64,000 nt of DNA from Promethearchaeota archaeon (GTDB taxonomy: Archaea > Asgardarchaeota > Lokiarchaeia > Sigyniarchaeales > SOKP01), in contig JAEOSU010000038.1 of assembly GCA_016840165.1 (NCBI GenBank), positions 25,816-89,815 of the forward strand. The letters run 5' to 3'. The notes under the pieces are model-generated. The model ran no database searches, was not told where the DNA came from, and was given only the letters and a program-made list of their open reading frames with translations. Below, one piece after another: positions 1 through 64,000 of this stretch. Positions within the stretch are counted from its first letter, which is position 1, and the number at the start of each line of letters is the position of its first letter. A program made the position numbers and the translations under genes.

Positions 1-2
1 TA

Positions 3-491
3 TTTTGGATTTGGAATAATTTTTGTTTTCCATGGGCGTCAAATCTCGCATTTAAGCTATGTGATATGAGAGTAGATTATAAAAGTACACTTTTTGATGG
101 GTGGAGCGATTTAGAATTTATATATTATGGCAATAATATGATGATTGGGCAAGGTGCTGTAGTATTATCGAGTGTAATAATCAGAATTGATAATATTGAC
201 TACCTGTTTATAAAAAAAGTAATTATTGGTGACCATGTTGTATTAGGAGGGCATTCGATTGTTGCTCCTGGGACTATCATAGGAAAAGGGACTACTTTAG
301 GGATTTGGGCCGTAACACATATCGGTCAGAGATTAGAACCAAATTACATTTATATTGGGAAACCTGCCCGTAAGTATCAACCAACGGATAAAGCCCGGGA
401 GGAAAGTAAAAAAGTTCTAATTCGAAGATTAGTTGATACAGGGGAAAGGATTCCTTTTGATATTAAATCTCTTGAAAAAGATTCAGATTAG
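3..491 (+). CDS. Hexapeptide-repeat (left-handed beta-helix) acyltransferase-like protein, 5' partial
   Basis: Frame is open from base 3; hexapeptide repeats IIGDHVVLGGHSIVAPGTIIGKGTTLG and C-terminal YIGKPAR. Confidence 0.75.
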   Translation, partial: FWIWNNFCFPWASNLAFKLCDMRVDYKSTLFDGWSDLEFIYYGNNMMIGQGAVVLSSVIIRIDNIDYLFIKKVIIGDHVVLGGHSIVAPGTIIGKGTTLGIWAVTHIGQRLEPNYIYIGKPARKYQPTDKAREESKKVLIRRLVDTGERIPFDIKSLEKDSD

Positions 492-508
492 AATTAATAT
501 TAATAGTA

Positions 509-1216
509 TTATTCTATTTTAAAATAACTTTTAGCTTTTTTATGTTTAAACCATATTATGGATATTGAAGCGATTATTGTGGCAAATAAAAAAAAATTAC
601 CAAAGGGAACAACCACCACGACTTCTGATTCTACTAATTCCCATCGAAATATAGTGGTCTTATTAGTGATCTTTTCGATAAGTGTGGAAATGCCATTTGA
701 GTTATAGGTGATTTCCACGGTAGTGGTATTTTGATAATCTAAGAGGAGCGTAGAATTAATGAACGAATAATTAAGAGGTCCTGAGCTTTCAAGAGCATCA
801 CCAATCAAAGTTAAATTCACTGGTGTAGGAACAATAAGAGGTAAGGCATCTTGATATGCAATTTCTGACCAATTAAGATAATTTTGTGAAAAATTATATG
901 CCATATAAAACGTGTTTTCTTTTTCATAAATCCATACGAAATTGTGATAATAAGCTAAGGTATAATTTACAATGAGACAATTGGGTCCATCAGACCAAGT
1001 ATCATTATATATGTCAGTAACCGTGAACCTTATATAGGGAAAACCAGTATAAGGAGATTCAGTAGCATTTAAAGTCTCCCAACGTAGACTCTCTCCCTGT
1101 TCTAATGGAAATGTTGAGTCATAAATCGTAATTTGGCCGAGAGAAAGGGGACTAATGCCAATTCTTATTAAGAGGGTAAAGATCAAGGCTATAGTGATAA
1201 ATTTCCAAGTTCTCAT
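509..1216 (-). CDS. Secreted/surface protein with C-terminal membrane anchor (Loki-CTERM-like)
   Basis: N-terminal signal peptide, many N-x-S/T sequons, C-terminal VPFG + TM + basic tail. Confidence 0.65.
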   Translation of the reverse strand: MRTWKFITIALIFTLLIRIGISPLSLGQITIYDSTFPLEQGESLRWETLNATESPYTGFPYIRFTVTDIYNDTWSDGPNCLIVNYTLAYYHNFVWIYEKENTFYMAYNFSQNYLNWSEIAYQDALPLIVPTPVNLTLIGDALESSGPLNYSFINSTLLLDYQNTTTVEITYNSNGISTLIEKITNKTTIFRWELVESEVVVVVPFGNFFLFATIIASISIIWFKHKKAKSYFKIE

Positions 1217-1373
1217 AATAAACTAAAATATAATTATAATTTGATTTTTTTAAGTCTATCTGATTGTAATAATCATATCAATATATTACTTTTAAATCTA
1301 AACATATTTAATCCCAACAAATTAATTATCAGATATATTATGTTAAGAAAGAAAAAAAAGGTAAATTATGATT

Positions 1374-2777
1374 TTACATTCGTTCCATTTCTTGTAGCTT
1401 TTTATGCTTTTTATCATGGAGAATAAGGATCTCTTTTCTAATATTGTCCCAGTACTCTCCTCTTATCGGATAGAATTTGAGTATCAACGCGGATAATAGC
1501 AGTGCTATTCCAGGAATAAGTAATGTGAATGATCGAATAGATAAAAATGCTTCAAATGGTTGGTTGAGATTAGGTGGGTTATTTCCAACTCTAGGTATAA
1601 ATCCGGATAAGTTAAGTAATAATGTAGGTATAATAATAGCTATACTTTGTGCTGGTTTAGTTACTAAAGCATTAATTCCGAAAAAAGCTGCTTCTCGACG
1701 TACGCCAGTCTTTAGCTCATCTTCATCAATAGTTTGAGCAAATAATAGATCGTTAAAAATTAATGGTCCAACGAAACCAATTCCCGCAATAAGTAAACAA
1801 ATATAGACAGATTCAGCTAATAAATATGAGAAGAAGAACGCAGCAATTAAGCTTACCCCACCAATAACTAAAAGAATTTGATCACTTTTCACCACACCCC
1901 ATTTTTTAGCCAATCGAGGTGTAAACCATATTCCGATTAACAGAGGAATGAAAATAAAAACCAATAGAATCAAAGATGATTGTTGAACGATATAGTCTGC
2001 TAACCAGAATACCGCACTAAGAATACTGGACTGAAAGAATATTACCATAAAGTTTGCCGTTATAAGAATAAGAAAGGATTTACTTTTGAAGGTGTATTTT
2101 AAAGCTTCAATTAATCCAAGAGGTTCATCTACTTTAGTAAATTCAGGTCGTTCTTTAAACTTATAGGTAGTAATGATTATTGCTATCGATCCAATTATAC
2201 CTACTACTATCATTGAGATAAGTAGTAATTCCCTTGAGATATTACGAAATAGTTCTGGTATAATAAATCCTAAAATCATCCCTATTAGGTTAAAGAAAGA
2301 AGCAAAAACTTTTAATTTATTTCTCTCGGGTTCATCCTCCGTTATCTCTGGTAGAAGAGCAGAATAAACAAGAAATACTATTGTATATGCTGTATCATAA
2401 AGACAAGTAGTAATCACCATCCAAATAAAAACCGCCCAAACCCCACTAGTTATATCGGGTGAGAACCAAATTAAAACGAAAGTCAATCCTAAAAATGGAG
2501 CTGTATATCGCATGAATGGTATACGTCTTCCTTTTCGCGCTCTCGAGCGATCTGAGAGAATACCAAATATTGGATCATTAAATGCGTTAACTAATAGAAA
2601 TATGATTTGAATATAAAATACAACTATTCCTTCACTTGAAAGTCCTAGATAATCATTATAGAAGATATTTATTAATGCCGCATAAATTCCATTTATTAAA
2701 GCCCCTCCAAAACTCGCAGATGCCCAATAAGCTCGCTCTTTTGGTGAGAATTTTGGTGCTTCTAATGTTGTTTCCAT
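1374..2777 (-). CDS. MFS transporter, glycoside-pentoside-hexuronide (MelB-like) family
   Basis: ~12 TM; NDPIFGILSDRSRARKGRRIPF and IDEDELKTGVRREA motifs. Confidence 0.9.
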   Translation of the reverse strand: METTLEAPKFSPKERAYWASASFGGALINGIYAALINIFYNDYLGLSSEGIVVFYIQIIFLLVNAFNDPIFGILSDRSRARKGRRIPFMRYTAPFLGLTFVLIWFSPDITSGVWAVFIWMVITTCLYDTAYTIVFLVYSALLPEITEDEPERNKLKVFASFFNLIGMILGFIIPELFRNISRELLLISMIVVGIIGSIAIIITTYKFKERPEFTKVDEPLGLIEALKYTFKSKSFLILITANFMVIFFQSSILSAVFWLADYIVQQSSLILLVFIFIPLLIGIWFTPRLAKKWGVVKSDQILLVIGGVSLIAAFFFSYLLAESVYICLLIAGIGFVGPLIFNDLLFAQTIDEDELKTGVRREAAFFGINALVTKPAQSIAIIIPTLLLNLSGFIPRVGNNPPNLNQPFEAFLSIRSFTLLIPGIALLLSALILKFYPIRGEYWDNIRKEILILHDKKHKKLQEMERM

Positions 2778-2954
2778 TTTATTATCTCACTTTTTTTATA
2801 AATTATTGTATGGATTATTATTTGAGTTTTGAACTTTAAAAGATTTTCTTTTATAAAATCAACTACTAGCTTATCTATATATGATATAGTAAAATTATTT
2901 AATTTAATAAGAGTTAATTGATCTTAACAATAATTTTTAGATGATTAATGAAGA

Positions 2955-3701
2955 ATGAAGAAACTCGTCTTATTACGGCATGGAGAGAGTATCTGGAATA
3001 AAGAGAATAGGTTTACAGGATGGACTGATGTTGATTTATCAGAAAAAGGTATTGAGGAAGCAAAAAAAGCAGGAAGGATACTCAAAAAAGAAGGATATAC
3101 TTTTGATGTTGCTTATACTTCAGTATTAAAACGAGGAATACGAACATTATGGATTGTACTAGATGAGATGGATTTGATGTGGATCCCAGTCTATCGATCT
3201 TGGAGGCTTAATGAACGCCATTACGGTGCATTACAAGGCCTCAATAAAAAAGAATTAGCGGAAAAAATTGGTGAAGACGAAGTACAAATTCTTAGAAGGA
3301 GTTATGATGTTCCTCCACCACCACTTAAAACCTCTGATCCACGTTATCCTGGAAATGATCCACGATATGCAGATCTTAGTCGACAAGAAATTCCTTTGAC
3401 TGAATGTCTAAAGGATACTGTTGAGCGATTTTTACCCTATTGGCAGGAAGTTATTGTCCCTACTATCAAAGAGGGTAAAAAGGTATTAATATCGGCTCAT
3501 GGAAACAGTCTTCGTGCTCTTGTAAAATATTTGGATAATATGACGGAAGATAAGATTATTAAACTCAACATTCCTACCGGAATTCCACTTATTTATGAAT
3601 TAAATGATGACGATCTTAAACCAATTAGACATTATTACCTTGGAGATCCAGAAGAAATAGAACAGGCAATATCCTCAGTAGAAGATCAAGGAAAAGCATG
3701 A
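2955..3701 (+). CDS. gpmA: 2,3-bisphosphoglycerate-dependent phosphoglycerate mutase
   Basis: [38 protein letters not shown] motifs. Confidence 0.97.
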
Positions 3702-3737
3702 TAATAACCAACTAGAAACGAAAACGGATTAAAAATA

Positions 3738-4523
3738 ATGAATGTGAAAAAAATAATTAATAATCCAGCCATTTCAAGAACAATATTTTATCCTAGAAAA
3801 GTTCCAATTCCAAGCAACTTAGAATCAAATATTAAACCTTTTGATTTGAAAATAGGATCAAATATAATAATTGGGGGTTATTTTTTTTTGAATGATAACA
3901 CTCTCCCCTCTATATTACTCTTTCATGGAAATGGTGAAGTTGCATTGGAATACTCCTACTTTGCCCCGATGTTTTTTAATTGTGGTGTAAACTTAGCTGT
4001 GGCAGACTTTAGAGGCTATGGTCATAGTAATGATCAGCCTTCTTATACAAGCTTAATTGATGATGCTGTTTTAATCTATAAGAAATTTCAAAATTGGTTA
4101 GATAGTGGTTCATACAACCCCAAAACTTTTGTCTTTGGTAGATCATTAGGAAGTATATGTGCCGCAGAAATTGGCTCAAAAGAGTTAGATCATCTGAGAG
4201 GAATAATTTTTGAAAGCGGATTCGCAAGTACTTATAATCTGATCAAACATTTTGGAATAGATATCCCAACCCTTACACCAGATTTAATAAGTCCTTATTC
4301 AAACGATACTCGAATCCGAAAATTTCATTATCCCACATTAATAATTCATGGCACTTCTGATTTTATCATTCCAACTTCGGAGGGGGAATTAATTTATAAA
4401 AATTTACCTAATGACGTTGAAAAGCAGCTTATTTTAATTGAGGGTGCCACACATAACAATATTATTACATTTAAAGAGGAATATTTTGAACCTCTAAAGA
4501 AATTTATCCATAAATATATGTAA
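3738..4523 (+). CDS. Alpha/beta hydrolase (ABHD13/17-like)
   Basis: FHGNGE, DFRGYG, GRSLGS nucleophile elbow, IHGTSD, ATHN. Confidence 0.9.
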   Translation: MNVKKIINNPAISRTIFYPRKVPIPSNLESNIKPFDLKIGSNIIIGGYFFLNDNTLPSILLFHGNGEVALEYSYFAPMFFNCGVNLAVADFRGYGHSNDQPSYTSLIDDAVLIYKKFQNWLDSGSYNPKTFVFGRSLGSICAAEIGSKELDHLRGIIFESGFASTYNLIKHFGIDIPTLTPDLISPYSNDTRIRKFHYPTLIIHGTSDFIIPTSEGELIYKNLPNDVEKQLILIEGATHNNIITFKEEYFEPLKKFIHKYM

Positions 4524-4667
4524 AAAGCCTAATTTTGAATTCTTCATTTTGGATTTTTAGTTTATTTATTTATTAATTGTCTTATGGGAGAAACATTTAT
4601 ATATAAGAGCAAATAGCTTATTGTAACTCGAAATCTAATTAAATAATATATAAAGTGATCAATTAAA

Positions 4668-5063
4668 ATGGCAGGACAAATCTCTAAACAATTAAAAATA
4701 TTGTTTCTTGTACATTTTTTTGTATGCATCATTCTGGGATTAGTCTTTTTAATCTTTGTTGAATCATTTACAGATTTAATTCAATGGCCTAATGTAGATC
4801 CGGTGGCTGGGCGATTACTAGGTGCTTCGTTGTTAGCATTTTCTACAAGCTCCCTACTTGCATGGAGAGAAACAGAATGGTTGAAAGTGAAACTCATTGT
4901 CCAGATGGAAATAGTATGGTGTGCTGTTGGATCTATAGTGCTTTTAATATGTGTTTTCACGCCCATTTTTTTACTCCCCTTTTTCACATGGGTGTTCATC
5001 GTTCTACTTCTATTTTTCCTTATTGTATTCGTCTGGTTCTACTTTCAACAAGAAAAGGATTAA
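4668..5063 (+). CDS. Small 4-TM membrane protein, unknown function
   Basis: Four hydrophobic segments; ATG start after a TATA-like element. Confidence 0.7.
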   Translation: MAGQISKQLKILFLVHFFVCIILGLVFLIFVESFTDLIQWPNVDPVAGRLLGASLLAFSTSSLLAWRETEWLKVKLIVQMEIVWCAVGSIVLLICVFTPIFLLPFFTWVFIVLLLFFLIVFVWFYFQQEKD

Positions 5064-5226
5064 TTTGACTTAAAATTTAATAAATTTTTTTATTTTTTTC
5101 CTTTAATATCCTTTTTTCGATTATATTAATCATTGGACTAAGAATCCTTTTAGTACTAAATAACATTTTGAAATCTTGAACAAGAATAAGATCAGTATGA
5201 AATTAAAAGGGAGTTGATATGATAAA

Positions 5227-5511
5227 ATGAATTACTGCCCCAATTGTGGAGCTAACTTGAAACATTTTGTAAATTTAGAACCAAATTTTTGTCCTAAGTG
5301 TGGAGTTAGATTAATAAAAAAAAATAAATACTGCTCAATTCGCATTCAATGTGCAATTTGCCATGAATATGTAGAAATTAATGCGAAAAAAATTATCTGT
5401 TCTTATTGTGGGAGCTCCTTCCATGAATCATGTGTTCGTAGATGGATTTTACAACATAATTCTTGTCCTTTATGTCAAAATATATATATTATTCCCAAAT
5501 CTAAAAGCTAA
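5227..5511 (+). CDS. Zinc-ribbon + RING-type zinc finger protein (putative E3 ligase)
   Basis: CPNC...CPKC ribbon, then CAIC-x12-CSYC-x4-H-x2-C-x3-W-x6-CPLC. Confidence 0.8.
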   Translation: MNYCPNCGANLKHFVNLEPNFCPKCGVRLIKKNKYCSIRIQCAICHEYVEINAKKIICSYCGSSFHESCVRRWILQHNSCPLCQNIYIIPKSKS

Positions 5512-5560
5512 GTTCCTTAAGATTTCAAATTCTATTTTCTTTAAATAATACCTAATTCTA

Positions 5561-6028
5561 TTAGATAAAAAAACCCTTAACAATTAGAATTGCCCCAATA
5601 TTTATTAAAATTAGTGCAACGCTTTCAATTGCTATTAGATCGATAATTCCTCCAATTAAATTGACAATGAGTCCTATAACTACTATAATTATCCCTAAAA
5701 AAAACCATTGTATTCTTCTTTTAGTTTCTCCTTCTGTTTTTCCAGTAATGATTGCATATTTGTATAAGACATAGATAAGCAATCCTACTCTGCTTATATT
5801 TACAAATGCATGCCAAATATCAGGAGTTATTGTATTGATAACTCCCTGTTCATATAACACTGGATCTGGATATGGTCTCCAGATAAAGTATCCGAAACTT
5901 AAAATTACCAAGATAATTATCATAATTCCTAAATATTTTAGATTTAATGCCACTTTTTGGGATTTTTCCAATATAAGAACAGTCATTATCAGAGAGATAG
6001 AGACGTTCCGTGAAGCAAAATTAACCAA
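5561..6028 (-). pseudogene. C-terminal fragment of a multi-TM membrane protein (paralogue family of 9490-10206), 5' truncated
   Basis: GETKRRIQWFFLG matches GELKRKFLYLSLG of 9490-10206; in-frame stop 8 codons upstream of the TTG; overlaps the opposite-strand ORF. Confidence 0.55.
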
Positions 6029-7541
6029 TAAAATCTTTGATTTAATCCCAAATTATGATCTATGTATAGTAATTCATTCAAAGGAACATCCATTATTGTA
6101 TTACCAAACAGCAATTGCTAAAGCTGCGGGCAAACCTCTTATTTTTTTGAAGGCAAAAGCAGAATCTTTATCATTCCATCTCAATCAAGAATTCAAGGTA
6201 GATTATGATCCTAACGATTTATCTGAAGAAAATGTTGAGGATATTATTAAAAATCTAATTACTAGAGTCAAAGATATTGAAATGAATGATTGGGAGGCTC
6301 TCCAACCATTTAGTTTTGAAAAGGTTCAGAAAATTAAAGATTCAATAAAAAATAATGGAATAAAAAAATGTTCCGTAATTGGACCTTTTGGGCAGGAAGG
6401 ATCAGAGATCAAGGAACATATTAACAGCGTAATTGACTATATAATTAAGCCAGGATTGAAAAAATTTGGTTTAATTCCATTTACAATTAATGATTTACTG
6501 TCAACTCTTGCTTCATCGAAACCAGGGTTACTTTCTGAGCGAAAGTCTAGATTACTATCTGAAGATACCCTTAGATTATTATCAGGACAAGTTTATAAAG
6601 CAATTTTAACAACTAATCTATGCATTGCGATCTTAACCTTCCCAGATCCATCCGTATTTTATGAATTAGGTATGGCACATTTTGAATCTCGTCCAGTTAT
6701 TAAATTAATGGATAAAGAGACCTATAAAAATTATCCTTTTGTTCTACGAAAAAAGAAAGATCTTATTCTCTACAATTATCAATATTTATCGCTAGAAAGC
6801 ATCTTTTATGACAAAACTTACACAAAACAGATTGTTAATTATATTAAGGACTTAGAAGCTAAAGACTGGAGAGTTGAGAATTTTCGATTTAAAGATCTCG
6901 TTATAAAAAATGAATTTAAGAAATATATTAAGAATATAATAGCAAAAACACATAGAGAAATAAAGTTTGACAGTTTGGTTTACAAAACAGGTTTAGAACC
7001 TTATATAGTTGAAAAATTGGTTGAGAAAATGATCCTCAAGAGAGAACTAAATGCTGAAATCATTAAAAATAAAGTAATTTTCAGACAATCTGATGTTAAT
7101 TCTGTTAGTTCAGCTCCTACTATATTGAATAGCAAAAAGTTTTTAATTTTCATTAGCTACGCAACTAAAGATGCTGATTGGTTTAAAATCAGAGAAGTTT
7201 CAAAAGTATTAACTTCCTATAATGAGATAGAAAATGTTCTTTATTGGCAAGAAGATATGAAAGATAATATTTTTGAATATATGGATCTGAATTTAGGTAA
7301 ATGTGATGTTATGCTCTTGTTTTGTTCTCCTAATGCTTTAAAATCAAAACCAGTAATAAAAGAATGGACGGCAGCTGACAGCATGGAAATACCAATCATT
7401 CCCATATTTTTCAGTCCGGACCATATACCCCCACTTTTAAAGTCTAGGTTAGGCGTTCAATTTATCCCTTTTGAGTTTGAAGAGAATGTAAATAAAATTT
7501 ATAAATTAATTATTAAAAAATGTGAACAAAACAGTCAGTAA
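5835..7541 (+). CDS. Tandem nucleoside-deoxyribosyltransferase-like domains + PCI-like winged helix + C-terminal TIR domain; probably 5' truncated (genuine coding from ~6015)
   Basis: Repeats DLCIVI..HPLLYYQTAIA..GKPLI and NLCIAI..DPSVFYELGMA..SRPVI; TIR motifs IFISYATKD, DVMLLFCSPNALKSKPVIKEW, PIIPIF. Confidence 0.7.
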   Translation: MITPCSYNTGSGYGLQIKYPKLKITKIIIIIPKYFRFNATFWDFSNIRTVIIREIETFREAKLTNKIFDLIPNYDLCIVIHSKEHPLLYYQTAIAKAAGKPLIFLKAKAESLSFHLNQEFKVDYDPNDLSEENVEDIIKNLITRVKDIEMNDWEALQPFSFEKVQKIKDSIKNNGIKKCSVIGPFGQEGSEIKEHINSVIDYIIKPGLKKFGLIPFTINDLLSTLASSKPGLLSERKSRLLSEDTLRLLSGQVYKAILTTNLCIAILTFPDPSVFYELGMAHFESRPVIKLMDKETYKNYPFVLRKKKDLILYNYQYLSLESIFYDKTYTKQIVNYIKDLEAKDWRVENFRFKDLVIKNEFKKYIKNIIAKTHREIKFDSLVYKTGLEPYIVEKLVEKMILKRELNAEIIKNKVIFRQSDVNSVSSAPTILNSKKFLIFISYATKDADWFKIREVSKVLTSYNEIENVLYWQEDMKDNIFEYMDLNLGKCDVMLLFCSPNALKSKPVIKEWTAADSMEIPIIPIFFSPDHIPPLLKSRLGVQFIPFEFEENVNKIYKLIIKKCEQNSQ

Positions 7542-7567
7542 TTTAAAGAATAAAAATAAAAAAAAAT

Positions 7568-8209
7568 TTATTTCTTTCTTAACATTAGAATCCCGTTTTC
7601 GAAAAACCAAAACAAGTTAGCAAATAAGAACAGCCATTCTGCAAAACTTTGAAATTCGGGTGCTAATCCGGGATTCACCCGATTTAGGATAAGTAAGATC
7701 AAATACAAGATAAAAAAGGCAACAACAAGAATATTAAATAATACTTGCCATTTTGAAAAGATCTTTACCTTATTTTCTAAAATCGCATAACCAAAAAGAT
7801 ATAAAATCCCTGTAAAGAAGAATACCAATTCAAATATGAAATGATTTGTGTATGCTTCTTCTGTATTAAAAATTGACATCCCCATAATACCTACAGCGGA
7901 TAAAAAAGCAAGTATAAACAGTATCCACGTTCCTTTTTTTGCCAATCCCTTCTCTTGTAAATAAAGTGTAAATCCTAGCATAAAAAGGATGATAAAACAA
8001 GCTGTAATGAACCAAAAAACATTGAAAAAGATATATAATGAATTTGTTGGACCACCTAAATAACTAATATGGGTTTCGAAGAAATTAAAATTTGGATGTA
8101 CCACCATCGCAGGGACAAGTCCTATGAAAAAAACGAGTAAGCCGATAAAGGCAAAATAGCTAGCATTTATTTTGGTATAGATTTTATTAATTAATTCCAT
8201 ATTTCTCAC
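7568..8209 (-). CDS. Membrane protein, DUF998/Frag1-DRAM-like
   Basis: 6 TM; ISYLG motif after TM1, conserved H in NHFIF, C-terminal EW. Confidence 0.65.
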   Translation of the reverse strand: MRNMELINKIYTKINASYFAFIGLLVFFIGLVPAMVVHPNFNFFETHISYLGGPTNSLYIFFNVFWFITACFIILFMLGFTLYLQEKGLAKKGTWILFILAFLSAVGIMGMSIFNTEEAYTNHFIFELVFFFTGILYLFGYAILENKVKIFSKWQVLFNILVVAFFILYLILLILNRVNPGLAPEFQSFAEWLFLFANLFWFFENGILMLRKK

Positions 8210-8362
8210 TACTTTTGTAGTAAAGTTATTTTATAATTTGATATATCTTATTTCTTTAAAGTTGTATTTATATCTATAATATCCTTAATTAATTAATAGA
8301 TAGCAATCTCAAGAAAAAACAGTTTTGATAAAAGAATTAAAATAATTGAAATTTAGAAAAAG

Positions 8363-9253
8363 TTAAAGTAAGCTTCCTTTCGCAATAAGATAAACGTTTC
8401 CTCCTACCATGATATAGAATTTATTTTCCTTTTTATCAGCTCTAAGAAGAAGTAGTGAGTTTCTACCTATTTCATATCCTTGTTCCACTTTAATATCGAT
8501 ACTAGGTTTCCCAAAATATTCATGCCTTACCAAATAAGCAGCAAGGCATCCGGCAGCAGAACCAGTAGCAGGGTCTTCAGGAACTCCATAATAATCCGCG
8601 AAAAATCTAACATTAAGATCATTATTTTTATTATATGTTTCTGGACAAAATATCAGTATTGTTTTAGCTTCAATATTTTGAATTAATCTTTCATAGGGCT
8701 CAGTATTTATTTTGGCTCGTTTGACTGCATCTAAGGTTTTAAGAGGAACGATAATCGTCGGTACTCCGGTTGAAACTTCTTGAATATTAAATCGAGTATC
8801 AATATCTTCATCTTTAATTCCCAACACTTCAGCAAGGAATTCTGGAGCAAAGAATCCATGGAATGTGGGACTTTTATGTTCCATCCACACCTCATTGATT
8901 ATATCACCCTTGTATTTAAATAATACCGCAATAGATCCGAGCTTAACATTCAATGAAATTGTTTTTACTTTCTCTTTTATGAAAAACTTTTTAAGAATGT
9001 AAGCCGTACCGAGTATTGGATGACCAGCAAAACTTAATTCGGTGGTTGGAGTGAAAATCCTTACATCATAATTCTCAATAGAAGTGATAAATGTGGTTTC
9101 TGAATAGTTCATTTCCTTAGCGATTTTTTGCATCATTGTATCTGAAAGGATATCCTCAGAAATAACTACAGCGAGTTGATTTCCTTCATATTTATATTCC
9201 GCAAATACGTCTACAATATAGAATGTTAGCTCATTAGCTAGGATTTCTTTCAT
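8363..9253 (-). CDS. PhzF/diaminopimelate-epimerase-like family protein
   Basis: VDVF..GNQLAV, MNYSETTF, RIFTP..EL.FAGHP, EDPATGSA. Confidence 0.93.
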   Translation of the reverse strand: MKEILANELTFYIVDVFAEYKYEGNQLAVVISEDILSDTMMQKIAKEMNYSETTFITSIENYDVRIFTPTTELSFAGHPILGTAYILKKFFIKEKVKTISLNVKLGSIAVLFKYKGDIINEVWMEHKSPTFHGFFAPEFLAEVLGIKDEDIDTRFNIQEVSTGVPTIIVPLKTLDAVKRAKINTEPYERLIQNIEAKTILIFCPETYNKNNDLNVRFFADYYGVPEDPATGSAAGCLAAYLVRHEYFGKPSIDIKVEQGYEIGRNSLLLLRADKKENKFYIMVGGNVYLIAKGSLL

Positions 9254-9489
9254 TTGTTATCTCACAAATTTTGATATTAATTTACCTAAGTTTAATATAC
9301 ATTTATCCTATTTTAAATATTAAAGTTTGTTATCGTTAATTGCGCCTCTTTTTTTGGAAAAAAAATTTTTTAATTGAAAATATTTAAAAAAGCTTCCTAA
9401 ATAGTCAAAATCACTAAAAAATATTACTTTTATATAGATTTTAAGCTGATATAAAATAATAAAATAATAATATTTCAATTGTGATATAA

Positions 9490-10206
9490 ATGCTTTCCCC
9501 TATTGGTTGGCTTGATGGTCTAACTGCTTTGGCTGTTGTTCTTGCAGGAATAATTTTTGGACTTCTTAGTTTTTATAAGTCAATAAGATTAAAAGCAAAC
9601 CTTCTAAGTGTGACTGGATTAGCTACATTAAGCGTAGGATTTATATTACTGGGGCCTGCTATGGATTTATTAACGATTCTAATCACGGAAGATAATTTAG
9701 AACCCTTTTGGTTATATGGGTTACTTAGCTATAGTTGGACGGCTCCAATTGCAATATTTGGGCTATATATCGGTTCAGAACTCTTACTCCCAAAAAGGAA
9801 ATGGATAATTGTAGCATGTTATACTGGTTTAAGTATTATATTCGAAATAATTTTATTTGGTTTCTCATTAAATAATCCTGAAGTAATATTTCGTTATCCT
9901 GAGATTGATCCAAATGGAACGGAATTACTTAATACGAGTATTAATCCCACATCTATAGCTTTTATATTGATGTTAGTTTTTCTAATTTCTGGTCTCATTT
10001 TCAATGGTTTTGGCTTCTTAAGGAAGAGTCGTCAATCTTCTGGCGAATTAAAAAGAAAGTTCCTTTATCTTTCACTAGGATGGATTTTGTTTATAATCTG
10101 TGGAGCAGTAGACGGATTGGTCGATCCCGGGATATATACTTTCTTTATACGATTTGGCTTGATAATCAGTATAACATTCATGTATCTTGGTGTAAGAGTG
10201 AAGTAA
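9490..10206 (+). CDS. 7-TM membrane protein (sensor-like, no kinase domain)
   Basis: Seven hydrophobic helices; family motif G.LKRK. Confidence 0.65.
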   Translation: MLSPIGWLDGLTALAVVLAGIIFGLLSFYKSIRLKANLLSVTGLATLSVGFILLGPAMDLLTILITEDNLEPFWLYGLLSYSWTAPIAIFGLYIGSELLLPKRKWIIVACYTGLSIIFEIILFGFSLNNPEVIFRYPEIDPNGTELLNTSINPTSIAFILMLVFLISGLIFNGFGFLRKSRQSSGELKRKFLYLSLGWILFIICGAVDGLVDPGIYTFFIRFGLIISITFMYLGVRVK

Positions 10207-10362
10207 AGATTAAGAAATCTTTAAAAAAATTTTATTTTTTATTAAAAATTCCATTTTTTCATTACTTTTCAGTTTAAGCAAATTTAATAAATTTACATTG
10301 ATATTGTTATTTAATCAAATTGATTTCCAACAGAAGCACATTAGGATTAGGTTAGAAAAGCT

Positions 10363-11787
10363 TTGAGGTTGAAAAAAGAGAATCTTAAAAAGATAAAGAT
10401 CTTATTTCTTCTCGGCGCAATTGTTTCGTTTGTATTATTATCTACATTCTTTATTGTATATACGCTAAATGTTAAAGAAATTTCTGAATTTTATGAAGTT
10501 TCTAGCAATCATTTAGAAATTACTGATATCCATATTAACAATCATTTAGGCATGGGCGATGTTAGCATTGAACAATCAATTAAAAACCCAAATAACGTTT
10601 TTGAAGCAAATTGGAATATAAAATATAAGGGGATTTACATCCCGAGTGAAATAATTATCATCAATTATGAAGTGAATATGTCTATATTTAAGATTAATAT
10701 TTATGGTAATCTTAATGAACAATCTATTGATAGAGATATTGTATATTCGCATCTCTGTTTAAATATTAATCCTGATTATCAAGTTTATCACTTTCATAGT
10801 GATAGCAAAAAAGGTAATATCAAAATAAATACTCGCAATATCAATATAAGTACTATTGAAATTGAATCCAGTTCTGGAGATATTGATGTTCAATTAAATA
10901 ATAGCAATATTCTTGATGATTTTGGTATATCTACTGATTCGGGAATAATTAATTTAGTTTTGGATAATATAAATTTCAGCACTGATTTTTTCAGTATTTC
11001 AGATTCGGGTTATCAATATTTTAATTTTTGGAATCTCAAATTTTCTTCTGGAGCAGAGCTAAGAGCTATATCATCAACAGGTATGATTAAATTAAAATGG
11101 GCAAATCATTACTTAAAATCTCAAAATGTTAATATTGTCTTATATTCTAAGAATAACGTCGAATTTCGCTTCTGGTCCCCTATTCAAATCATGAGATTTG
11201 ACATAACACTAGTTTGTTATGGGTCAGGATCAACCCGTTTCACCGGAGTTCCCACTATTTTTACTGAAATAAGCCCAGATCATTATCAGTCTAAAAATAT
11301 TGGTGATTCTGAAGTAGATATGTTGACTATTAAAGCCATATCTTCTTATGGTGAAGCTTACGTAAGACATATTGATTGCTTCAAAATGAAACGATTTTGT
11401 GATTATGATGATATTAATCCATATGAAGAGGAATTACAAGGAAATTATGAAATACCGAAGAAAGATCATGATATTAACCAAATCGAGCTATTTAACATTA
11501 GATATATCTATTTAAATGAAACTAAAGCCTTAAAACTAAATCTGGATTATCTCCAGAATACTAGTAGTAATATTATCTATTTTAACTGGGATATAAAATA
11601 TATGAGAGGGTCTTCGTATGGGAAAGCTTATCTTAAAATAGATATATCAAATAAAACAGAAGGGAATGAACTAAAAGTTTATATTCGACTTGATTTTGAA
11701 CTAGATCGCATGTTACCTTACATAGTTGAGTCCAACTTCACCGTTCTAATTCATCCTGATTATAGTTTCAATAATTATACTATATGA
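10363..11787 (+). CDS. Membrane-anchored protein with DUF4097-like beta-strand repeats
   Basis: N-terminal TM; repeated S.sG.I.v units (SKKGNIKI, SSSGDIDV, TDSGIINL, SSTGMIKL). Confidence 0.65.
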   Translation: MRLKKENLKKIKILFLLGAIVSFVLLSTFFIVYTLNVKEISEFYEVSSNHLEITDIHINNHLGMGDVSIEQSIKNPNNVFEANWNIKYKGIYIPSEIIIINYEVNMSIFKINIYGNLNEQSIDRDIVYSHLCLNINPDYQVYHFHSDSKKGNIKINTRNINISTIEIESSSGDIDVQLNNSNILDDFGISTDSGIINLVLDNINFSTDFFSISDSGYQYFNFWNLKFSSGAELRAISSTGMIKLKWANHYLKSQNVNIVLYSKNNVEFRFWSPIQIMRFDITLVCYGSGSTRFTGVPTIFTEISPDHYQSKNIGDSEVDMLTIKAISSYGEAYVRHIDCFKMKRFCDYDDINPYEEELQGNYEIPKKDHDINQIELFNIRYIYLNETKALKLNLDYLQNTSSNIIYFNWDIKYMRGSSYGKAYLKIDISNKTEGNELKVYIRLDFELDRMLPYIVESNFTVLIHPDYSFNNYTI

Positions 11788-11808
11788 AATTAAACTTTGT
11801 ATTCAAAG

Positions 11809-12174
11809 CTACAAATAAAGATTTAATTTATCAATATCCTTTTTTATGTGGGATACTCTATGTTCTTGAATTTCCTCATTAGTCATACCTTGAATATCCT
11901 CCTCGATGTTTGGATTCTCCTCTTCATATGCCTCCTCTACCATCATACCATAACGTATCGAAAAAGCTACGAGTTCAGGGATTAGGGAGACCATTGCCTT
12001 AAAGCTGAAGATTCCGCTTAATCTACTTAAAATTTGGATCATCTCAGCAAAAGGATCAACATCCACATCAGGTTTTTTCATAATATCCATAATTCGCTTG
12101 AATAATACCTCATAAAAAAGTTCCAACTCTTCTTTATTTAGTCCGTACTCTTCTTCCTCTTCATTTTCCTCCAT
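11809..12174 (-). CDS. Hypothetical acidic helical protein
   Basis: ORF with ATG, in the same direction as upstream small ORFs. Confidence 0.6.
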   Translation of the reverse strand: MEENEEEEEYGLNKEELELFYEVLFKRIMDIMKKPDVDVDPFAEMIQILSRLSGIFSFKAMVSLIPELVAFSIRYGMMVEEAYEEENPNIEEDIQGMTNEEIQEHRVSHIKKDIDKLNLYL

Positions 12175-12283
12175 TTTAGCATCTCTCTAATTCATTAATG
12201 AATTGAATTTAAAAATATTTTGATATTAAAAATATAGCCTTAATAATATTTAAGAGAAGATGAATTCCTATATCAGTTCTAAT

Positions 12284-12502
12284 TCAACAAAGTGTGAGGA
12301 ATTCTTCTATTAAAATTGATTGATAAAGAGGGTCTCTTTCCTTAAATGGTATATCTTCAGTACCATCATATATATACTCAACTTCATGGTCAGCATGAAA
12401 AGGTTTGACAATTTCAGCGACTAAAGAATGAAAATATGGACCATTTTCTGTTAAATGTTCCAATCGATCCCTAAGATGCTCCTTCAATCGTCCTGAACTC
12501 AT
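12284..12502 (-). CDS. Small protein with IYDGTE motif (paralogue of 12523-12699)
   Basis: 72-aa ORF; shares IYDGTE-x-I-x-F-x2-R-x-P motif with neighbour. Confidence 0.65.
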   Translation of the reverse strand: MSSGRLKEHLRDRLEHLTENGPYFHSLVAEIVKPFHADHEVEYIYDGTEDIPFKERDPLYQSILIEEFLTLC

Positions 12503-12522
12503 TTTCTTACTCGATCCTGTTA

Positions 12523-12699
12523 TTATTTTTGACTAATTCTTTTATGGTACGTTCGAATAACATCTTCGAATTCTAATTTCATTAAGGCTTTAAAAATAGG
12601 GTGGCGACTGTTAAATCGAATTAACTCTGTCCCATCATAAATATCAGGTTTTTTTATCTTATTTTGAGAGTTATCATTAAATTTGTGCTGAACAATCAT
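12523..12699 (-). CDS. 58-aa small protein with IYDGTE motif, not in the ORF track
   Basis: Hand translation MIVQHKFNDNSQNKIKKPDIYDGTELIRFNSRHPIFKALMKLEFEDVIRTYHKRISQK*; ATG 4 nt after the stop of 12704-13147. Confidence 0.65.
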   Translation of the reverse strand: MIVQHKFNDNSQNKIKKPDIYDGTELIRFNSRHPIFKALMKLEFEDVIRTYHKRISQK

Positions 12700-12703
12700 T
12701 ATC

Positions 12704-13147
12704 TTATTCTTTGTATATCCTATCCCCTTTATATTTTAAATTCAAGCCCGATTTTTGAATCTTATCTCCTTGTGTAAAGAGTAAATACTTAACAGCCTTA
12801 ACATTAATTTTTAAATGTTCGGCCAAATCTTTTAAACTAATGTCATCGACCAATTGAAAAACCTGAGGTAATTTATCAATAATTTCTTTGATGTTACCTA
12901 TCATTGACGCCAAAGCTATTTCTTGAGTGATAATTTTCACATCAACTCCATAATTATCTTTTAATTTCTCGGAGTTATTTTCGATCCAATCATGGATTAC
13001 TAATCTTGTAGCTTCTGATAAGGGAATATTTCTATTATTAGACATATTGCTAATAACATTGTAATCGAATTCATCCAAACTCACTGTAATTCTGTCCATT
13101 TTTGGTTTCTTCCGTTCGTTCTCCTCATTACCACTATTTGATGACAT
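12704..13147 (-). CDS. Ribbon-helix-helix (CopG-like) protein with C-terminal winged-helix
   Basis: RITVSLDE...IPLSEATRLVIHDWI (RHH); ISLKDLAEHLKINVKAV (HTH) + beta wing. Confidence 0.7.
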   Translation of the reverse strand: MSSNSGNEENERKKPKMDRITVSLDEFDYNVISNMSNNRNIPLSEATRLVIHDWIENNSEKLKDNYGVDVKIITQEIALASMIGNIKEIIDKLPQVFQLVDDISLKDLAEHLKINVKAVKYLLFTQGDKIQKSGLNLKYKGDRIYKE

Positions 13148-13210
13148 TTTTAGATCGACAAAAATACAGAGTTACTTAGGAGAAGATCATTAGAGTATTT
13201 AAACGTTTGC

Positions 13211-13222
13211 ATAAGGGATCAT
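13211..13222. promoter_or_regulatory. 12-bp motif ATAAGGGATCAT in divergent promoter, copy 1
   Basis: Exact second copy at 15699-15710; further GATCA words nearby. Confidence 0.4.
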
Positions 13223-13324
13223 AAGATGATCACGGAGTGCAACATTTAAATATAAGTTATGTCATATTGATATTATATTAATATCATCCATATATCACTT
13301 GGTCAAAAAAGAAAGAAAATATGC

Positions 13325-13975
13325 GTGATTGAGATGCTTGAACTTTATTCTCCGAATTTTGAATTATTAAATACTAAAGAGCGGGTTACAATGGATTTAA
13401 TTAAACAAGGAAAGGAATATTTGGAGCAGTTTGATGTAAATCCGGACTTAATGTTGGATACATACTCATTAGTATATAGATATTTAAGAAAAACAGGTAA
13501 AATCCCACACAATCTCTACAAATTTTTCATAGCGGCATATTACATAGTATCCCGCCATCCTTTTGCGTTTCCTGCCCACCAATCGAAAGCTGAATTTAGT
13601 AATCAATTCGATCTTCCTGTAAGCTCACTTGAGTATAGTGTTGGCAAAATTACTACAACTTTTAATTATATTTGTATCTTAGATGATATGAATTATCCAT
13701 ACTTCATTGATCCTAAACGTGATTTAAGTTTAAAATTCATAAAATCTATAGTAAGATCGAAAGTAGATAAGAAAATGATGCAGTTTTTGCTATATGAAAA
13801 GCCAATCAATTCTCAAATTCTTACTGAAGAGTTAGTTTCTGAGATACTTTTTGAACACAAAGCTTTTCCTGATGAACTGATGCGTCAATTATATGAGATT
13901 GTTTTTGAGTTAGTGGAAAATGAATTCAAAGATTATAATGAGTACGTTTCGCTACAAAAGAAAGTTTTTATTTAA
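13325..13975 (+). CDS. TFIIB/cyclin-fold protein without zinc ribbon
   Basis: FIAAYYIVSR...QSKAEFSNQFDLPVSSLEYSVGKI resembles the TFIIB repeat (AAxxYIxxR...R/TxxEIAxxFxVxxxxI). Confidence 0.55.
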   Translation: MIEMLELYSPNFELLNTKERVTMDLIKQGKEYLEQFDVNPDLMLDTYSLVYRYLRKTGKIPHNLYKFFIAAYYIVSRHPFAFPAHQSKAEFSNQFDLPVSSLEYSVGKITTTFNYICILDDMNYPYFIDPKRDLSLKFIKSIVRSKVDKKMMQFLLYEKPINSQILTEELVSEILFEHKAFPDELMRQLYEIVFELVENEFKDYNEYVSLQKKVFI

Positions 13976-14064
13976 TTATTTAACTTCTTTTTTCTACTAT
14001 TTCTATCTCTCAAATTTTTAAAATTAGTCTTATAAAAGAAAAAAATAAGAAAAGAATCTCTAAA

Positions 14065-15048
14065 TTAAAGTCTTATGAGATGTATGAAGAGATTAGAAAA
14101 TCGATCAAATATAATTCTTTCTCGATATTTGGACGATAAAGCAATATCATAATTGAAAGCTTTAAGTTCTTTTTCATAATTGTTATCCCATTCGTGAAGT
14201 GCCAAGATAACATTAAGTACTTGCTTTTGTAAATTCACAGGAACGGAGAATTCATGAAAATGTAAGAAAGGGCTAACTTTATTTATTTTATTTGCATTTC
14301 GAGGGAGCCATCTAAATTCACTAATTTTTGAATGAGCATTTTTTCCAGGTTTATTGAACCGAGAGCATAACCGATTAGTAGAAAGAGTTATTCCAAGAAG
14401 TTCAGGAGAATGATATCTTTTCTTTCTAAGTGAAAAGTGAAAATCAAACAAGATATAAATATTTTCTTTAATCTTTATTACATATTTATCATTTACACCA
14501 ATCCAGATGATGGGTAGTACTAAGCTAAAGATAAGGTAACCAATCATTAGATTTCGAACAACAATACTATAAATACTATTATCAAAAACGAAAACCTCTA
14601 AATCAGTATAAATCATAAAAACAACAGATAGACTATTTAATAATACAAATAAGAGCCCACTGGTATACTTCTTTTGAAATTCATACCCCATATAATTTAA
14701 TTCTTCTTTAATGTAATTTATCAGGGATGGTGTAAATTTTACTCGAAGATGGTTTATTAAATAGAAAATTAAAAAGATCGAAGCGCTAAATAAAACCCAT
14801 CCAATTGTTAAATTTAAATTAATAGAATATGGGCGATAATTTGCAATTTGAAGATAGTTGAGAAATACTATTCTTGGTTGTAAATCTAGGATTACGTACC
14901 CAATTAAAATTAATAAAATTAAGCTAATTAAGCCACTTGCCTTTATTGATTTGATCAAGAACTCTCTTTTGAGTAATCTAATTGATTTTGAAATATTCTT
15001 CTCATCTTCAAAATTTAAATCTGAATTTTTCTTGAAAAAACGTTTCAT
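14065..15048 (-). CDS. Membrane protein (4 TM) with C-terminal soluble domain
   Basis: Likely start ATG at 15048 after GGAGG, overlapping the upstream stop (ATGA). Confidence 0.65.
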   Translation of the reverse strand: MKRFFKKNSDLNFEDEKNISKSIRLLKREFLIKSIKASGLISLILLILIGYVILDLQPRIVFLNYLQIANYRPYSINLNLTIGWVLFSASIFLIFYLINHLRVKFTPSLINYIKEELNYMGYEFQKKYTSGLLFVLLNSLSVVFMIYTDLEVFVFDNSIYSIVVRNLMIGYLIFSLVLPIIWIGVNDKYVIKIKENIYILFDFHFSLRKKRYHSPELLGITLSTNRLCSRFNKPGKNAHSKISEFRWLPRNANKINKVSPFLHFHEFSVPVNLQKQVLNVILALHEWDNNYEKELKAFNYDIALSSKYRERIIFDRFSNLFIHLIRL

Positions 15049-15509
15049 TCCTCCAACCTCCATCCTTTTGTTTTTTTTAAACCTTCTAGCGGAGTTTCCC
15101 AATAACTCTGGACGATTTCTCTAAATAGAGTCAAATCTGGGTTATCATCCTCATTTAATTTTATAATATGAAATTTTGAAGTTTTCTTCTCGATGGTGAT
15201 ATAATTTTCATTTTCTAAGTATTCAAAGGCATGCCATAATTTGTCTAATCTATCGATATTTAAACTGTTCTTTATATCGGTTTTATTTACTACGGCATCC
15301 GGTGTAGTTAATTTCGCGATACTCATCATTACTTGACCTCCTCTTAAAGAGGCAATATTCGTTAATTTGTCAAAAATTATACAAACTTTTTCCATGAACG
15401 AATTAAGTTCATTATAAAAGTCTAATTTGGTGGTACCATTTAGCTCCAGTTTTTTTTTGAAATCATCTAATTCGTATTTTTTTACAAAATCTTGAAATAA
15501 ATTAATCAT
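15045..15509 (-). CDS. Winged-helix DNA-binding protein
   Basis: VVNKTDIKNSLNIDRLDKLWHAFEYLENENYITIEKK...IIKLN fits a wHTH pattern. Confidence 0.6.
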   Translation of the reverse strand: MINLFQDFVKKYELDDFKKKLELNGTTKLDFYNELNSFMEKVCIIFDKLTNIASLRGGQVMMSIAKLTTPDAVVNKTDIKNSLNIDRLDKLWHAFEYLENENYITIEKKTSKFHIIKLNEDDNPDLTLFREIVQSYWETPLEGLKKTKGWRLEE

Positions 15510-15624
15510 TATGATTAACTAATAGTTAAGCTTTTATAAAAAAAATACTACTATTTGAAATATTTTATTCTCACTTTAATAGTAGTCTGTCTAATTGTGT
15601 GTTAAGCTTCACAGTTTATGCGTC

Positions 15625-15651
15625 TTCTTATACGGATAATCCGTATAAGAA
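15625..15651. promoter_or_regulatory. Inverted repeat TTCTTATACGGAT-A-ATCCGTATAAGAA, putative operator
   Basis: Perfect 13-bp arms, 1-nt spacer, between two divergent wHTH genes. Confidence 0.65.
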
Positions 15652-15698
15652 TACAGTTTTTTCTTAATTCAATACGAATCATGCTCATTATCACTTAT

Positions 15699-15710
15699 AT
15701 AAGGGATCAT
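15699..15710. promoter_or_regulatory. 12-bp motif ATAAGGGATCAT, copy 2
   Basis: Exact match to 13211-13222. Confidence 0.4.
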
Positions 15711-15793
15711 CTAACTACTAAACAATATTGTAGAAAATTTGGATGTCTCTCTAAAAGTAAAAAATGGTGCGATAAACTATTACAGAAAAAGTT

Positions 15794-15991
15794 TTGTTTA
15801 AGACGTTTGAGCAAATCTGTTTAGATAAACTAAAAGAAATAGGAATATCTACTGCCTCAGAATGGTGTAAGGCCATGGGCTACATGCATCGCGGGTCACT
15901 TGCAAAAATTATCAGAAGGATCAAGCAAAACTCTCCGGAAAAACTCAAGATATATAATGGCAAAAAGCCAAGACGATATGAAGCAGTATAA
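15794..15991 (+). CDS. Small winged-helix protein (Z-alpha/Fox-like topology)
   Basis: 65 aa; LKEIGISTASEWCKAMGY..RGSLAKIIRRI...KKPRRY. Confidence 0.6.
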   Translation: MFKTFEQICLDKLKEIGISTASEWCKAMGYMHRGSLAKIIRRIKQNSPEKLKIYNGKKPRRYEAV

Positions 15992-15995
15992 ATCT

Positions 15996-16838
15996 CTATA
16001 TATTTAATTTTTCATCATATAAATCGCGATCAATAATCAATGAGTTAATCTTTGAAAAAAGACCTAAGATTAAACTCATCTCTTTTTTTGTCATCAAAGC
16101 TCGTTCTAATACATTCCTAAATGCGAAATAAACGCTTTTTTGTTTGTAATTACGTATTTTAAGGGTTCTAATAACATTGTCAATAATTTTGAGTAATAAT
16201 TTTCGCTCTTCTCTTTCTGCTAATAATACTGGATGCTTGCCTCTTCCAATGTTTAAATTATGAGTCGTTTTAAATACCTCATATAACACTATAGCACAAG
16301 CATGGGATATATTTAATGTGGGATACAAATTGTAAGTGGGAATCCGTAAGATGATGTCTGAAAAGCTTATCTCTTCATTTGTTAGTCCACGAGATTCTTT
16401 ACCGAATAATATTGCGATTTTTAGATTTTTTTTGGAGATTGGTAGTTCTAAATGTTCTGGAAATATAGCACTTCGCTTAATATTGGTATATCTTTTGCCT
16501 TTAGCCGTTGTCGCAATAATTAAATCAAATTGGTTCATTAGTTTTTCAAGTTCTTTAAGATGGTGCTGTTCATTTTCAAGCTGAATAACCTTAGCATTAA
16601 TAAGTATCTGTTTTCCATGCATTGCAAATCCTTGAGTTTCATAGCTAAAAATTTTCTCTATCTTCTCAATAGGGTTAAATATTATCAGATTTTGAAAATT
16701 AAAGTTCACCATTACACGAGCAATGGAACCAATATTTCCAGAATGTTCTGGTTGAACTAAAATAATACTAAATTGGAGATTTTCATATTCTTTTGCTAGT
16801 GTTGTTTCCTTAAAAGCATCTAAGTCTATATCTTTCAT
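15996..16838 (-). CDS. trmJ: tRNA (cytidine/uridine-2'-O)-methyltransferase, TrmJ family (SPOUT)
   Basis: ILVQPEHSGNIGSIARVM.NF, LFGKESRGLTNEE, IPT...YPTLNISHA. Confidence 0.88.
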   Translation of the reverse strand: MKDIDLDAFKETTLAKEYENLQFSIILVQPEHSGNIGSIARVMVNFNFQNLIIFNPIEKIEKIFSYETQGFAMHGKQILINAKVIQLENEQHHLKELEKLMNQFDLIIATTAKGKRYTNIKRSAIFPEHLELPISKKNLKIAILFGKESRGLTNEEISFSDIILRIPTYNLYPTLNISHACAIVLYEVFKTTHNLNIGRGKHPVLLAEREERKLLLKIIDNVIRTLKIRNYKQKSVYFAFRNVLERALMTKKEMSLILGLFSKINSLIIDRDLYDEKLNI

Positions 16839-16953
16839 TTTTTACACCAAAAGAGCTATTATTTTAGTAATTCACTCTATAAATAGCAAATTTTATGGAT
16901 GATAAAAATGTTTTTAATAGAACTTAGTAAAGAAAAAATAAAATAAAAATTAT

Positions 16954-18360
16954 TTAGTTAGAATTAATCTTGTTCCTTTTTTCATTGTGTAATGTTTCGA
17001 TATCGATTTTGATTTGTTCATATTTTTCTTTATTAATTGGAAATTTAAGTATCGCTATAATTCCTATACCAAGAGCAATCGCAGGAAATACGAATATAAG
17101 TATCTTTAAACCTATTTCAACGCCTAATATGCCCGTAGGATCCAAAGAAAACACTTTCCATCCAGTAGTTCTAAATACTAAATTAATCGTAAGAATTACT
17201 AAAATGGTAGATAGTTTCGTGATTAAAGCATTTATACCGTAAAATCCACCTTCTCGTCTTGTTTTAGTTAATAACTCATCTTGATCAATAATGGCTCCTA
17301 ATACAATATCGCCAAACAACAACGCTCCCGAGAGTCCAATACCTACTAGGAAAAAGATTAAAAATGCTATTTCCATACTGTTTATGAGTGTTAAAGGGAA
17401 AAGTGTAATAATAAAAACAGCAAAAGACAACATATAGCCTTTTTTCATACCAACTTTTAACGCGATAAATCGCCAGAGGATCATAAAAATGGCTGCAGAA
17501 ATGAAGGTAAATCCCAATAATAAACCCAATAACATTGATTCTTCTTCAGGTATATGTAATACAAAACTCCCATATAACGGAACAATCATCGGAAGCATAC
17601 CAATTACATACCAGTATGCTAAATTAGCCACAATAAAATACCGAAAGGATCTGTTTTTAATTGATATTTTTAAAGAATTTAAGAAAGATGGAGCTGTTTC
17701 GTAATCTTTTGAAAATTCCTTTTTTTCTTTAATTCCAAAAAAAATTAGCAAAATGACGCCAATGAACATTACAATCATCATTATGATAGCCGCAAAGCTA
17801 TAGTTCGAAAAATTATTTGGATCATCTAGTTTTCCTATAAGAAAAGGAGGAATAACAGATGCAACAATCAATCCAAGAACGGTAAATATTTGTTTAATCG
17901 CATTTGCTTTTGAACGCTCATTTAGATCTTTAAACATCTCCGGAAATAACGATGCATAATTTAAGTCATAGGTTGTATAAGAAATATCGAATAAAATAAC
18001 CATGATAATAAGATAAATAAACGAGAGTGGTAAAGAACTTGCTGGTGGAGTAAATAGAAACACAATGATTAGACATAAAGGAATTAATGCTAATATGATA
18101 TATGGTTTTCTTCTCCCAAATCTACTTTTTGTCCGATCTGATAACGCTCCCATCATTGGATCATTGAAAGAATTCCATAGTGACCAAATTATAAACGCTA
18201 TAGTAATAAAATCAACATCTATACCAACCACAGCAAAGTAAAAAGTAAAGACATACATATTAAACATCTGGATAACAATAGTATCTGAAAATTGTCCAAT
18301 ACCATATCCTACTGCCTTTTTTGTTGAATACGAATCTCTTTTCTTATCCATCATTTTCAT
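16954..18360 (-). CDS. MFS transporter, GPH (MelB-like) family
   Basis: NDPMMGALSDRTKSRFGRRKPY; IDQDEL.TKTRREG. Confidence 0.9.
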   Translation of the reverse strand: MKMMDKKRDSYSTKKAVGYGIGQFSDTIVIQMFNMYVFTFYFAVVGIDVDFITIAFIIWSLWNSFNDPMMGALSDRTKSRFGRRKPYIILALIPLCLIIVFLFTPPASSLPLSFIYLIIMVILFDISYTTYDLNYASLFPEMFKDLNERSKANAIKQIFTVLGLIVASVIPPFLIGKLDDPNNFSNYSFAAIIMMIVMFIGVILLIFFGIKEKKEFSKDYETAPSFLNSLKISIKNRSFRYFIVANLAYWYVIGMLPMIVPLYGSFVLHIPEEESMLLGLLLGFTFISAAIFMILWRFIALKVGMKKGYMLSFAVFIITLFPLTLINSMEIAFLIFFLVGIGLSGALLFGDIVLGAIIDQDELLTKTRREGGFYGINALITKLSTILVILTINLVFRTTGWKVFSLDPTGILGVEIGLKILIFVFPAIALGIGIIAILKFPINKEKYEQIKIDIETLHNEKRNKINSN

Positions 18361-18489
18361 TCAGTTTATCTAAAGATTAAATTTAATATTAAGTTGAATA
18401 AAGGTTTATTTATAGCTTTAGCAAATATATATTCAAATTAAATCAATAATTTAGATTTATACACAAAACTGTTAAATTTTGATGAGTTT

Positions 18490-20169
18490 ATGTCAGATGA
18501 AATGTTAGAAGAAATCACTGAAGCTGCTGCAGAAGGAAATTATAAAGAAATTGGACGTTTAGTTAGAAAGGCTCGGAGAAAAGGCTTTAAAGTAGAGGAA
18601 ATAATTGAAGCATTGTCAAGTGGGTTAACGGATACGAGTAAAAAATATAAATCCAAAGGAATGTATCTTGATGATATAATTAAATCTGCGGGAGCTTTTG
18701 AAGTAGGATTTCAAGCGCTAGGTCTTCCAGATCCGACTAAAGAACCTGAAGAGAAAATCATTCTTGGTGTAATGGGAGGGCCATGGACAATTGGAACTAA
18801 CATCGTATCGGCAAATCTTAAAGCTCATGGGTTTGAAGTTATTAATGCAGGGTCAGATGTCACGCCAGAAGATATTGCTAAGAAAACTCTAGAAACGGAT
18901 GCTCGAATAGTTGCTTTTGCTATATATTTAATGCAAACTAAAGGAGATGTTTCAAAATTAGAAGAAGAATTATGGAAACTAGGGATACGTCATAAAGTGA
19001 AAACGATACTCAGTGGTCCAGCAGCATCTTCAATTATGGCTCAAAAGTCAAATGTGGATGCATATGTAAAAGATGTAAACGAGCTAATCCTTAAGGTGAA
19101 AGAATTTTCTGAAGAACTTAAATCAGAAATGAGTTCATATGAGAGAGTAATGACTTCCGTTGCTCATAAAGAACCAGATAGGGTACCATTTATGCCTTTT
19201 GCTCAAACTTTTTCAGCTAAAGTAGCTGGAATTCCTTTCTCTCAGTATGTAAGTAAAGCGGAAAAATTCGTAGAGGGTCAAATAAAAGCTTATAAAATGT
19301 TTGGTTGGGATGCATTATGTTTCTCATCGGACGTAGGAATGTATGCGGAAGCCTGTGGGGCAAAAATTGAGTTTCCATATGATGATGTTCCACGAATTGC
19401 AAAACCCGTTTTAAGTCATGCTAACCTCTATGAGGATTTTAAAAAGTTAGATCTTCCAAATCCAAAGAAGGCTGGTCGGCTCACAGAATCAATTAATGCT
19501 ATTGAAATGGCGAAGAAAGAACTAGGAGATCTTGTTCCCTTGATAGGATGGACTGAGGGACCCTTTCAAGGGGTTACCTTGCTTTCAGGAGCTGATCCAA
19601 TGCAATTATTCTATGTACTAGATCACCCTGATGAATTTAGGGAAATGTTAGATTGGTATGCAGATTTTGAAATTGAAGTAGCTCGGGCAATGTATGAAGC
19701 AGGAGCTGATATTATCGGAGTAGGTGAGACTGCAGCCTATTTTATGTCTCCTAAATTTTTTGAAGAATTTTGTTTAAAACCAGAAAAAAAAGCATGCCAA
19801 GCAATAAAGAAAATGGGCATGATACCACTAATTCATTGCTGTGGATATGTACCGCAGTGTATTCATTTTGCTGTTGAAACTAATCCAGGAGGAGCTATTC
19901 AATTTGATTATCAAGTAGATTTAGCATGGGCTAAAAATGTACTTGCTAACAAAGTAACTATTATGGGGAATCTCAATTATAATAAGTTAACGAATTCAGA
20001 TACCCAAGGGGTATATGAGGATTGCAGAGAACATATTAAAATTGCTGCAAAAGGAGGAGGATTTTGGTTGGCATTTGGATGCGAAATTCCTCGTGAATTA
20101 CCAATTGAGAATATGAGAACAATAATGAGAGCTGTAAAAACAATAGGAAAATACCCAATAAAATCTTAA
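18490..20169 (+). CDS. Corrinoid-binding-like domain fused to MtaA/CmuA (URO-D fold) methyltransferase
   Basis: B12 cap + Rossmann (IG.NIV...GFEVINAG.DV); URO-D-like PDRVP, EACGA, GPF, HCCG, GNL, GCEIP. Confidence 0.85.
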   Translation: MSDEMLEEITEAAAEGNYKEIGRLVRKARRKGFKVEEIIEALSSGLTDTSKKYKSKGMYLDDIIKSAGAFEVGFQALGLPDPTKEPEEKIILGVMGGPWTIGTNIVSANLKAHGFEVINAGSDVTPEDIAKKTLETDARIVAFAIYLMQTKGDVSKLEEELWKLGIRHKVKTILSGPAASSIMAQKSNVDAYVKDVNELILKVKEFSEELKSEMSSYERVMTSVAHKEPDRVPFMPFAQTFSAKVAGIPFSQYVSKAEKFVEGQIKAYKMFGWDALCFSSDVGMYAEACGAKIEFPYDDVPRIAKPVLSHANLYEDFKKLDLPNPKKAGRLTESINAIEMAKKELGDLVPLIGWTEGPFQGVTLLSGADPMQLFYVLDHPDEFREMLDWYADFEIEVARAMYEAGADIIGVGETAAYFMSPKFFEEFCLKPEKKACQAIKKMGMIPLIHCCGYVPQCIHFAVETNPGGAIQFDYQVDLAWAKNVLANKVTIMGNLNYNKLTNSDTQGVYEDCREHIKIAAKGGGFWLAFGCEIPRELPIENMRTIMRAVKTIGKYPIKS

Positions 20170-20287
20170 AAAAGAATATATAACATATAAATATCTTTTA
20201 TATTTTTTAATTACTATAATATCGAATTATTCAATGTTGTCAATGTATAGCCTAAACAACCCTCAATAAATCGATTCACCATAAATT

Positions 20288-20881
20288 ATGTTAGATTTTA
20301 ACAATATTTTGAATTATCTTGAATTTATTAATATAAGTACTGATGATCAATCTATTTTTGAATGGAAACCTCCAAATTCATATAAGAGTTACATGCTTGA
20401 TTTAAATATAGTTAAACAAAATAGAATGAGCAATATTTTCTTTCACCTTAATAAAGGCAATTTAAAAATTGTCCATATTAGAAAAGACAAATTAATCTAT
20501 TCGGCTGGAGCATCTAATGAAATTCAATTTCAGCTCTTAGAGGCTCTAATTGATCATATTTCAATAAAATTTTATGAAATATGGGATGTTGATTATGTTT
20601 TAAGCTATGAGAATTTTACACCTACAGTTTTTAATCCATTTAAAAAAGAAGTCCAAGAAATCATTGAGAAATTTCACACATTAGATTTAATTAAAATTAT
20701 TAATGTTGAGTGTATGGTATGCGAAAAGATACTACCCCTCATCGTAAAAGTAAGTTTGATAAAAAATGCTGAGTCATACCCAGTACCGATTGTTTTTGAT
20801 CATTTAGGACATTCAATCCTTTGCTACATTGATAAAAATTTTCATGTGCGAGGCATAGAACTCGTGAATAAAACAGGTTAA
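20288..20881 (+). CDS. Longin-like domain + small CxxC/His metal-binding domain protein
   Basis: Beta-rich N-terminus, then helices LLEALIDHISIKFYE / FKKEVQEII; C-terminal CMVC...DHLGH. Confidence 0.5.
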   Translation: MLDFNNILNYLEFINISTDDQSIFEWKPPNSYKSYMLDLNIVKQNRMSNIFFHLNKGNLKIVHIRKDKLIYSAGASNEIQFQLLEALIDHISIKFYEIWDVDYVLSYENFTPTVFNPFKKEVQEIIEKFHTLDLIKIINVECMVCEKILPLIVKVSLIKNAESYPVPIVFDHLGHSILCYIDKNFHVRGIELVNKTG

Positions 20882-20968
20882 TTTGTTTTACTGGGATTTA
20901 GGATTCTCTTATTTTAATCATCATTTAATAAGCAAATTATTAATACTTCATTTTTATTAATAAATAAT

Positions 20969-22036
20969 ATGGCTAATAACAATCATTCCGACGAGGATGT
21001 CTTCTTTGAAGATATCGTCAAAAAGACTAAAACGGGGATTACGTTTCCTAAGGAACTCCGAGATATTATGTTTAGTGAAGATGCTGAGATTTATTTTAAA
21101 TTAAAAGTTCCCAAAGATAAAAGTAAGATTATTTTAGAAGTAATTTCAGAAGCAGATGCAGAAAGTCACAAAAAAGTGGTTATTCTTAAATCAAAACCTG
21201 AGTTGAAATCTAAAGGAAAAAAGAATGGAGAAATTGTTAGTGGTGGGACTAGTTTAGCGCCTAATTGGGGTGATTATTTTGTATATGATTTTAAAAGTAG
21301 AGAAAAAGTTAAACCTATCTTAGAATCCGCGTTTTATAAATTTGCAGAAACTCCAATGAATTTAGAAGACGCCATGGGAAGAGTAAAATATGTCTTGGTT
21401 TCCTTTTTAACGTCAAAAGTTAAAACAGAAAATGCTAAACTCTATTATTCTGTTATAAGGTTTTTAAATGATATTATTGAAAAATTTAATCAACCTAATT
21501 TATTAGATTGGATTTTTGAAAAAATCATCCCTAATATTGAAAGTAAATTCCTATATGAGCTTGCTCTTTTAGATCTGGTCGAAATCTCATTAAAAGTAAA
21601 ACGATGGGAAAAAGCAGAATTATACATCTTTTATGTCCTAAAAAATATAGATGAATATCCTCCCTCAGAAATGTATAATGTGATGAATAGCTTTAAACAA
21701 TTAGTTAAGAAAGTGAAAGGTGTTGAACGTAGCGATAAAATTGATATATTACTTAAAGAGAAGTTGATGGAATATGCCGAAAATGTAATTAAGGAAGATG
21801 TTGATTATAAAATCCAGATAATTGAATTTTTAGAAGATTTAGATTATATCGAACTCGCTTATAAACTTGCAAAAGAATTAGAGAAAACTCTCCCCCCTAA
21901 GAGTGTTCGTATTGATGAAGTGAGAAAAATTGTTAAAAGATTATATATTGCTCCTATTGCTGAAAATAAACCACAATCGAGTATAGATTATGATGAAATT
22001 GATGAAGATGATAATACCGAAAAAGATCAGACTTGA
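20969..22036 (+). CDS. AbrB/SpoVT-like N-terminal DNA-binding domain + alpha-helical repeat protein
   Basis: GITFPKELRD motif typical of the AbrB fold; helical C-terminal region. Confidence 0.55.
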   Translation: MANNNHSDEDVFFEDIVKKTKTGITFPKELRDIMFSEDAEIYFKLKVPKDKSKIILEVISEADAESHKKVVILKSKPELKSKGKKNGEIVSGGTSLAPNWGDYFVYDFKSREKVKPILESAFYKFAETPMNLEDAMGRVKYVLVSFLTSKVKTENAKLYYSVIRFLNDIIEKFNQPNLLDWIFEKIIPNIESKFLYELALLDLVEISLKVKRWEKAELYIFYVLKNIDEYPPSEMYNVMNSFKQLVKKVKGVERSDKIDILLKEKLMEYAENVIKEDVDYKIQIIEFLEDLDYIELAYKLAKELEKTLPPKSVRIDEVRKIVKRLYIAPIAENKPQSSIDYDEIDEDDNTEKDQT

Positions 22037-22101
22037 AATGTTATATTTAACCACGTTTATTACTAATACAATTATTAAAGTATTGGAAGAGGTAATTAAA
22101 G

Positions 22102-22719
22102 GTGATTGATCCATTTGTCATTAAGATATTTTTTCTCATTGTTATCCTTTCCTTTCTTGTTGGAATGTTTGTCCCAATGATAATAATAAAGAAGAAAGGA
22201 TATGATCCTCATGGAACACATGAAAGTGCTTCATTTCTAACCAAATTGACTCCTTATACAATTTTCACATGGCTTACATACATTATTCTATATATTATAA
22301 TGGATGAAGAAATCTTACTCTTTTTAGGATTAGATGTTTTAATTTCAGATTTTTTTGTTATCATGGGAATGATTATTGTTAGTTTAGGTTTATTATTAGA
22401 TTTATGGGGGACTCTCTCACTTGGAACTAATTTTAGGATTGAACTTCCAAAAGAAAATATTTCATTAAATACTACAGGAGTTTATAGGTTAATGAGAAAT
22501 CCTATAGTAGTAGGAGTATATTTTCTTCTGCTTGGAAGTTTTCTGATTATCCCAACCGTATTATCATTAATCTTCCTAATAATAAATATATTAACTTTTG
22601 ATTCTAAAGTAAGAGATGAAGAAAGATATCTTGCTAAAAAGTTTGGTAATGAATATAGGGATTATAGGGAAAAGGTAGGCAGATATTTTCCATTTAATAT
22701 TTTAAAGATAAGAGAATGA
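22102..22719 (+). CDS. Isoprenylcysteine carboxyl methyltransferase / PEMT family protein
   Basis: LG.NF, TGVYRLMRNP, EERYL...FG.EY.DY...VGRY. Confidence 0.88.
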   Translation: MIDPFVIKIFFLIVILSFLVGMFVPMIIIKKKGYDPHGTHESASFLTKLTPYTIFTWLTYIILYIIMDEEILLFLGLDVLISDFFVIMGMIIVSLGLLLDLWGTLSLGTNFRIELPKENISLNTTGVYRLMRNPIVVGVYFLLLGSFLIIPTVLSLIFLIINILTFDSKVRDEERYLAKKFGNEYRDYREKVGRYFPFNILKIRE

Positions 22720-22762
22720 ATATCTTTTCTGTAAATTAATAAATTTTAAAAATGAATTTAAA

Positions 22763-23398
22763 ATGGGTTTAAAAAAAAAGTTAGTGGCTCAAGTTAGAAA
22801 TCCAAGCGGGAAATTAGGGCGCTTTATCGCTAGAGGAATGAATAAGGGGCATGCTAAATTAGCTAAATGGGGTATATCTAAGATTTTGATCAAGCCAGAT
22901 TATTTTATTCTGGATATTGGGTGTGGAGGAGGAGGAAATCTCCATAGGTTTGGAGAGATGATAAAAGATGGAAAGGTTTATGGAATTGATTCCTCAGAGA
23001 CTTCAGTAAACATAAGCAAGAAAATAAATAAAAATCAAATTGATAATGGAATTATAGAGATACAAAAAGCCTCAGTATCTTCATTACCTTTTAATAATAA
23101 TTTCTTTAATTTAGTCACTGGTTTTGAATCATACTATTTTTGGCCAGATTTAATTAAAGACTTGAATGAAATATATAGAGTTCTTAAACCAAAAGGAAAA
23201 TTAATCCTTGTTAATGAAGGATATCTTTGCGATAACACGAAGAAAAGGAAAAAAGCTGAAAAATGGTCAATATTGGGAAATTTTCATATACATTCACCCA
23301 AAGAATATGAAGACTTCTTAACTAAAGCTGGATTTATTAATATTCAAATTTTTGAAGAAAGAAAAAAAGGATGGATTGCTGTTATTGGCGTTAAATAA
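22763..23398 (+). CDS. Class I SAM-dependent methyltransferase
   Basis: ILDIGCGGG, GIDSS, LPF...F, EIYRVLKPKG. Confidence 0.92.
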   Translation: MGLKKKLVAQVRNPSGKLGRFIARGMNKGHAKLAKWGISKILIKPDYFILDIGCGGGGNLHRFGEMIKDGKVYGIDSSETSVNISKKINKNQIDNGIIEIQKASVSSLPFNNNFFNLVTGFESYYFWPDLIKDLNEIYRVLKPKGKLILVNEGYLCDNTKKRKKAEKWSILGNFHIHSPKEYEDFLTKAGFINIQIFEERKKGWIAVIGVK

Positions 23399-23425
23399 AT
23401 AGTAATTCTAAAAGAATAGAAAGAA

Positions 23426-24658
23426 TTAGTCATTCTCTTCTTCTTTTTTATCTTTTTCTTCAAAAAATTCTTCGGCTCTCTCTAATTCACCTTCTAATAA
23501 TTCTTTTTCTTTTTGTTTAATTTGCTTTTCTTTTAATTCTAATTCGACTCGAGATAATTCATTTTCCTTTTCTATTAGTTCTTCTTTTATTTTTAACGCT
23601 TCTTCCTTCTTCTCAATTGCTTTTTCTTCAATTTCTTTTTCTCGTAATTCTAGTTCAAGTTTCTTCTTTTTCAGTTCGAAATCCTTCTTTTTAAGCTCTA
23701 TCTCTTTATCTAAGATATCAGATTCTTCCTTTTTTATTATTTTTTTAATTTTCTTTGGTAACTCTTCTCTTTTCGCAGGTTTTTCTATTTCATGATCAAT
23801 AATATCTTCTTTTATTTTCAATGCTTTTTCTTTTTCTTGAATAAATTGTTCTTCAAGTTGCTTTTCTTTTTCTTCCAATTCTAATTTTTTCTTTTGAATT
23901 GCAATTTTTTTCTTTTTTAACTCTAATTCTTTATCAGTGATTTCCGTTTCTTCCTGTTCTAAGTCGGATTCTTCTTCTACTATATCTTCTATACCATCGA
24001 CAGAAACTATAGATTTTAAAATCTTATCCGCATTTTCTTTTAGTTCCTTATCTTCCGGGAATTCTTTAACGTAATTAGAAATTATTTTTGTTATTAATGA
24101 TGGTTTATCTTTACCTATAGCAGTTAATGCTTGAATAGCTTTTTTCACTACGAAATCCTTTTCATCACTTAATTTTTCCGTAATCGCTTTAATCAAATCA
24201 TCATCTTCAATGTTCAATTCTCCCCCTGCTATAAAAATTAAGAGTTGAAGATCGGCCTCCCTTACATTGGGATCGTCAGAATTTAATAAATCTTTACTAT
24301 AAGGTAAAAATAAGTCACATTCATCTTCACACATTGATTTAAGTAATAGTAGAAACGAATAACGAAGAACTGAGTCTCTTTTTGATAAATTTTCTAGCAA
24401 GGAAGGAATATCAATGATTAAACGCTCAATTAAGAAACGAAGAACCGTTCTACCTCCATGTAAGAGCATAAGCGTCTCAATGATGTCTTCAAGACGATCT
24501 AAGTAATCTTCATCCGTCGCGTCTCCTAGATAAAGTGCGATAATATTTACGACATCATCAAATCTCTCATCTTTCATGAAATCTTTTATTTTACTTATTT
24601 CAGGATTTTCTTGTTGTTTTTCACTCAATTTTTTCTCTCCTTCATAATTTAAATCCAA
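23426..24658 (-). CDS. HEAT/ARM-repeat protein with duplicated charged coiled-coil tail
   Basis: LLNSDDPNVRE, LSDEKDFVVKKA HEAT motifs; E/K-rich tail; start may be the internal TTG (MSEKQ). Confidence 0.7.
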   Translation of the reverse strand: MDLNYEGEKKLSEKQQENPEISKIKDFMKDERFDDVVNIIALYLGDATDEDYLDRLEDIIETLMLLHGGRTVLRFLIERLIIDIPSLLENLSKRDSVLRYSFLLLLKSMCEDECDLFLPYSKDLLNSDDPNVREADLQLLIFIAGGELNIEDDDLIKAITEKLSDEKDFVVKKAIQALTAIGKDKPSLITKIISNYVKEFPEDKELKENADKILKSIVSVDGIEDIVEEESDLEQEETEITDKELELKKKKIAIQKKKLELEEKEKQLEEQFIQEKEKALKIKEDIIDHEIEKPAKREELPKKIKKIIKKEESDILDKEIELKKKDFELKKKKLELELREKEIEEKAIEKKEEALKIKEELIEKENELSRVELELKEKQIKQKEKELLEGELERAEEFFEEKDKKEEEND

Positions 24659-25578
24659 ATTATATAAAAATCATTATATAAACGAAATAAAATATTAAAC
24701 ACTAAACGCAAGTCTCGATATCTAATGCCATTTTTTACATCGATATGTAATCTAATTTTTAGGTTTTCCTTTTTATCGATATATAAATTAATCTCTTTAC
24801 AAAATTGACTCAAAGCATCCAAATCATTAGCAAAAGTATTCCATAAATATTGATCCTTCTTATTATCATCATTTTCAGGTGGTTCTTGGCTTGTTCTGTT
24901 TAATATATCTTTAGGAATATAAGTTTTAATTTCAACACAATCATCTGGAATAAGATTTCGCTCAATTTCTGGAAAGTATAGAGAGGTGAATAAATCTGTT
25001 AAACCTTTTAATATTTCTAAGTTGGCGATCATCTCCCTATTGGCATTACATAAAGCATACTTTTCATTTAAAAAGATAATGTGTATCTTTTCTTCAAATT
25101 TAAAAATCAAATAATTTATTTTATTAGTCAAGAAATATTGAAAATCTTCATCTCGATTATTTATTCGATCTTTAAAAATATCAGTAGCTGCCTTAAAATC
25201 CCCTTTCGATAAAAATTTATTTAATTTTCTATAATCTCCATGAAAAAACACGTCTACAAAGTCTATTAAATACAAATACGTATCAAATGGTTTATAAATT
25301 ACCGTTTTATTTCGAAAATCACGTTGAATAATATTTTTGTGAACACTATAACAAAATTTCGGTTGATCTTCAAGACTTAATCCATTCAATATTCTAAGTT
25401 TGAGCAAAAATCTTTTAGAACACATTGGAGAGAGTGTGCATAAAATTCTATCACGCTCACATTCTTCAAAGCATAACTTTTTAATTCGGTTATTTAATAA
25501 TTCTAGCAATTCATCTTTAGTTTTCGAGTCTGATTCCGATGTAATAAACTTATCAATGTGTTCAGGGGTTAACGGCAT
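24649..25578 (-). CDS. Hypothetical protein with N-terminal Cys cluster
   Basis: CFEEC..C...C...C pattern; abuts the downstream HEAT gene. Confidence 0.65.
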   Translation of the reverse strand: MPLTPEHIDKFITSESDSKTKDELLELLNNRIKKLCFEECERDRILCTLSPMCSKRFLLKLRILNGLSLEDQPKFCYSVHKNIIQRDFRNKTVIYKPFDTYLYLIDFVDVFFHGDYRKLNKFLSKGDFKAATDIFKDRINNRDEDFQYFLTNKINYLIFKFEEKIHIIFLNEKYALCNANREMIANLEILKGLTDLFTSLYFPEIERNLIPDDCVEIKTYIPKDILNRTSQEPPENDDNKKDQYLWNTFANDLDALSQFCKEINLYIDKKENLKIRLHIDVKNGIRYRDLRLVFNILFRLYNDFYIIWI

Positions 25579-25775
25579 TTCTTGAAATTTTTTTTCTTTA
25601 CTATATACATTAGTATTGATCTGATCTAATTGTAATTACTAATTTTTCATTTCATAAATTATTTTATTATCATTTATAATTTCGAATTTTGTAAACAAAA
25701 TATATTAATAAGTGTTTTTTATATTTTTATTAAGAATATTAATAGCGTTCCTAATAAGAAAGCAGAAAGATAAAA

Positions 25776-27284
25776 ATGTTAAGACAACTTCACGTTTTTC
25801 TCAAAAGTGAGTTATTATTTACTCATACATATGCAATGGCCGTTGGAGATGAAGAGGTAAGTAATGTTAAAAAAGTTCTTGGTTCTTTTCTTGAGATGCC
25901 AATGCCAGGTAAAACATTTCAATTTCCTGGCTCCAATTTTCAAATATTTCATCGAAGCAAGGATAATTTAATATTTATATTCATAACCGATTTAATAGAC
26001 AATAAGGACTATATTGAAAAGATCCTTATTAAAACAATTGACAAATTCCAATCTCTTTTTCCGAACATTGGTTCTATTGAGCATTCCATATTATCTTCAA
26101 ATGAATTTCTTGATTTTCTAAATAAAATCCAACATGAAATGCATTCAAAAATAGCACTCATGGGACCCTACAAATCTGGAAAGACTTCTCTTTATCAATT
26201 ACTTAAAGATAATGAAGAACGTGATATTGCAGATTTTGCAAAAGTATCTCTTTTTAATTTAAATAAACTTCAATTTGATTTATGGGATTTTCAATTACCT
26301 GAAAATTATCATGGATTATGGGGCAAATTCATAAAAGGCTCAGATTTAATAATACTCCTATTTGATATCTCAGACTATAATTTGAAGGTAATAGAACATT
26401 TTTTACAGTTATATAATCAAGAAAGTAAGCTTTCAAGACTTTTAATTCTAGGGAATAAGGCTGATTTAATTAATGAAGAGGAAATAAAACTAACTTCTAA
26501 TTTATTAAAAATAGGTAAATATCAAACGATATCTTTGAAACAAACTGATGCTGAACAAAAACTAAAAGAACTCATCGGGCAAAGCTTAAGGTTAAAAAAA
26601 GGATTACCAGATAAATTTAACATTTTAATCAAAGAAGCTGAACAAATAGAAAATGATAGAAATTATGTATTAGCAATAGCAAAATACAAAGAATTAATCA
26701 AGATTTGTAATGAATATCAAGACTTTCTTTATATCTCCGGATTTAAAGATAAAGTTGAGCAACTTACTGAAAAACTAGAAAAAGATAAAAAATTTAGACG
26801 TCAACAAGGAATTAAGCTTAAATTTGAGATTCCAAACCAAATTAAATTCCATCAAAAAGTTAGTGTCAAACCACTTCCTAGTGAAGGCCCACAAGAATTA
26901 ATAAAACCAGTTCCTCCCAAAAAAGGTTTTATTGAAATGCCTCTTGAGGGTACATATAAGAAAAAGAAATTAGAAAACCTTACCTTGTTTACTCAAGAGG
27001 ATAAAGAAGAGGCGGAAAAAAAGGAGTTCTTAGAACCAGAGGATATTAGTTTCGATATAAAACTAAAAGCTCCCGAAGAGAAAGAGCTTTCTATTGAAAA
27101 GGAGATCTCGAGTTCGGAATTTCCTAAAAAATTACAAACTCTTATTATAAAAAATGGAAGCTCTCTTAGCTTAAATTTATGTGAACATCTTATAAAAGAA
27201 TTAAAGAAAACGCTCGATAGGCCATTAACCATAGAGGATGTTGAAACCGCGGCGAAAATTTTTGTCAATCAAGAGAATCTATAA
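25776..27284 (+). CDS. Longin-like domain + degenerate small GTPase + helical C-terminal region
   Basis: G1 GPYKSGKTS, G4 GNKAD; G3 is WDFQ rather than DxxG. Confidence 0.7.
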   Translation: MLRQLHVFLKSELLFTHTYAMAVGDEEVSNVKKVLGSFLEMPMPGKTFQFPGSNFQIFHRSKDNLIFIFITDLIDNKDYIEKILIKTIDKFQSLFPNIGSIEHSILSSNEFLDFLNKIQHEMHSKIALMGPYKSGKTSLYQLLKDNEERDIADFAKVSLFNLNKLQFDLWDFQLPENYHGLWGKFIKGSDLIILLFDISDYNLKVIEHFLQLYNQESKLSRLLILGNKADLINEEEIKLTSNLLKIGKYQTISLKQTDAEQKLKELIGQSLRLKKGLPDKFNILIKEAEQIENDRNYVLAIAKYKELIKICNEYQDFLYISGFKDKVEQLTEKLEKDKKFRRQQGIKLKFEIPNQIKFHQKVSVKPLPSEGPQELIKPVPPKKGFIEMPLEGTYKKKKLENLTLFTQEDKEEAEKKEFLEPEDISFDIKLKAPEEKELSIEKEISSSEFPKKLQTLIIKNGSSLSLNLCEHLIKELKKTLDRPLTIEDVETAAKIFVNQENL

Positions 27285-27303
27285 ATACATTCAAATTTAA
27301 ACA

Positions 27304-28797
27304 TTAAAAGATAGAAATTAACATTCTATAGTAATTTGGTAAAAAAACATACATTATTGTGTTTCCTATCAGGAAAATGATTAATAATATTGCAATTAAA
27401 TTCACAAATTTATATTTTAATTTTGGTGTTGAATCTTTCTCTAAATAGGAACTGTTTTTACTTATGTAAACCTGAATAAAAAAGTGAGATGTGTAGAGAA
27501 GATTTATTAGAACTGAGATTATAAAAAAACTTATTGCGATAATATACACCAAGCTTATCAGCGAATTAATCAAGAGGAATGCAACCTCAAAATAGAAAAG
27601 GATAAAATAAATAAAGATTAAACTAACTGGAAATATCAATAATACACCAGAGAGAAATAATAACAATCCAAAAAATTTGTTATTTTTCCAAAAATTACCT
27701 AAGAACCTCACATTATCTTCATAAGATACATTCGCTACTTGTAGAAATGAATAAGACAGTAATAACTTAATAATGATTAAATTTGCATATAGAAAACCTA
27801 ATAAATTTAGCATATCACCACTATAAGACTCAGGGAACAGAGAAAAAATCATGAATAAAAATAGAACTAGATTAGAGTCACTTATTATGCTATAACCTAT
27901 TATCTTTTTAGTTGAATAAGTAAATCCATCTTGAGATGTATATAACTCCAAAATAATATAATAAATAGCGATGACTATACCTGTACCTGAAAAAATTAAA
28001 CTTATAAAAATAGTAATAAAATTAAGCAGACTAATAGCATGCAATATTCGTATAATGCTAACTAATGTTATGAAATTAAAAGCCATATAAATGATTAAAT
28101 GGAAAAAATTAATTTCCTGAAAATACAGTTTAAGATGAAAAACATAAAAGGGAAAAAATCCGCATGCTATGCCCATTCCAAGTATTAACAATATCGCTAC
28201 GATAGTACCAGCGATATCGGATGTTATAATAGCCCCGATATTATAAATCTGTATTGTGCCGGTATTAAAGTAATAGATTAATGCTGCTAATATGAGTAGG
28301 ATAATGCTTAGAACACAAGCTAAGAAATAAGTCTTTAATAGGTTAAACTCTTTCTTAAACTCTCCAAAATAAAAAATCATCCCTACCAGCATTGAGGTCA
28401 AGATAAAAAATGCGATTAAAGTTAAGAAATTGATACTGATAACCATACCTATAAGTGATAAAAAAATCAGTAATGAAAATGTATCAAATAAATAGGCATT
28501 TGGATACTCTTCTGAAGTAAACTTGATAAAAATTGAAAAAATGACTTGAAAGAGGAAAATAATTCCCATTAGGATATATTGATTTGAGGAAAAGAGAATA
28601 TTGAATATGGATTCTTGATGGGGAAAAAGAAGATTAAGTACGATAAGTATTAAAGTTATGATTAGATTTACAGATGATAAAATTAAGTGAATAGTTTTAC
28701 GAATTTCATAAGTTTTTACCACCAGCATTAATAATGCTCCAGCCAATAATAGAATAGCGGGAATTATTGCTATGAAAAGAAATATTGGAATGGTCAA
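27304..28797 (-). CDS. Divergent antiporter-like (NuoN/MrpD family) membrane subunit
   Basis: ~14 TM; GFFPF, KKIIGYSIIS resemble PFHxW and KRxLAYSSIS. Confidence 0.65.
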   Translation of the reverse strand: MTIPIFLFIAIIPAILLLAGALLMLVVKTYEIRKTIHLILSSVNLIITLILIVLNLLFPHQESIFNILFSSNQYILMGIIFLFQVIFSIFIKFTSEEYPNAYLFDTFSLLIFLSLIGMVISINFLTLIAFFILTSMLVGMIFYFGEFKKEFNLLKTYFLACVLSIILLILAALIYYFNTGTIQIYNIGAIITSDIAGTIVAILLILGMGIACGFFPFYVFHLKLYFQEINFFHLIIYMAFNFITLVSIIRILHAISLLNFITIFISLIFSGTGIVIAIYYIILELYTSQDGFTYSTKKIIGYSIISDSNLVLFLFMIFSLFPESYSGDMLNLLGFLYANLIIIKLLLSYSFLQVANVSYEDNVRFLGNFWKNNKFFGLLLFLSGVLLIFPVSLIFIYFILFYFEVAFLLINSLISLVYIIAISFFIISVLINLLYTSHFFIQVYISKNSSYLEKDSTPKLKYKFVNLIAILLIIFLIGNTIMYVFLPNYYRMLISIF

Positions 28798-28966
28798 GTT
28801 AAATCACCAATGTTATGATCAATTTTCTCTTTAGATTGAGAGTTTTCTCACGATCGTTATAGCACGATTGATTTAATATTAAATAACTTTCGAAATTTAA
28901 TAAATTTAATAATAACTCTTTAAATTAATTAATATTAAATTTTCTAATAATTAATTCAAAAGAAGT

Positions 28967-30466
28967 ATGATGAATGCAATTAATCAATTAAAAGAAGAGT
29001 TCACTGAAATTAGACGACTTCAGTATATCACAGCTCTATTAGGGTGGGATACCCAAGTCAATTTACCTCCAGGTTCATATAAAGGACGATCAGAGCAAGT
29101 TTCAATTATGGAAAAGATTACCCATGAAAAGCTAATTTCTGAAAAAATTGGTAAACTAATTTCAGAATGTGAAAAAATATCTGATTTAGATACAATAGAC
29201 TCTGCTATGGTAAGAGAAGCAAGAAGACTATATGATCATGAAGTAAAAATCCCTACAGAACTCGTTATAGAAATAGCGAAAACAAGTATATTAAGTCATC
29301 AAGCTTGGGAAAAGGCAAAAGAAAAGAGTGATTTTTCTATATTTGAGCCGTTACTTTCAAAAATGATTGAGCTTGAAATCGAAGTAGCAAAAAAATTGGA
29401 TACTGGACCTACATTATATTCCACATTAATAGATTTATATGAACCGGGTGCTACTTATAGCTGGATTAAATCTGTTTTTGATGGATTGAAACCGAGACTC
29501 GTAAGTATTATAGATAAGTTAACTTCTTCTAATGATAAACCAAACTTTTCAATACTGACTCGAAAATATGATCCTAAAAAGCAATGGGATTTTAGTGTTG
29601 AGGTTGTAAAGAAACTACAATTTGATACTAATTTCGGACGACAAGATAAATCAGTACATCCTTTTACGACAACATTATCTTCAACTGATACTCGAATAAC
29701 TACTCGAATAAATGAAAATTTCTTCTCCCCAGGTATATTCGGTTCAATTCATGAATGTGGTCATGCTCTTTATGAAATGGGCTTTAAAAAAGAAATTCAC
29801 GATACAATATTGGCTGATGGAGCATCAATGGGAATCCACGAATCCCAATCACGGATGTATGAGAATATAATCGGGAGAAGTAAAGAATTTTGGACTCATT
29901 TCTTTCCAATTCTTAAAAATAATTATTTTAAAGATACATTGAAAGATGTTAATTTAGATGAATTTCACCGAGCTATTAATACTGTACAACCTTCATTCAT
30001 CCGAGTTGAGGCTGATGAAGTTACTTATGCTTTACATATAATCCTTCGATTTGAAATCGAGCATGACATCATTGAAGGTAAAATTGAGAGTGCAGAGATC
30101 CCGACAATTTGGAATGAAAAGTTCGAAAAACTATTTGGCCTTCAGGTTATGAAAGATTCTGATGGAATGCTTCAAGATGTTCATTGGTCTGGTGGAGCCT
30201 TCGGCTATTTCCCTACATATGCACTAGGGAATCTATATGGCGCACAAATTTATTCAGATGCTTTGAGAAAACACCCTTCTTTACCTGAAGACTACAAAAA
30301 AGGAGATTTTACAAACATTTTAGCCTACCTAAGAGAAAATGTACATCAACATGGAAAGATATATCAACCACGAGACTTAGTAAAAAGAATAACTAATGAG
30401 GATTTAAACCCCGATTACTTTATAGAATATATTGAGAATAAATTTTATCCAATCTACAAAATTTAA
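28967..30466 (+). CDS. Carboxypeptidase, peptidase family M32
   Basis: HPF, HECGH, HESQ, IRVEADE, QDVHW, GYFPTYALG. Confidence 0.96.
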   Translation: MMNAINQLKEEFTEIRRLQYITALLGWDTQVNLPPGSYKGRSEQVSIMEKITHEKLISEKIGKLISECEKISDLDTIDSAMVREARRLYDHEVKIPTELVIEIAKTSILSHQAWEKAKEKSDFSIFEPLLSKMIELEIEVAKKLDTGPTLYSTLIDLYEPGATYSWIKSVFDGLKPRLVSIIDKLTSSNDKPNFSILTRKYDPKKQWDFSVEVVKKLQFDTNFGRQDKSVHPFTTTLSSTDTRITTRINENFFSPGIFGSIHECGHALYEMGFKKEIHDTILADGASMGIHESQSRMYENIIGRSKEFWTHFFPILKNNYFKDTLKDVNLDEFHRAINTVQPSFIRVEADEVTYALHIILRFEIEHDIIEGKIESAEIPTIWNEKFEKLFGLQVMKDSDGMLQDVHWSGGAFGYFPTYALGNLYGAQIYSDALRKHPSLPEDYKKGDFTNILAYLRENVHQHGKIYQPRDLVKRITNEDLNPDYFIEYIENKFYPIYKI

Positions 30467-30576
30467 CTCTTTTTTATTTTTTTAAATTTAAAAATTGAAT
30501 ATTGATGAATTTAGATACTAAAAGGTATGCTGAAAAATTATTAATTCTATTAGGTAATAAAATTTTTCAAATATAT

Positions 30577-31239
30577 TTAGAATTCCTTGCGTATGAATAA
30601 AAATGATGAAATTGAAAGTAAGGATATAGGAATCGCGATTCCTATAACAGCTGCAAAAATAAACGGGTTTATGATATTAATAAATAATACTGGTAAAATG
30701 GAAAGTGCCGAGAGTTGATTACCAAGATATACAGATAAAATTGCTGCAACAGGAACCGAAGAAATGGTAATCCCAAATAACAGCCCAATCGAACATGAGA
30801 TTGCAATTGCCGCTAAACTTATAGCTAAAGATTCAAAAAGAGTAATTATCACCCCCTCTGTTAACCCACCAATCGTTATATAATCAATAATTAACCCTAA
30901 AGTTAGAGAGATGATAATAGCAATGACCAAACAAAAATATACAGCTATAAACTTTGCAATTAAAATAGTTATGCGGTTTATAGGTCTAATAAGGAATAAA
31001 TCATATACTTTCTGAGTGATTTCACTCGTTAATGAAGTACTAAGCATTGCAGAAGCAAGGGTTCCCCCTATTGTTGAAACTACAATTGATACAAGAACGG
31101 AAAAGGGGAATTCCTCCATATCAGGCTGAAAAAAATGCATAAGAATAGTCAATATAGGTAGACCAACCCATAATACAATCATAACTTTGGATTTATAAAA
31201 CCCACGCAATTCATCGAAAAATAGTATAAAGAATTTCAA
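30577..31239 (-). CDS. ABC-2 type transporter permease
   Basis: 6 TM; E...K.YDLFLIRPI.R...LIAKF. Confidence 0.85.
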   Translation of the reverse strand: MKFFILFFDELRGFYKSKVMIVLWVGLPILTILMHFFQPDMEEFPFSVLVSIVVSTIGGTLASAMLSTSLTSEITQKVYDLFLIRPINRITILIAKFIAVYFCLVIAIIISLTLGLIIDYITIGGLTEGVIITLFESLAISLAAIAISCSIGLLFGITISSVPVAAILSVYLGNQLSALSILPVLFINIINPFIFAAVIGIAIPISLLSISSFLFIRKEF

Positions 31240-32246
31240 TGCATATCACCACTTATATAATTTAAATAAACTTTTTCAAGAGATGGTTTTAAAAATCTGA
31301 AGCTTCTGATATAACATTTTTGTTGAAAAATACTTCCTAAAATTTTATGGGAAATTTCATCAAGATCTGCTTCAGGATGTAAATAAAGCAATTGTTTTAG
31401 GTTGGACGCTACTTCAATTTTCTCGATTTCTTCAATATTTTCTAAATCTTTACAAATGTGTCCCTCTTTAGCATAAATTATTTCGATAATTTTTCCTACT
31501 TGGAATTGTTCCTGCAATTCAGTGGGAGTCCCAATCTTCATAATTTCACCCTGGTTTAAAATCCCTATTTTATTTGCAATATCTTCTACATCATTAAGGA
31601 TGTGGGATGAAAACAAAATTGTAATTTCTTTCTTAGCTAAAGCCTTTATAAGCGATTTAATCTGAAATCTGCTAGCAGGATCTAAGCCAGAGAGCGGTTC
31701 ATCTAAAATAAGTATTTTAGGTAAATTCAATAGAGCTTGTGCTAAGCGAAGTTTCTGGATCATGCCACTTGAAAGATGTTTAACTTTTTTTTCTTTAAAC
31801 TCATAAAGACCCACGAAGCTTAACAGGGAATCGATTCTATTTTTAAGTTTGATTTTATCTATCCCTGAAAGCCTTCCAAACGTATATAAGGCATGATTGA
31901 CTGTTCGCCAAGTTTGAAATCCTGTATCTTGTGGATGATAACCTAATATTTTAAATAAGTTATTCTGCTTTTTTGATATTAATTTACTGTTTATTAAATA
32001 ATTTCCTGAATAGTCCTTGATTAATCCTACCATAATCTTAATAGTTGTAGTTTTCCCAGCACCATTAGGACCTATATAGCCAAATATATCCCCCCTTTTT
32101 ATCTCTAGAGAAACATTTTTTAATGCAGTTATGGTTTTGTATTTTTTAAAAATATTTTGAAACTTTAGATCTTGAAATGTGTTCTCCTCTAAGTCCTCTT
32201 CATATTCATCAAGAAAATTATCTAAATTCCTTGTTTCAAGTGCCAT
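31236..32246 (-). CDS. ABC transporter ATP-binding protein
   Basis: GPNGAGKTT, LSSGM, ILDEP, SSH. Confidence 0.95.
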   Translation of the reverse strand: MALETRNLDNFLDEYEEDLEENTFQDLKFQNIFKKYKTITALKNVSLEIKRGDIFGYIGPNGAGKTTTIKIMVGLIKDYSGNYLINSKLISKKQNNLFKILGYHPQDTGFQTWRTVNHALYTFGRLSGIDKIKLKNRIDSLLSFVGLYEFKEKKVKHLSSGMIQKLRLAQALLNLPKILILDEPLSGLDPASRFQIKSLIKALAKKEITILFSSHILNDVEDIANKIGILNQGEIMKIGTPTELQEQFQVGKIIEIIYAKEGHICKDLENIEEIEKIEVASNLKQLLYLHPEADLDEISHKILGSIFQQKCYIRSFRFLKPSLEKVYLNYISGDMH

Positions 32247-32404
32247 ATTTAGTTTATACTTTTCTAATTGGTATATACATTTTAAATATTACAAATAAAC
32301 ATGATTTATAATATTTTTTTAAAGATTTGAGAATTCAAACTCAGATTTATATATATATCCTTTTATAGTTTATTAAATTATTAATGCTTTAATTAAAATT
32401 AATT

Positions 32405-33391
32405 ATGTTTGTTTCAGAAATCAACATTAAACTTGGTATACTAGGGCTTTGGTCTTCTGGTAAAACTTCAATGGTGAACTTGTTCCTCAATAAGGAGTTT
32501 CCCGATATCTATATCCCTACAATTGGATCTAATATTGTCAGAAAAGAATATCAATTAGAAAATTATCAAATTAGAATTAATATTTGGGATGTGGGTGGAC
32601 AAAAAAGTTTTAATCCTCTCAATCCCGCATACTTCAGTAATTTGGATATAGTATTTCTTGTATTTGATTTATCTAATTTAAAAGAAACTCTTGTAGAATT
32701 AAAAAAGACCTATTTAAAATCGTTAAATAAATTATCTCCAGATTCTATTCGATTTTTAATTGGAAATAAATCGGATCTTATAAAACCCGAAGATTCTGAT
32801 ATTTTACTCAATAATATTAGACAATATGGAATTGAGGGTATACCAATAATTTTTGTATCAGCAAAAACTCGCGATAATCTTACAGAAGCATTTGAATTAA
32901 TAATCTTTGAATTTCTCAAAAAATTGGAAAATGAAAGCAAAAAACAACAGATCCAAGGATTAAGCGAAGAATTTTTACATAATTTAGGAAAAAATGAAGA
33001 AAATTTGTATAACTTACTAATTAATTTAGATGAAGTAGACTCTACGAGTATATATCAAAAAATTAGTCCTCAAATAGTTAAAAGAGTAATAAAAACAAAG
33101 GATAGAAAAGAAGAAATTAGGAAAAAAGAATTAGAGCCTACTATTAGTTTTCCTGAAGAGTTTTTTATTGTTGATAAAATTAAATCGAATGTAATGAAAT
33201 TATTTTATAATAATTTAAATTCGGTTCAAGAGTTAATTTTAAGTTTAAAGAGTACTCCAATTGATTATTTAATTAACAGAATCGATCTTGTTAATGATGA
33301 ACTCAATGGAATAAAAGATGATTTTGAGCTCAAACTGAATTCACTCTTTAACTTGAGAAAAAAAGGATTAGATTCGTATAAAAACGACTAA
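32405..33391 (+). CDS. Rab/Ras-like small GTPase with C-terminal helical extension
   Basis: G1 GLWSSGKTS, G2 PTIG, G3 WDVGGQ, G4 NKSD, G5 SAK. Confidence 0.9.
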   Translation: MFVSEINIKLGILGLWSSGKTSMVNLFLNKEFPDIYIPTIGSNIVRKEYQLENYQIRINIWDVGGQKSFNPLNPAYFSNLDIVFLVFDLSNLKETLVELKKTYLKSLNKLSPDSIRFLIGNKSDLIKPEDSDILLNNIRQYGIEGIPIIFVSAKTRDNLTEAFELIIFEFLKKLENESKKQQIQGLSEEFLHNLGKNEENLYNLLINLDEVDSTSIYQKISPQIVKRVIKTKDRKEEIRKKELEPTISFPEEFFIVDKIKSNVMKLFYNNLNSVQELILSLKSTPIDYLINRIDLVNDELNGIKDDFELKLNSLFNLRKKGLDSYKND

Positions 33392-33407
33392 ATTGAGGTG
33401 AAATAAA

Positions 33408-33926
33408 ATTCCAAAAACGGAAAAAACTGATAATGATGAGATTAATGTTCAGAATAATTTTAAAGAACAAATAAAACAACTTGAAATCAAAATAAAAGAT
33501 TTAAAAGAAGAAGTGGCTAAGAATCAAAAAGAAATGCTCCAGCGAATAGAAGAGACAATAAAAACCCAAGAGGAAATCATAATGGACATGATTAAAAAAT
33601 TCAATAATGAGTTTTATCAACATAAAACCAATGTTTTAGAGGACTTAGAGCATATTAAAAATCAGCAAGATGTTCTCAAAATCTCTTATACGGTAAATGA
33701 GAAAAAGCTTTTAGATAAAATAGAAAAAATCGTAATTAAAAAAGTTCATGAAAAAATTAATGGAAGGGAAAATGAAATTTTAATGAAAATTTGGGTAGAA
33801 GAATTTAAAGATATCATAGCTAATTTTGAAAAACTGAAAAAAGTAGACCCCAAAGAATTTAAAATTCGATTAAAAGAAATAACTGACACTATTGAAATGT
33901 TTAAATCTAAAATACTAATTGAATAA
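33408..33926 (+). CDS. Coiled-coil protein; probable ATT start at 33408
   Basis: Frame open 35 codons upstream of GTG 33513; SD GAGGTG at 33395-33400. Confidence 0.65.
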   Translation: MPKTEKTDNDEINVQNNFKEQIKQLEIKIKDLKEEVAKNQKEMLQRIEETIKTQEEIIMDMIKKFNNEFYQHKTNVLEDLEHIKNQQDVLKISYTVNEKKLLDKIEKIVIKKVHEKINGRENEILMKIWVEEFKDIIANFEKLKKVDPKEFKIRLKEITDTIEMFKSKILIE

Positions 33927-33932
33927 GAAAAA

Positions 33933-35072
33933 TTAATTTAATTTTGGAGGAGGAACATAGACTCTTCTCATACCCTCAATTAATCTAATAGCATTTTCAG
34001 GGCAGAAATGTGCACAAACACCACAACCAATGCAAATTTTCTCATTTACTTCTGCAATATTTTCAGTATTCAAATGAATTGCCTCTACAGAACACTTTTC
34101 TACACAAATACCACATCCAGTACAAAGATCCTCATCAATAGAAGAGAGATAATTTGTGGAATTTATCATTGCTGTCATTCCACCCCTCCACCAATCGAGC
34201 GTTCCACAACAACATTTGCAACAGTTACATACACTTGTTTCGGCTTTTTGAATATCTGAATGTGGATGAAATGCCTTATGAACCAAACCATCTTGTTCAG
34301 ACTGCTTCATTATTTTTAAGGCCTCCTCTTTCGAAACTAATCTAGCAAATCCTTGTTCGGAAACGAATCTAGCTGATTTCCCGAAAGTAAAACAATTTTC
34401 TCTTAATTGAGTCTGCTTACATGGCTCTCCTAGTAAATCTTTGTGATTTCGGCAGAAACAATGACCCACGGCAATATCATCAAATTTTAGTATCAAATCT
34501 TCTATTCTTTGGGTCGGAATAATGTCTTCTTCGGGAACTTCTAAATTCTCATTAACGATAATCTGAACTTCATCTCCCGATATGTTTTTTTCTAAAAGGG
34601 GTAATGTCCTGTCAAAAGGGCGCATTTTTTCGAAGATCGGAATGATAGAGTCATAATTCATTTGTATAAAATCTTCAACCTCATCAAAATAACTAGCAAA
34701 TAACTCAGCAAGAGCTTTTTCATCTGCGGTATGCTGAATTTTTCCCATGAATGTGTATTCAAAAGCACCAACCATTACTAAAGGCATTAATCGATATACC
34801 ATAATCCCTTCAGAATTTGGTTGATTAAAGATATAACCTTTCTTTGCTAATGATTTGACAAGACGAAAAATTTGATCATCAGGCATCTTGCTACTTTTTC
34901 TTAATTCTTCAAGAGTTTGGGAAACCTTTCTTCTAAAGGCTTCAACCAAGGCTAATTCATCTTCATTAATCATTTGTTTAATGATACTAATTAAAGTCTC
35001 ATTAATAGGAAAAGGAAGTGAACCCGCCTTAATTATAATACGTGCGGCTTTATTATATTGTTCGACTGACAA
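33933..35072 (-). CDS. 4Fe-4S dicluster protein with N-terminal winged-helix-like region
   Basis: CFCR, CNCCKCCC, CTGCGICVEKC, CIGCGVCAHFCP. Confidence 0.88.
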   Translation of the reverse strand: MSVEQYNKAARIIIKAGSLPFPINETLISIIKQMINEDELALVEAFRRKVSQTLEELRKSSKMPDDQIFRLVKSLAKKGYIFNQPNSEGIMVYRLMPLVMVGAFEYTFMGKIQHTADEKALAELFASYFDEVEDFIQMNYDSIIPIFEKMRPFDRTLPLLEKNISGDEVQIIVNENLEVPEEDIIPTQRIEDLILKFDDIAVGHCFCRNHKDLLGEPCKQTQLRENCFTFGKSARFVSEQGFARLVSKEEALKIMKQSEQDGLVHKAFHPHSDIQKAETSVCNCCKCCCGTLDWWRGGMTAMINSTNYLSSIDEDLCTGCGICVEKCSVEAIHLNTENIAEVNEKICIGCGVCAHFCPENAIRLIEGMRRVYVPPPKLN

Positions 35073-35246
35073 TTTTGTTCAATAAATTTTGTCTGTAATA
35101 TTACTTCGTTAAATGATATATATCATTAATAGGTTTCATTTAAGAATTATTGGACTACTAATATTATAAAATAAATAGAAATTTTATTATAATTAAATAG
35201 GTTGTTTAAAAAAACCTTTTATATAAAAATTTCTGATATATTCATC

Positions 35247-35828
35247 ATGTCGCAATCTAATATTATAATAAAATTAAAAAATGATGCAGAAGCGGTATAT
35301 GCATTTCCAAATAAGAAAAAGGAATTTTTCATTGATTTATTCAATGCGAGTCCAAATTATTTACCTCAAGCAAAAATAAGAATTGAAGGTCCTCCCGAAG
35401 TTAAAATGCTTGTGAAATCTGAATGGTATGGAGGTGTACCGGCTGGACAATCCAAAAGACGCCTATATAGTATTATTCCAAAAGAAGAAGGAATATTTCA
35501 ATTTACTGCCTCTCTCACTAGTAAAACAAGACCAATAATCGATATCCCTTTCGAGGTAAGGGTAGGGAACGTTGCTGTGACTCCATTATTATCAAAACCT
35601 CCAACAACACCAAACGCTACTAAAGTAATGCAGAAAATCAACTGTCCTTACTGTCACGAATTAATTGACGATGATGCGTCTTTTTGTCCCCATTGTGGCT
35701 CAAGTATTCAACAAAAATTGGAGGAATCTAAAAAGGATGGAAAGGATACTAAGTTTTGTACAAAATGCGGCACCGAGCTTCCCATAGATGCAAAATTCTG
35801 TGCTAAATGTGGCACTAAATTAAAATAA
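35247..35828 (+). CDS. Ig-like N-terminal domain + double zinc-ribbon protein
   Basis: CPYC..FCPHCG, FCTKCG..FCAKCG; ATG 35247 lies ~20-25 nt after a TTTTATATA box. Confidence 0.75.
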   Translation: MSQSNIIIKLKNDAEAVYAFPNKKKEFFIDLFNASPNYLPQAKIRIEGPPEVKMLVKSEWYGGVPAGQSKRRLYSIIPKEEGIFQFTASLTSKTRPIIDIPFEVRVGNVAVTPLLSKPPTTPNATKVMQKINCPYCHELIDDDASFCPHCGSSIQQKLEESKKDGKDTKFCTKCGTELPIDAKFCAKCGTKLK

Positions 35829-35985
35829 ATACCTCTAATCTTTATTTTTATTGTTTACTGCTTTCATCACTAATTAAAATGACGCCAGAGTGTTTTCTCT
35901 AGAAATATAGAATAATATTTTTAAGCGAAAATAATATTATAGTCTGATATATACTGGGATTTTATAATTCATTTCAAAATTCAAT

Positions 35986-38178
35986 TTGAAATCTGATATG
36001 AAACTAACAAACCTAAAAATTAATGATTTTTTTAATGAAATTGATAAATTCACATTTTTGGTAGGCGCTGGATGTTCTATTGACAGTCCTTCTAACCTTC
36101 CTGCTGGTTTTGCGATGATGGAAGCCTTAATTGAACATACATGCCATCAATCAGAGTGGAAAGGTATTATTGAGCTTATGAAATCGGGACAATTGCGATT
36201 TGAAACCCTCGTTGAGATTATACGAGATCAATTAGATCCCACGCTTGAACTCATTGATTTCTATGGAATGTGCGATAAACCAAATATTCAACATTTTTTC
36301 TTAGCTGATATGTTAATAAAAGGTCATTTTGTAATGACCACTAATTTCGATCATTTGATTGAATATGCCCTAAATCATTCAGGTATACCTTTAGGAGATA
36401 TTGTTCCGATAATAACTAGAGAAGATTTTGAAAGATATACTGACCCTTATGAGTTACTAAATCAAGGAAAGAAGCTAGTTTATAAAGTTCATGGCTCTCC
36501 TACGAACTTAATAACTAAACAATCCACAAAAGATTCTTTAATAGCTACAATTCAGGCTTTTGGTTCAAATAAAGAAGCAGAAAACGTTTTTCAACTTGAA
36601 TCATTTAAACAACCTGCATTTGAAAACATCACTAAAGAACGTTCATTAGTTGTTATTGGATATTCAGGTAGCGATGACTTTGACATAGTTCCTACATTAG
36701 CAGTGTTAAGACAATTAAAGAATGTGATTTGGATTAACTATTCAAATGACATCAAAATGGGAAATGAGCAGATTTATGAGATTAATGAGAATACTTCTCA
36801 ATCATTAAATAAACTGGATTTGAATTTGAAAAAAGTAGTCCAGATCCTCTTAAAAATATGGCAGGCTCGAAATACTGAACATGTTTATTTAGTTAATGTC
36901 AATACATCCACTCTAGCCGAAGAGTTAATTGAATCCAAACCAAAGCTAAGTGTAGAAGACTTTTCCTTACAACCGACCGCTTATCTCAATAGAATTTATC
37001 CTGATGTAGAGGACGCTTTAAAATTCTATATACCTTACAAAATATATATTGATAAGGATTTATATGATAATGCTTTACCTTGTCTCAAAAAGTTACTTCG
37101 CGTTGCTGAAGATACAGATGATAAGAACTGGAAAATACTTACTCTGAATAATATTGGAGAACTTTATCATTCAATAGGAAATTATGCTGATGCTCTAACT
37201 AATTTAGAAAATGCATTGGAACTGGCTAAAAATTTAGGTAGTATATTTGGAATAAATATTAAATCCACTATCTTTAATAATTTAGCAACCGTTTATTCGA
37301 GCAGAAGAGACTATCCAGCTGCCATTAATTATTATAAGGACGCTGCGAGGATTCTTAGGCAAAATGGTAATTTGCATGGCACGATGGTTAATTTAAATAA
37401 TGTCGGAGATATTTATCGGACACAGGATCGCTTTCCTGAAGCGTTGAAATATTATGAAGAGGCATTAGATATTGCCAATCAAATTGGAGATATAAATGCT
37501 CGTGGTTTAATATTGAACAACAGTGGAACTATGTATGTCAGTCAGAGAAACTATTTAGAAGCAGAAAAACGATATAATGAAGCTTTAAAAATCTCAAAAC
37601 AATTAGGTGATAGAAGCTTAAATTCATCTTGTCTCCTTAATATCGGTAATCTAAGGCGAATCCAAGGGAATACCCAGGAAGCCTCCAGGTTATTCAATGA
37701 AGCACTTATCATAGCAGAAGAGATTGGAGATGTTGAAGCTAAATCCTCAATATTAGAGTACATTAAATTGAATAATCAACAAACTTCGGGAACACAAAAG
37801 GCACTTCTTTCTAAAGATATTGGCGTGGTAACTGAGGATATTGACTGCCATCCAAAATGGACTAATAACGATATAAAGAGTTTTATTAAAGGTTTTACCG
37901 AAGGTTTTTTTAATGAATTTCGAGATTCACTTAATTGGCAACGTATAAAAGTCGTTTATGAAGAACTCGATTCAAATACTTTTACAATCTCATCTGGTTC
38001 TCCAATAAAAGCAACGTTTCAAATATTAGAAAAAAGTAAGAAGAAAAAGATGCTTCAAATTAAATGGGAGGAGCGGAGTGACATAGCTAGGTCTGTATGG
38101 ATTGGCATAGTTAAACAATTTAGAATTGTTTTCTCAAATCCGGGGCTTAAATCCATTCAAAAATTAATAAAAAAATAA
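35986..38178 (+). CDS. SIR2-like (SIR2_2) domain + TPR repeats + uncharacterised C-terminal domain
   Basis: LVGAGCS, TTNFD, KVHGS, IGYSGSD; ~6 TPRs (LNNIGELY..G.Y..AL..). Confidence 0.88.
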   Translation: MKSDMKLTNLKINDFFNEIDKFTFLVGAGCSIDSPSNLPAGFAMMEALIEHTCHQSEWKGIIELMKSGQLRFETLVEIIRDQLDPTLELIDFYGMCDKPNIQHFFLADMLIKGHFVMTTNFDHLIEYALNHSGIPLGDIVPIITREDFERYTDPYELLNQGKKLVYKVHGSPTNLITKQSTKDSLIATIQAFGSNKEAENVFQLESFKQPAFENITKERSLVVIGYSGSDDFDIVPTLAVLRQLKNVIWINYSNDIKMGNEQIYEINENTSQSLNKLDLNLKKVVQILLKIWQARNTEHVYLVNVNTSTLAEELIESKPKLSVEDFSLQPTAYLNRIYPDVEDALKFYIPYKIYIDKDLYDNALPCLKKLLRVAEDTDDKNWKILTLNNIGELYHSIGNYADALTNLENALELAKNLGSIFGINIKSTIFNNLATVYSSRRDYPAAINYYKDAARILRQNGNLHGTMVNLNNVGDIYRTQDRFPEALKYYEEALDIANQIGDINARGLILNNSGTMYVSQRNYLEAEKRYNEALKISKQLGDRSLNSSCLLNIGNLRRIQGNTQEASRLFNEALIIAEEIGDVEAKSSILEYIKLNNQQTSGTQKALLSKDIGVVTEDIDCHPKWTNNDIKSFIKGFTEGFFNEFRDSLNWQRIKVVYEELDSNTFTISSGSPIKATFQILEKSKKKKMLQIKWEERSDIARSVWIGIVKQFRIVFSNPGLKSIQKLIKK

Positions 38179-38236
38179 TTATAAACTCTGACCTTATTAA
38201 AATACTTTTTTTAATAATAAATTATAGTGAGTAATA

Positions 38237-38563
38237 ATGATAAAGACAATTAATTGTGACCCCTTTTGGGATCCTCAAAAGATTAGAATTGCTATTAAAG
38301 CATCTTTAGAGAATTTTCTTAATATTATGAGAGAACAAAGAATATTTAATTTAGGAGAAAATACCTATTTTGAGGAAGTTCCTCCAAATGATCTTCAAAT
38401 TTCAGCAGGTGCATCATTCAGCGGTTTAGCTAAAATATTAAAGGGTTCAGAAGAGAGATACTCAGTTAAAATTCAATATGATGTGAATAGTTATATGAAT
38501 AAGTCATTATGGGAAGGTTATTTTAATATATTAGAAGACCAATTAACCAAACCTTTAGAATAA
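38237..38563 (+). CDS. Stand-alone copy of the SIR2-TPR C-terminal domain
   Basis: INCDPFW...EE...N...I..G...S....SLW aligns with IDCHPKW...EE...N...I..G...S....SVW. Confidence 0.75.
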   Translation: MIKTINCDPFWDPQKIRIAIKASLENFLNIMREQRIFNLGENTYFEEVPPNDLQISAGASFSGLAKILKGSEERYSVKIQYDVNSYMNKSLWEGYFNILEDQLTKPLE

Positions 38564-38677
38564 CGATTTCATTGACATAGAATACAGATAAATATTTTTT
38601 TTAGTTATTACTGACATTTAAGTCATAAAAACCGCCTAGGTAAAAACCTTATATAGACAATTTGTATAGATAATAAT

Positions 38678-39025
38678 ATGCCAAAAACAATAAAATGTCA
38701 CCAAGATTGGCAGATTAATCTTGTTATAGAAACTACAAAGTCAGCGGTAGAAGCTTACCTCAATGCATTAAGGGGTAGGCGAATGTTTAAATTTATTGGA
38801 GATCAATCAACTGTTACTGATGAAGCGTCCAATATCTTTACAATCGTTTCAGGTAAGCAATTTATTGGGAGATTTCAGATAATTGATGAACCAGATGGAT
38901 TAATAGTCAAAATTGATTATGAAAAGAGTGGTAAAAAGGCGAAACAATTACTTTGGAATAATATTTTTGATGTCTTAGAGAGCAACTTCACGAAATCACT
39001 AGATCAAGTGCAATCTGGAAGTTAA
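38678..39025 (+). CDS. Second stand-alone copy of the same domain
   Basis: IKCHQDW...SNIFTIVSG...FQI...LLW...FTK. Confidence 0.75.
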   Translation: MPKTIKCHQDWQINLVIETTKSAVEAYLNALRGRRMFKFIGDQSTVTDEASNIFTIVSGKQFIGRFQIIDEPDGLIVKIDYEKSGKKAKQLLWNNIFDVLESNFTKSLDQVQSGS

Positions 39026-39335
39026 TGAAATATGTAATTACTTTTTTTTAAAATTTTATTTTCTCATACTTATTAGCAAGGGACAGGCAGAAATTATGGC
39101 TATGGAACATATATTTGTAACATTGATGGTGGGGAATTTGGAAACTCTTTCATTTAAAATAAATCTATTATCTTCTTAATAATATTCATCTATTTCCCTT
39201 TATTTTGTCATTCAATTTTAAGAGATAATTGAGTATTAATAAAAAGGTTAAAAATACTTTCGAATCTTACTTATTTCAAATTATTTATTTTACTTTGTAA
39301 CCCAAATTATTTTCATTTTAAGTAGGTGAAAAAGG

Positions 39336-40658
39336 ATGGTTAATGTATTAATTATTGGTCATGGAGCCCGAGAACATGTCATTGCTGAAGCTTTAGTAGA
39401 AAGTGGGGCGAATTTATGGGCATTTATGAGCTTTAAAAATGCTGGTTTAGAGGACTTGAGTCAAGGAAAGATGAAAATTCATTCAGAGACCGATTTTAAA
39501 GAAATTATATCCTTTGCTAAACAGCAAAATATAGATTTTGCAGTTATTGGTCCAGAAGCTCCTTTAGTAGTAGGGATAGTAGATGCTTTAGAAAAAAGTG
39601 AGATTCCGTGCATAGGACCGAAAATTGAGGCAGCTCAAATTGAGGGCTCAAAAATATTTATGCGAAACCTATTAGATAAATATAATATCAAATCAAATGT
39701 TCAAAGTAAAGGATTCGATTCTTTGAAAGGAGTAGAAGATTACCTTAATCAAATGGGCGAGGAAAATATTGTTGTTAAACCTGATGGTCTAACAGGTGGT
39801 AAAGGTGTTAAAGTATATGGAGATCATCTTTTATCTATGAATGATATTATTAACTATTGCAAGGAATTAATCGCTAAAGGTAACTCATTTTTATTAGAGG
39901 AAAAATGTGAAGGAGAGGAATTTACACTTCAAACATTTTGTGATGGAAAAAAGGTAATTGGAACGCCCTTGGTTCAAGATCATAAAAGAGCCTATGAAGG
40001 TGATGAGGGACCTAACACTGGAGGAATGGGCAGCTATTCTATGGAAGATCATCTTATGCCTTTTATTACTAAAGCTGATATTGAAACATCTCTTAATGAC
40101 ATGCAAAAAGTAGTTTCTGCAATTAAAACGGAAACGGGAGTAAAGTATAAGGGATTTTTATATGGGCAGTTCATGAAAACGAGGAACGGGATTAAATTGA
40201 TAGAATACAATGCACGATTGGGAGATCCAGAGGCAATGAATATATTACCTCTATTAAAAACAAATTTCGTTGATATTTGTTATGGAATTATAGAGGAAAA
40301 TCTTAAGTTAGATATCGATTTCATGAATTATGCTACTGTATGCAAATACTTAGCACCCGAAGGTTATCCTGTTTCTCCTTTAAAAGATCAGCTTATTGAA
40401 ATCGATAAAAATAGAATTGAATCAACTGGAGCAAAATATTATTATGCTTCCGTTTACCGAAAAGATGGACAAGTATATACAACCACATCTCGAGCGATGG
40501 GTGTTTTAGGAATTTCAGATACTTTAGAAAAAGCAGAAGATATTTCTGAAAAGGGAGTAAAATGTATATCAGGTAAGTTATTTCATAGAAAAGATGTAGG
40601 TACAGAAAAATTATTGCAGAAAAGAATCAATCATATGAAATCAATTTTAAACCAATGA
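39336..40658 (+). CDS. purD: Phosphoribosylamine--glycine ligase
   Basis: IGHGAREH, IGPEAPL, KPDGLTGGKGV, QDHKR..EGD.GPNTGGMG, EYNARLGDPE. Confidence 0.97.
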   Translation: MVNVLIIGHGAREHVIAEALVESGANLWAFMSFKNAGLEDLSQGKMKIHSETDFKEIISFAKQQNIDFAVIGPEAPLVVGIVDALEKSEIPCIGPKIEAAQIEGSKIFMRNLLDKYNIKSNVQSKGFDSLKGVEDYLNQMGEENIVVKPDGLTGGKGVKVYGDHLLSMNDIINYCKELIAKGNSFLLEEKCEGEEFTLQTFCDGKKVIGTPLVQDHKRAYEGDEGPNTGGMGSYSMEDHLMPFITKADIETSLNDMQKVVSAIKTETGVKYKGFLYGQFMKTRNGIKLIEYNARLGDPEAMNILPLLKTNFVDICYGIIEENLKLDIDFMNYATVCKYLAPEGYPVSPLKDQLIEIDKNRIESTGAKYYYASVYRKDGQVYTTTSRAMGVLGISDTLEKAEDISEKGVKCISGKLFHRKDVGTEKLLQKRINHMKSILNQ

Positions 40659-40753
40659 TTTTTTTCTTGAATTATTTTATACATTCCACTTAATATTTTA
40701 TATTTTATAATGAATAAATTATAAAAGATTGAGGATTAATTCTACGTAGTAAA

Positions 40754-41254
40754 ATGGATTGGAATAGCCGAAATGCAAAATTTAATGCACTGATAAATCA
40801 ATTATTTCATGGTAAAGGATGGAATAATAGAGCAAATGCAGCCTTAGAATTAGGACTTTTAAAAGATGCGAGAGCAGTAAATCTTCTATGTCGTGCCTTA
40901 CAATCAGAGCGAGATCCTGGGGTATTAAATAATATCATTGAAGCATTGGGAAGGATTGGAGACCCAAAGGCAACATTACGTATTATAGAAAAATTAAAGG
41001 AAGAGATTAATCATTTTAAGAATAATAGAATGCAATTTGACAAATTAAAAGTTATAATCATTATTGAAAGCTTAAAGAAAATCAAAGATAAAAGAGCATT
41101 ACCATTTATTAGCTACTTTTTGAACTCTCCGGTAGAAGAATTGAAAATTTTATCAGAACAAGCATTCGATACTATTGAACCTGATTGGCGGACTATTATT
41201 GATAAAGAACGAGAAGAAAAATCAATCCAAGATATTTTTAAAGTCAACCTATAA
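40754..41254 (+). CDS. HEAT-repeat (PBS-lyase-like) protein
   Basis: RANAALELG..D.RAV, IEALGRIGDPKA. Confidence 0.85.
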   Translation: MDWNSRNAKFNALINQLFHGKGWNNRANAALELGLLKDARAVNLLCRALQSERDPGVLNNIIEALGRIGDPKATLRIIEKLKEEINHFKNNRMQFDKLKVIIIIESLKKIKDKRALPFISYFLNSPVEELKILSEQAFDTIEPDWRTIIDKEREEKSIQDIFKVNL

Positions 41255-41271
41255 ATTTTTTACTTCTAAAT

Positions 41272-41901
41272 TTATTCGATTTTTTCATTATCTGAGAAAT
41301 ATTGTTTAAAAAACTTCTTTCCTTTTTTCATTGAATTTAATCGGCTTAAACTCATGAAATATTGTAATAAAAAGCTAATTAGCGATAAAATAATTAAGAA
41401 CCAAATAGAAATATATATTGCGGGCATTGAAATGAATAAATTTCTTGTCAAATACATGAAGATGATACCAAATACTGATATTAATAAGTTGAGTTTTATG
41501 CGATTGGACTTAACCTTAAGATTTTTAATGAGTTTATGACTCTTAAGACTTTCATAACAGCTACAACAAATCAAGGGTATTTCGATGTTAAATCTCTCCT
41601 TTAAATAAAGTTTCTGTATCACCGATAACATACGATCAATAGAGTTTCCACAGAATTTACAAATAAAAAAATGTCTTTTTGTTCTATCTATCTCAATTCT
41701 ATCGATTTCTTTTCGGGGAAAATAACAGTCATTATTAAGATAATGTTGACATGTTTTACATGTTAAAAGAATTTCCATCTGCTTTTCTTGGAGTATATTT
41801 TTATGGGGTATAGCGAAAAAGGAATAATTGGAGTGATATTGACAAATGACACGACCCTTCTCGTCAATCTCGAATGATGGTTCTATGAAAGACATCTTCA
41901 A
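41272..41901 (-). CDS. Cys-rich (zinc-binding) protein with two C-terminal TM helices
   Basis: CxxH, CxxC, CKFC, CCSC; two hydrophobic segments. Confidence 0.65.
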   Translation of the reverse strand: MKMSFIEPSFEIDEKGRVICQYHSNYSFFAIPHKNILQEKQMEILLTCKTCQHYLNNDCYFPRKEIDRIEIDRTKRHFFICKFCGNSIDRMLSVIQKLYLKERFNIEIPLICCSCYESLKSHKLIKNLKVKSNRIKLNLLISVFGIIFMYLTRNLFISMPAIYISIWFLIILSLISFLLQYFMSLSRLNSMKKGKKFFKQYFSDNEKIE

Positions 41902-42115
41902 ATATTCTATAGTGAATATTCATATAACTATTTATCTCTAATAGGATTAAAATTGCTCACTTGCTTAAATTATAAAAAATAAGTTGCGTTTACAGATGCG
42001 TAAAATAATAAATTTCAGTATCAATATAGATCATAAATCCTATTAATTTTTATTAATAGGATATAAGCATTAATATTAATGAAGTATAGATTAGAAAAAT
42101 TGAAGTAATGCGAAA

Positions 42116-44929
42116 ATGACATCCATTTCAAATAAGTTATATGATATAGGAAAGGTAATATTTGAATCTCTTGATGATCTTATCTATATACTTAGTGAAG
42201 ATTATATTTGTGAATTTTTAAACAAACCTATCCATGAAAAACGATTAGGTTATGATTCCCTCGGTGAGAAATTCCAAGACTTTGTCCATTTCCAAGATAT
42301 TAAAAAGTTAAATAAGTTTTTCTTTAAACTTAAAGAGACTGGGATGGCAAATGAGCAATTACGAATCAAAGATAAAAAAGGCTATAGTTATTATGATATT
42401 AGGGGTAATAAATTCTTTGATGAATCATCAAATCCAAAATTCTTTTTACAACTTAAAGATATTACTGAGTTTAAAGCTATCGAGACGAAGCTATTTAATC
42501 GTTTAGAAAAATTAAAAGATTTAGCTGAAACTCTTCCAGAAATTAGATTTTGGAATCTTATGCAAGCGACGACTACGAAAAAGGCCTTACAACGCACCAG
42601 AGAAATGTTAGGAAAGGTAATCGATAACATTCCCCAATTACTATATTGGAAGGATAAAGAATTAAATTATATAGGATGTAATCTCAATTATGGACTGATT
42701 AATGAGCTTGAATCACCTCAAGAGATAATAGGGAAAAAAGCTGATGATTTACCTTGGATGCGACAATATAGATCTGTAGTTCAAGAAAAAGAAAGAAAGG
42801 TTATGAAAGAAAATAAAGCTCAACACCAAATTGAATCATGGGATTTTCCTAACGGCGAAAGGAAGCATTTTGAAGTCAATAGAATTCCGCTTCATAATTT
42901 AGAAAGAGAAGTTATCGGTATTTTAGTAAGTTATAATGATATTTCGAGTAGAATTAAGGCAGAAGAAAAGTTCAAAAAATCTGAAAGAAAATATAAAGAC
43001 ATTATTGAAAATATCCAAGAAGGCTATTTTGAAGTTGATCTCAAGGGTAACTTTACATTTTTCAATGAAACCTTTAGGGCGATATCAGGTTATTCAAAAG
43101 AAGAGTTATTAGGTAAAAATTTTCGTGAATTGACAGATAATGAAAATGCGGAACAAATACTAAAATGCTATAATGAGGTTTATAAAACAGAGCAAAAAAA
43201 GAAAAATCTCATGTTCAAATATTTTAATAAACAGAAACAAACAGCTATAATGGAGCATTCAGTCGATTTAATTTATGATTCTGATGGAAATAAAATTGGA
43301 TTTTTTGGACTAGGAAGAGATATTACCGAGAAGTATAATTTAGAGCAAGAATTAAAGCAATCAGAAGCAATGTACCGCCTCATTACAGAGAACGCCTATG
43401 ATTTGATTTCAATTATAAATCAAAAACTCAGGTTTGAATACGTAAATGAAGGACCTTTTTTATCAATTTTGGGTTACTCTAAGGAGGAAATGGTTGGTAA
43501 ATCTGTTTTAAATCTAATATTTCCCCAAGACAGGAAGGAAAGCCTTAAAGTTTTGACAGAAGGCTTAAAAAGAGGGGAAGGAATATTAGAAACAAGGATA
43601 AGACATAAAAATGGGAATTTATTATGGGTTGAGGTGAAGGGAAAAGCATTCCATGATAGAGATGGAAAGCTAAAAGGAATATTAACTGGGAAAGATATTA
43701 CTGAAAGGAAACTGGCTGAAGAAAAATTAAAAATACTCAATCAAGAGCAAGAATTAATTATTCAAGAAAAAACTAAGGAACTTAGGGATTCTGAAGAGAA
43801 ATTCCGACATCTATATGAAAACTCGCCATATGGCATAATTTTACTTAATGCTGAAGGAGATATTATAGAATGCAATAATGCAATTTCGGAAATATTTGGA
43901 TATAAACAGGAAGAACTGGTTGGTAAAAATTATTTGGATTTATTAAGTGTGTATCCTCAAGAAACTAAGCCCTTATTGAGAAAGATGAGTTATTTGCTTT
44001 CAAAAAATCAACATGTTGACCCAATTTTTAAGCCACAGATGATTAGAATTTTTAAAAAAGATAGAAGTGAATGTTGGGTTGATTCTGAAATTTCATTAAT
44101 ACGTTTAGGTGATGAGATTATCTTCCAACTAATAATTCAAGATATAACTGAGAAGAAAAAAGCAGAAGAGATGTTAAAACAATCGGAACAATTATTAAGA
44201 ACACAATATGCAGAATTAAAAGAATTAGACAGATTAAAGACTGATTTTATTAGTATAGCAGCACACGAGTTAAAAACTCCATTGATTTCGGTCGGAGGTT
44301 ATGTTGATTTAATACTATTACGAGAGAAGGAATTAAAAAAAGAAATAAAAGAAGATCTTAATCGGGTTTTAAATAACGTCCATAGATTAGAAGAATACAT
44401 TAATCGCCTATTAGATGTTTTAAAGATTGATGCTAGAAAAATGGAGCTTGTAATGAAGCCAGTAAACATTTTTAGAGTCATTGAAAGTAGTTTACAAGAA
44501 TTAGATTTTCAGATAAATCAAAAAGAGTTGGAAATAATTATTAATGTTGATAAAGGTATAATGATCAACGGTGATTCCTTTAGGATTCAACAAGTATTTT
44601 CCAACTTGCTTTCTAATGCGATTAAATTTACACAAAAACAAGGATTTATTAACATTTCAGCAATTCTTGATAATAATTATTATACAATAAAAATCGAGGA
44701 TAATGGTAAAGGGTTAACGGAAGATGGGATAAGCCAGTTATTTACCAAATTTGTTACTCTAGAAAAAACCTCTGAAAACTTTTCTACACTCGAAAAAGGA
44801 AGTGGATTGGGGCTCTATATAGCAAAAGGAATTATCGAGGCTCATATGGGTAAAATCTGGGTAACAAGTGAAGGATTAAATAAAGGATCCAAGTTTTTTT
44901 TTACATTACCAGCTATAAATGGGAATTAA
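42116..44929 (+). CDS. Multi-PAS sensor histidine kinase (cytoplasmic)
   Basis: ~5 PAS/PAC repeats (DITERK.AEE); H box AAHELKTPL; N box NLLSNAIKF; G boxes DNGKG, GSGLGL. Confidence 0.95.
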   Translation: MTSISNKLYDIGKVIFESLDDLIYILSEDYICEFLNKPIHEKRLGYDSLGEKFQDFVHFQDIKKLNKFFFKLKETGMANEQLRIKDKKGYSYYDIRGNKFFDESSNPKFFLQLKDITEFKAIETKLFNRLEKLKDLAETLPEIRFWNLMQATTTKKALQRTREMLGKVIDNIPQLLYWKDKELNYIGCNLNYGLINELESPQEIIGKKADDLPWMRQYRSVVQEKERKVMKENKAQHQIESWDFPNGERKHFEVNRIPLHNLEREVIGILVSYNDISSRIKAEEKFKKSERKYKDIIENIQEGYFEVDLKGNFTFFNETFRAISGYSKEELLGKNFRELTDNENAEQILKCYNEVYKTEQKKKNLMFKYFNKQKQTAIMEHSVDLIYDSDGNKIGFFGLGRDITEKYNLEQELKQSEAMYRLITENAYDLISIINQKLRFEYVNEGPFLSILGYSKEEMVGKSVLNLIFPQDRKESLKVLTEGLKRGEGILETRIRHKNGNLLWVEVKGKAFHDRDGKLKGILTGKDITERKLAEEKLKILNQEQELIIQEKTKELRDSEEKFRHLYENSPYGIILLNAEGDIIECNNAISEIFGYKQEELVGKNYLDLLSVYPQETKPLLRKMSYLLSKNQHVDPIFKPQMIRIFKKDRSECWVDSEISLIRLGDEIIFQLIIQDITEKKKAEEMLKQSEQLLRTQYAELKELDRLKTDFISIAAHELKTPLISVGGYVDLILLREKELKKEIKEDLNRVLNNVHRLEEYINRLLDVLKIDARKMELVMKPVNIFRVIESSLQELDFQINQKELEIIINVDKGIMINGDSFRIQQVFSNLLSNAIKFTQKQGFINISAILDNNYYTIKIEDNGKGLTEDGISQLFTKFVTLEKTSENFSTLEKGSGLGLYIAKGIIEAHMGKIWVTSEGLNKGSKFFFTLPAINGN

Positions 44930-45067
44930 GTATTAGTGGCTCATTAACAATCGCTAAAATATTTAATTTTCTTTTATAATTGTTAAGAAATTAATGGAAC
45001 TGTTTTCGTTTAAAGTATCAAAAATCATTTATTTATAAATAGAAAAAAGCAAAATAGATTTTATTAT

Positions 45068-47239
45068 ATGTCTACATTAATTATTTCTGAGAAAAATAAA
45101 GCTGCTCAAGCAATCGCAGAAGCATTAGGAACTGTTAAAGTTATCAAGGAAAATAAAATAAATGTATATTCAATTCCATCAAAAAACATATTTGTAATCC
45201 CCTTAAGAGGACATTTACTTGAATATCGGAATACAGATCAATATAAGGATTGGAAAAATCCTCCACCCCGTGAAATAATCGTCGATCAGCACGCAATAAA
45301 GAAAGTGCCTATTAATTATGCGGGAACTTATATAAAAGTGTTAAAAGATTATGCTAAAATTGCTCAAAAGTGCATTATTGGTACTGATGCAGATATAGAA
45401 GGTGTAAATATCGGTTTATTTGATGCCTTGCCATATATAAAAAGAGTAAAACCTGACATTAAAGTCTCCCAGTTATGGCTTAGTTCTCTACAGAAAGAGG
45501 AAGTAGTTAGAAAATATCAAAATCTCATCTCTCCTAAATTCAATTGGGGGGCTTCAGGTGAAGCTAGAGCTGTAATTGATGCGATTATTGGATTCTCTGC
45601 TACACGTGAGCTTACTAATACGTTGAAGCCATTATTAACCGCTTATAAAGTAGGTTTCACTTCAATTGGGCGTGTTCAGACTAGTTTATTATATCTTATC
45701 TATAAGCGAGAAAAGGAAATAAAAGACTTTGAGCCAGAACCCTATTTTATTATCGAAGCGATATTAATTCATAAAAAAGGGACCATCACGGCTCAACATG
45801 ATTTAAATCCGTTTTCTAAAGAGAATGGGTTAAAAGCAAAATTAATTTATGAAAAGATTAAAAATGAAACTATAGCCTATATTATCGATAATTCTAAAAA
45901 AGTTAACAAAAGACCTCCACCATCTCCATTAAATACTTCAAAAGCATTAGTACTCTTAACGCGGAATTTGAAAATTTCTGCCGATATAGCATTGAAGGCT
46001 ATGAACAGTTTATATCTAAATAAAATTATTACTTATCCAAGGACAGAAAGTGATATTTATAAATCTAATTTTGACCATTCAACCTTGCTAAAGAAATTTA
46101 TGAACCATTCACAATGCGGGAGTTATACAAGACAATTAATTGCTAAGAATAGAATTATCCCCATTTCGAAAGGCAAAAAAGATGAGGGTGATCATCCTCC
46201 TATAACACCATTAGAATCATTGGAATTAACTGATAAGAGATTTGAAAATGAACTTCAGCAGAAGGTATATAATATATTAAGCCGGCATTATCTAGCTTTA
46301 TTTGGAGAAGATGCTCTTGAAGCTAAACAGGAATTACGGCTTCAAATTAAAGAGGAAAATTTCAAAGCAAGGGTTGTTTCGCTTATTAAAGAGGGATATC
46401 TTGAAATTGCTCCTTTTTTGAAACCTCATTATAGTGCAGAGATTCAAATTTCAGGAACAAGCTTACCAATTAAGGAAATAAATTTAGAGAAAAAAATGAC
46501 AAAACCTCCTCCCCGTTATCAAGATCCCTCATTATTAAAGCTAATGGAAAAGAATCATTTAGGTACGAAATCAACCCGACCCCAAATAATTAGAATCTTA
46601 CAAAACCGAAAGTTGATTTATCGAAAGAAGTATCAATACATCATTACGGATTTAGGGCAATTCTTAATTGAGAGTTTAATCAAGGTATGGCTTCCATTCT
46701 TGGAACCAAATTTCACGAGGATGGTGGAAGAAAAGCTAAATTTAATTGTCACTGGCGTAAAATCAATGGATGAGGTTATAAAAGAGGTAAAAACACTATT
46801 TTTAAATCTCTTTGATAAATTCCTCGCAAATAAAAAAAATTTAGAAAATGAAGTAAAAGATCGTATTAAAATGAAACCACTAAATGCCTTCTCATCTCAG
46901 AGAAAACCCGCTTCAACAAGTTCGCCTTGTCCTTTTTGTCAAAAGAGCCCTATGGAATTCATAAATCTCAAGACTAAGAGGTTTTTAGTTTGCGTTGATC
47001 AGAACTGTAAAAAATATCTTTCGCTACCTAAAAAAGGAAGATTAATATTACTAAAATCTCAATGCAGAATTTGTGGCTTTAATATTTTCAAGGTTTCATT
47101 ACGGAAAAATAACAAATCATTTATTTATTATCTTTGCCCAAAGTGTTGGAATGAGGGATTAAATGAAAAAAATGGAAAAGGTTTTTGTTCAGCTTGTGAG
47201 AATTTTAAAATAATGAATGATAAATGCGTGGAAAAATAA
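45068..47239 (+). CDS. topA: Type IA DNA topoisomerase (archaeal TopA/TopoIII-like) with C-terminal Zn fingers
   Basis: TOPRIM IISEK, TDADIEG; GRVQT; active site ITYPRT; DHPPITP; LGTKSTR. Confidence 0.93.
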   Translation: MSTLIISEKNKAAQAIAEALGTVKVIKENKINVYSIPSKNIFVIPLRGHLLEYRNTDQYKDWKNPPPREIIVDQHAIKKVPINYAGTYIKVLKDYAKIAQKCIIGTDADIEGVNIGLFDALPYIKRVKPDIKVSQLWLSSLQKEEVVRKYQNLISPKFNWGASGEARAVIDAIIGFSATRELTNTLKPLLTAYKVGFTSIGRVQTSLLYLIYKREKEIKDFEPEPYFIIEAILIHKKGTITAQHDLNPFSKENGLKAKLIYEKIKNETIAYIIDNSKKVNKRPPPSPLNTSKALVLLTRNLKISADIALKAMNSLYLNKIITYPRTESDIYKSNFDHSTLLKKFMNHSQCGSYTRQLIAKNRIIPISKGKKDEGDHPPITPLESLELTDKRFENELQQKVYNILSRHYLALFGEDALEAKQELRLQIKEENFKARVVSLIKEGYLEIAPFLKPHYSAEIQISGTSLPIKEINLEKKMTKPPPRYQDPSLLKLMEKNHLGTKSTRPQIIRILQNRKLIYRKKYQYIITDLGQFLIESLIKVWLPFLEPNFTRMVEEKLNLIVTGVKSMDEVIKEVKTLFLNLFDKFLANKKNLENEVKDRIKMKPLNAFSSQRKPASTSSPCPFCQKSPMEFINLKTKRFLVCVDQNCKKYLSLPKKGRLILLKSQCRICGFNIFKVSLRKNNKSFIYYLCPKCWNEGLNEKNGKGFCSACENFKIMNDKCVEK

Positions 47240-47289
47240 GATAGATATAATTTATTTAATATTTTAAAAGAGAGGTAGTAAAAAAAGAA

Positions 47290-47658
47290 TTAATCCGTAT
47301 TATCAAATCGATATTTATTATAGGCTGCTCTTGTTAGCCCAACATAATTATCAGAAATTTTATAATATAATTTTCCATCCATCACTTTTTTCTCTACATA
47401 ATCATTCTTTAATGCATGATTGAGGGAATTTACCATAGTTCCAAGGGTTACCGCGCCCATATACTTCTGCTGTTTTTTTGCCATGCGAATTAATTCTAAC
47501 TCTGAGTGCCAATTTCCATCTAATAGTTCCATTAAAATTCCATTCTTTACTGGCGTCTTTATATCTTTAATTTTATTAAAAAGATAAGAATAGTCAGGTC
47601 TATAATACTTTTTAAGTAGCTTAGCTTGAACAAAATCATTATTATCGGGATTTTCCAT
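47290..47658 (-). CDS. Winged-helix protein
   Basis: ILMELLDGNWHSELELIR...VEKK..DGKLYYKI. Confidence 0.6.
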   Translation of the reverse strand: MENPDNNDFVQAKLLKKYYRPDYSYLFNKIKDIKTPVKNGILMELLDGNWHSELELIRMAKKQQKYMGAVTLGTMVNSLNHALKNDYVEKKVMDGKLYYKISDNYVGLTRAAYNKYRFDNTD

Positions 47659-47790
47659 ATATGATCACACTCACTAAATTTAATTTAGTTCTATGATATA
47701 ATATCGGAATAATATTTTTAATGAGTTGTAATATGCTTGTAATACAAAAGTGTTCAGATTTTTAATTAATTGGAACAGTATTAATAAGCA

Positions 47791-48906
47791 TTACAATAAA
47801 CCTTCAGGTACTCCGTCCTTGAAATATTGTGCTCTAGTTATCCAGTTTTTGGAAAATTCGGGGATCATTGCTAATATGGAACCACCAACCCATACTGAGA
47901 AAACTCTTTCCCGAGGAGCGATTATTTTAATCGTTTGACTCTTTTTTTTTCTTTTTGCTAATCCCACTTCCAATTCCTGATAGATTCGGGATTTGATGTT
48001 TTGAAACATAGAAGATCCTCCTGATAGAAATATATTATTTAATAGATCGGGTCTAATATCAAGATCACACATTTCAATTACGTCTAATATTGCTTCTGGC
48101 AGCGAAATCTCTTCTAATTCTGGAGTTGGATTAAACAATAATTCAGGTACTTGAAACCTTTCCTTGCCAAGCGTGATAGTGGAGCCATCGGGAAGTGAAT
48201 ATGGTTTTTCATATTGTTCAACCCTTTTTAGATCCTCTTTATAATCGAGAGAAACAAAACATGCTTTTTCTTTTAATGCCCTTACTAATTCTCGACGTAT
48301 CGAGGAATCGGCTGAGTAACCGGTTTCCCCTAAGATCTTTTCCATATAACGAGTAAGGGTTCTGCCCCCGGTTTCTAAATATTTAATTGCATGATCCAAT
48401 TTATACCCTTCATAAATAGGAACAATTCTGGTAATACTATCTCCAATTTCAATAACTAAACCTGTTTGAAATCCTCCAGAATAAAGAGTTAACATTGAAT
48501 CTAATACAGGATAAAACGCCATACACTGATAATGTTCTAAAAATAATTCAAATAATTTCTCTAAATCCTTTCTAGGAAAAAATGGATGCGTGGCAAATAA
48601 AACGTTCACTAGGCTTGGATCAACTCGTAAATTATAAAAGATATAATCAATAATTTTTTCAAAATATCCCCAATCTTGGATAATCCCTTTTTCAATAGGA
48701 TAGAATATTTTATACAATCCTAGTGATTGGATCTCATCTCCAATAAAATATTCGTCCTTTTTAATTCCACCGTAATCAAAATCAATTTGTTGATATTTTG
48801 ATTGACCCACTATTGTAAAAAAGACTAAACTTGGATTGTCTTCCCCTGCAAACCCACATTTGGTTGCAAACTGCCCAATATCTAAGATTACAGTTAGATT
48901 AGCCAT
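47791..48906 (-). CDS. Actin-family protein (divergent Asgard actin-related protein)
   Basis: ILDIG..TKCGFAGEDNP, YPIE.G...DW, VPIYEGY, KEKACFV, YSLPDG, ERFQVPELLFNP, LSGGSSMF, SVWVGGSILA. Confidence 0.96.
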   Translation of the reverse strand: MANLTVILDIGQFATKCGFAGEDNPSLVFFTIVGQSKYQQIDFDYGGIKKDEYFIGDEIQSLGLYKIFYPIEKGIIQDWGYFEKIIDYIFYNLRVDPSLVNVLFATHPFFPRKDLEKLFELFLEHYQCMAFYPVLDSMLTLYSGGFQTGLVIEIGDSITRIVPIYEGYKLDHAIKYLETGGRTLTRYMEKILGETGYSADSSIRRELVRALKEKACFVSLDYKEDLKRVEQYEKPYSLPDGSTITLGKERFQVPELLFNPTPELEEISLPEAILDVIEMCDLDIRPDLLNNIFLSGGSSMFQNIKSRIYQELEVGLAKRKKKSQTIKIIAPRERVFSVWVGGSILAMIPEFSKNWITRAQYFKDGVPEGLL

Positions 48907-48954
48907 GAAAGTTGAATGAATTTAATGTTACTATATTCTATGATAAGATATTCT

Positions 48955-49701
48955 TTATACTAATAAAATCTTTAGGGGAGTATAGGTTGTTTCTGGGATA
49001 AATGATTCCCCATATGAAGAATCAATTTCGTTACCGCGTAAGATTGCAGTATCTTCTGCCCAATCTAAGACTCTCTCTAATACTTCTTTTTGAGAAGTAT
49101 ACACTTGTGAAAAGATTTCTTTCTTTTTCATCCAATAATGTTCAATATCAACAATTATGAATACTGAGCCTTCAATATATTGAAACTTACATGAAGGTGA
49201 TTCATAATAGTAAACACCATGAGGTTTCCAACTTCGCTCATGGCCTCCATATGCTTTGCCACTGGAACAATGATAGATTGCTTCCCTTGTTATTAAGGAT
49301 AAATTACGATGTACGCGGTGAAAATCAGAAAAATGGGGTATAAGAATGATATTTGGACGCAAATCACGGATCAAATTAGTTATTTGCGAGACCTTATTAC
49401 GTGTTATCTGCAAATCGGTGTAACTCAAACCCACTATCTTACAATTCAAGATTTTTTGGATAGCATCTAATTCAATTTTTCTTTGAGCAAGTATCCGGTC
49501 TTTCTGTTCATTTTTAGCATATCCTCCTAAACCCGATGTTGCTACTACAATGATGATTTCTGAGCCCAACTCTTGGTACTTAAGTAAAGTTCCTCCACAT
49601 GAAATAATCTCATCATCAGGATGCCCTGCAAACACCATAATTCGTTTTGGTACTACAATGGGGATATTTGTATCACAAATGAGATATTGATTTTGCTCCA
49701 T
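48955..49701 (-). CDS. PIG-L family (LmbE/BshB-like) N-deacetylase
   Basis: AGHPDDE, GGTL, DFHRVH, YTSQ, GESF. Confidence 0.92.
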   Translation of the reverse strand: MEQNQYLICDTNIPIVVPKRIMVFAGHPDDEIISCGGTLLKYQELGSEIIIVVATSGLGGYAKNEQKDRILAQRKIELDAIQKILNCKIVGLSYTDLQITRNKVSQITNLIRDLRPNIILIPHFSDFHRVHRNLSLITREAIYHCSSGKAYGGHERSWKPHGVYYYESPSCKFQYIEGSVFIIVDIEHYWMKKKEIFSQVYTSQKEVLERVLDWAEDTAILRGNEIDSSYGESFIPETTYTPLKILLV

Positions 49702-49787
49702 AAATAAATGAATGAATTTAATAGGTTAAAAAAGTTATGACAACAAATCAGGAAAAAGTAAACGTGAGAAAGAAAGCTGTTTTGTTT

Positions 49788-50477
49788 TTATTCTCCTCTC
49801 ATAATTTTCTTTAAACGATTAAGTTCTTCTAACATTTCGTCTCGTAAAGAGCTTAATCCTCCTCCAGGTTTAGGTGCTGCCATTGGAGCAGTTGCAGTTG
49901 CAACAGGGGCACCAGGTGGTCTTGGAGTAGCTCCTGCGGGGGGAGCTGCCGGAGGTCCGGGACGTTTAGCAAATGTAGGTGCTTTTACAATACCAGAACT
50001 CGGTGCTTGAGGAGGGGCCGAACCTGGTGCGGGAGGAAGTTTTGGAGCAGGAGGAAGGCCTCCTCTTTTGGGAGGACCGCTACTGGGTGCTTTGGGAGGA
50101 CCACTACTAGCAGGAACCTTAGGAGGTCCAGCAGTAGGTGGTTTAGGTAAGCTAGATGCGGAGGAAGCTGCAGGGGTAGCTGCCGCTGGAGTACCTGTGG
50201 CTGGACTACCACTCAATAAGTTAAAGAGAGTACTTGCCGCAGCAGTTTTTGCGGTACTAGGTGCTGTTGGTCTCGCTATTTGCTTTGAAGAGGTGCTGAC
50301 CGTGGTGACTTCAGGTTCTACAGCGACTTCTTTCAAATCTTTCATTGCTTTATTCAAAGATTTAATAAAATCATTTATTCCCTTAACTGTATCTTCAAGA
50401 TCATCGGATAATGAAGTTAATCCTTTTTTCATAAAATTAATGACGCGTTCTAGTTTTTTTTGTTCTTTAGAAACCAA
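49788..50477 (-). CDS. Coiled-coil + proline-rich protein with C-terminal amphipathic helix (WH2/VASP-like)
   Basis: N-terminal heptads; GPPK x3, LPPAP x2; C-terminus GGGLSSLRDEMLEELNRLKKI. Confidence 0.75.
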   Translation of the reverse strand: MVSKEQKKLERVINFMKKGLTSLSDDLEDTVKGINDFIKSLNKAMKDLKEVAVEPEVTTVSTSSKQIARPTAPSTAKTAAASTLFNLLSGSPATGTPAAATPAASSASSLPKPPTAGPPKVPASSGPPKAPSSGPPKRGGLPPAPKLPPAPGSAPPQAPSSGIVKAPTFAKRPGPPAAPPAGATPRPPGAPVATATAPMAAPKPGGGLSSLRDEMLEELNRLKKIMRGE

Positions 50478-50749
50478 TATTTACTCAAATCCTCTCGTTT
50501 TTTCAATAGTAGAATAATTAATATATATTTATAGTGATAATTCTATTATATTAATTTTTATTTTTATTTTTATATTTTTATTAAATTTTTCTATAGACCG
50601 TCCCTAAAAAATTAATTTTCAAATTTCAGCGAAATCTGAAAAAAATAAGTATTAAAAATGCGAAATCTAATAATATTATAAATAGTTATATACTATATTT
50701 CATTTGATAATTTTAATAATAATCCTTTAATATTAATAGGTGGTTTGTT

Positions 50750-51016
50750 ATTCCTAAGCGTGAACTCTTCATTAAAAGAGTCTATGAAATAGTAAATGAG
50801 CTTAAAATACCCTTAATCGATGAGCGAGTGTATGATAAGGTTGGTTTTAGTACTGGCGCTGCTATCGCTAAGGTTACTTTTAAATTCGAAGAAGATGAAA
50901 GTGTAATTCGAGGATTTCTTGGCCTTGCGGAATATTTCCATACAGTTGTTATTAAAAAAGGCGACCAGTTCTTTATTCCTCATGCATCTATTCTCTTTCA
51001 GCTGGTAAGTTCATAA
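50750..51016 (+). CDS. Small hypothetical protein (~88 aa); probable ATT start
   Basis: Frame open upstream of GTG 50828 (IPKRELFIKRVYEIVNELKIPLIDERV...); SD AGGTGG at 50738-50743. Confidence 0.6.
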   Translation: MPKRELFIKRVYEIVNELKIPLIDERVYDKVGFSTGAAIAKVTFKFEEDESVIRGFLGLAEYFHTVVIKKGDQFFIPHASILFQLVSS

Positions 51017-51183
51017 ATTATTATTTTTTTTACTTTTCTTTTAAATTTTGAGGCTTATTCCTTATATAACCTAATTAAAACAATAATTCTTATATAATTT
51101 GAATTTTAATTTAAATTTAAAAGAAGGAAAACAAAATAAGGATTAATATTTATATAGATCACATAGATTGACACTAAAGGACA

Positions 51184-52404
51184 ATGAGAGATAAAAAATT
51201 AGACCTCTTAACCAAGTTTTTAGATGCATCACAAGTCATTAATATAAAAAAATTAAAGCTGGATGATATTGCCAACTTACCGACCTCAAGCTTTAAGTTT
51301 TTGACAGATGCAGATGCTGCGCTTTTCCAAGAATTATTAAACATCTCAACGATACGTCAATTTGCAGACCTTGACCCAGAGGAACCATTCTCAATCTTAT
51401 ATGAGGATAAAGCTACCAAACGAAAAATTGAACATATTCTCCAAACCGACCTTGAAATTGAGGAAAAGTTGCAAAAAGCGGTAACAATATCTTGTATAAT
51501 TAAGCGGATTCAAGAGGAATCAGAATCCTATGTATCTAAGGAACAAAAAATTGTCGTTACTGGGTTGGCAAATGCTGGAAAAACTACCATTTTACGTAAA
51601 TTTGGTGGTCAAATTGGAATTAAAGATTTAGCGAAACTCGCACCCACAAAAGGAGTACAACGAAAAGAGATAGTCACCCCAGATATGGCGCTAATTTTAT
51701 GGGATTTTGGAGGTCAAGAAGAATACAGAAATGTCTACTTGAGTAATCCTGAAAAATATTTCCTCAAGGTAGATCTAGTGATTTATGTCATTGATCTACA
51801 GGATCCTAAGAACTATGAAAAAAGTATCACCTATTTTAAACAGATCCTTGAAGTTTTCGAAAAATTAGAGGAAAGTCCTTACATCTTAATTTTTATCCAC
51901 AAATTTGATCCTGACGTAAAAGATGACCCTGAAATATTGCTTAACGTCGAATTGATAAAAGATATGATTAAAAATATGTTCCAAGAAACAAATAAGCTCG
52001 AATATGAAATTTATATGAGTTCTATATACTCTGCTATTGCTAGTGAACCAAAATTTTCCAGGTATTTAAAAAATACAATGGCACAAACAGGAGTATTAAC
52101 TGAGGGAAAACTGGAAGGGATGGCAACGGTTTTAGAAAGCACCCTAAACGGAATAATTCGATTATCAGAAAGTGTTATGGGTCAATATAATGAACTGGAC
52201 AGTAGAATAAGATCTCTTGAACGAAAAGTTCCTATTGACAAAGCAGAATTAAAACCTCCAATAAAAACAGAGGAAATCCCTTCCCAAACGCCTAGTCAGC
52301 ACTCTGAGGAAACCATAAGAGAAAGTCGGCATGTAAAATCCGCAATACTGGAAGAATTGAATGAACTTTTTGATAAAACCAAAAGACGTCAAAGTTCAAA
52401 ATAG
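51184..52404 (+). CDS. Rag/Arf-like small GTPase with N-terminal HhH-like domain and C-terminal coiled coil/helix
   Basis: G1 GLANAGKTT, G2 PTKG, G3 WDFGGQ, Rag-type G4 IHKFD and G5 SSIY. Confidence 0.85.
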   Translation: MRDKKLDLLTKFLDASQVINIKKLKLDDIANLPTSSFKFLTDADAALFQELLNISTIRQFADLDPEEPFSILYEDKATKRKIEHILQTDLEIEEKLQKAVTISCIIKRIQEESESYVSKEQKIVVTGLANAGKTTILRKFGGQIGIKDLAKLAPTKGVQRKEIVTPDMALILWDFGGQEEYRNVYLSNPEKYFLKVDLVIYVIDLQDPKNYEKSITYFKQILEVFEKLEESPYILIFIHKFDPDVKDDPEILLNVELIKDMIKNMFQETNKLEYEIYMSSIYSAIASEPKFSRYLKNTMAQTGVLTEGKLEGMATVLESTLNGIIRLSESVMGQYNELDSRIRSLERKVPIDKAELKPPIKTEEIPSQTPSQHSEETIRESRHVKSAILEELNELFDKTKRRQSSK

Positions 52405-52529
52405 TATCATTACTAATTAGAATATTACTGCGTTTTTTTTGGTGAAAGCCACTTTACGTCATTTTTAAATAGTCGAAGTTGTTACTTATTTATAAGATAA
52501 TTTTTTCTTAAAAAATAGGGATTGATAAT

Positions 52530-53411
52530 ATGAAAAAAACCAAAATAATAGGCATAATTTTGTTTAGTTTACTCCTTTTATCTACTGTGAATCTTGCATC
52601 TGCAGCACCTCCAAGTTATGTCGGTTTTAGCGCGGGTCAAGAATATATTTGGACGCCAAGTATTAATTTTTCAAATATTAATACAACTGCAATATCTTTA
52701 GTTGGACAGGATAATTGGACCCTAGCCTATTCTATGCTTGAGGAGCTACTTGAAAATGAAACAGGGATGACTTTTGATATGCTGGGAGGCGTTGGCCTAA
52801 GGATGATAATTCATAATGTGACCGATGAACTTATTGACTCCGGAATAAGATACTCAGGTGCGTGGTTCAATATGGATGTTTCATATGCTGCAGGTATTTG
52901 GACTCGAGTAGTTAATGCAACTGATTCTACTTATCCTATGATTCGAATTATAAATCCAGCAGATGTAAATGAATCAACATTTATGTATTTATTTAGTAGT
53001 AGTCCATTTATGCCTATAGGATTAAATTATACTTTTGTCGCAACCCAGCTCAATAATTATTTAAGCGGAAACCCTTATACTGCTGGAAATATGAGTTTAG
53101 CCAAAAAAGATAATGGCTTTCAAATTACAATTTATGGAGACTATTTAGAGATGATGCTTGAGAGTATGGGGGAGCCTTTTAATGAAACTACTTTTGAATT
53201 GGATGATGTAATTGGAATTGTGCGATATAATAGTCTGGGTATACTTGAATATGCTTCAGTTTCATATGGAGGATTAATTCTTGCAAGTGCAGCACTCACT
53301 ACTGGTCTCGGTATACCAGGTTTTACTATTCCATTAGTTCTGGGCATATCGGCTGGGACATTAATTACCGTAATCGTTATTGTAAAGAAAAAGAATAAAA
53401 TAATTATTTAA
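52530..53411 (+). CDS. Surface glycoprotein with Loki-CTERM-like sorting signal
   Basis: Signal peptide, sequons, C-terminal IPGF + TM + KKKNK. Confidence 0.75.
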   Translation: MKKTKIIGIILFSLLLLSTVNLASAAPPSYVGFSAGQEYIWTPSINFSNINTTAISLVGQDNWTLAYSMLEELLENETGMTFDMLGGVGLRMIIHNVTDELIDSGIRYSGAWFNMDVSYAAGIWTRVVNATDSTYPMIRIINPADVNESTFMYLFSSSPFMPIGLNYTFVATQLNNYLSGNPYTAGNMSLAKKDNGFQITIYGDYLEMMLESMGEPFNETTFELDDVIGIVRYNSLGILEYASVSYGGLILASAALTTGLGIPGFTIPLVLGISAGTLITVIVIVKKKNKIII

Positions 53412-53461
53412 ATTCTTTCTTTTTTTAATTCACTTAATAATTTTAAATTTAATAACTAAAT

Positions 53462-53734
53462 ATGGAATTTTTAGATTCATTATTCTTTTTAATTATATTA
53501 CTCGTGCTCCTCTGGAGTGTAAAAGCAGATTTATTTTTTGTTATATTTGGATTTGCTGTTTTAATATTTTTTTTATTTCAGTTATTTTTCATTGATCCAC
53601 TTGAAATATTATTTTCAATAACTTCTTTTTTATTATTAAATCCTGCCGGTTTCATTCTGTTATTCATTCCCTCAATAATTTCTATATTGAAATATATAAC
53701 CACAAAAATTTATAAAAAAAAAAGAGCTAAGTAA
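53462..53734 (+). CDS. Small hydrophobic membrane protein
   Basis: 90-aa hydrophobic ORF with basic tail. Confidence 0.5.
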   Translation: MEFLDSLFFLIILLVLLWSVKADLFFVIFGFAVLIFFLFQLFFIDPLEILFSITSFLLLNPAGFILLFIPSIISILKYITTKIYKKKRAK

Positions 53735-53736
53735 AT

Positions 53737-55386
53737 CTACTCTGTTCTTTTCAACTTTTCTATTCCAATTATTAGCAATAAAAGTGATATGGTAAATGAT
53801 ATGCTAATATTTATCAAGATGATTTGATTGAATCCAACAGTATAATTAAGAAAAGGAGTAAAGGGAATAAAAACAATTAATGATAAAATAAATGATAAAA
53901 CTTGAAGCAATGCTATGACATATATACTAAAATACATAAATTTCCCTTTCTCGTCATAGAGAGGTCTGATGCATTGAATAGCAGTCGCTTGCGTTAAAAT
54001 GATTAAGCTATGTACTAAATATGAAAGAAAAAATACAACAGCCGATAAAGTATCCATTAGAAAAATCAGCGAAAAAATTGCTGTTAATAGAAATGCTAAA
54101 ATCACACAAATAATAGTCATATTATACAAAAAAGAGAAAACGAGAATTTTTACACTTCTAATAGATTTTTTATATAGATAAACTATTTCCTTTGTATGAA
54201 TAAAGACATAAATTCCCATAAAAACCCCAAAAGTTAATCCTCCCATCCAAGATAAAATAAACACTATTGAGTAATTCAAATCAATAACTTCAATTATTAG
54301 AAGTGAATCACCAAATGAAATCTCGGTATTATTTATTAATGGTTTATTTAATGAGAGAGATAAAAATATCCCAAAAACTATATTTAGGGCAATAAGAAAA
54401 ATCATTTTGTTTATATTTTCTTTTTTTCTCACAAATTCCCTAAACTGTGTAATAACGGGAATTCTTATTTTACGTGGAGTTACTTTAGTTATAATTTTTA
54501 AAAAAAACTTTTCAATTTTCTTGGAATATTTTTGCTTTAGTATAGGTTTTTCTAAGTCATAAAATAATTCGGCTTTTTTATATGAAATATAAGCACATAA
54601 TAACGGAACTCCAATGATTAGTATGATATAAAGCCAAAAATTCAAGAAGTAGGTATCGATGGACGTTGGATCTACGAGATGGAGTAAAATATTTGAATAC
54701 CAAAAAGAAGGAAAAAAATTCGTTATGATTTTAAAATCAGGATATACTTCGAATATTTCGAAGATTATATGAAAGCTATATAATGCTAAAATGATTATAA
54801 ATGGTAGAATCGTAAAGAAAAAGTTATTTAGCAATGATTTGCGTGCTTTGGAAAAAATTTTATGTTCTATCCAATTTGCTAAGATATTCCCTACCAATAA
54901 TGCAAAAGCAATTAAAAAAAAAAGATTAATATAAAATAATAGATGATGCCATATAGTTAAATTCGAATTGATTTGCATTAGAACTGCTAAACCTAATGGG
55001 CCTATTGCTAAGACAATTAAAACATAGAATGGTAATTGACCTAAAAATTCGCCTAGAAATATATCTCCCGGTTTTGCGGGAGAAGATGATACTACTTCCT
55101 TTATACCTATTTCAAGTCTTCTGTAGAGCGTGATTAAGGGATAAATTAGGAATACGATAAATAACATCATAAAAGAATATTCAATAATAGGATGAAGAAT
55201 CGTTTCTAAGGAGCTACCATATGTTTTTAAAAGATCCGGTAAAAGTAAATCAATTATATAGGGCCCTAATAAAACTGCCCAGAATAGAAAGAGACCATAA
55301 ATTATCACAAAAAAAACTTTTCTTTGTTTTCTGAACTTAGAGGTCTTTAGTCTTATCTCTTTTTTAGCAATATGATACCAAATCAT
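53737..55386 (-). CDS. Putative ABC exporter permease (double-length)
   Basis: ~12 TM; SSPAKPGDIFLGE; adjacent to ABC ATPase. Confidence 0.7.
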   Translation of the reverse strand: MIWYHIAKKEIRLKTSKFRKQRKVFFVIIYGLFLFWAVLLGPYIIDLLLPDLLKTYGSSLETILHPIIEYSFMMLFIVFLIYPLITLYRRLEIGIKEVVSSSPAKPGDIFLGEFLGQLPFYVLIVLAIGPLGLAVLMQINSNLTIWHHLLFYINLFFLIAFALLVGNILANWIEHKIFSKARKSLLNNFFFTILPFIIILALYSFHIIFEIFEVYPDFKIITNFFPSFWYSNILLHLVDPTSIDTYFLNFWLYIILIIGVPLLCAYISYKKAELFYDLEKPILKQKYSKKIEKFFLKIITKVTPRKIRIPVITQFREFVRKKENINKMIFLIALNIVFGIFLSLSLNKPLINNTEISFGDSLLIIEVIDLNYSIVFILSWMGGLTFGVFMGIYVFIHTKEIVYLYKKSIRSVKILVFSFLYNMTIICVILAFLLTAIFSLIFLMDTLSAVVFFLSYLVHSLIILTQATAIQCIRPLYDEKGKFMYFSIYVIALLQVLSFILSLIVFIPFTPFLNYTVGFNQIILINISISFTISLLLLIIGIEKLKRTE

Positions 55387-55413
55387 TTTTTATAATCGAA
55401 GTTTATTATTCAT

Positions 55414-56199
55414 TTATTTCAAAATTCCAGTTTTCTTTTCCCAATTTGATAATTTATTGTTGTTAATGCCCATGAACTTGATATATGCGTCCTCCAAATT
55501 TTTTGCTTTCACTGATTCCATAATTTCTTCAGGAGATCCTTGAATTTTCATTACACCTTTATCTATAATACCAACAATGTCACATAGATCCTCGGCTATA
55601 GTGGTAATATGAGTAGAAATGAAAAATGTTTTGTCTGCGTTATTTATTAGACTAAATATAAGGTTTTTCACCATATTTGCTGCTGCGGGATCAAGATTTG
55701 ATGTTGGTTCATCTAAAAAAACTAGTTTGGGGTCATGAATCAATGTTACACATAAACTTATTTTTTGCTTCATCCCTCTTGAATAGTTTTCTAAGAGATC
55801 ATCTTCCCTCTGGTCTAAATCAAACAGTTCTAATAACTCATCTATTCTCGTAGTTATGATATCCTCTGATAGACGATACAGTGATCCAACAAATTCTAAG
55901 AATTCTCTTGCTGTTAATTTTTCATATAATCCAGGAGATTCAGCTAAAAATCCACAATTCATTTTTACCATATTTTTTTCCTTTTGAATATCATAACCTA
56001 ATACTTTTGCGCTACCAGAGCTAGGTCGGATAATTGCGTTGAGCATTCTAATTGTTGTGGTTTTACCTGCTCCATTTGGACCTAATAGTCCAAAAATCTT
56101 GCCATACGGTATTTTAATACTTAGATTTTTAACTGCTTGAACAGAACCGAAACTTTTAGCTAATTTATCACTGATTATAGCATACTCCTGTGAATTCAT
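55414..56199 (-). CDS. ABC transporter ATP-binding protein
   Basis: GPNGAGKTT, YSRGMKQK, FLDEPT, STH. Confidence 0.95.
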   Translation of the reverse strand: MNSQEYAIISDKLAKSFGSVQAVKNLSIKIPYGKIFGLLGPNGAGKTTTIRMLNAIIRPSSGSAKVLGYDIQKEKNMVKMNCGFLAESPGLYEKLTAREFLEFVGSLYRLSEDIITTRIDELLELFDLDQREDDLLENYSRGMKQKISLCVTLIHDPKLVFLDEPTSNLDPAAANMVKNLIFSLINNADKTFFISTHITTIAEDLCDIVGIIDKGVMKIQGSPEEIMESVKAKNLEDAYIKFMGINNNKLSNWEKKTGILK

Positions 56200-56584
56200 T
56201 TTATTTTTTAAGAGAATTTTTGATTTACGTTCTATTAGTTATTTATAATAGAAATCAATTTATCCATAATTAAGTTTGACTTTTCTTGTCTTCTTAATAA
56301 ATCATTCAAGAAAGCTAAGAAAACTTTTAAATCACTCACTTAGGTAATAATCAATCTATTAATTAATCAACTACATCTAAGGAAAGTATTTTTTATAATT
56401 TTAGAAAGCAGTAATATATCACATATTCTCTCTAATCAACAATCTTTTCATTTTATATCATCAATTTTGGACATTTTTATCCATTAATTCAATAAATATA
56501 AAAACCTAAATTTTGTCTTATTATCTTAATCCAAAATTTTTTGGAGTCGAATTTATCTATAAATTAAGAATATATTGATGTTCT

Positions 56585-58990
56585 ATGAAAAAATTACAAA
56601 AAAGTAGATTTTTAATTTTATTAACCCTACTTATGGTTTCGAGTTTTTTAATGGTGTTTACCTATTTTCCAGCAGTAGTAGCTGGACCCGATATTCCAAT
56701 GGAAAGTGAGTATAATGGTTGGCATTGGGGAGTAGAGGTGGGTGATGAGCTTTATTTTGAGGCAGAAGCTAACATGAGAAATATGAGTTCTGGAGAGGTT
56801 GTTGCGATTTTTCGTGATATCTGGATTTATAACATTAGCTCGATTGAGAATGTTACAATGGAATGGCTTGGGTTTCATGAGTTTTCAGTAGTAAATGCCA
56901 CACGTTGTTATTATGATCCTGATACCATGGATCTCTTTGCTTGGGCGTCTCCCGAGGAATATGCGGTTTTTGGCTTTAATGAAACTGATCCAATAAATCA
57001 TCGATATCGAGCTGGATTTAGCGCGCTTCCACAAATCCTCCCTCTCAATAATAGTGCTTTAGAGCTTGATATCTTAACACCCGTTATTAATGAAACAATG
57101 TATACTCCATTAGCAGACATGGGTGTTTTTAATGCGTTTAATTATTACGAATATAATCCTGCTGCAAACAGTTTGCGATTTGAAAATTCATCAGGTTATT
57201 ATGCTTATGCTGAGTATTATGGAAATAATGGTACATTAAAATATGGTGAAGCCTCGATTTTAGCCAATATGGGAGATCTAATGATGATAAATGTGACAAT
57301 TCAGCGAGTTTTTAATTATGATATTACTGATGAAGTACAATGGGGCCTTGATATAGGAGAATCCGTTTATTATGATTATTATGAAGGATCTAGCGGATTT
57401 GGCGAAGCATATGATTTAAAACTTACTATAACTAACATAACAGATTATATTGTTCCTACTCCAGTTAATAGCTTTTATTTTGGAGAGGATATCCCAATGG
57501 TCTTCCAAGTTGTATTTGCCAATCTGTATGTGTGGAATGGGACCGATTATGAACTCGATGGTTCAGACTTTGTGATGGGAGCTGCTAATAATTTCTATCC
57601 TATGTTATTCGGAGGAGGAAGTCCTCCAGAATTCTTAATGATAATGCCTACTACTGCAACAGTAGAAGATTTAGAATTCATGTGGAATGAAGATAAATTA
57701 CGTATATGGGGGGCTCCACTTGATACTGTTGAATATAATGACAATGCAGAATTGGAATTTATTATCTCAAATTCAACAGGTTCCGAATATATCAGAGGAA
57801 TAGTTGATAAAACAACGGGTTTATTTAAATCATTATTAGCGCTTATGGGAGAAATTATTTATTATGAGCTAAAAGATATGACTTTAGTTGATTGGGTATT
57901 GGAACCAGAAGATACTTTACATTATAAGATAAATGAGAATGATAATGAAGATTCGATTGTTCGAGCGACAATTCTTGGTACTTTTTCTGTTTTTGCTAAT
58001 ATGACTTTACTTGAATTAGATTCTGGAGGATTATTTACAATACCATCTGATCAGCCAGAACTGCAATTCTTTTCAGCAATAATCGCAGATTTTGAAACTT
58101 GGAATCCTTTAACAGAAACTTGGGATTTTGATGCAAGTGAGATGGTTCTTGGTATGGCAAATACCTATTGGCCATTATCTCCCTTAGCTTTTTCAATGTC
58201 TTATGGCTTTCCAGTACTATTTCCGATGGGAGTAGTAGCTAGTGATTTCTCTGGTTTATTTGGGGCTTATAGTAGCATTTATGATGATATTAGCTATGGT
58301 ACTAATTACGTGACTATGACTAATACAACTTTAAATAGACAGCTCAGGCTTCATTTTGATAGCACATCTGGAATGACAACTTTTCTAGGTGGTTGGATCC
58401 GCCAACCAGGGAGTGCTCCCGATGATTGGAGTTACACTTCTGTCTATCCGTTAATCATCGAGAATCCAATTTTAGGTGTGTCAGAAATTGACATTCAAAG
58501 CATTCTGGTTTCAGATATTGAAATATCAGTCAATCTTAATACTAGCGGAACCTTTGAATATTTATATGCTTTGTATCCCTTTAATCCAGTCAATATTTCT
58601 CTTCCAAACGGAACTGCTCTTTGCTATTTTGATCACATCACAACCCACCCAAGTATGATAAGTGAAAATATTACTTTAACCATTACATTACCACTTTCAA
58701 TTAATCTAGCGACAACTCAAGTGTATTTATTTGCATGGAATGTTTCAGGCTCATCAACATGGGAATTGGCTCCTCCAGAAGCCTATGAAATAAATGTCTT
58801 GACTAATAGTATAATCGTTAGTTATCCTGCATTCTCAGCAGATTCTATTATATTTGCATTGTCTTATGACGCGCCTCCTACCCTTCCGGGAATTCCAGGC
58901 TACAATTCGCTGTTACTCATAATGGGGTTAACTTTGTGCGCAATTATAATTGCAAAAATTAAAAGCAAAAAGAAATTCAAATTTAATTAA
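56585..58990 (+). CDS. Large acidic surface glycoprotein with three internal repeats and Loki-CTERM-like anchor
   Basis: Signal peptide; repeats starting WGVEVGDELYF / WGLDIGESVYY / WVLEPEDTLHY; C-terminal IPGY + TM + basic tail. Confidence 0.8.
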   Translation: MKKLQKSRFLILLTLLMVSSFLMVFTYFPAVVAGPDIPMESEYNGWHWGVEVGDELYFEAEANMRNMSSGEVVAIFRDIWIYNISSIENVTMEWLGFHEFSVVNATRCYYDPDTMDLFAWASPEEYAVFGFNETDPINHRYRAGFSALPQILPLNNSALELDILTPVINETMYTPLADMGVFNAFNYYEYNPAANSLRFENSSGYYAYAEYYGNNGTLKYGEASILANMGDLMMINVTIQRVFNYDITDEVQWGLDIGESVYYDYYEGSSGFGEAYDLKLTITNITDYIVPTPVNSFYFGEDIPMVFQVVFANLYVWNGTDYELDGSDFVMGAANNFYPMLFGGGSPPEFLMIMPTTATVEDLEFMWNEDKLRIWGAPLDTVEYNDNAELEFIISNSTGSEYIRGIVDKTTGLFKSLLALMGEIIYYELKDMTLVDWVLEPEDTLHYKINENDNEDSIVRATILGTFSVFANMTLLELDSGGLFTIPSDQPELQFFSAIIADFETWNPLTETWDFDASEMVLGMANTYWPLSPLAFSMSYGFPVLFPMGVVASDFSGLFGAYSSIYDDISYGTNYVTMTNTTLNRQLRLHFDSTSGMTTFLGGWIRQPGSAPDDWSYTSVYPLIIENPILGVSEIDIQSILVSDIEISVNLNTSGTFEYLYALYPFNPVNISLPNGTALCYFDHITTHPSMISENITLTITLPLSINLATTQVYLFAWNVSGSSTWELAPPEAYEINVLTNSIIVSYPAFSADSIIFALSYDAPPTLPGIPGYNSLLLIMGLTLCAIIIAKIKSKKKFKFN

Positions 58991-59014
58991 TTCTTTCTTT
59001 TTTTATTATTATTT

Positions 59015-59725
59015 TTAATGATAGTAATAATGTGATTTTTGGATGATTTCCTTAACTTCTGATTCGGGGATATCATACCAGTGCTTATAGGCATCAGCAA
59101 CTGCAAACCACGTTGTTCTTCTAACATTAGGACACTCAATGAAGTCGACTTTATCCTCAAACAGTTTAATTGTATGTAATGGAGCAGTAGGGACAGTTAT
59201 TATGATTTTTATAGGATTATAATTATTTATCATTTTAACTGCAGCGAGCATAGTATATCCAGAGGCTAAGCCATCGTCCAATAAAAAAACCGTTTTCTCA
59301 TAAATTTTATTCTTATAATCCTTATTAGAGATAGATTCTTTGTCATAGAATTTTAATCTCTCCTTAATTTCTTTCTTGGTTAGATTAATTGCGTCGTCTA
59401 CTTGAGCAGGATTTAAATGCAATTGCGATAAAAGACGATTATTCAATATTATGGTCCCATCTGTAGTGATTGAACCAAATCCAGCCTCGGGATTATAAGG
59501 AATTTTGATTTTCCTTACAATTAAAAGATCATAGCGTATCTTAAGCACACTACAAAAACCTTCTGCTACAGGCACTCCTCCATTAGGAATAGCAAATGCT
59601 ATGTAATTATCTGAATTTTTAATAAGCTCTTCATGCATGTTTTGATTTTTCCTAATTAGTAGATTTGCTACTATTTCTCCCGCAGAAAATCGCGATTCGT
59701 AAGGAATGACTTTCATTATATACAA
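59015..59725 (-). CDS. Type I phosphoribosyltransferase family protein
   Basis: AIPNGGVPVA, VRKI..P.NPE, LLDDGLASG. Confidence 0.9.
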   Translation of the reverse strand: MYIMKVIPYESRFSAGEIVANLLIRKNQNMHEELIKNSDNYIAFAIPNGGVPVAEGFCSVLKIRYDLLIVRKIKIPYNPEAGFGSITTDGTIILNNRLLSQLHLNPAQVDDAINLTKKEIKERLKFYDKESISNKDYKNKIYEKTVFLLDDGLASGYTMLAAVKMINNYNPIKIIITVPTAPLHTIKLFEDKVDFIECPNVRRTTWFAVADAYKHWYDIPESEVKEIIQKSHYYYH

Positions 59726-59989
59726 AATCTGTCAATTTCTATTAAATAATTTATGGTTGGGATAATAATAAATACAGATGATTATTAGGCAAGACTAATA
59801 AAAAGATTTTTACATTTATTTAACACTTAATATAAAGTTAAATATTCCCTTAAATCTCTTTATTATATAATATTTTTTTTAAAAAACAAGGTTGTAGATA
59901 ATTTTAAATAATCTTGATTATTAAAAGTAATATAAAGAAATGTTAGACGATAGATACAGTCTTTCAATCAATTCAATAGGCGTTAAAAA

Positions 59990-60544
59990 ATGGAAGATCG
60001 CGACTCAAAAGGGAAAATCATCAAAGAGGCTTTTCCATCAGAGATCGTATCTATTATTGGAGATATTCTAGCAGGAGTCGTACTTTCAGTTTTAATTCTT
60101 CCATTTCAAAGTTTTATTCTCTTAATCTTAATCATTCCTGCACTTCTCTCACTTAGGGGAAACCTAAGTGGCCCTTACATTGCCAGAACCTCACGAGACT
60201 TTATAATTGGAGAGTTTAATAGAAGCTCATTTCTACAGAATGTGTTATCCACCTATTCACTGGCAATCATTACAGGTTTCGTAATTGGACTGCTAACTAT
60301 TTTGCTAGACACTCTTTTAATTAAAATAGGGTTAATTCCTTGGACTTCCCTCTTAATTATCCCAGTAATCTCAATCTCTTTGACTATATCAATATCAATT
60401 CCTTGCTCTACATTGTTAAATTATATTGCATTTAAAAATGGACTTGATCCTAATAATGTTGTCAGTCCTATCATGACTGCTATTGATGACTTTCTTACAG
60501 TTATTTGTTTCTTTTTAACACTATTACTAATGGGGGTACCTTAA
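59990..60544 (+). CDS. MgtE-type divalent cation transporter membrane domain (first half)
   Basis: IPALLSLRGNL, GLDPNNVVSPIMTAIDD. Confidence 0.85.
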   Translation: MEDRDSKGKIIKEAFPSEIVSIIGDILAGVVLSVLILPFQSFILLILIIPALLSLRGNLSGPYIARTSRDFIIGEFNRSSFLQNVLSTYSLAIITGFVIGLLTILLDTLLIKIGLIPWTSLLIIPVISISLTISISIPCSTLLNYIAFKNGLDPNNVVSPIMTAIDDFLTVICFFLTLLLMGVP

Positions 60545-61096
60545 ATGGATTATTTTAAAAAAATTTTCAAAGAATCACTTATTGTAGTAATAATATCTTC
60601 AATAATTGGGATTTTTTCTGGTACTTTCCTTTCGGAAAACGAGGACCTTCTGTATAGTTTTCCCATCATCTTATTATTACTTCCCTCATTGAACTCATTA
60701 ATAGGTGATATCTCTACGATTTTAACCTCACGATTAACATCTCATTTATATATAGGTACAATTCCTCCCAAGCTTAAAAAATCAAAAACATTGATTCAAG
60801 ATTTTTACGGTTTACTTATAACATTAATCCTTAGCATCTTCGCTTTAACAATAATCGGATATAGTGTAGGAGTAGTTTCAGGGATAGAGATTGTAAACCC
60901 TTTTTTAATTATTTCATTAATTTTTATTACCATTTTAATTTTATTTGGAATAATGTTTATATTTTTATTTCTATCTTCAATATTATTATTTAAACAAGGA
61001 AAAGACCCAAATAATTACCTAATTCCAATAACAACTTCACTACTTGATTTTTTGACCCCCCTATTGTTAATATTACTTATACAAATATTTATATAA
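60545..61096 (+). CDS. MgtE-type divalent cation transporter membrane domain (second half)
   Basis: LPSLNSLIGDI..SRLTSHL, GKDPNN...PITTSLLD. Confidence 0.85.
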   Translation: MDYFKKIFKESLIVVIISSIIGIFSGTFLSENEDLLYSFPIILLLLPSLNSLIGDISTILTSRLTSHLYIGTIPPKLKKSKTLIQDFYGLLITLILSIFALTIIGYSVGVVSGIEIVNPFLIISLIFITILILFGIMFIFLFLSSILLFKQGKDPNNYLIPITTSLLDFLTPLLLILLIQIFI

Positions 61097-61132
61097 AATT
61101 AAAATAAAAGAAGAGTTGTAGAGTATAATAAA

Positions 61133-62380
61133 ATGCCCGGAAAGAAAAAGAAGTTTCAGTATAAGCCTTTATCGTTGAAGGATATTCTCAAAGAAATGAA
61201 ACAAAATATCGATTTCATGATAGATTTATCTTATAGTGCTATTAAGTTTGGAAGTAAAGATATTGCAGATGAAGCTTCCAAAATTGAAAAAAGGATCCAT
61301 GAACTCACTTTCTTACTAAATCTCCAAATTATTCAAACTCAAGCGAGAGGAGTTAAAGAAGCGAAAAAGCTTGAGCCGATTGTAGTTATGGGGTATTCAA
61401 TCGATAAAATTTCCGATGCGTTAGCAGATATCGCAAAGGTAGTATATATTAATAATGATATATGTGATTTCACTCAATTATTTTGGGACCAAGTTCCCGA
61501 ACCGATTGTTAAGGTATCAGTAAAACAGAATTGTGAATTTATAGGAAAATATCGAAAACAAATTCACTTCCGCTCTTATTATGGTGTTGATTTAATCGCT
61601 ATTAAAAGAAACGATGAATGGTTATTTGGTAAAGATCAAATAGTTCAGGAAAATGACATCCTAATCATCAAAGGCGAATTAGAACCTCTTAAGCAATTAA
61701 AAACTTTGGCTTGTGATGATGATGGCTTTTCATTCCAAATTGATGAGAAAATGCGAGAGTTAGATTTTGATTTAGAGAATCCTGAAATTAAAGAATTCCT
61801 CCAAGAACTAAAGCGAGATTATATTTTAATTACTGATATTTCAGAAACTATGATAGAATTGGCTTTAGCTGCATTATTTTTTAATAGCTATGAAGTTGCA
61901 GAAGATGTTATTGAAATGGAGGAATTAATGGATGGTTTGAATATTGCATTTGAAAAAGACCTTTTAGAATTCGCTCATCTTGTCGAAAATCCTCGAGATC
62001 TTACTGGAATCATGCGAATTGTATTTTCGTGTGAACAAATAGCAGATGCCGCAGCAAATATAGCTGAAAATATCTTAAAGGGCTTTGAACCTCATTATAT
62101 CCTCCAAAAAGCAATTGAAGAAACTCAAGAAATCGTAGTTCGTGAAAAATTATCACCTGAATCATATTTTAAAGGGAAAACATATGAACAATTACAAGAT
62201 AGACGCTATAAAAGGGGTTTTCATATTATTGCTATGAAGCGAGAGGATAAGTGGATCTATAGTTTTAAGCCTGATTTTGTATTTCAAGAAGGTGATTTAG
62301 TAATTGGTTTAGGTCCTAAAGAAACGGTTGAACAATGGAGAAGATGTGTTCATCCAGAGATTTTTAAAGAAGAAGAATGA
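61133..62380 (+). CDS. Tandem PhoU-like + TrkA_C (RCK_C) domain regulator
   Basis: Duplicated M.DL.YSA / MIELALAA...EQIADAA helices; IAIKR...ENDILIIKG / IAMKR...EGDLVIG. Confidence 0.85.
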   Translation: MPGKKKKFQYKPLSLKDILKEMKQNIDFMIDLSYSAIKFGSKDIADEASKIEKRIHELTFLLNLQIIQTQARGVKEAKKLEPIVVMGYSIDKISDALADIAKVVYINNDICDFTQLFWDQVPEPIVKVSVKQNCEFIGKYRKQIHFRSYYGVDLIAIKRNDEWLFGKDQIVQENDILIIKGELEPLKQLKTLACDDDGFSFQIDEKMRELDFDLENPEIKEFLQELKRDYILITDISETMIELALAALFFNSYEVAEDVIEMEELMDGLNIAFEKDLLEFAHLVENPRDLTGIMRIVFSCEQIADAAANIAENILKGFEPHYILQKAIEETQEIVVREKLSPESYFKGKTYEQLQDRRYKRGFHIIAMKREDKWIYSFKPDFVFQEGDLVIGLGPKETVEQWRRCVHPEIFKEEE

Positions 62381-62397
62381 GTCTAAAGGGATAACTA

Positions 62398-62985
62398 ATG
62401 AATTTTGATGAAAAAAAACAACTATTTAATGCTACGATTAATGAAGTGATTGAGAATTTACATAAAAATAATGAATTAATTGATTTTGAAAAAATTGAAC
62501 AGTTCTTAGAACTATTAATCAGAAGTTATACTAACAATAGAATGGTATTCATTTATGGCGCTGGTAGATCTGGATTTATTGGAAGAACTTTTACTCAAAG
62601 ATTAATGCATTTAGGATTCAAGGCTTGTTTTGTTTCTGATACTGTTACTTATAGATATAAAGCTAACGAGATTTTAATAATTATATCGGGAAGTGGTGAA
62701 ACGACATCTCCTTTAGCTATAACTAAAAAGGCAAAAGAAATAGGTGGCAAAGTAGTTCTACTTACAGCAAATCCTTTAAGTAGCATTGCAAAACTATCTG
62801 ATTTAATTATTCAAATTGAGGGGAAAAGTAAAGATAAAGCCACAGAAAGCAAAACCCTAGCACCTTACACTTCATTATTCGATATTTCAACACTTGCGAT
62901 ATTAGATACGATAGGGGGTATTATCATGAAAATCCTTGGAGTTTCTGAAAGCGAAATTGATAAAAGGCATGCGTCAATAGAATAA
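62398..62985 (+). CDS. hxlB: 6-phospho-3-hexuloisomerase (SIS domain)
   Basis: YGAGRSG, RLMHLG, ISGSGET, C-terminal RHASIE. Confidence 0.85.
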   Translation: MNFDEKKQLFNATINEVIENLHKNNELIDFEKIEQFLELLIRSYTNNRMVFIYGAGRSGFIGRTFTQRLMHLGFKACFVSDTVTYRYKANEILIIISGSGETTSPLAITKKAKEIGGKVVLLTANPLSSIAKLSDLIIQIEGKSKDKATESKTLAPYTSLFDISTLAILDTIGGIIMKILGVSESEIDKRHASIE

Positions 62986-63001
62986 AATTAACTATTCCTT
63001 A

Positions 63002-63406
63002 GTGAGAATAATGCATCAATTTATTGAAGTGAAATTTATCTCTAAAAAAAAAGGAAGAGGTGCATTTGCAAAGAAAAATATCAAGAAGGGAACCATAATT
63101 GATGTTGCAAACGTAGTTCCTATACCTAATAAGGATTATAATAAAATTTTTAAAACAATAATTTATCATTATTGTTATGTATGGGAAGATCCGAAGCATT
63201 TACCTGAATTTGAGAATGCCATTACTTTAAGCATTAGCCAATTTTTAAATCATTCATATAAACCGAATGTAAAATATCTATATGATTATGAGGAAAAAGC
63301 AATTGAATTTTCCGCAATAAGAAATATTGTAAAAGGAGAAGAGCTAACTGTTAATTATAATGGATTAGTAACGGATACCACCCCAGTTTGGTTCGAAGTT
63401 GAATGA
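63002..63406 (+). CDS. SET domain protein-lysine methyltransferase
   Basis: KGRGAFA, FLNHSYKPN, AIRNI.KGEELTVNY. Confidence 0.9.
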   Translation: MRIMHQFIEVKFISKKKGRGAFAKKNIKKGTIIDVANVVPIPNKDYNKIFKTIIYHYCYVWEDPKHLPEFENAITLSISQFLNHSYKPNVKYLYDYEEKAIEFSAIRNIVKGEELTVNYNGLVTDTTPVWFEVE

Positions 63407-63409
63407 TAC

Positions 63410-64000
63410 TTACTTTTCTTTTAAAGAGTTCAATGTAGCAAGGTTCATAATATCCTCTTTCAAATCTTCTCCTTTAGGTGTTTCTAATATCCCAGGAATT
63501 TCAGTAAACCGCTTATCATTTACGAAGAATCCAAAAGCTTCCTTACCTATTTTTCCTTGACCAATATGAGTATGACGATCAATTCTAGAGCCCAATTCCT
63601 TTTCTGAATCATTAAGATGAAAAGCGAAAAGATATTTCAAGCCTATAACTTCATCAAATTTATTCCACATCTCATCATATTTTCGTTTTGTTGAGAAATC
63701 ATACCCAGAAGCGAAAGAATGGCAAGTATCAAAACATACTCCAATTCGATCCGTATCTTCAATTTTTTGGATAATAAATGATATGTGTCGAAATTTTCTG
63801 CCTAAATTATGCCCTTGTCCTGCGACTGTTTCAAGTAAAACTTTCACTTTCGAGCTTTTCGTTTCTTTAAATAAGCTATTTAATTGCTCAGCTATTCGAT
63901 TTAATCCTGTCTCTTTATTCTCATTTTTATCCTTATAATTATAGGTACCGGGATGAATTACAATATAATCTAATTTTAATTGTTCTGCCTTTACCATTTC
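63410..64000 (-). CDS. nfo: Endonuclease IV (AP endonuclease), 5' partial
   Basis: IHPG, LETVAGQG, CFDTCH, HLNDS, DRH.HIG.G.IG, ILETP. Confidence 0.95.
   Translation of the reverse strand, partial: EMVKAEQLKLDYIVIHPGTYNYKDKNENKETGLNRIAEQLNSLFKETKSSKVKVLLETVAGQGHNLGRKFRHISFIIQKIEDTDRIGVCFDTCHSFASGYDFSTKRKYDEMWNKFDEVIGLKYLFAFHLNDSEKELGSRIDRHTHIGQGKIGKEAFGFFVNDKRFTEIPGILETPKGEDLKEDIMNLATLNSLKEK

Follow-up and report, generated by a model that had tools for sequence, protein, structure and literature searches.

Actin-assembly factors of the Ena/VASP and WASP families combine an oligomerisation domain, polyproline, and a WH2 or F-actin-binding helix. In the EVH2 region of Ena/VASP proteins, G-actin- and F-actin-binding motifs precede the tetramerisation coiled coil at the C-terminus. 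Tether proteins, such as FtsZ (C-terminal linker and peptide) and CdvA (E3B peptide), combine an oligomerising core, a disordered linker, and a conserved docking peptide. Rag/Gtr GTPases, in turn, comprise a Gtr1_RagA G domain and a C-terminal roadblock dimerisation domain. In Asgard archaea, the known actin regulators are profilins and gelsolins. Among the actin homologues of Lokiarchaeum ossiferum, UYP44126.1 has been placed among the ARPs, and homologues other than Lokiactin are transcribed at levels several-fold lower than Lokiactin itself (Rodrigues-Oliveira et al. 2022, PMC9834061).

Here, we analyse a locus at positions 47290-52404 of a 64,000-nt stretch of DNA (the window) from a Promethearchaeota archaeon (GCA_016840165.1, contig JAEOSU010000038.1). 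The first-pass annotation of this locus described a minus-strand run encoding a Pro-rich protein, a PIG-L deacetylase, an actin homologue, and a winged-helix (wHTH) protein, lying head-to-head with a plus-strand small ORF and a GTPase, and suggested that these genes could form a GTPase-adaptor-ARP module, although mere proximity might also explain the arrangement. Both the gene content and the layout proved correct: an ORF finder recovers all six ORFs at or near the annotated positions, and each has many homologues, i.e., they are not chance ORFs. The module is another matter, as on balance the region appears to be a mosaic of three parts with different histories.

A conserved gene pair

With moderate confidence, the conserved functional unit of the region can be equated with a phylum-wide, uncharacterised pair consisting of the Pro-rich gene (49788-50477, minus strand) and the small gene (50750-51016, plus strand). 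The two genes are adjacent in about 25 genomes of genus g1 and in six further genera of the same family (f1), as well as in the Lokiarchaeial families f3, f6, and f7; in genus g5, they are 3 kb apart. They are also adjacent in families of other Asgard classes (f8, f17, and f26), where their orientation differs (mostly convergent) and where no actin, PIG-L, or GTPase gene lies alongside. Adjacency is thus kept with different flanks and in different orientations across seven families, as expected of a conserved gene pair. However, a small gene with no adjoining Pro-rich gene in family f12 (g63) counts against this reading, and the pair is not adjacent in genera g2, g8, and g9 of the sister family f2.

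The Pro-rich protein (229 aa, TTG start; ORF finder, family alignments, and AlphaFold2) has no relative in Pfam (E<=0.01), NCBIfam, or the PDB, and its 212 homologues are all annotated as "hypothetical" and all belong to Promethearchaeota. The architecture originally claimed for it is reproduced by the AlphaFold2 model, which gives helices at residues 4-50, 73-88, and 208-226 and a long disordered Pro-rich region at residues 89-207. The N-terminal helix (50328-50468, minus strand; pLDDT about 90), whose profile has no PDB matches other than designed coiled coils, is probably a coiled coil that oligomerises the protein. The second helix (50214-50261, minus strand; pLDDT 58-70) is a short conserved island marked by ...LFNLLSG, and L84 and L88 are invariant across classes in the family alignments. 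The near-invariant C-terminal helix (49800-49856, minus strand; pLDDT 86-89) is amphipathic and follows the consensus L(R/K)xEM(L/M)xE(L/I)K(R/K)(L/I)Kx(I/L)(M/F), in which L211, E214, M215, E218, and K223 are invariant across Asgard classes. Both this motif and the N-terminal helix are kept in the other Asgard classes that carry the pair. In this conserved architecture, the Pro-rich region carries GPPK repeats and an LPPPPKLPP motif, and LKK(I/L) closes the terminal helix.

For the small gene, the ORF finder yields only a 62-aa ORF with a GTG start (50828-51016), whereas homologues place the start at ATT 50750, so that the 50750 ORF of the first-pass annotation is real and encodes 88 aa. A Shine-Dalgarno-like AGGTGG (50738-50743) lies six bases upstream of this ATT, and in other species ATG, TTG, ATT, or ATC is found at the same codon. 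Alignments, start-codon comparison, and AlphaFold2 (pLDDT 92.8) agree on a conserved alpha/beta protein, which has no Pfam relative and whose fold matches nothing in the PDB (best Z 4.5). Its 387 homologues are likewise all "hypothetical" and all from Promethearchaeota, and the family has only 27 representatives among 1.8 billion proteins.

The small gene is also of interest for a separate reason: in some relatives, it is interrupted by predicted bulge-helix-bulge (BHB) introns of 30-33 nt. When a BHB is defined as a 4-bp helix with two 3-nt bulges on opposite strands and one cut per bulge (10.64898/2026.10.13.758758), all nine interrupted copies (9/9) conform, the predicted cuts fall after the second bulge nucleotide, and excision would restore the reading frame. 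The central helix shows a compensatory change (UCAU/GUGA vs. UUAU/AUAG), and a CCGU/GCGG helix marks another insertion site, making two sites within 88 codons. A BHB intron in a protein gene has been described in the crenarchaeal cbf5 pre-mRNA (PMC2738675), which the small-gene introns resemble in their short insert, 4-bp helix, two 3-nt bulges, and restored frame. They differ from it in gene and phylum, in being only 30-33 nt long, in occupying two sites, and in being predicted from sequence. With these predicted mini-introns, Asgard archaea would join the groups in which protein genes undergo BHB splicing.

The gene models, architectures, substitutions, and synteny patterns are observations, whereas all that concerns binding and function, here and below, is inferred. 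On this footing, the scaffold and the small protein would act together. With a 47-residue N-terminal helix, a short helix, a disordered Pro-rich linker of ~120 residues, and a 19-residue C-terminal amphipathic helix, the scaffold might serve as a multivalent tether whose terminal helices are held out on flexible arms, with the compact 88-residue alpha/beta protein as its partner or cargo. By analogy, the scaffold would share the logic of FtsZ and CdvA, in that the terminal peptide is conserved and the linker is variable and of low complexity, although it has no sequence or fold relationship with either. As the docking target of the terminal helix, the small protein is a reasonable candidate that nonetheless falls short of an even chance, an actin-family protein is a distinctly weaker one, and otherwise the target would be something else.

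The actin homologue and its neighbours

The gene at 47791-48906 (minus strand) encodes a 371-aa divergent actin paralogue of the ARP clade; the genome has four actin-family genes, of which this is the third. It belongs to the actin family (PF00022, 298 bits against a cut-off of 27, residues 5-365), and its best PDB matches are actins (E about 1e-89), the best 60 listed all being conventional actins, with no Arps. For the Lokiactin-like copies, the scores are 442 and 428 bits, and the ARP is about 44% identical to Lokiactin. The ARP clade retains the actin fold and most nucleotide-contact residues and has lost the Ser-Gly of the first phosphate loop, where DNGTG is replaced by D(I/M)GQF (DIGQF in the window). 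The equivalents of Gln137 and His161 are replaced by Asp/Gly and Arg (Asp and Arg in the window). These substitutions are common to all aligned ARP-clade orthologues; Lokiactins retain the canonical residues. All the hallmarks of a canonical actin that were considered (phosphate loop DNG(S/T)G, catalytic Gln, and His) are thus replaced in the ARP and, given these losses, the likeliest reading is that it is an accessory actin that binds ATP, is impaired in hydrolysing it, and is not the filament former.

In L. ossiferum, the orthologue is UYP44126.1 (52% identity, best match in that genome), which carries the same clade-specific substitutions and shows no difference in kind. Its neighbours do differ: whereas the window ARP lies beside PIG-L and the Pro-rich pair, the L. 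ossiferum ARP lies beside a Ras GTPase (NEF87_000411 and its upstream neighbour), and a Zn-ribbon protein encoded divergently there is enriched in published Lokiactin co-IP. More generally, the neighbours vary by lineage, with PIG-L in f1, g5, and g12 and a Ras-family GTPase, different from that of the window, directly upstream of the ARP orthologue in four f2 genera (g2, g8, g9, and g11).

The two remaining minus-strand genes encode a winged-helix-like protein and a deacetylase. The former (122 aa, 47290-47658) has no Pfam or NCBIfam match; its neighbours in a language-model atlas are Promethearchaeota "HTH arsR-type" clusters (score 0.96-0.97). Its gene lies downstream of the ARP gene throughout f1, and in f2 the same domain forms the C-terminus of 558-791-aa proteins (36% identity with residues 480-556 of L083:15403-17079). 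The latter (248 aa, 48955-49701) is a PIG-L/LmbE-family deacetylase (PF02585, 77.1 bits vs. a cut-off of 28.2) that falls below the cut-offs for the BshB and MshB equivalogs (BshB1, 79 bits vs. 182). Its gene is directly upstream of ARP in f1 and g5, convergent in g12, and beside the Pro-rich gene in one genome (G038); some f1 genera (L134, L136, and L140) have lost it or keep it only in degraded form.

It is conceivable that the f1 run from the Pro-rich gene through PIG-L and ARP to wHTH is a genuine operon with cooperating products, in which, for example, wHTH regulates the set or PIG-L modifies a glycoconjugate linked to ARP function. The four genes share one strand, with gaps of 86, 48, and 132 nt, their order is kept in seven f1 genera, and in g5 (f2) PIG-L touches or overlaps ARP directly upstream of it. 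The f1 cluster, including the small ORF and, in places, PIG-L, is kept over 63-95% ARP identity, which counts against the mosaic view. However, PIG-L has been lost in some f1 genera (L134, L136) with the cluster intact, and flanking, unrelated housekeeping genes (topoisomerase, PAS kinase) are as syntenic as the cluster; therefore, the ARP-Pro-rich link in f1 carries little functional weight. The cluster is also broken in most of f2, where the ARP and Pro-rich genes are 44 kb (G044), 100 kb (G050), or 270 kb (G055) apart or on different contigs. An operon of cooperating products thus seems unlikely. Nonetheless, the f2 small gene still lies 8-19 kb from ARP in four genomes (G044, G050, G054, and G055) and, together with cluster retention in f1, this means that there may be a functional tie between ARP and the conserved pair. 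The synteny by which the first-pass annotation was to be checked stands for the deeply conserved Pro-rich/50750 ORF pair and for the ARP-Pro-rich link within f1; it falls for that link in f2 and for the GTPase.

Comparison with actin-assembly factors

The scaffold resembles Ena/VASP and WASP family proteins in its coiled coil, long Pro-rich disorder, and short amphipathic terminal helix ending in LKK(I/L). It differs from them in that the domain order is reversed, with the coiled coil at the N-terminus in the AlphaFold2 model; in that EVH1, GBD, an acidic region, and a Pfam WH2 match are absent; and in that it has as its obligate partner in the genome a small protein whose fold has no PDB match. 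WH2 domains consist of an amphipathic helix, a short linker, and LKK(T/V). In the scaffold, the third position of LKK(I/L) is variable (K/S/T/E), and the hydrophobic helix lies one turn closer to LKK than is typical of WH2. The terminal motif also resembles the VASP segment GGGGLMEEM...RRRK, a likeness that offers a lead only.

A functional reading of these likenesses would be that the scaffold and the small protein form an Asgard actin-assembly factor acting on Lokiactin and, where present, on ARP. The Pro-rich arms would bring in profilin-actin or some other factor, the C-terminal helix would bind actin like WH2 or the F-actin-binding segment of VASP, and the N-terminal coiled coil would oligomerise the protein. 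The conservation of this architecture, which resembles that of eukaryotic assembly factors, and the clustering of the pair with ARP throughout f1 are consistent with such a role. However, neither WH2 nor any other Pfam domain matches the Pro-rich protein at E<=0.01 (although its function might be WH2-like), the pairs of other classes have no actin-family neighbour, and, according to a summary statement in PMC8410842, published profilins from Loki and Odin showed no binding to the polyproline of VASP. We regard a role in actin assembly as rather improbable, and the tethering pair described above as the preferred reading.

The neighbouring GTPase

The 406-aa product of 51184-52404 (plus strand) is a three-part Arf/Rag-like GTPase (PF04670 and PF00025, residues 117-284), comprising its own N-terminal domain of ~110 aa, a G domain, and a helical C-terminal extension. 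It shares GxxxxGKT, WDxGGQ, and HKxD with Asgard Arf/Rag(Gtr)-like GTPases and RagA/Gtr1 and exceeds the Pfam cut-offs for Arf and Gtr1_RagA, in the latter case with 77.5 bits against 22, over profile positions 1-163 of 232 only. The nearest solved structure is PDB 8yl2_A, a "GTP-binding protein" (E 1.8e-34, residues 119-350). The locus GTPase differs from these proteins in having its own N-terminal domain and a C-terminal part that, according to the alignment, is helical and ends in a conserved helix, (K/R)xx(I/V)L(D/E)EL(K/N)xLF(D/E)K (52333-52377, plus strand).

Gene order in relatives, by which the proposed module was to be judged, is not conserved for the GTPase. Its orthologues (60-91% identity) adjoin the locus only in the two closest species (G034 and G007), lie on other contigs in nine other genomes, and were not found in most members of the genus. 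In six other f1 genera, the GTPase-bearing block is absent from this position, and homologues of window genes 59015/59990 come next after the small ORF instead. The GTPase is thus a lineage-specific, recent chance neighbour outside the conserved unit. It is one of a large paralogous family and reached this position, along with membrane and ABC-transporter genes, in the common ancestor of three closely related species. That it switches the Pro-rich adaptor, whose C-terminal helix would engage ARP in a counterpart of GTPase-controlled nucleation-promoting factors, is highly improbable: the genes do adjoin here and in G007 and G034, and both proteins end in a linker and an amphipathic helix, (K/R)xxΦLxELxxL, but adjacency is lacking in the rest of the genus and in the six other f1 genera, the C-terminal helix of the GTPase is a family-wide trait kept in orthologues and in paralogues located elsewhere, without a Pro-rich neighbour, and members of the Pro-rich family are present in lineages in which no ARP-clade orthologue was found and the best actin match is at Lokiactin level (44-46%).

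Concluding remarks

The comparison removes an attractive but unsupported candidate actin regulator, the neighbouring Rag/Arf-like GTPase, and puts three other objects in its place: a phylum-wide, uncharacterised pair whose Pro-rich scaffold has a eukaryote-like architecture, an ARP clade whose catalytic residues are degenerate, and the Ras-GTPase-ARP pair of the cultured L. ossiferum. A bolder proposal, which we consider a long shot, is that the scaffold acts with its 88-residue partner as a pre-eukaryotic, Asgard-wide factor for actin assembly or actin-membrane tethering, functionally analogous to Ena/VASP or the WASP family, and that the ARP clade, which in the Lokiarchaeum lineage shares an operon with a Ras-type GTPase, is a GTPase-controlled accessory actin. 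If this is true, archaea would gain, in the scaffold with its partner and the GTPase-controlled ARP, their first actin regulators other than profilin and gelsolin.

Gene content of the locus

The locus lies on contig C15 of the window's genome (G000:C15:25816-89815; assembly of 3.6 Mb, ~30% G+C). ORF calling recovered all six ORFs named in the first-pass annotation, at or near their expected positions. Four are on the minus strand: a 122-aa winged helix-turn-helix (wHTH)-like protein without a Pfam family (47290-47658), an actin homologue of 371 aa (47791-48906; Pfam Actin, 298 bits), a 248-aa PIG-L protein (48955-49701; Pfam PIG-L, 77 bits), and a proline-rich protein of 229 aa (49788-50477), again without a Pfam family. 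The other two, on the plus strand, are a small gene of 88 codons (50750-51016), delimited by homologue alignment and start-codon comparison and lacking a Pfam family, and a 406-aa GTPase (51184-52404) that matches Pfam Gtr1_RagA/Arf at residues 117-284. An NCBIfam search of the locus proteins found nothing specific beyond Pfam. On balance, the locus is probably a mosaic of a conserved pair (the proline-rich and small genes), an ARP-clade actin homologue and a lineage-specific GTPase.

Gene order in relatives

The first-pass annotation suggested that the GTPase, an adaptor and the actin homologue could form a module, while allowing for mere proximity; a module should be reflected in the gene order of relatives. 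This expectation held in part: the order from the actin homologue to the proline-rich gene is kept across the window's family (f1), but it is dispersed in the sister family (f2), and the GTPase is not syntenic. Within f1, genera g18-g22 and approximately 30 genomes of the window's own genus share the order wHTH, actin homologue, (PIG-L), proline-rich gene and small ORF; at three loci of g18 and g22 (L134, L136, L140), the PIG-L gene between the actin-homologue and proline-rich genes is absent or reduced to a 79-aa remnant, without further disruption of the cluster. A topoisomerase, a PAS histidine kinase and the downstream genes are, however, equally fixed in place across f1, and the clustering around the actin homologue thus reflects general synteny. 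In f2, the actin homologue and the proline-rich gene are 44 kb (G044), 71 kb (G042), 100 kb (G050) or 270 kb (G055) apart, and they lie on separate contigs in other f2 genomes. The gene upstream of the actin homologue in genus g5 of this family encodes a PIG-L protein on the same strand and touches the actin-homologue gene; in g12, the PIG-L gene is convergent with it. The wHTH-like domain recurs in f2 as the C-terminal ~80 residues of 558-791-aa proteins without Pfam domains (L083:15403-17079(-) and L087:906-3281(+)), which are encoded a few kb from the actin-homologue orthologue.

Contrary to the suggested module, the Rag/Arf-like GTPase is not part of the conserved unit: among relatives, just two genomes, G034 (91% identity) and G007 (85%), have its orthologue beside the proline-rich gene. 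Eight further genomes (G024, G023, G016, G033, G026, G019, G013 and G030) carry an orthologue (60-86%) on a contig other than that of the actin homologue, and most members of the genus have only paralogues at ≤50% identity. Homologues of the window genes at 59015 and 59990 or 56585 come after the small ORF in three genomes (G018, G012, G008) and in genera g18-g22, and the block 51184-58990 is therefore lineage specific at this site. The block, which is missing from this position in other f1 genera, encodes besides the GTPase a secreted or membrane protein of 293 aa, membrane proteins of 90 and 549 aa, an ABC ATPase and a protein of 801 aa. For an 82%-identical GTPase copy on a 3.9-kb contig of another family's genome (G046:C150), either transfer or contamination of the bin could account. 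The GTPase has many paralogues, and the family as a whole conserves a three-part architecture. Paralogues located elsewhere also end in the C-terminal helix (K/R)xx(I/V)L(D/E)EL(K/N)xLF(D/E)K; the likeness of this helix to the terminal helix of the proline-rich protein is real but not specific to the neighbouring GTPase.

The actin homologue and its partners in the sister family

The window's genome encodes four actin-family proteins. In the same genome-wide profile search, two Lokiactin-like proteins score 442 and 428 bits, the actin homologue of the locus 294 bits and a 510-aa protein 230 bits. The homologue is about 44% identical to Lokiactin, and its orthologues are 80-95% identical within the genus, 63-76% in other f1 genera and 46-56% in f2. 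Members of this clade carry D(I/M)GQF in phosphate loop 1 in place of the canonical DNGTG of Lokiactins; their catalytic Gln is replaced by Asp or Gly and their catalytic His by Arg, whereas Lokiactins are canonical at both. The genome G055 carries an exact match to UYP44126.1 and is thus that of Ca. Lokiarchaeum ossiferum; UYP44126.1, the orthologue in that species, was classed among the ARPs by Rodrigues-Oliveira et al. (PMC9834061), and the name ARP is justified in that sense. The best 60 PDB matches shown in a sequence search are conventional actins, not Arps. In L. ossiferum, Lokiactin transcripts are several-fold above those of other actin homologues (PMC9834061).

In f2 genera g2, g8, g9 and g11, the gene immediately upstream of the ARP encodes a Ras-family GTPase of 189-197 aa that scores 138-151 bits against PF00071 (L086:7997-9895(-), L083:8077-9864(-), L087:7091-9126(+), L084, L082 and L081). 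It is directly upstream and co-directional in eight of ten genomes; it lies 4.3 kb away in another, and the remaining assembly is too fragmented to place it. The protein of the window's genome that matches it best, at 59% identity, is encoded on contig C66 among unrelated neighbours. Divergent from the Ras-ARP genes in the same four genera, L. ossiferum included, is a gene for a 450-490-aa Zn-ribbon protein, whose homologues in the window's genome are on contig C5, away from the ARP. The L. ossiferum locus was mapped to published proteomics by molecular weight (Table S2 of preprint 10.1101/2025.11.30.690169). The 452-aa Zn-ribbon protein corresponds to GNAMCCOK_00420 (50.86 vs 50.83 kDa), which is enriched in Lokiactin co-immunoprecipitation (log2 1.01, p 0.012, adjusted 0.047; 10.1101/2025.11.30.690169). 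On this numbering, GNAMCCOK_00419 is the Ras GTPase, detected in the proteome, and the ARP would be GNAMCCOK_00418. The small-protein orthologue, assigned by gene count only, is probably GNAMCCOK_00427, also detected. Neither the ARP (42.21 kDa) nor the proline-rich homologue (26.8 kDa) appears in the portion of the co-immunoprecipitation sheet covered, which is incomplete and so carries no weight on this point. GNAMCCOK_00421 (10.01 kDa) was considered as the small-protein orthologue and rejected, its weight being that of the 84-aa neighbour of the Zn-ribbon protein (10.02 kDa).

The small gene and its candidate mini-introns

Standard start codons yield only a 62-aa ORF (50828-51016), and the open frame extends back to 50723. 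In homologues of other families, the alignment begins at an MPK/MAK start, and the matching codon in the window is ATT at 50750. Members of the genus use ATT, ATC, ATG or TTG at this codon, always with GGTG in front; the window gene has ATT with AGGTGG upstream (50738-50752 region). Homologue alignment and genus-wide comparison of start codons thus place the gene at 50750-51016, with a non-canonical ATT start. Standard ORF calling misses or shortens it. The alignment of 32 sequences contains 28 invariant columns, and a profile compared exhaustively with 1.8 billion representatives retrieved only 27 proteins, all of ~90 aa. The predicted fold consists of a helix, a strand, a helix and a three-stranded meander (pLDDT 92.8). 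The model had no match in the PDB at E<=0.001 (Foldseek); the best Z in a wide VIA-align search was only 4.5, and Atlas shape matches were just parts of DUF5305 and UPF0182 proteins. The modelled protein has no convincing structural relative, and no fold was assigned. Tandem or extra copies occur in some genomes (G049:C341:6192-6833; P0006 and P0042 on the same 6.9-kb contig), and several f1 genomes have a second copy elsewhere at ~60-75% identity.

The window's own small gene is uninterrupted. Nine relatives carry a 30-33-nt insertion with an in-frame stop: L064:897-1193(-), L063:2394-2690(+), L132:207-503(+), L055:871-1164(-), L130:208-501(-), L128:198-491(+), L129:203-496(+), L131:213-503(+) and L061:828-1121(-). 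Eight of the insertions share one site, after codon 8, in f1 genera g1 and g18 and in the second gene copy of g8 (f2); the ninth, in G024, follows codon 22. A mobile repeat does not fit, as the insert sequence is found once per genome, nor does a GT-AG intron, which breaks the reading frame. Rather, the insertions are candidate bulge-helix-bulge (BHB) mini-introns in an Asgard protein-coding gene: in all nine cases, only one excision recovers the conserved protein, and it coincides with the predicted BHB geometry. The predicted element has a 4-bp helix, two 3-nt bulges, each cut after its second nucleotide, and an inner hairpin that varies. Its central helix is UCAU/GUGA, UCAU/GUGG or, by compensatory change, UUAU/AUAG, and CCGU/GCGG at the second site; the chance of a 4-bp match at the single correct splice is ~0.02 per independent case. 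A recent preprint reports that BHB introns abound in Asgard tRNA genes, along with a two-subunit EndA; the passages covered make no mention of protein genes. The known precedent in a protein gene is crenarchaeal cbf5 (PMC2738675).

The proline-rich protein and the conserved pair

AlphaFold2, run with the family alignment, predicts one long helix at residues 4-50 of the proline-rich protein (pLDDT ~90), a short helix at 73-88, disorder at 89-207 and a confident C-terminal helix at 208-226. The final 19 residues hardly vary among 14 Lokiarchaeial homologues, with the consensus LR(D/E)EML(K/E)ELxRLK(K/S/T)IM(R/K)G, of which L211, E214, M215, E218 and K223 stay invariant across Asgard classes. GPPK/GPPS repeats occur in the linker, joined in most Lokiarchaeia by LPPPPK(L/M)PP. 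Sequence and profile searches found no Pfam, NCBIfam or PDB relative; the N-terminal helix matched only designed coiled coils in a PDB profile search, and a similarity to an algal Rubisco linker was dismissed as chance.

The small and proline-rich genes are adjacent in f1 and also in other Lokiarchaeial families: in G038 (f3; order small gene, proline-rich gene, PIG-L), G057 (f6) and G059 and G060 (f7). A distance of 3 kb separates them in G042, and in f2 genera g2, g8 and g9 they are likewise not neighbours, with the small gene 8-19 kb from the ARP. In a phylum-wide search, the small gene was present in 97 of 301 genomes, and its carriers include families f8, f17 and f26 and one genus of f12, all of other classes of the same phylum. 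No adjacent proline-rich gene was seen in f12. At six loci of f8, f17 and f26, the small gene accompanies a gene for a proline-rich protein of 186-212 aa that shares the N-terminal helix and C-terminal motif of its Lokiarchaeial homologues. At five of these loci the genes are convergent with nothing between them; in L119 one gene intervenes. Purine, phosphate-transport and other housekeeping genes flank these six loci, and no actin, PIG-L or GTPase homologue was found around them.

It might be supposed that the pair regulates actin, a reading to which we give modest odds. The architecture of the proline-rich protein recalls Ena/VASP and WASP proteins, and the clustering of the pair with the ARP at family level is suggestive. 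However, the Pfam search gave no WH2 match in the protein, the pair ranges more widely than the ARP clade, and outside Lokiarchaeales it has no actin neighbour. Asgard profilins and gelsolins have been described and polyproline motifs called "widespread" (PMC8410842; 10.1101/2025.11.30.690169); the proline-rich/small-protein family is not described in the literature searched. A complex prediction with the ARP alignment, the small-protein alignment and proline-rich residues 190-229 scored 0.00 without controls and speaks neither for nor against an interaction.

Gene order singles out the pair: no other association at the locus persists beyond general synteny, and the pattern is the one expected of two cooperating products. 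The design of the proline-rich protein, in which a probably oligomerising helix is followed by a low-complexity proline-rich arm and a terminal helix that is invariant, suggests a multivalent tether or adaptor.

Follow-up and report, generated by a model that had tools for sequence, protein, structure and literature searches.

Actin, profilin and gelsolin are present in Asgard archaea. WAVE and MIM/ABBA proteins are ordered as a helical head, a Pro-rich region and a C-terminal WH2 motif, and in Ena/VASP proteins this order is reversed. The LKK[TV] signature of WH2 is not rigid, and its known variation covers LKKI, LKKV, LKSV and LRHV. The FAB segment of VASP reads GGGGLMEEMNAMLARRRK. A second type of C-terminal helix, MIM1, has the consensus (D/E)xxLxxRLxxL(K/R) and is carried on proteins of the Snf7 fold. 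Vps4 is, as far as is known, general among Asgard archaea.

Machinery for filament nucleation or elongation has not been found in Asgard archaea (PMC9433394). In the main text of a co-immunoprecipitation study of Lokiactin from L. ossiferum, actin, an Arf GTPase, a profilin and five gelsolin-homology proteins are given, and the family described below is not named there (10.1101/2025.11.30.690169). Arcadin-2 consists of a core and a conserved C-terminal helix, joined by an unconserved linker, and the helix binds a groove of actin (PMC5173319). In Asgard ESCRT-III proteins, MIM1-like Leu-rich and MIM2-like Pro-rich motifs have been reported (PMC7240154).

The window analyzed here is a stretch of 64,000 nucleotides of a Promethearchaeota archaeon (contig JAEOSU010000038.1). 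It encodes a 229-aa protein, P0001, in an open frame of 229 codons (Table 1). The TTG start is considered right because residues 2-17 (MVSKEQKKIERVINFMK) are kept among the homologues in a 30-sequence alignment; the internal Met16 is called as the start in only 3 of these 30. An earlier note, made from the sequence alone, had described P0001 as a coiled coil of about 50 aa followed by a Pro-rich middle and a WH2-like terminal helix. The architecture of coiled coil, Pro-rich region and terminal helix is confirmed by the sequence, by an AlphaFold2 monomer model built from the 30-sequence alignment and by more than 200 homologues. In the model, residues 4-50 form a helix (pLDDT >90), residues 208-226 form another (pLDDT ~90), and the part between them is disordered, with a short weak helix at 84-88. 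The claimed coiled coil agrees with the heptad pattern of residues 4-50, where 77% of the a/d positions are L, I, V, M or F in the best register; the remaining registers reach at most 38% hydrophobic a/d, except the neighbouring a/d-shifted register (69%). The invariant surface residues of this head helix include K18, G19, S22, D25, T30, K39, S40, K43, K46 and D47.

All other elements read in the earlier note are present: three GPPK and two LPPAP units in the middle, the island STLFNLLSG and the terminal sequence GGGLSSLRDEMLEELNRLKKIMRGE. Pro makes up 31% of the 113-aa tether, Ala 23% and Gly 11%; there are 11 Lys and Arg residues and no Asp or Glu. Its coding sequence has a GC content of 0.58, compared with 0.33-0.36 at the ends of the gene and about 0.30 in the window. 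The longest run of prolines is 2, and no run in the relatives exceeds 4. A PTAP sequence at residues 70-73 was considered as a late-domain motif and rejected, as it is not conserved in the 30-sequence alignment.

Table 1. Features around the P0001 gene, in nucleotide positions of the window
Feature	Coordinates	Strand	Residues or position	Basis or remark
P0001 gene	49788..50477	(-)		
N-terminal heptad helix	50328..50468	(-)	residues 4-50	alignment, AlphaFold2, heptad count
Conserved island AKTAAASTLFNLLSG	50208..50252	(-)	residues 76-90	alignment
Pro/Ala/Gly-rich disordered tether, basic, acid-free	49863..50201	(-)	residues 93-205	alignment, AlphaFold2, composition
Linear motif LPPAPKLPP	50031..50057	(-)	residues 141-149	alignment
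Motif P[ST]FAKRP	49959..49979	(-)	residues 167-173	alignment
GGG hinge and C-terminal amphipathic helix	49791..49865	(-)	residues 205-229, helix 208-226	
AT-rich divergent intergenic region, P0001 gene/S88	50478..50749	none		
S88, unannotated 88-aa gene	50750..51016	(+)	divergent from the P0001 gene, 272 bp apart	best-conserved neighbour of the family
PIG-L family gene	48955..49701	(-)	between the P0001 gene and ARP	in many, not all, relatives
Divergent actin paralogue (ARP)	47791..48906	(-)	downstream of the P0001 gene, co-oriented	Pfam Actin, 1e-88

A word-seeded search found 213 homologues of 200-247 aa. The 120 listed share 52-71% identity with P0001; each is a hypothetical protein from a Loki-type (Promethearchaeota) MAG. 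When 1.84 billion representatives were searched exhaustively with an HMM of the head (residues 1-92), only 24 clusters were returned, all of the same architecture. Among 400 Asgard genomes, the family was found in 117 of 134 and 14 of 14 genomes of the two nearest families and in the rest of the class; its presence is weaker in other classes, and it is missing from many Asgard lineages. Head, Pro-rich tether and tail were all retained in the distant loci that were read out. No description of the family was found in literature searches. By these searches the family is strongly conserved, Asgard-restricted and undescribed.

The alignment of 30 sequences contains invariant islands: the head helix, TVSTSSK, AKTAAASTLFxLLSG, LPPAPKLPP (invariant except for P143), P[ST]FAKRP and GGGL[SG]SLRDEMLEELNRLKKIMRG[ED]. 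These islands, and the recurrence of the whole in more than 200 homologues, argue that the architecture is not due to chance. The tether varies in length and in its number of GPPK units among homologues, the STLFNLLSG island reads SLFDFLEG or DLWSVLMG in distant orthologues, and one divergent relative keeps LPPKPKLPP without the rest of the tether. In a metagenomic protein of 549 aa, P0125, an N-terminal transmembrane segment is followed by the whole architecture and then by a C-terminal extension of TIR-like appearance; P0125 may be a real fusion or an artefact of gene calling.

The gene most constantly associated with this family is S88. Its apparent start is an ATT at 50750, six bases after the ribosome-binding site AGGTGG. 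No ATG, GTG or TTG lies where the homologues start, and the ATT is the sole candidate. Because the only plausible start is ATT, the gene is hidden from the ORF listing of the window, which shows just a 62-aa fragment beginning at a GTG. A relative with 98% identity begins MVIIPKRE. All 502 members of the S88 family are hypothetical, and the 120 listed are mostly 88 aa long and share 73-98% identity with the window copy. KIPLIDE, E50, I53, F56, L57, A60 and Y62 are near-invariant across classes. In the families that have the P0001 family, S88 was found in 122 of 134, 13 of 14, 16 of 19, 6 of 6, 3 of 3 and 4 of 4 genomes, and among the 400 genomes none was found in the large Asgard families that are without it. 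As far as these genome searches reach, the phyletic ranges of S88 and of the P0001 head match. S88 was not found in three genomes of family f9, which are 94-97% complete.

S88 lies within 3 kb of the P0001 gene in 72 of 80 named relatives, and in 71 of these 72 the two genes point away from each other across a median gap of 272 bp. Among the 8 relatives without S88 at this distance, 5 are at contig ends. Adjacency extends to families f1, f5, f7, f19, f21, f26 and f27, which belong to several Asgard classes, and the orientations found are divergent, co-directional and convergent. The pair is co-directional in one genus of the window's own family; in other families it is co-directional the opposite way, convergent, or separated by one gene. 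In the three complete genomes of the sister family f3 that were checked, the P0001 orthologue is 25-260 kb from S88. The Pro-rich gene has moved away there, and S88 is still found 8-19 kb from the ARP orthologue. An adjacency that survives rearrangement across classes provides the strongest functional link in this analysis.

The structure model of S88 (pLDDT 92, pTM 0.84) has the order alpha-beta-beta-alpha-beta-beta-beta. No Pfam family and no PDB sequence was matched. Comparison of the fold with the PDB by Foldseek (best E 0.26) and with 48,161 chains by VIA-align (best Z 4.4) gave nothing convincing, and the ESM Atlas gave nothing usable, either by shape or by features. The C-terminal half bears a loose likeness to the beta-alpha-beta-beta-beta module of glyoxalase type (Z 3-4). 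S88 is thus predicted to be a compact alpha/beta protein, apparently a new small fold.

The actin paralogue in the window is distinct from the two Lokiactins of the same genome. The order P0001 gene, optional PIG-L gene, ARP, small ORF and topoisomerase I recurs in 4 other MAGs, and ARP is downstream in 56 of 80 named relatives. In 8 distant loci, no ARP was found within 6 kb. ARP orthologues (50-95% identity) are found only in the two nearest families, f1 and f3; outside these, the best match of ARP is Lokiactin, at 46-47%. Only in f1 is the ARP gene linked to the P0001 family. Because the whole f1 block is syntenic, through topoisomerase I and a PAS kinase, and ARP orthologues occur in two families only, the adjacency of ARP and the P0001 gene may be largely inherited. 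The ARP link is thus lineage-specific and may largely reflect descent.

A GTPase gene of Gtr1/RagA/Arf-like type (51184-52404, (+) strand) lies 168 bp downstream of S88, an adjacency found in 1 of 80 relatives. Its product has an N-terminal extension of 115 aa and a Pro/Ser-rich C-terminal tail ending AILEELNELFDK. A docking tail common to P0001 and this GTPase was considered and rejected: the GTPase tail, at -3.6 bits, does not match the helix profile of the family, and the genes are adjacent in that single relative.

Conservation of the terminal helix in orthologues was borne out by the 30-sequence alignment and by an alignment of 19 tails of the family from all lineages. Across Asgard classes the core of the tail is [LI][RK]x[EKA]Mxx[EA][LI]xx[LI][KR]x[IVLM][MFLI]. 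Met215 is invariant in the 19 tails, and L219 (L/I) and K223 (K/R) are nearly so. The earlier note had also leaned on the LKK residues. LKK is constant within the Loki-type families, and LKKI is invariant in the 30 close orthologues, whereas in distant ones the second K is free, with K, S, H, E, R or T in its place (the variants are LKSV, LRHV, LKKV, IKEI, LKRL, LKTL, LKKM and LKSI); the L/I and the first K/R persist there. On a helical wheel, L211, M215, L219, L222 and I225/M226 form a hydrophobic stripe, flanked by E214 and E218 on one side and by R212 and K223 on the other. D213, E217, N220, R221 and K224 form a variable face opposite this conserved stripe. Such a stripe, with charged flanks and a variable opposite face, is what marks a peptide bound in the groove of a protein. 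The helix contains 5 acidic and 5 basic residues, with a net charge of 0.

The tail is not confined to the P0001 family. In f9, a membrane-anchored coiled-coil protein with a Pro-rich region (L030:5983-6789(-), G004:C1) ends in the same helix (ADLRREMMDELNRLKRLIGRAEA). The helix thus appears to be portable, since this transmembrane protein carries it and no S88 was found in that lineage. In the genome of P0001, the only other significant match of the tail profile (E 1e-5) is a Cys-rich, zinc-ribbon-like protein of 153 aa (G000:C5:31669-32130(-)), in which the matching segment, LLKHEMLAELNRLKEVI, is internal. A small membrane protein that looks MscL-like (G000:C67:7251-7625(-)) starts with MAKEDEMLAELKKIRELLTPVPPPPKEKPK, where a similar helix and Pro-rich linker are N-terminal (weak, E 0.5). 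No protein of 402-2000 aa was matched by the tail profile at E<=10, which is weak evidence.

The best explanation of these observations is that P0001 is an Asgard-restricted adaptor of head, tether and tail that would work with the S88 product as a two-gene module. We consider such an adaptor, with the tail helix docking into a groove of its partner, to be somewhat probable. The head helix would oligomerise, dock onto S88, or both. Invariant residues on every face are more than a simple homo-oligomeric coiled coil would require. Because the head has them, and because the ranges of head and S88 coincide, S88 may be the protein that binds the head. The tether would provide flexible reach, and the tail helix would be a docking peptide whose hydrophobic stripe inserts into the groove of a partner. 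Since the tail occurs without S88 in the f9 lineage, a third and more widespread protein would be its partner, and S88 is probably not the protein that receives it. The likeliest class of partner would be the barbed-end hydrophobic cleft of an actin-fold protein, either Lokiactin or the neighbouring paralogue. The precedent of arcadin-2 and the neighbourhood of ARP make an actin-fold protein the leading candidate, by analogy, although this assignment is tentative and less likely than not. MIT domains and S88 itself are live alternatives. Several observations speak against the adaptor as described: ARP orthologues are limited to f1 and f3 while the P0001 family and S88 range more widely, the ARP adjacency in f1 may be largely inherited, the 8 distant loci have no ARP within 6 kb, in f3 the pair is split, and the Lokiactin co-immunoprecipitation study does not name the family in its main text.

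The order of parts and the tail had been read in the earlier note as WH2-like. Taken fully, P0001 would be a true actin assembly factor of WH2, Ena/VASP or WAVE type. Several copies would be clustered by the coiled coil, profilin-actin would be recruited by the Pro-rich tract, and the tail helix with LKKI would hand monomers to filament ends or switch on the neighbouring ARP; we consider this unlikely. No nucleation machinery is yet known from Asgard archaea (PMC9433394), and ARP lies downstream of the P0001 gene in f1, points that favour such a factor. Moreover, the order of parts resembles that of WAVE, MIM/ABBA and, reversed, Ena/VASP; LKKI and the LKKV, LKSV and LRHV of distant orthologues fall within WH2 variation; and GGGL..LRDEMLEELNRLKK is by eye like the FAB segment of VASP. 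The profile searches, however, did not uphold a WH2 identity. Pfam gave no WH2 (PF02205) in P0001 at E<=1, neither WH2 nor VASP in 30 members at E<=10, and no VASP, EVH1, VASP_tetra or Snf7 match in P0001 or these members, and at E<=10 the tail profile hit no WH2, thymosin or VASP chain and no other chain of relevance in the PDB sequence set, whose size limit lies above the 17 residues of the arcadin-2 peptide. In the AlphaFold2 monomer, in which helix may be over-predicted, helix 208-226 is unbroken through LKKIM, without a helix-breaking linker. The earlier note was correct that the linker from helix to LKKI is shorter than in canonical WH2; the spacing is three residues less, and the fourth residue is I, L or M more often than V or T. 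No acidic-Trp tail is found in any aligned orthologue, P0001 itself ending ...LKKIMRGE. The short proline runs and the lineage restriction of ARP also weigh against this assembly factor.

A MIM1-like spacing of the tail had been noticed as well. The tail helix would then be a ligand, possibly with LPPAPKLPP as a MIM2-like element, for the MIT domain of Vps4 or of another MIT protein, linking P0001 to membrane remodelling of ESCRT type; this, too, appears improbable. M215-x3-L219-x2-L222-K223, at the extreme C-terminus, does fit the hydrophobic pattern of MIM1, and a Vps4 with a MIT domain is encoded in the same genome. The two ESCRT-III proteins of this genome end KVKELEEELNKLKSRD and KLEDEIEKLRKELES; in each, a Leu-rich terminal helix comes after a Pro-containing element, in an arrangement like that of P0001, and both have Glu/Asp at the position of the MIM1 Arg. 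Motifs of both kinds, MIM1-like and MIM2-like, are those reported for Asgard ESCRT-III (PMC7240154). On the other side, where MIM1 has Arg the family carries Glu/Ala, invariantly or nearly so, P0001 has no Snf7 core, and the family tail profile reaches at most 2.7 bits with ESCRT-III tails (domain E >=28 in a space of 4018 proteins), which is not significant. The pattern [LMIV]xEEL[NK]x[LI] occurs 14 times in 4018 ORFs and is common in this K/E/L/N-rich proteome. The P0001 family is also missing from many Asgard lineages, whereas Vps4, which was searched for here in this one genome, is as far as is known general. Thus, of the MIM1 claim, the hydrophobic pattern stands and the similarity to ESCRT-III does not reach significance. 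At G000:C30:146251-148304, the gene for Vps4 (MIT and AAA) and an ESCRT-III gene are divergent neighbours. Without a Pfam match to WH2 or Snf7 or a PDB match of the tail, with an unbroken helix and with a non-significant ESCRT-III tail score, the WH2/VASP and MIM1 readings remain resemblances as far as the sequences indicate.

The tail helix might instead bind S88 or fold back on the head. The complex would then be closed and self-contained, as in an autoinhibited scaffold or a condensate former. S88 is the only neighbour conserved across classes, and its core motifs and the tail helix are both near-invariant across these classes; however, the f9 transmembrane coiled-coil protein has the same tail, while S88 was not found in the three f9 genomes, and no sign of head-tail packing is seen in the monomer model (pTM 0.22, weak evidence). 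We regard a closed complex as quite unlikely. P0001 would be a membrane tether if its tail helix targeted membranes in the manner of the amphipathic helices of FtsA or MinD. Tethers of this kind classically carry a C-terminal amphipathic helix behind a flexible, basic linker, and P0001 is laid out in this way. Membrane-targeting helices, however, conserve physicochemical character rather than residue identity, and the tail helix has no net charge and near-invariant residue identities, including E214 and E218, which makes a membrane tether very improbable indeed. Non-significant PDB matches to the Pro-rich region of tau (E 4.5-7.9) raised a microtubule-associated role, which was rejected on its phyletic pattern, since only 8 of the 400 Asgard genomes have Tubulin_C and the 134 in the family of the window have none. 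The carriers of Tubulin_C are one complete genome of 6.0 Mb, one other, and six of 1.3-2.0 Mb.

New in the current work are the cross-class pairing with S88 and the fold model of S88, the restriction of ARP orthologues, the cross-class tail motif and the negative WH2 and MIM1 profile tests. Few strongly conserved Asgard-only proteins have the build of a cytoskeletal adaptor; the P0001 family is one of them, and in one family its gene lies beside that of a divergent actin. With S88 as its pair, what was a vague resemblance becomes a defined module of two proteins, which can be directly expressed and tested. In its boldest form, the module would be an Asgard-specific, pre-eukaryotic factor for actin assembly or tethering, with an oligomeric head capped by S88, several basic tethers, and tails at the barbed-end cleft of Lokiactin or its paralogue. 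We offer this only as speculation and think it rather unlikely; if it is true, the module is an analogue, and possibly a forerunner, of machinery of the WH2/VASP type, and fills the nucleation or elongation gap in Asgard archaea. If the partner is not actin, a widely conserved and unstudied Asgard complex is still to be explained.

Comparison with known systems places the P0001 family near three of them. With the Asgard ESCRT-III proteins (Vps2/24/46 and Vps20/32/60; PMC7240154) it shares a Leu-rich amphipathic helix at the extreme C-terminus, with a spacing of 3-7-10 followed by Lys and a Pro-containing motif ahead; by eye, the tail is also like the ESCRT-III tail ELEEELNKLK of the same genome. 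It differs from them by the missing Snf7 core, the Glu in place of the MIM1 Arg and a similarity that is not statistically significant. With WAVE/SCAR, MIM/ABBA and Ena/VASP it shares a helical, putatively oligomerising head, long Pro-rich disorder and a terminal amphipathic helix followed by L-K-x-hydrophobic, and, as in the VASP FAB segment, a GGG hinge lies ahead of the helix. In contrast to Ena/VASP, P0001 has no EVH1 or tetramerisation domain and its coiled coil is N-terminal, not C-terminal. In contrast to WASP/WAVE, it has no C/A region and no VCA end with an acidic stretch and Trp. In contrast to WH2 proteins in general, it has no profile match, its helix is continuous through LKKI, the spacing is shorter, and long polyproline runs are absent.

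Arcadin-2, the regulator of crenactin in Pyrobaculum (PDB 5LY3; PMC5173319), differs from P0001 in that its binding relies on a Trp, whereas the helix of P0001 has none. Moreover, the linker of P0001 is Pro-rich and basic with fixed motifs, and its conserved gene partner is S88, not actin. The likeness lies in the plan of the protein: both are archaeal, with a folded or helical body, an unstructured, unconserved linker and a short conserved C-terminal alpha-helix, and an actin-family gene is nearby, for the P0001 family in f1 only. By this analogy an actin-regulating role of the P0001 family is plausible. In arcadin-2, the C-terminal helix alone binds the hydrophobic groove of actin (PMC5173319).
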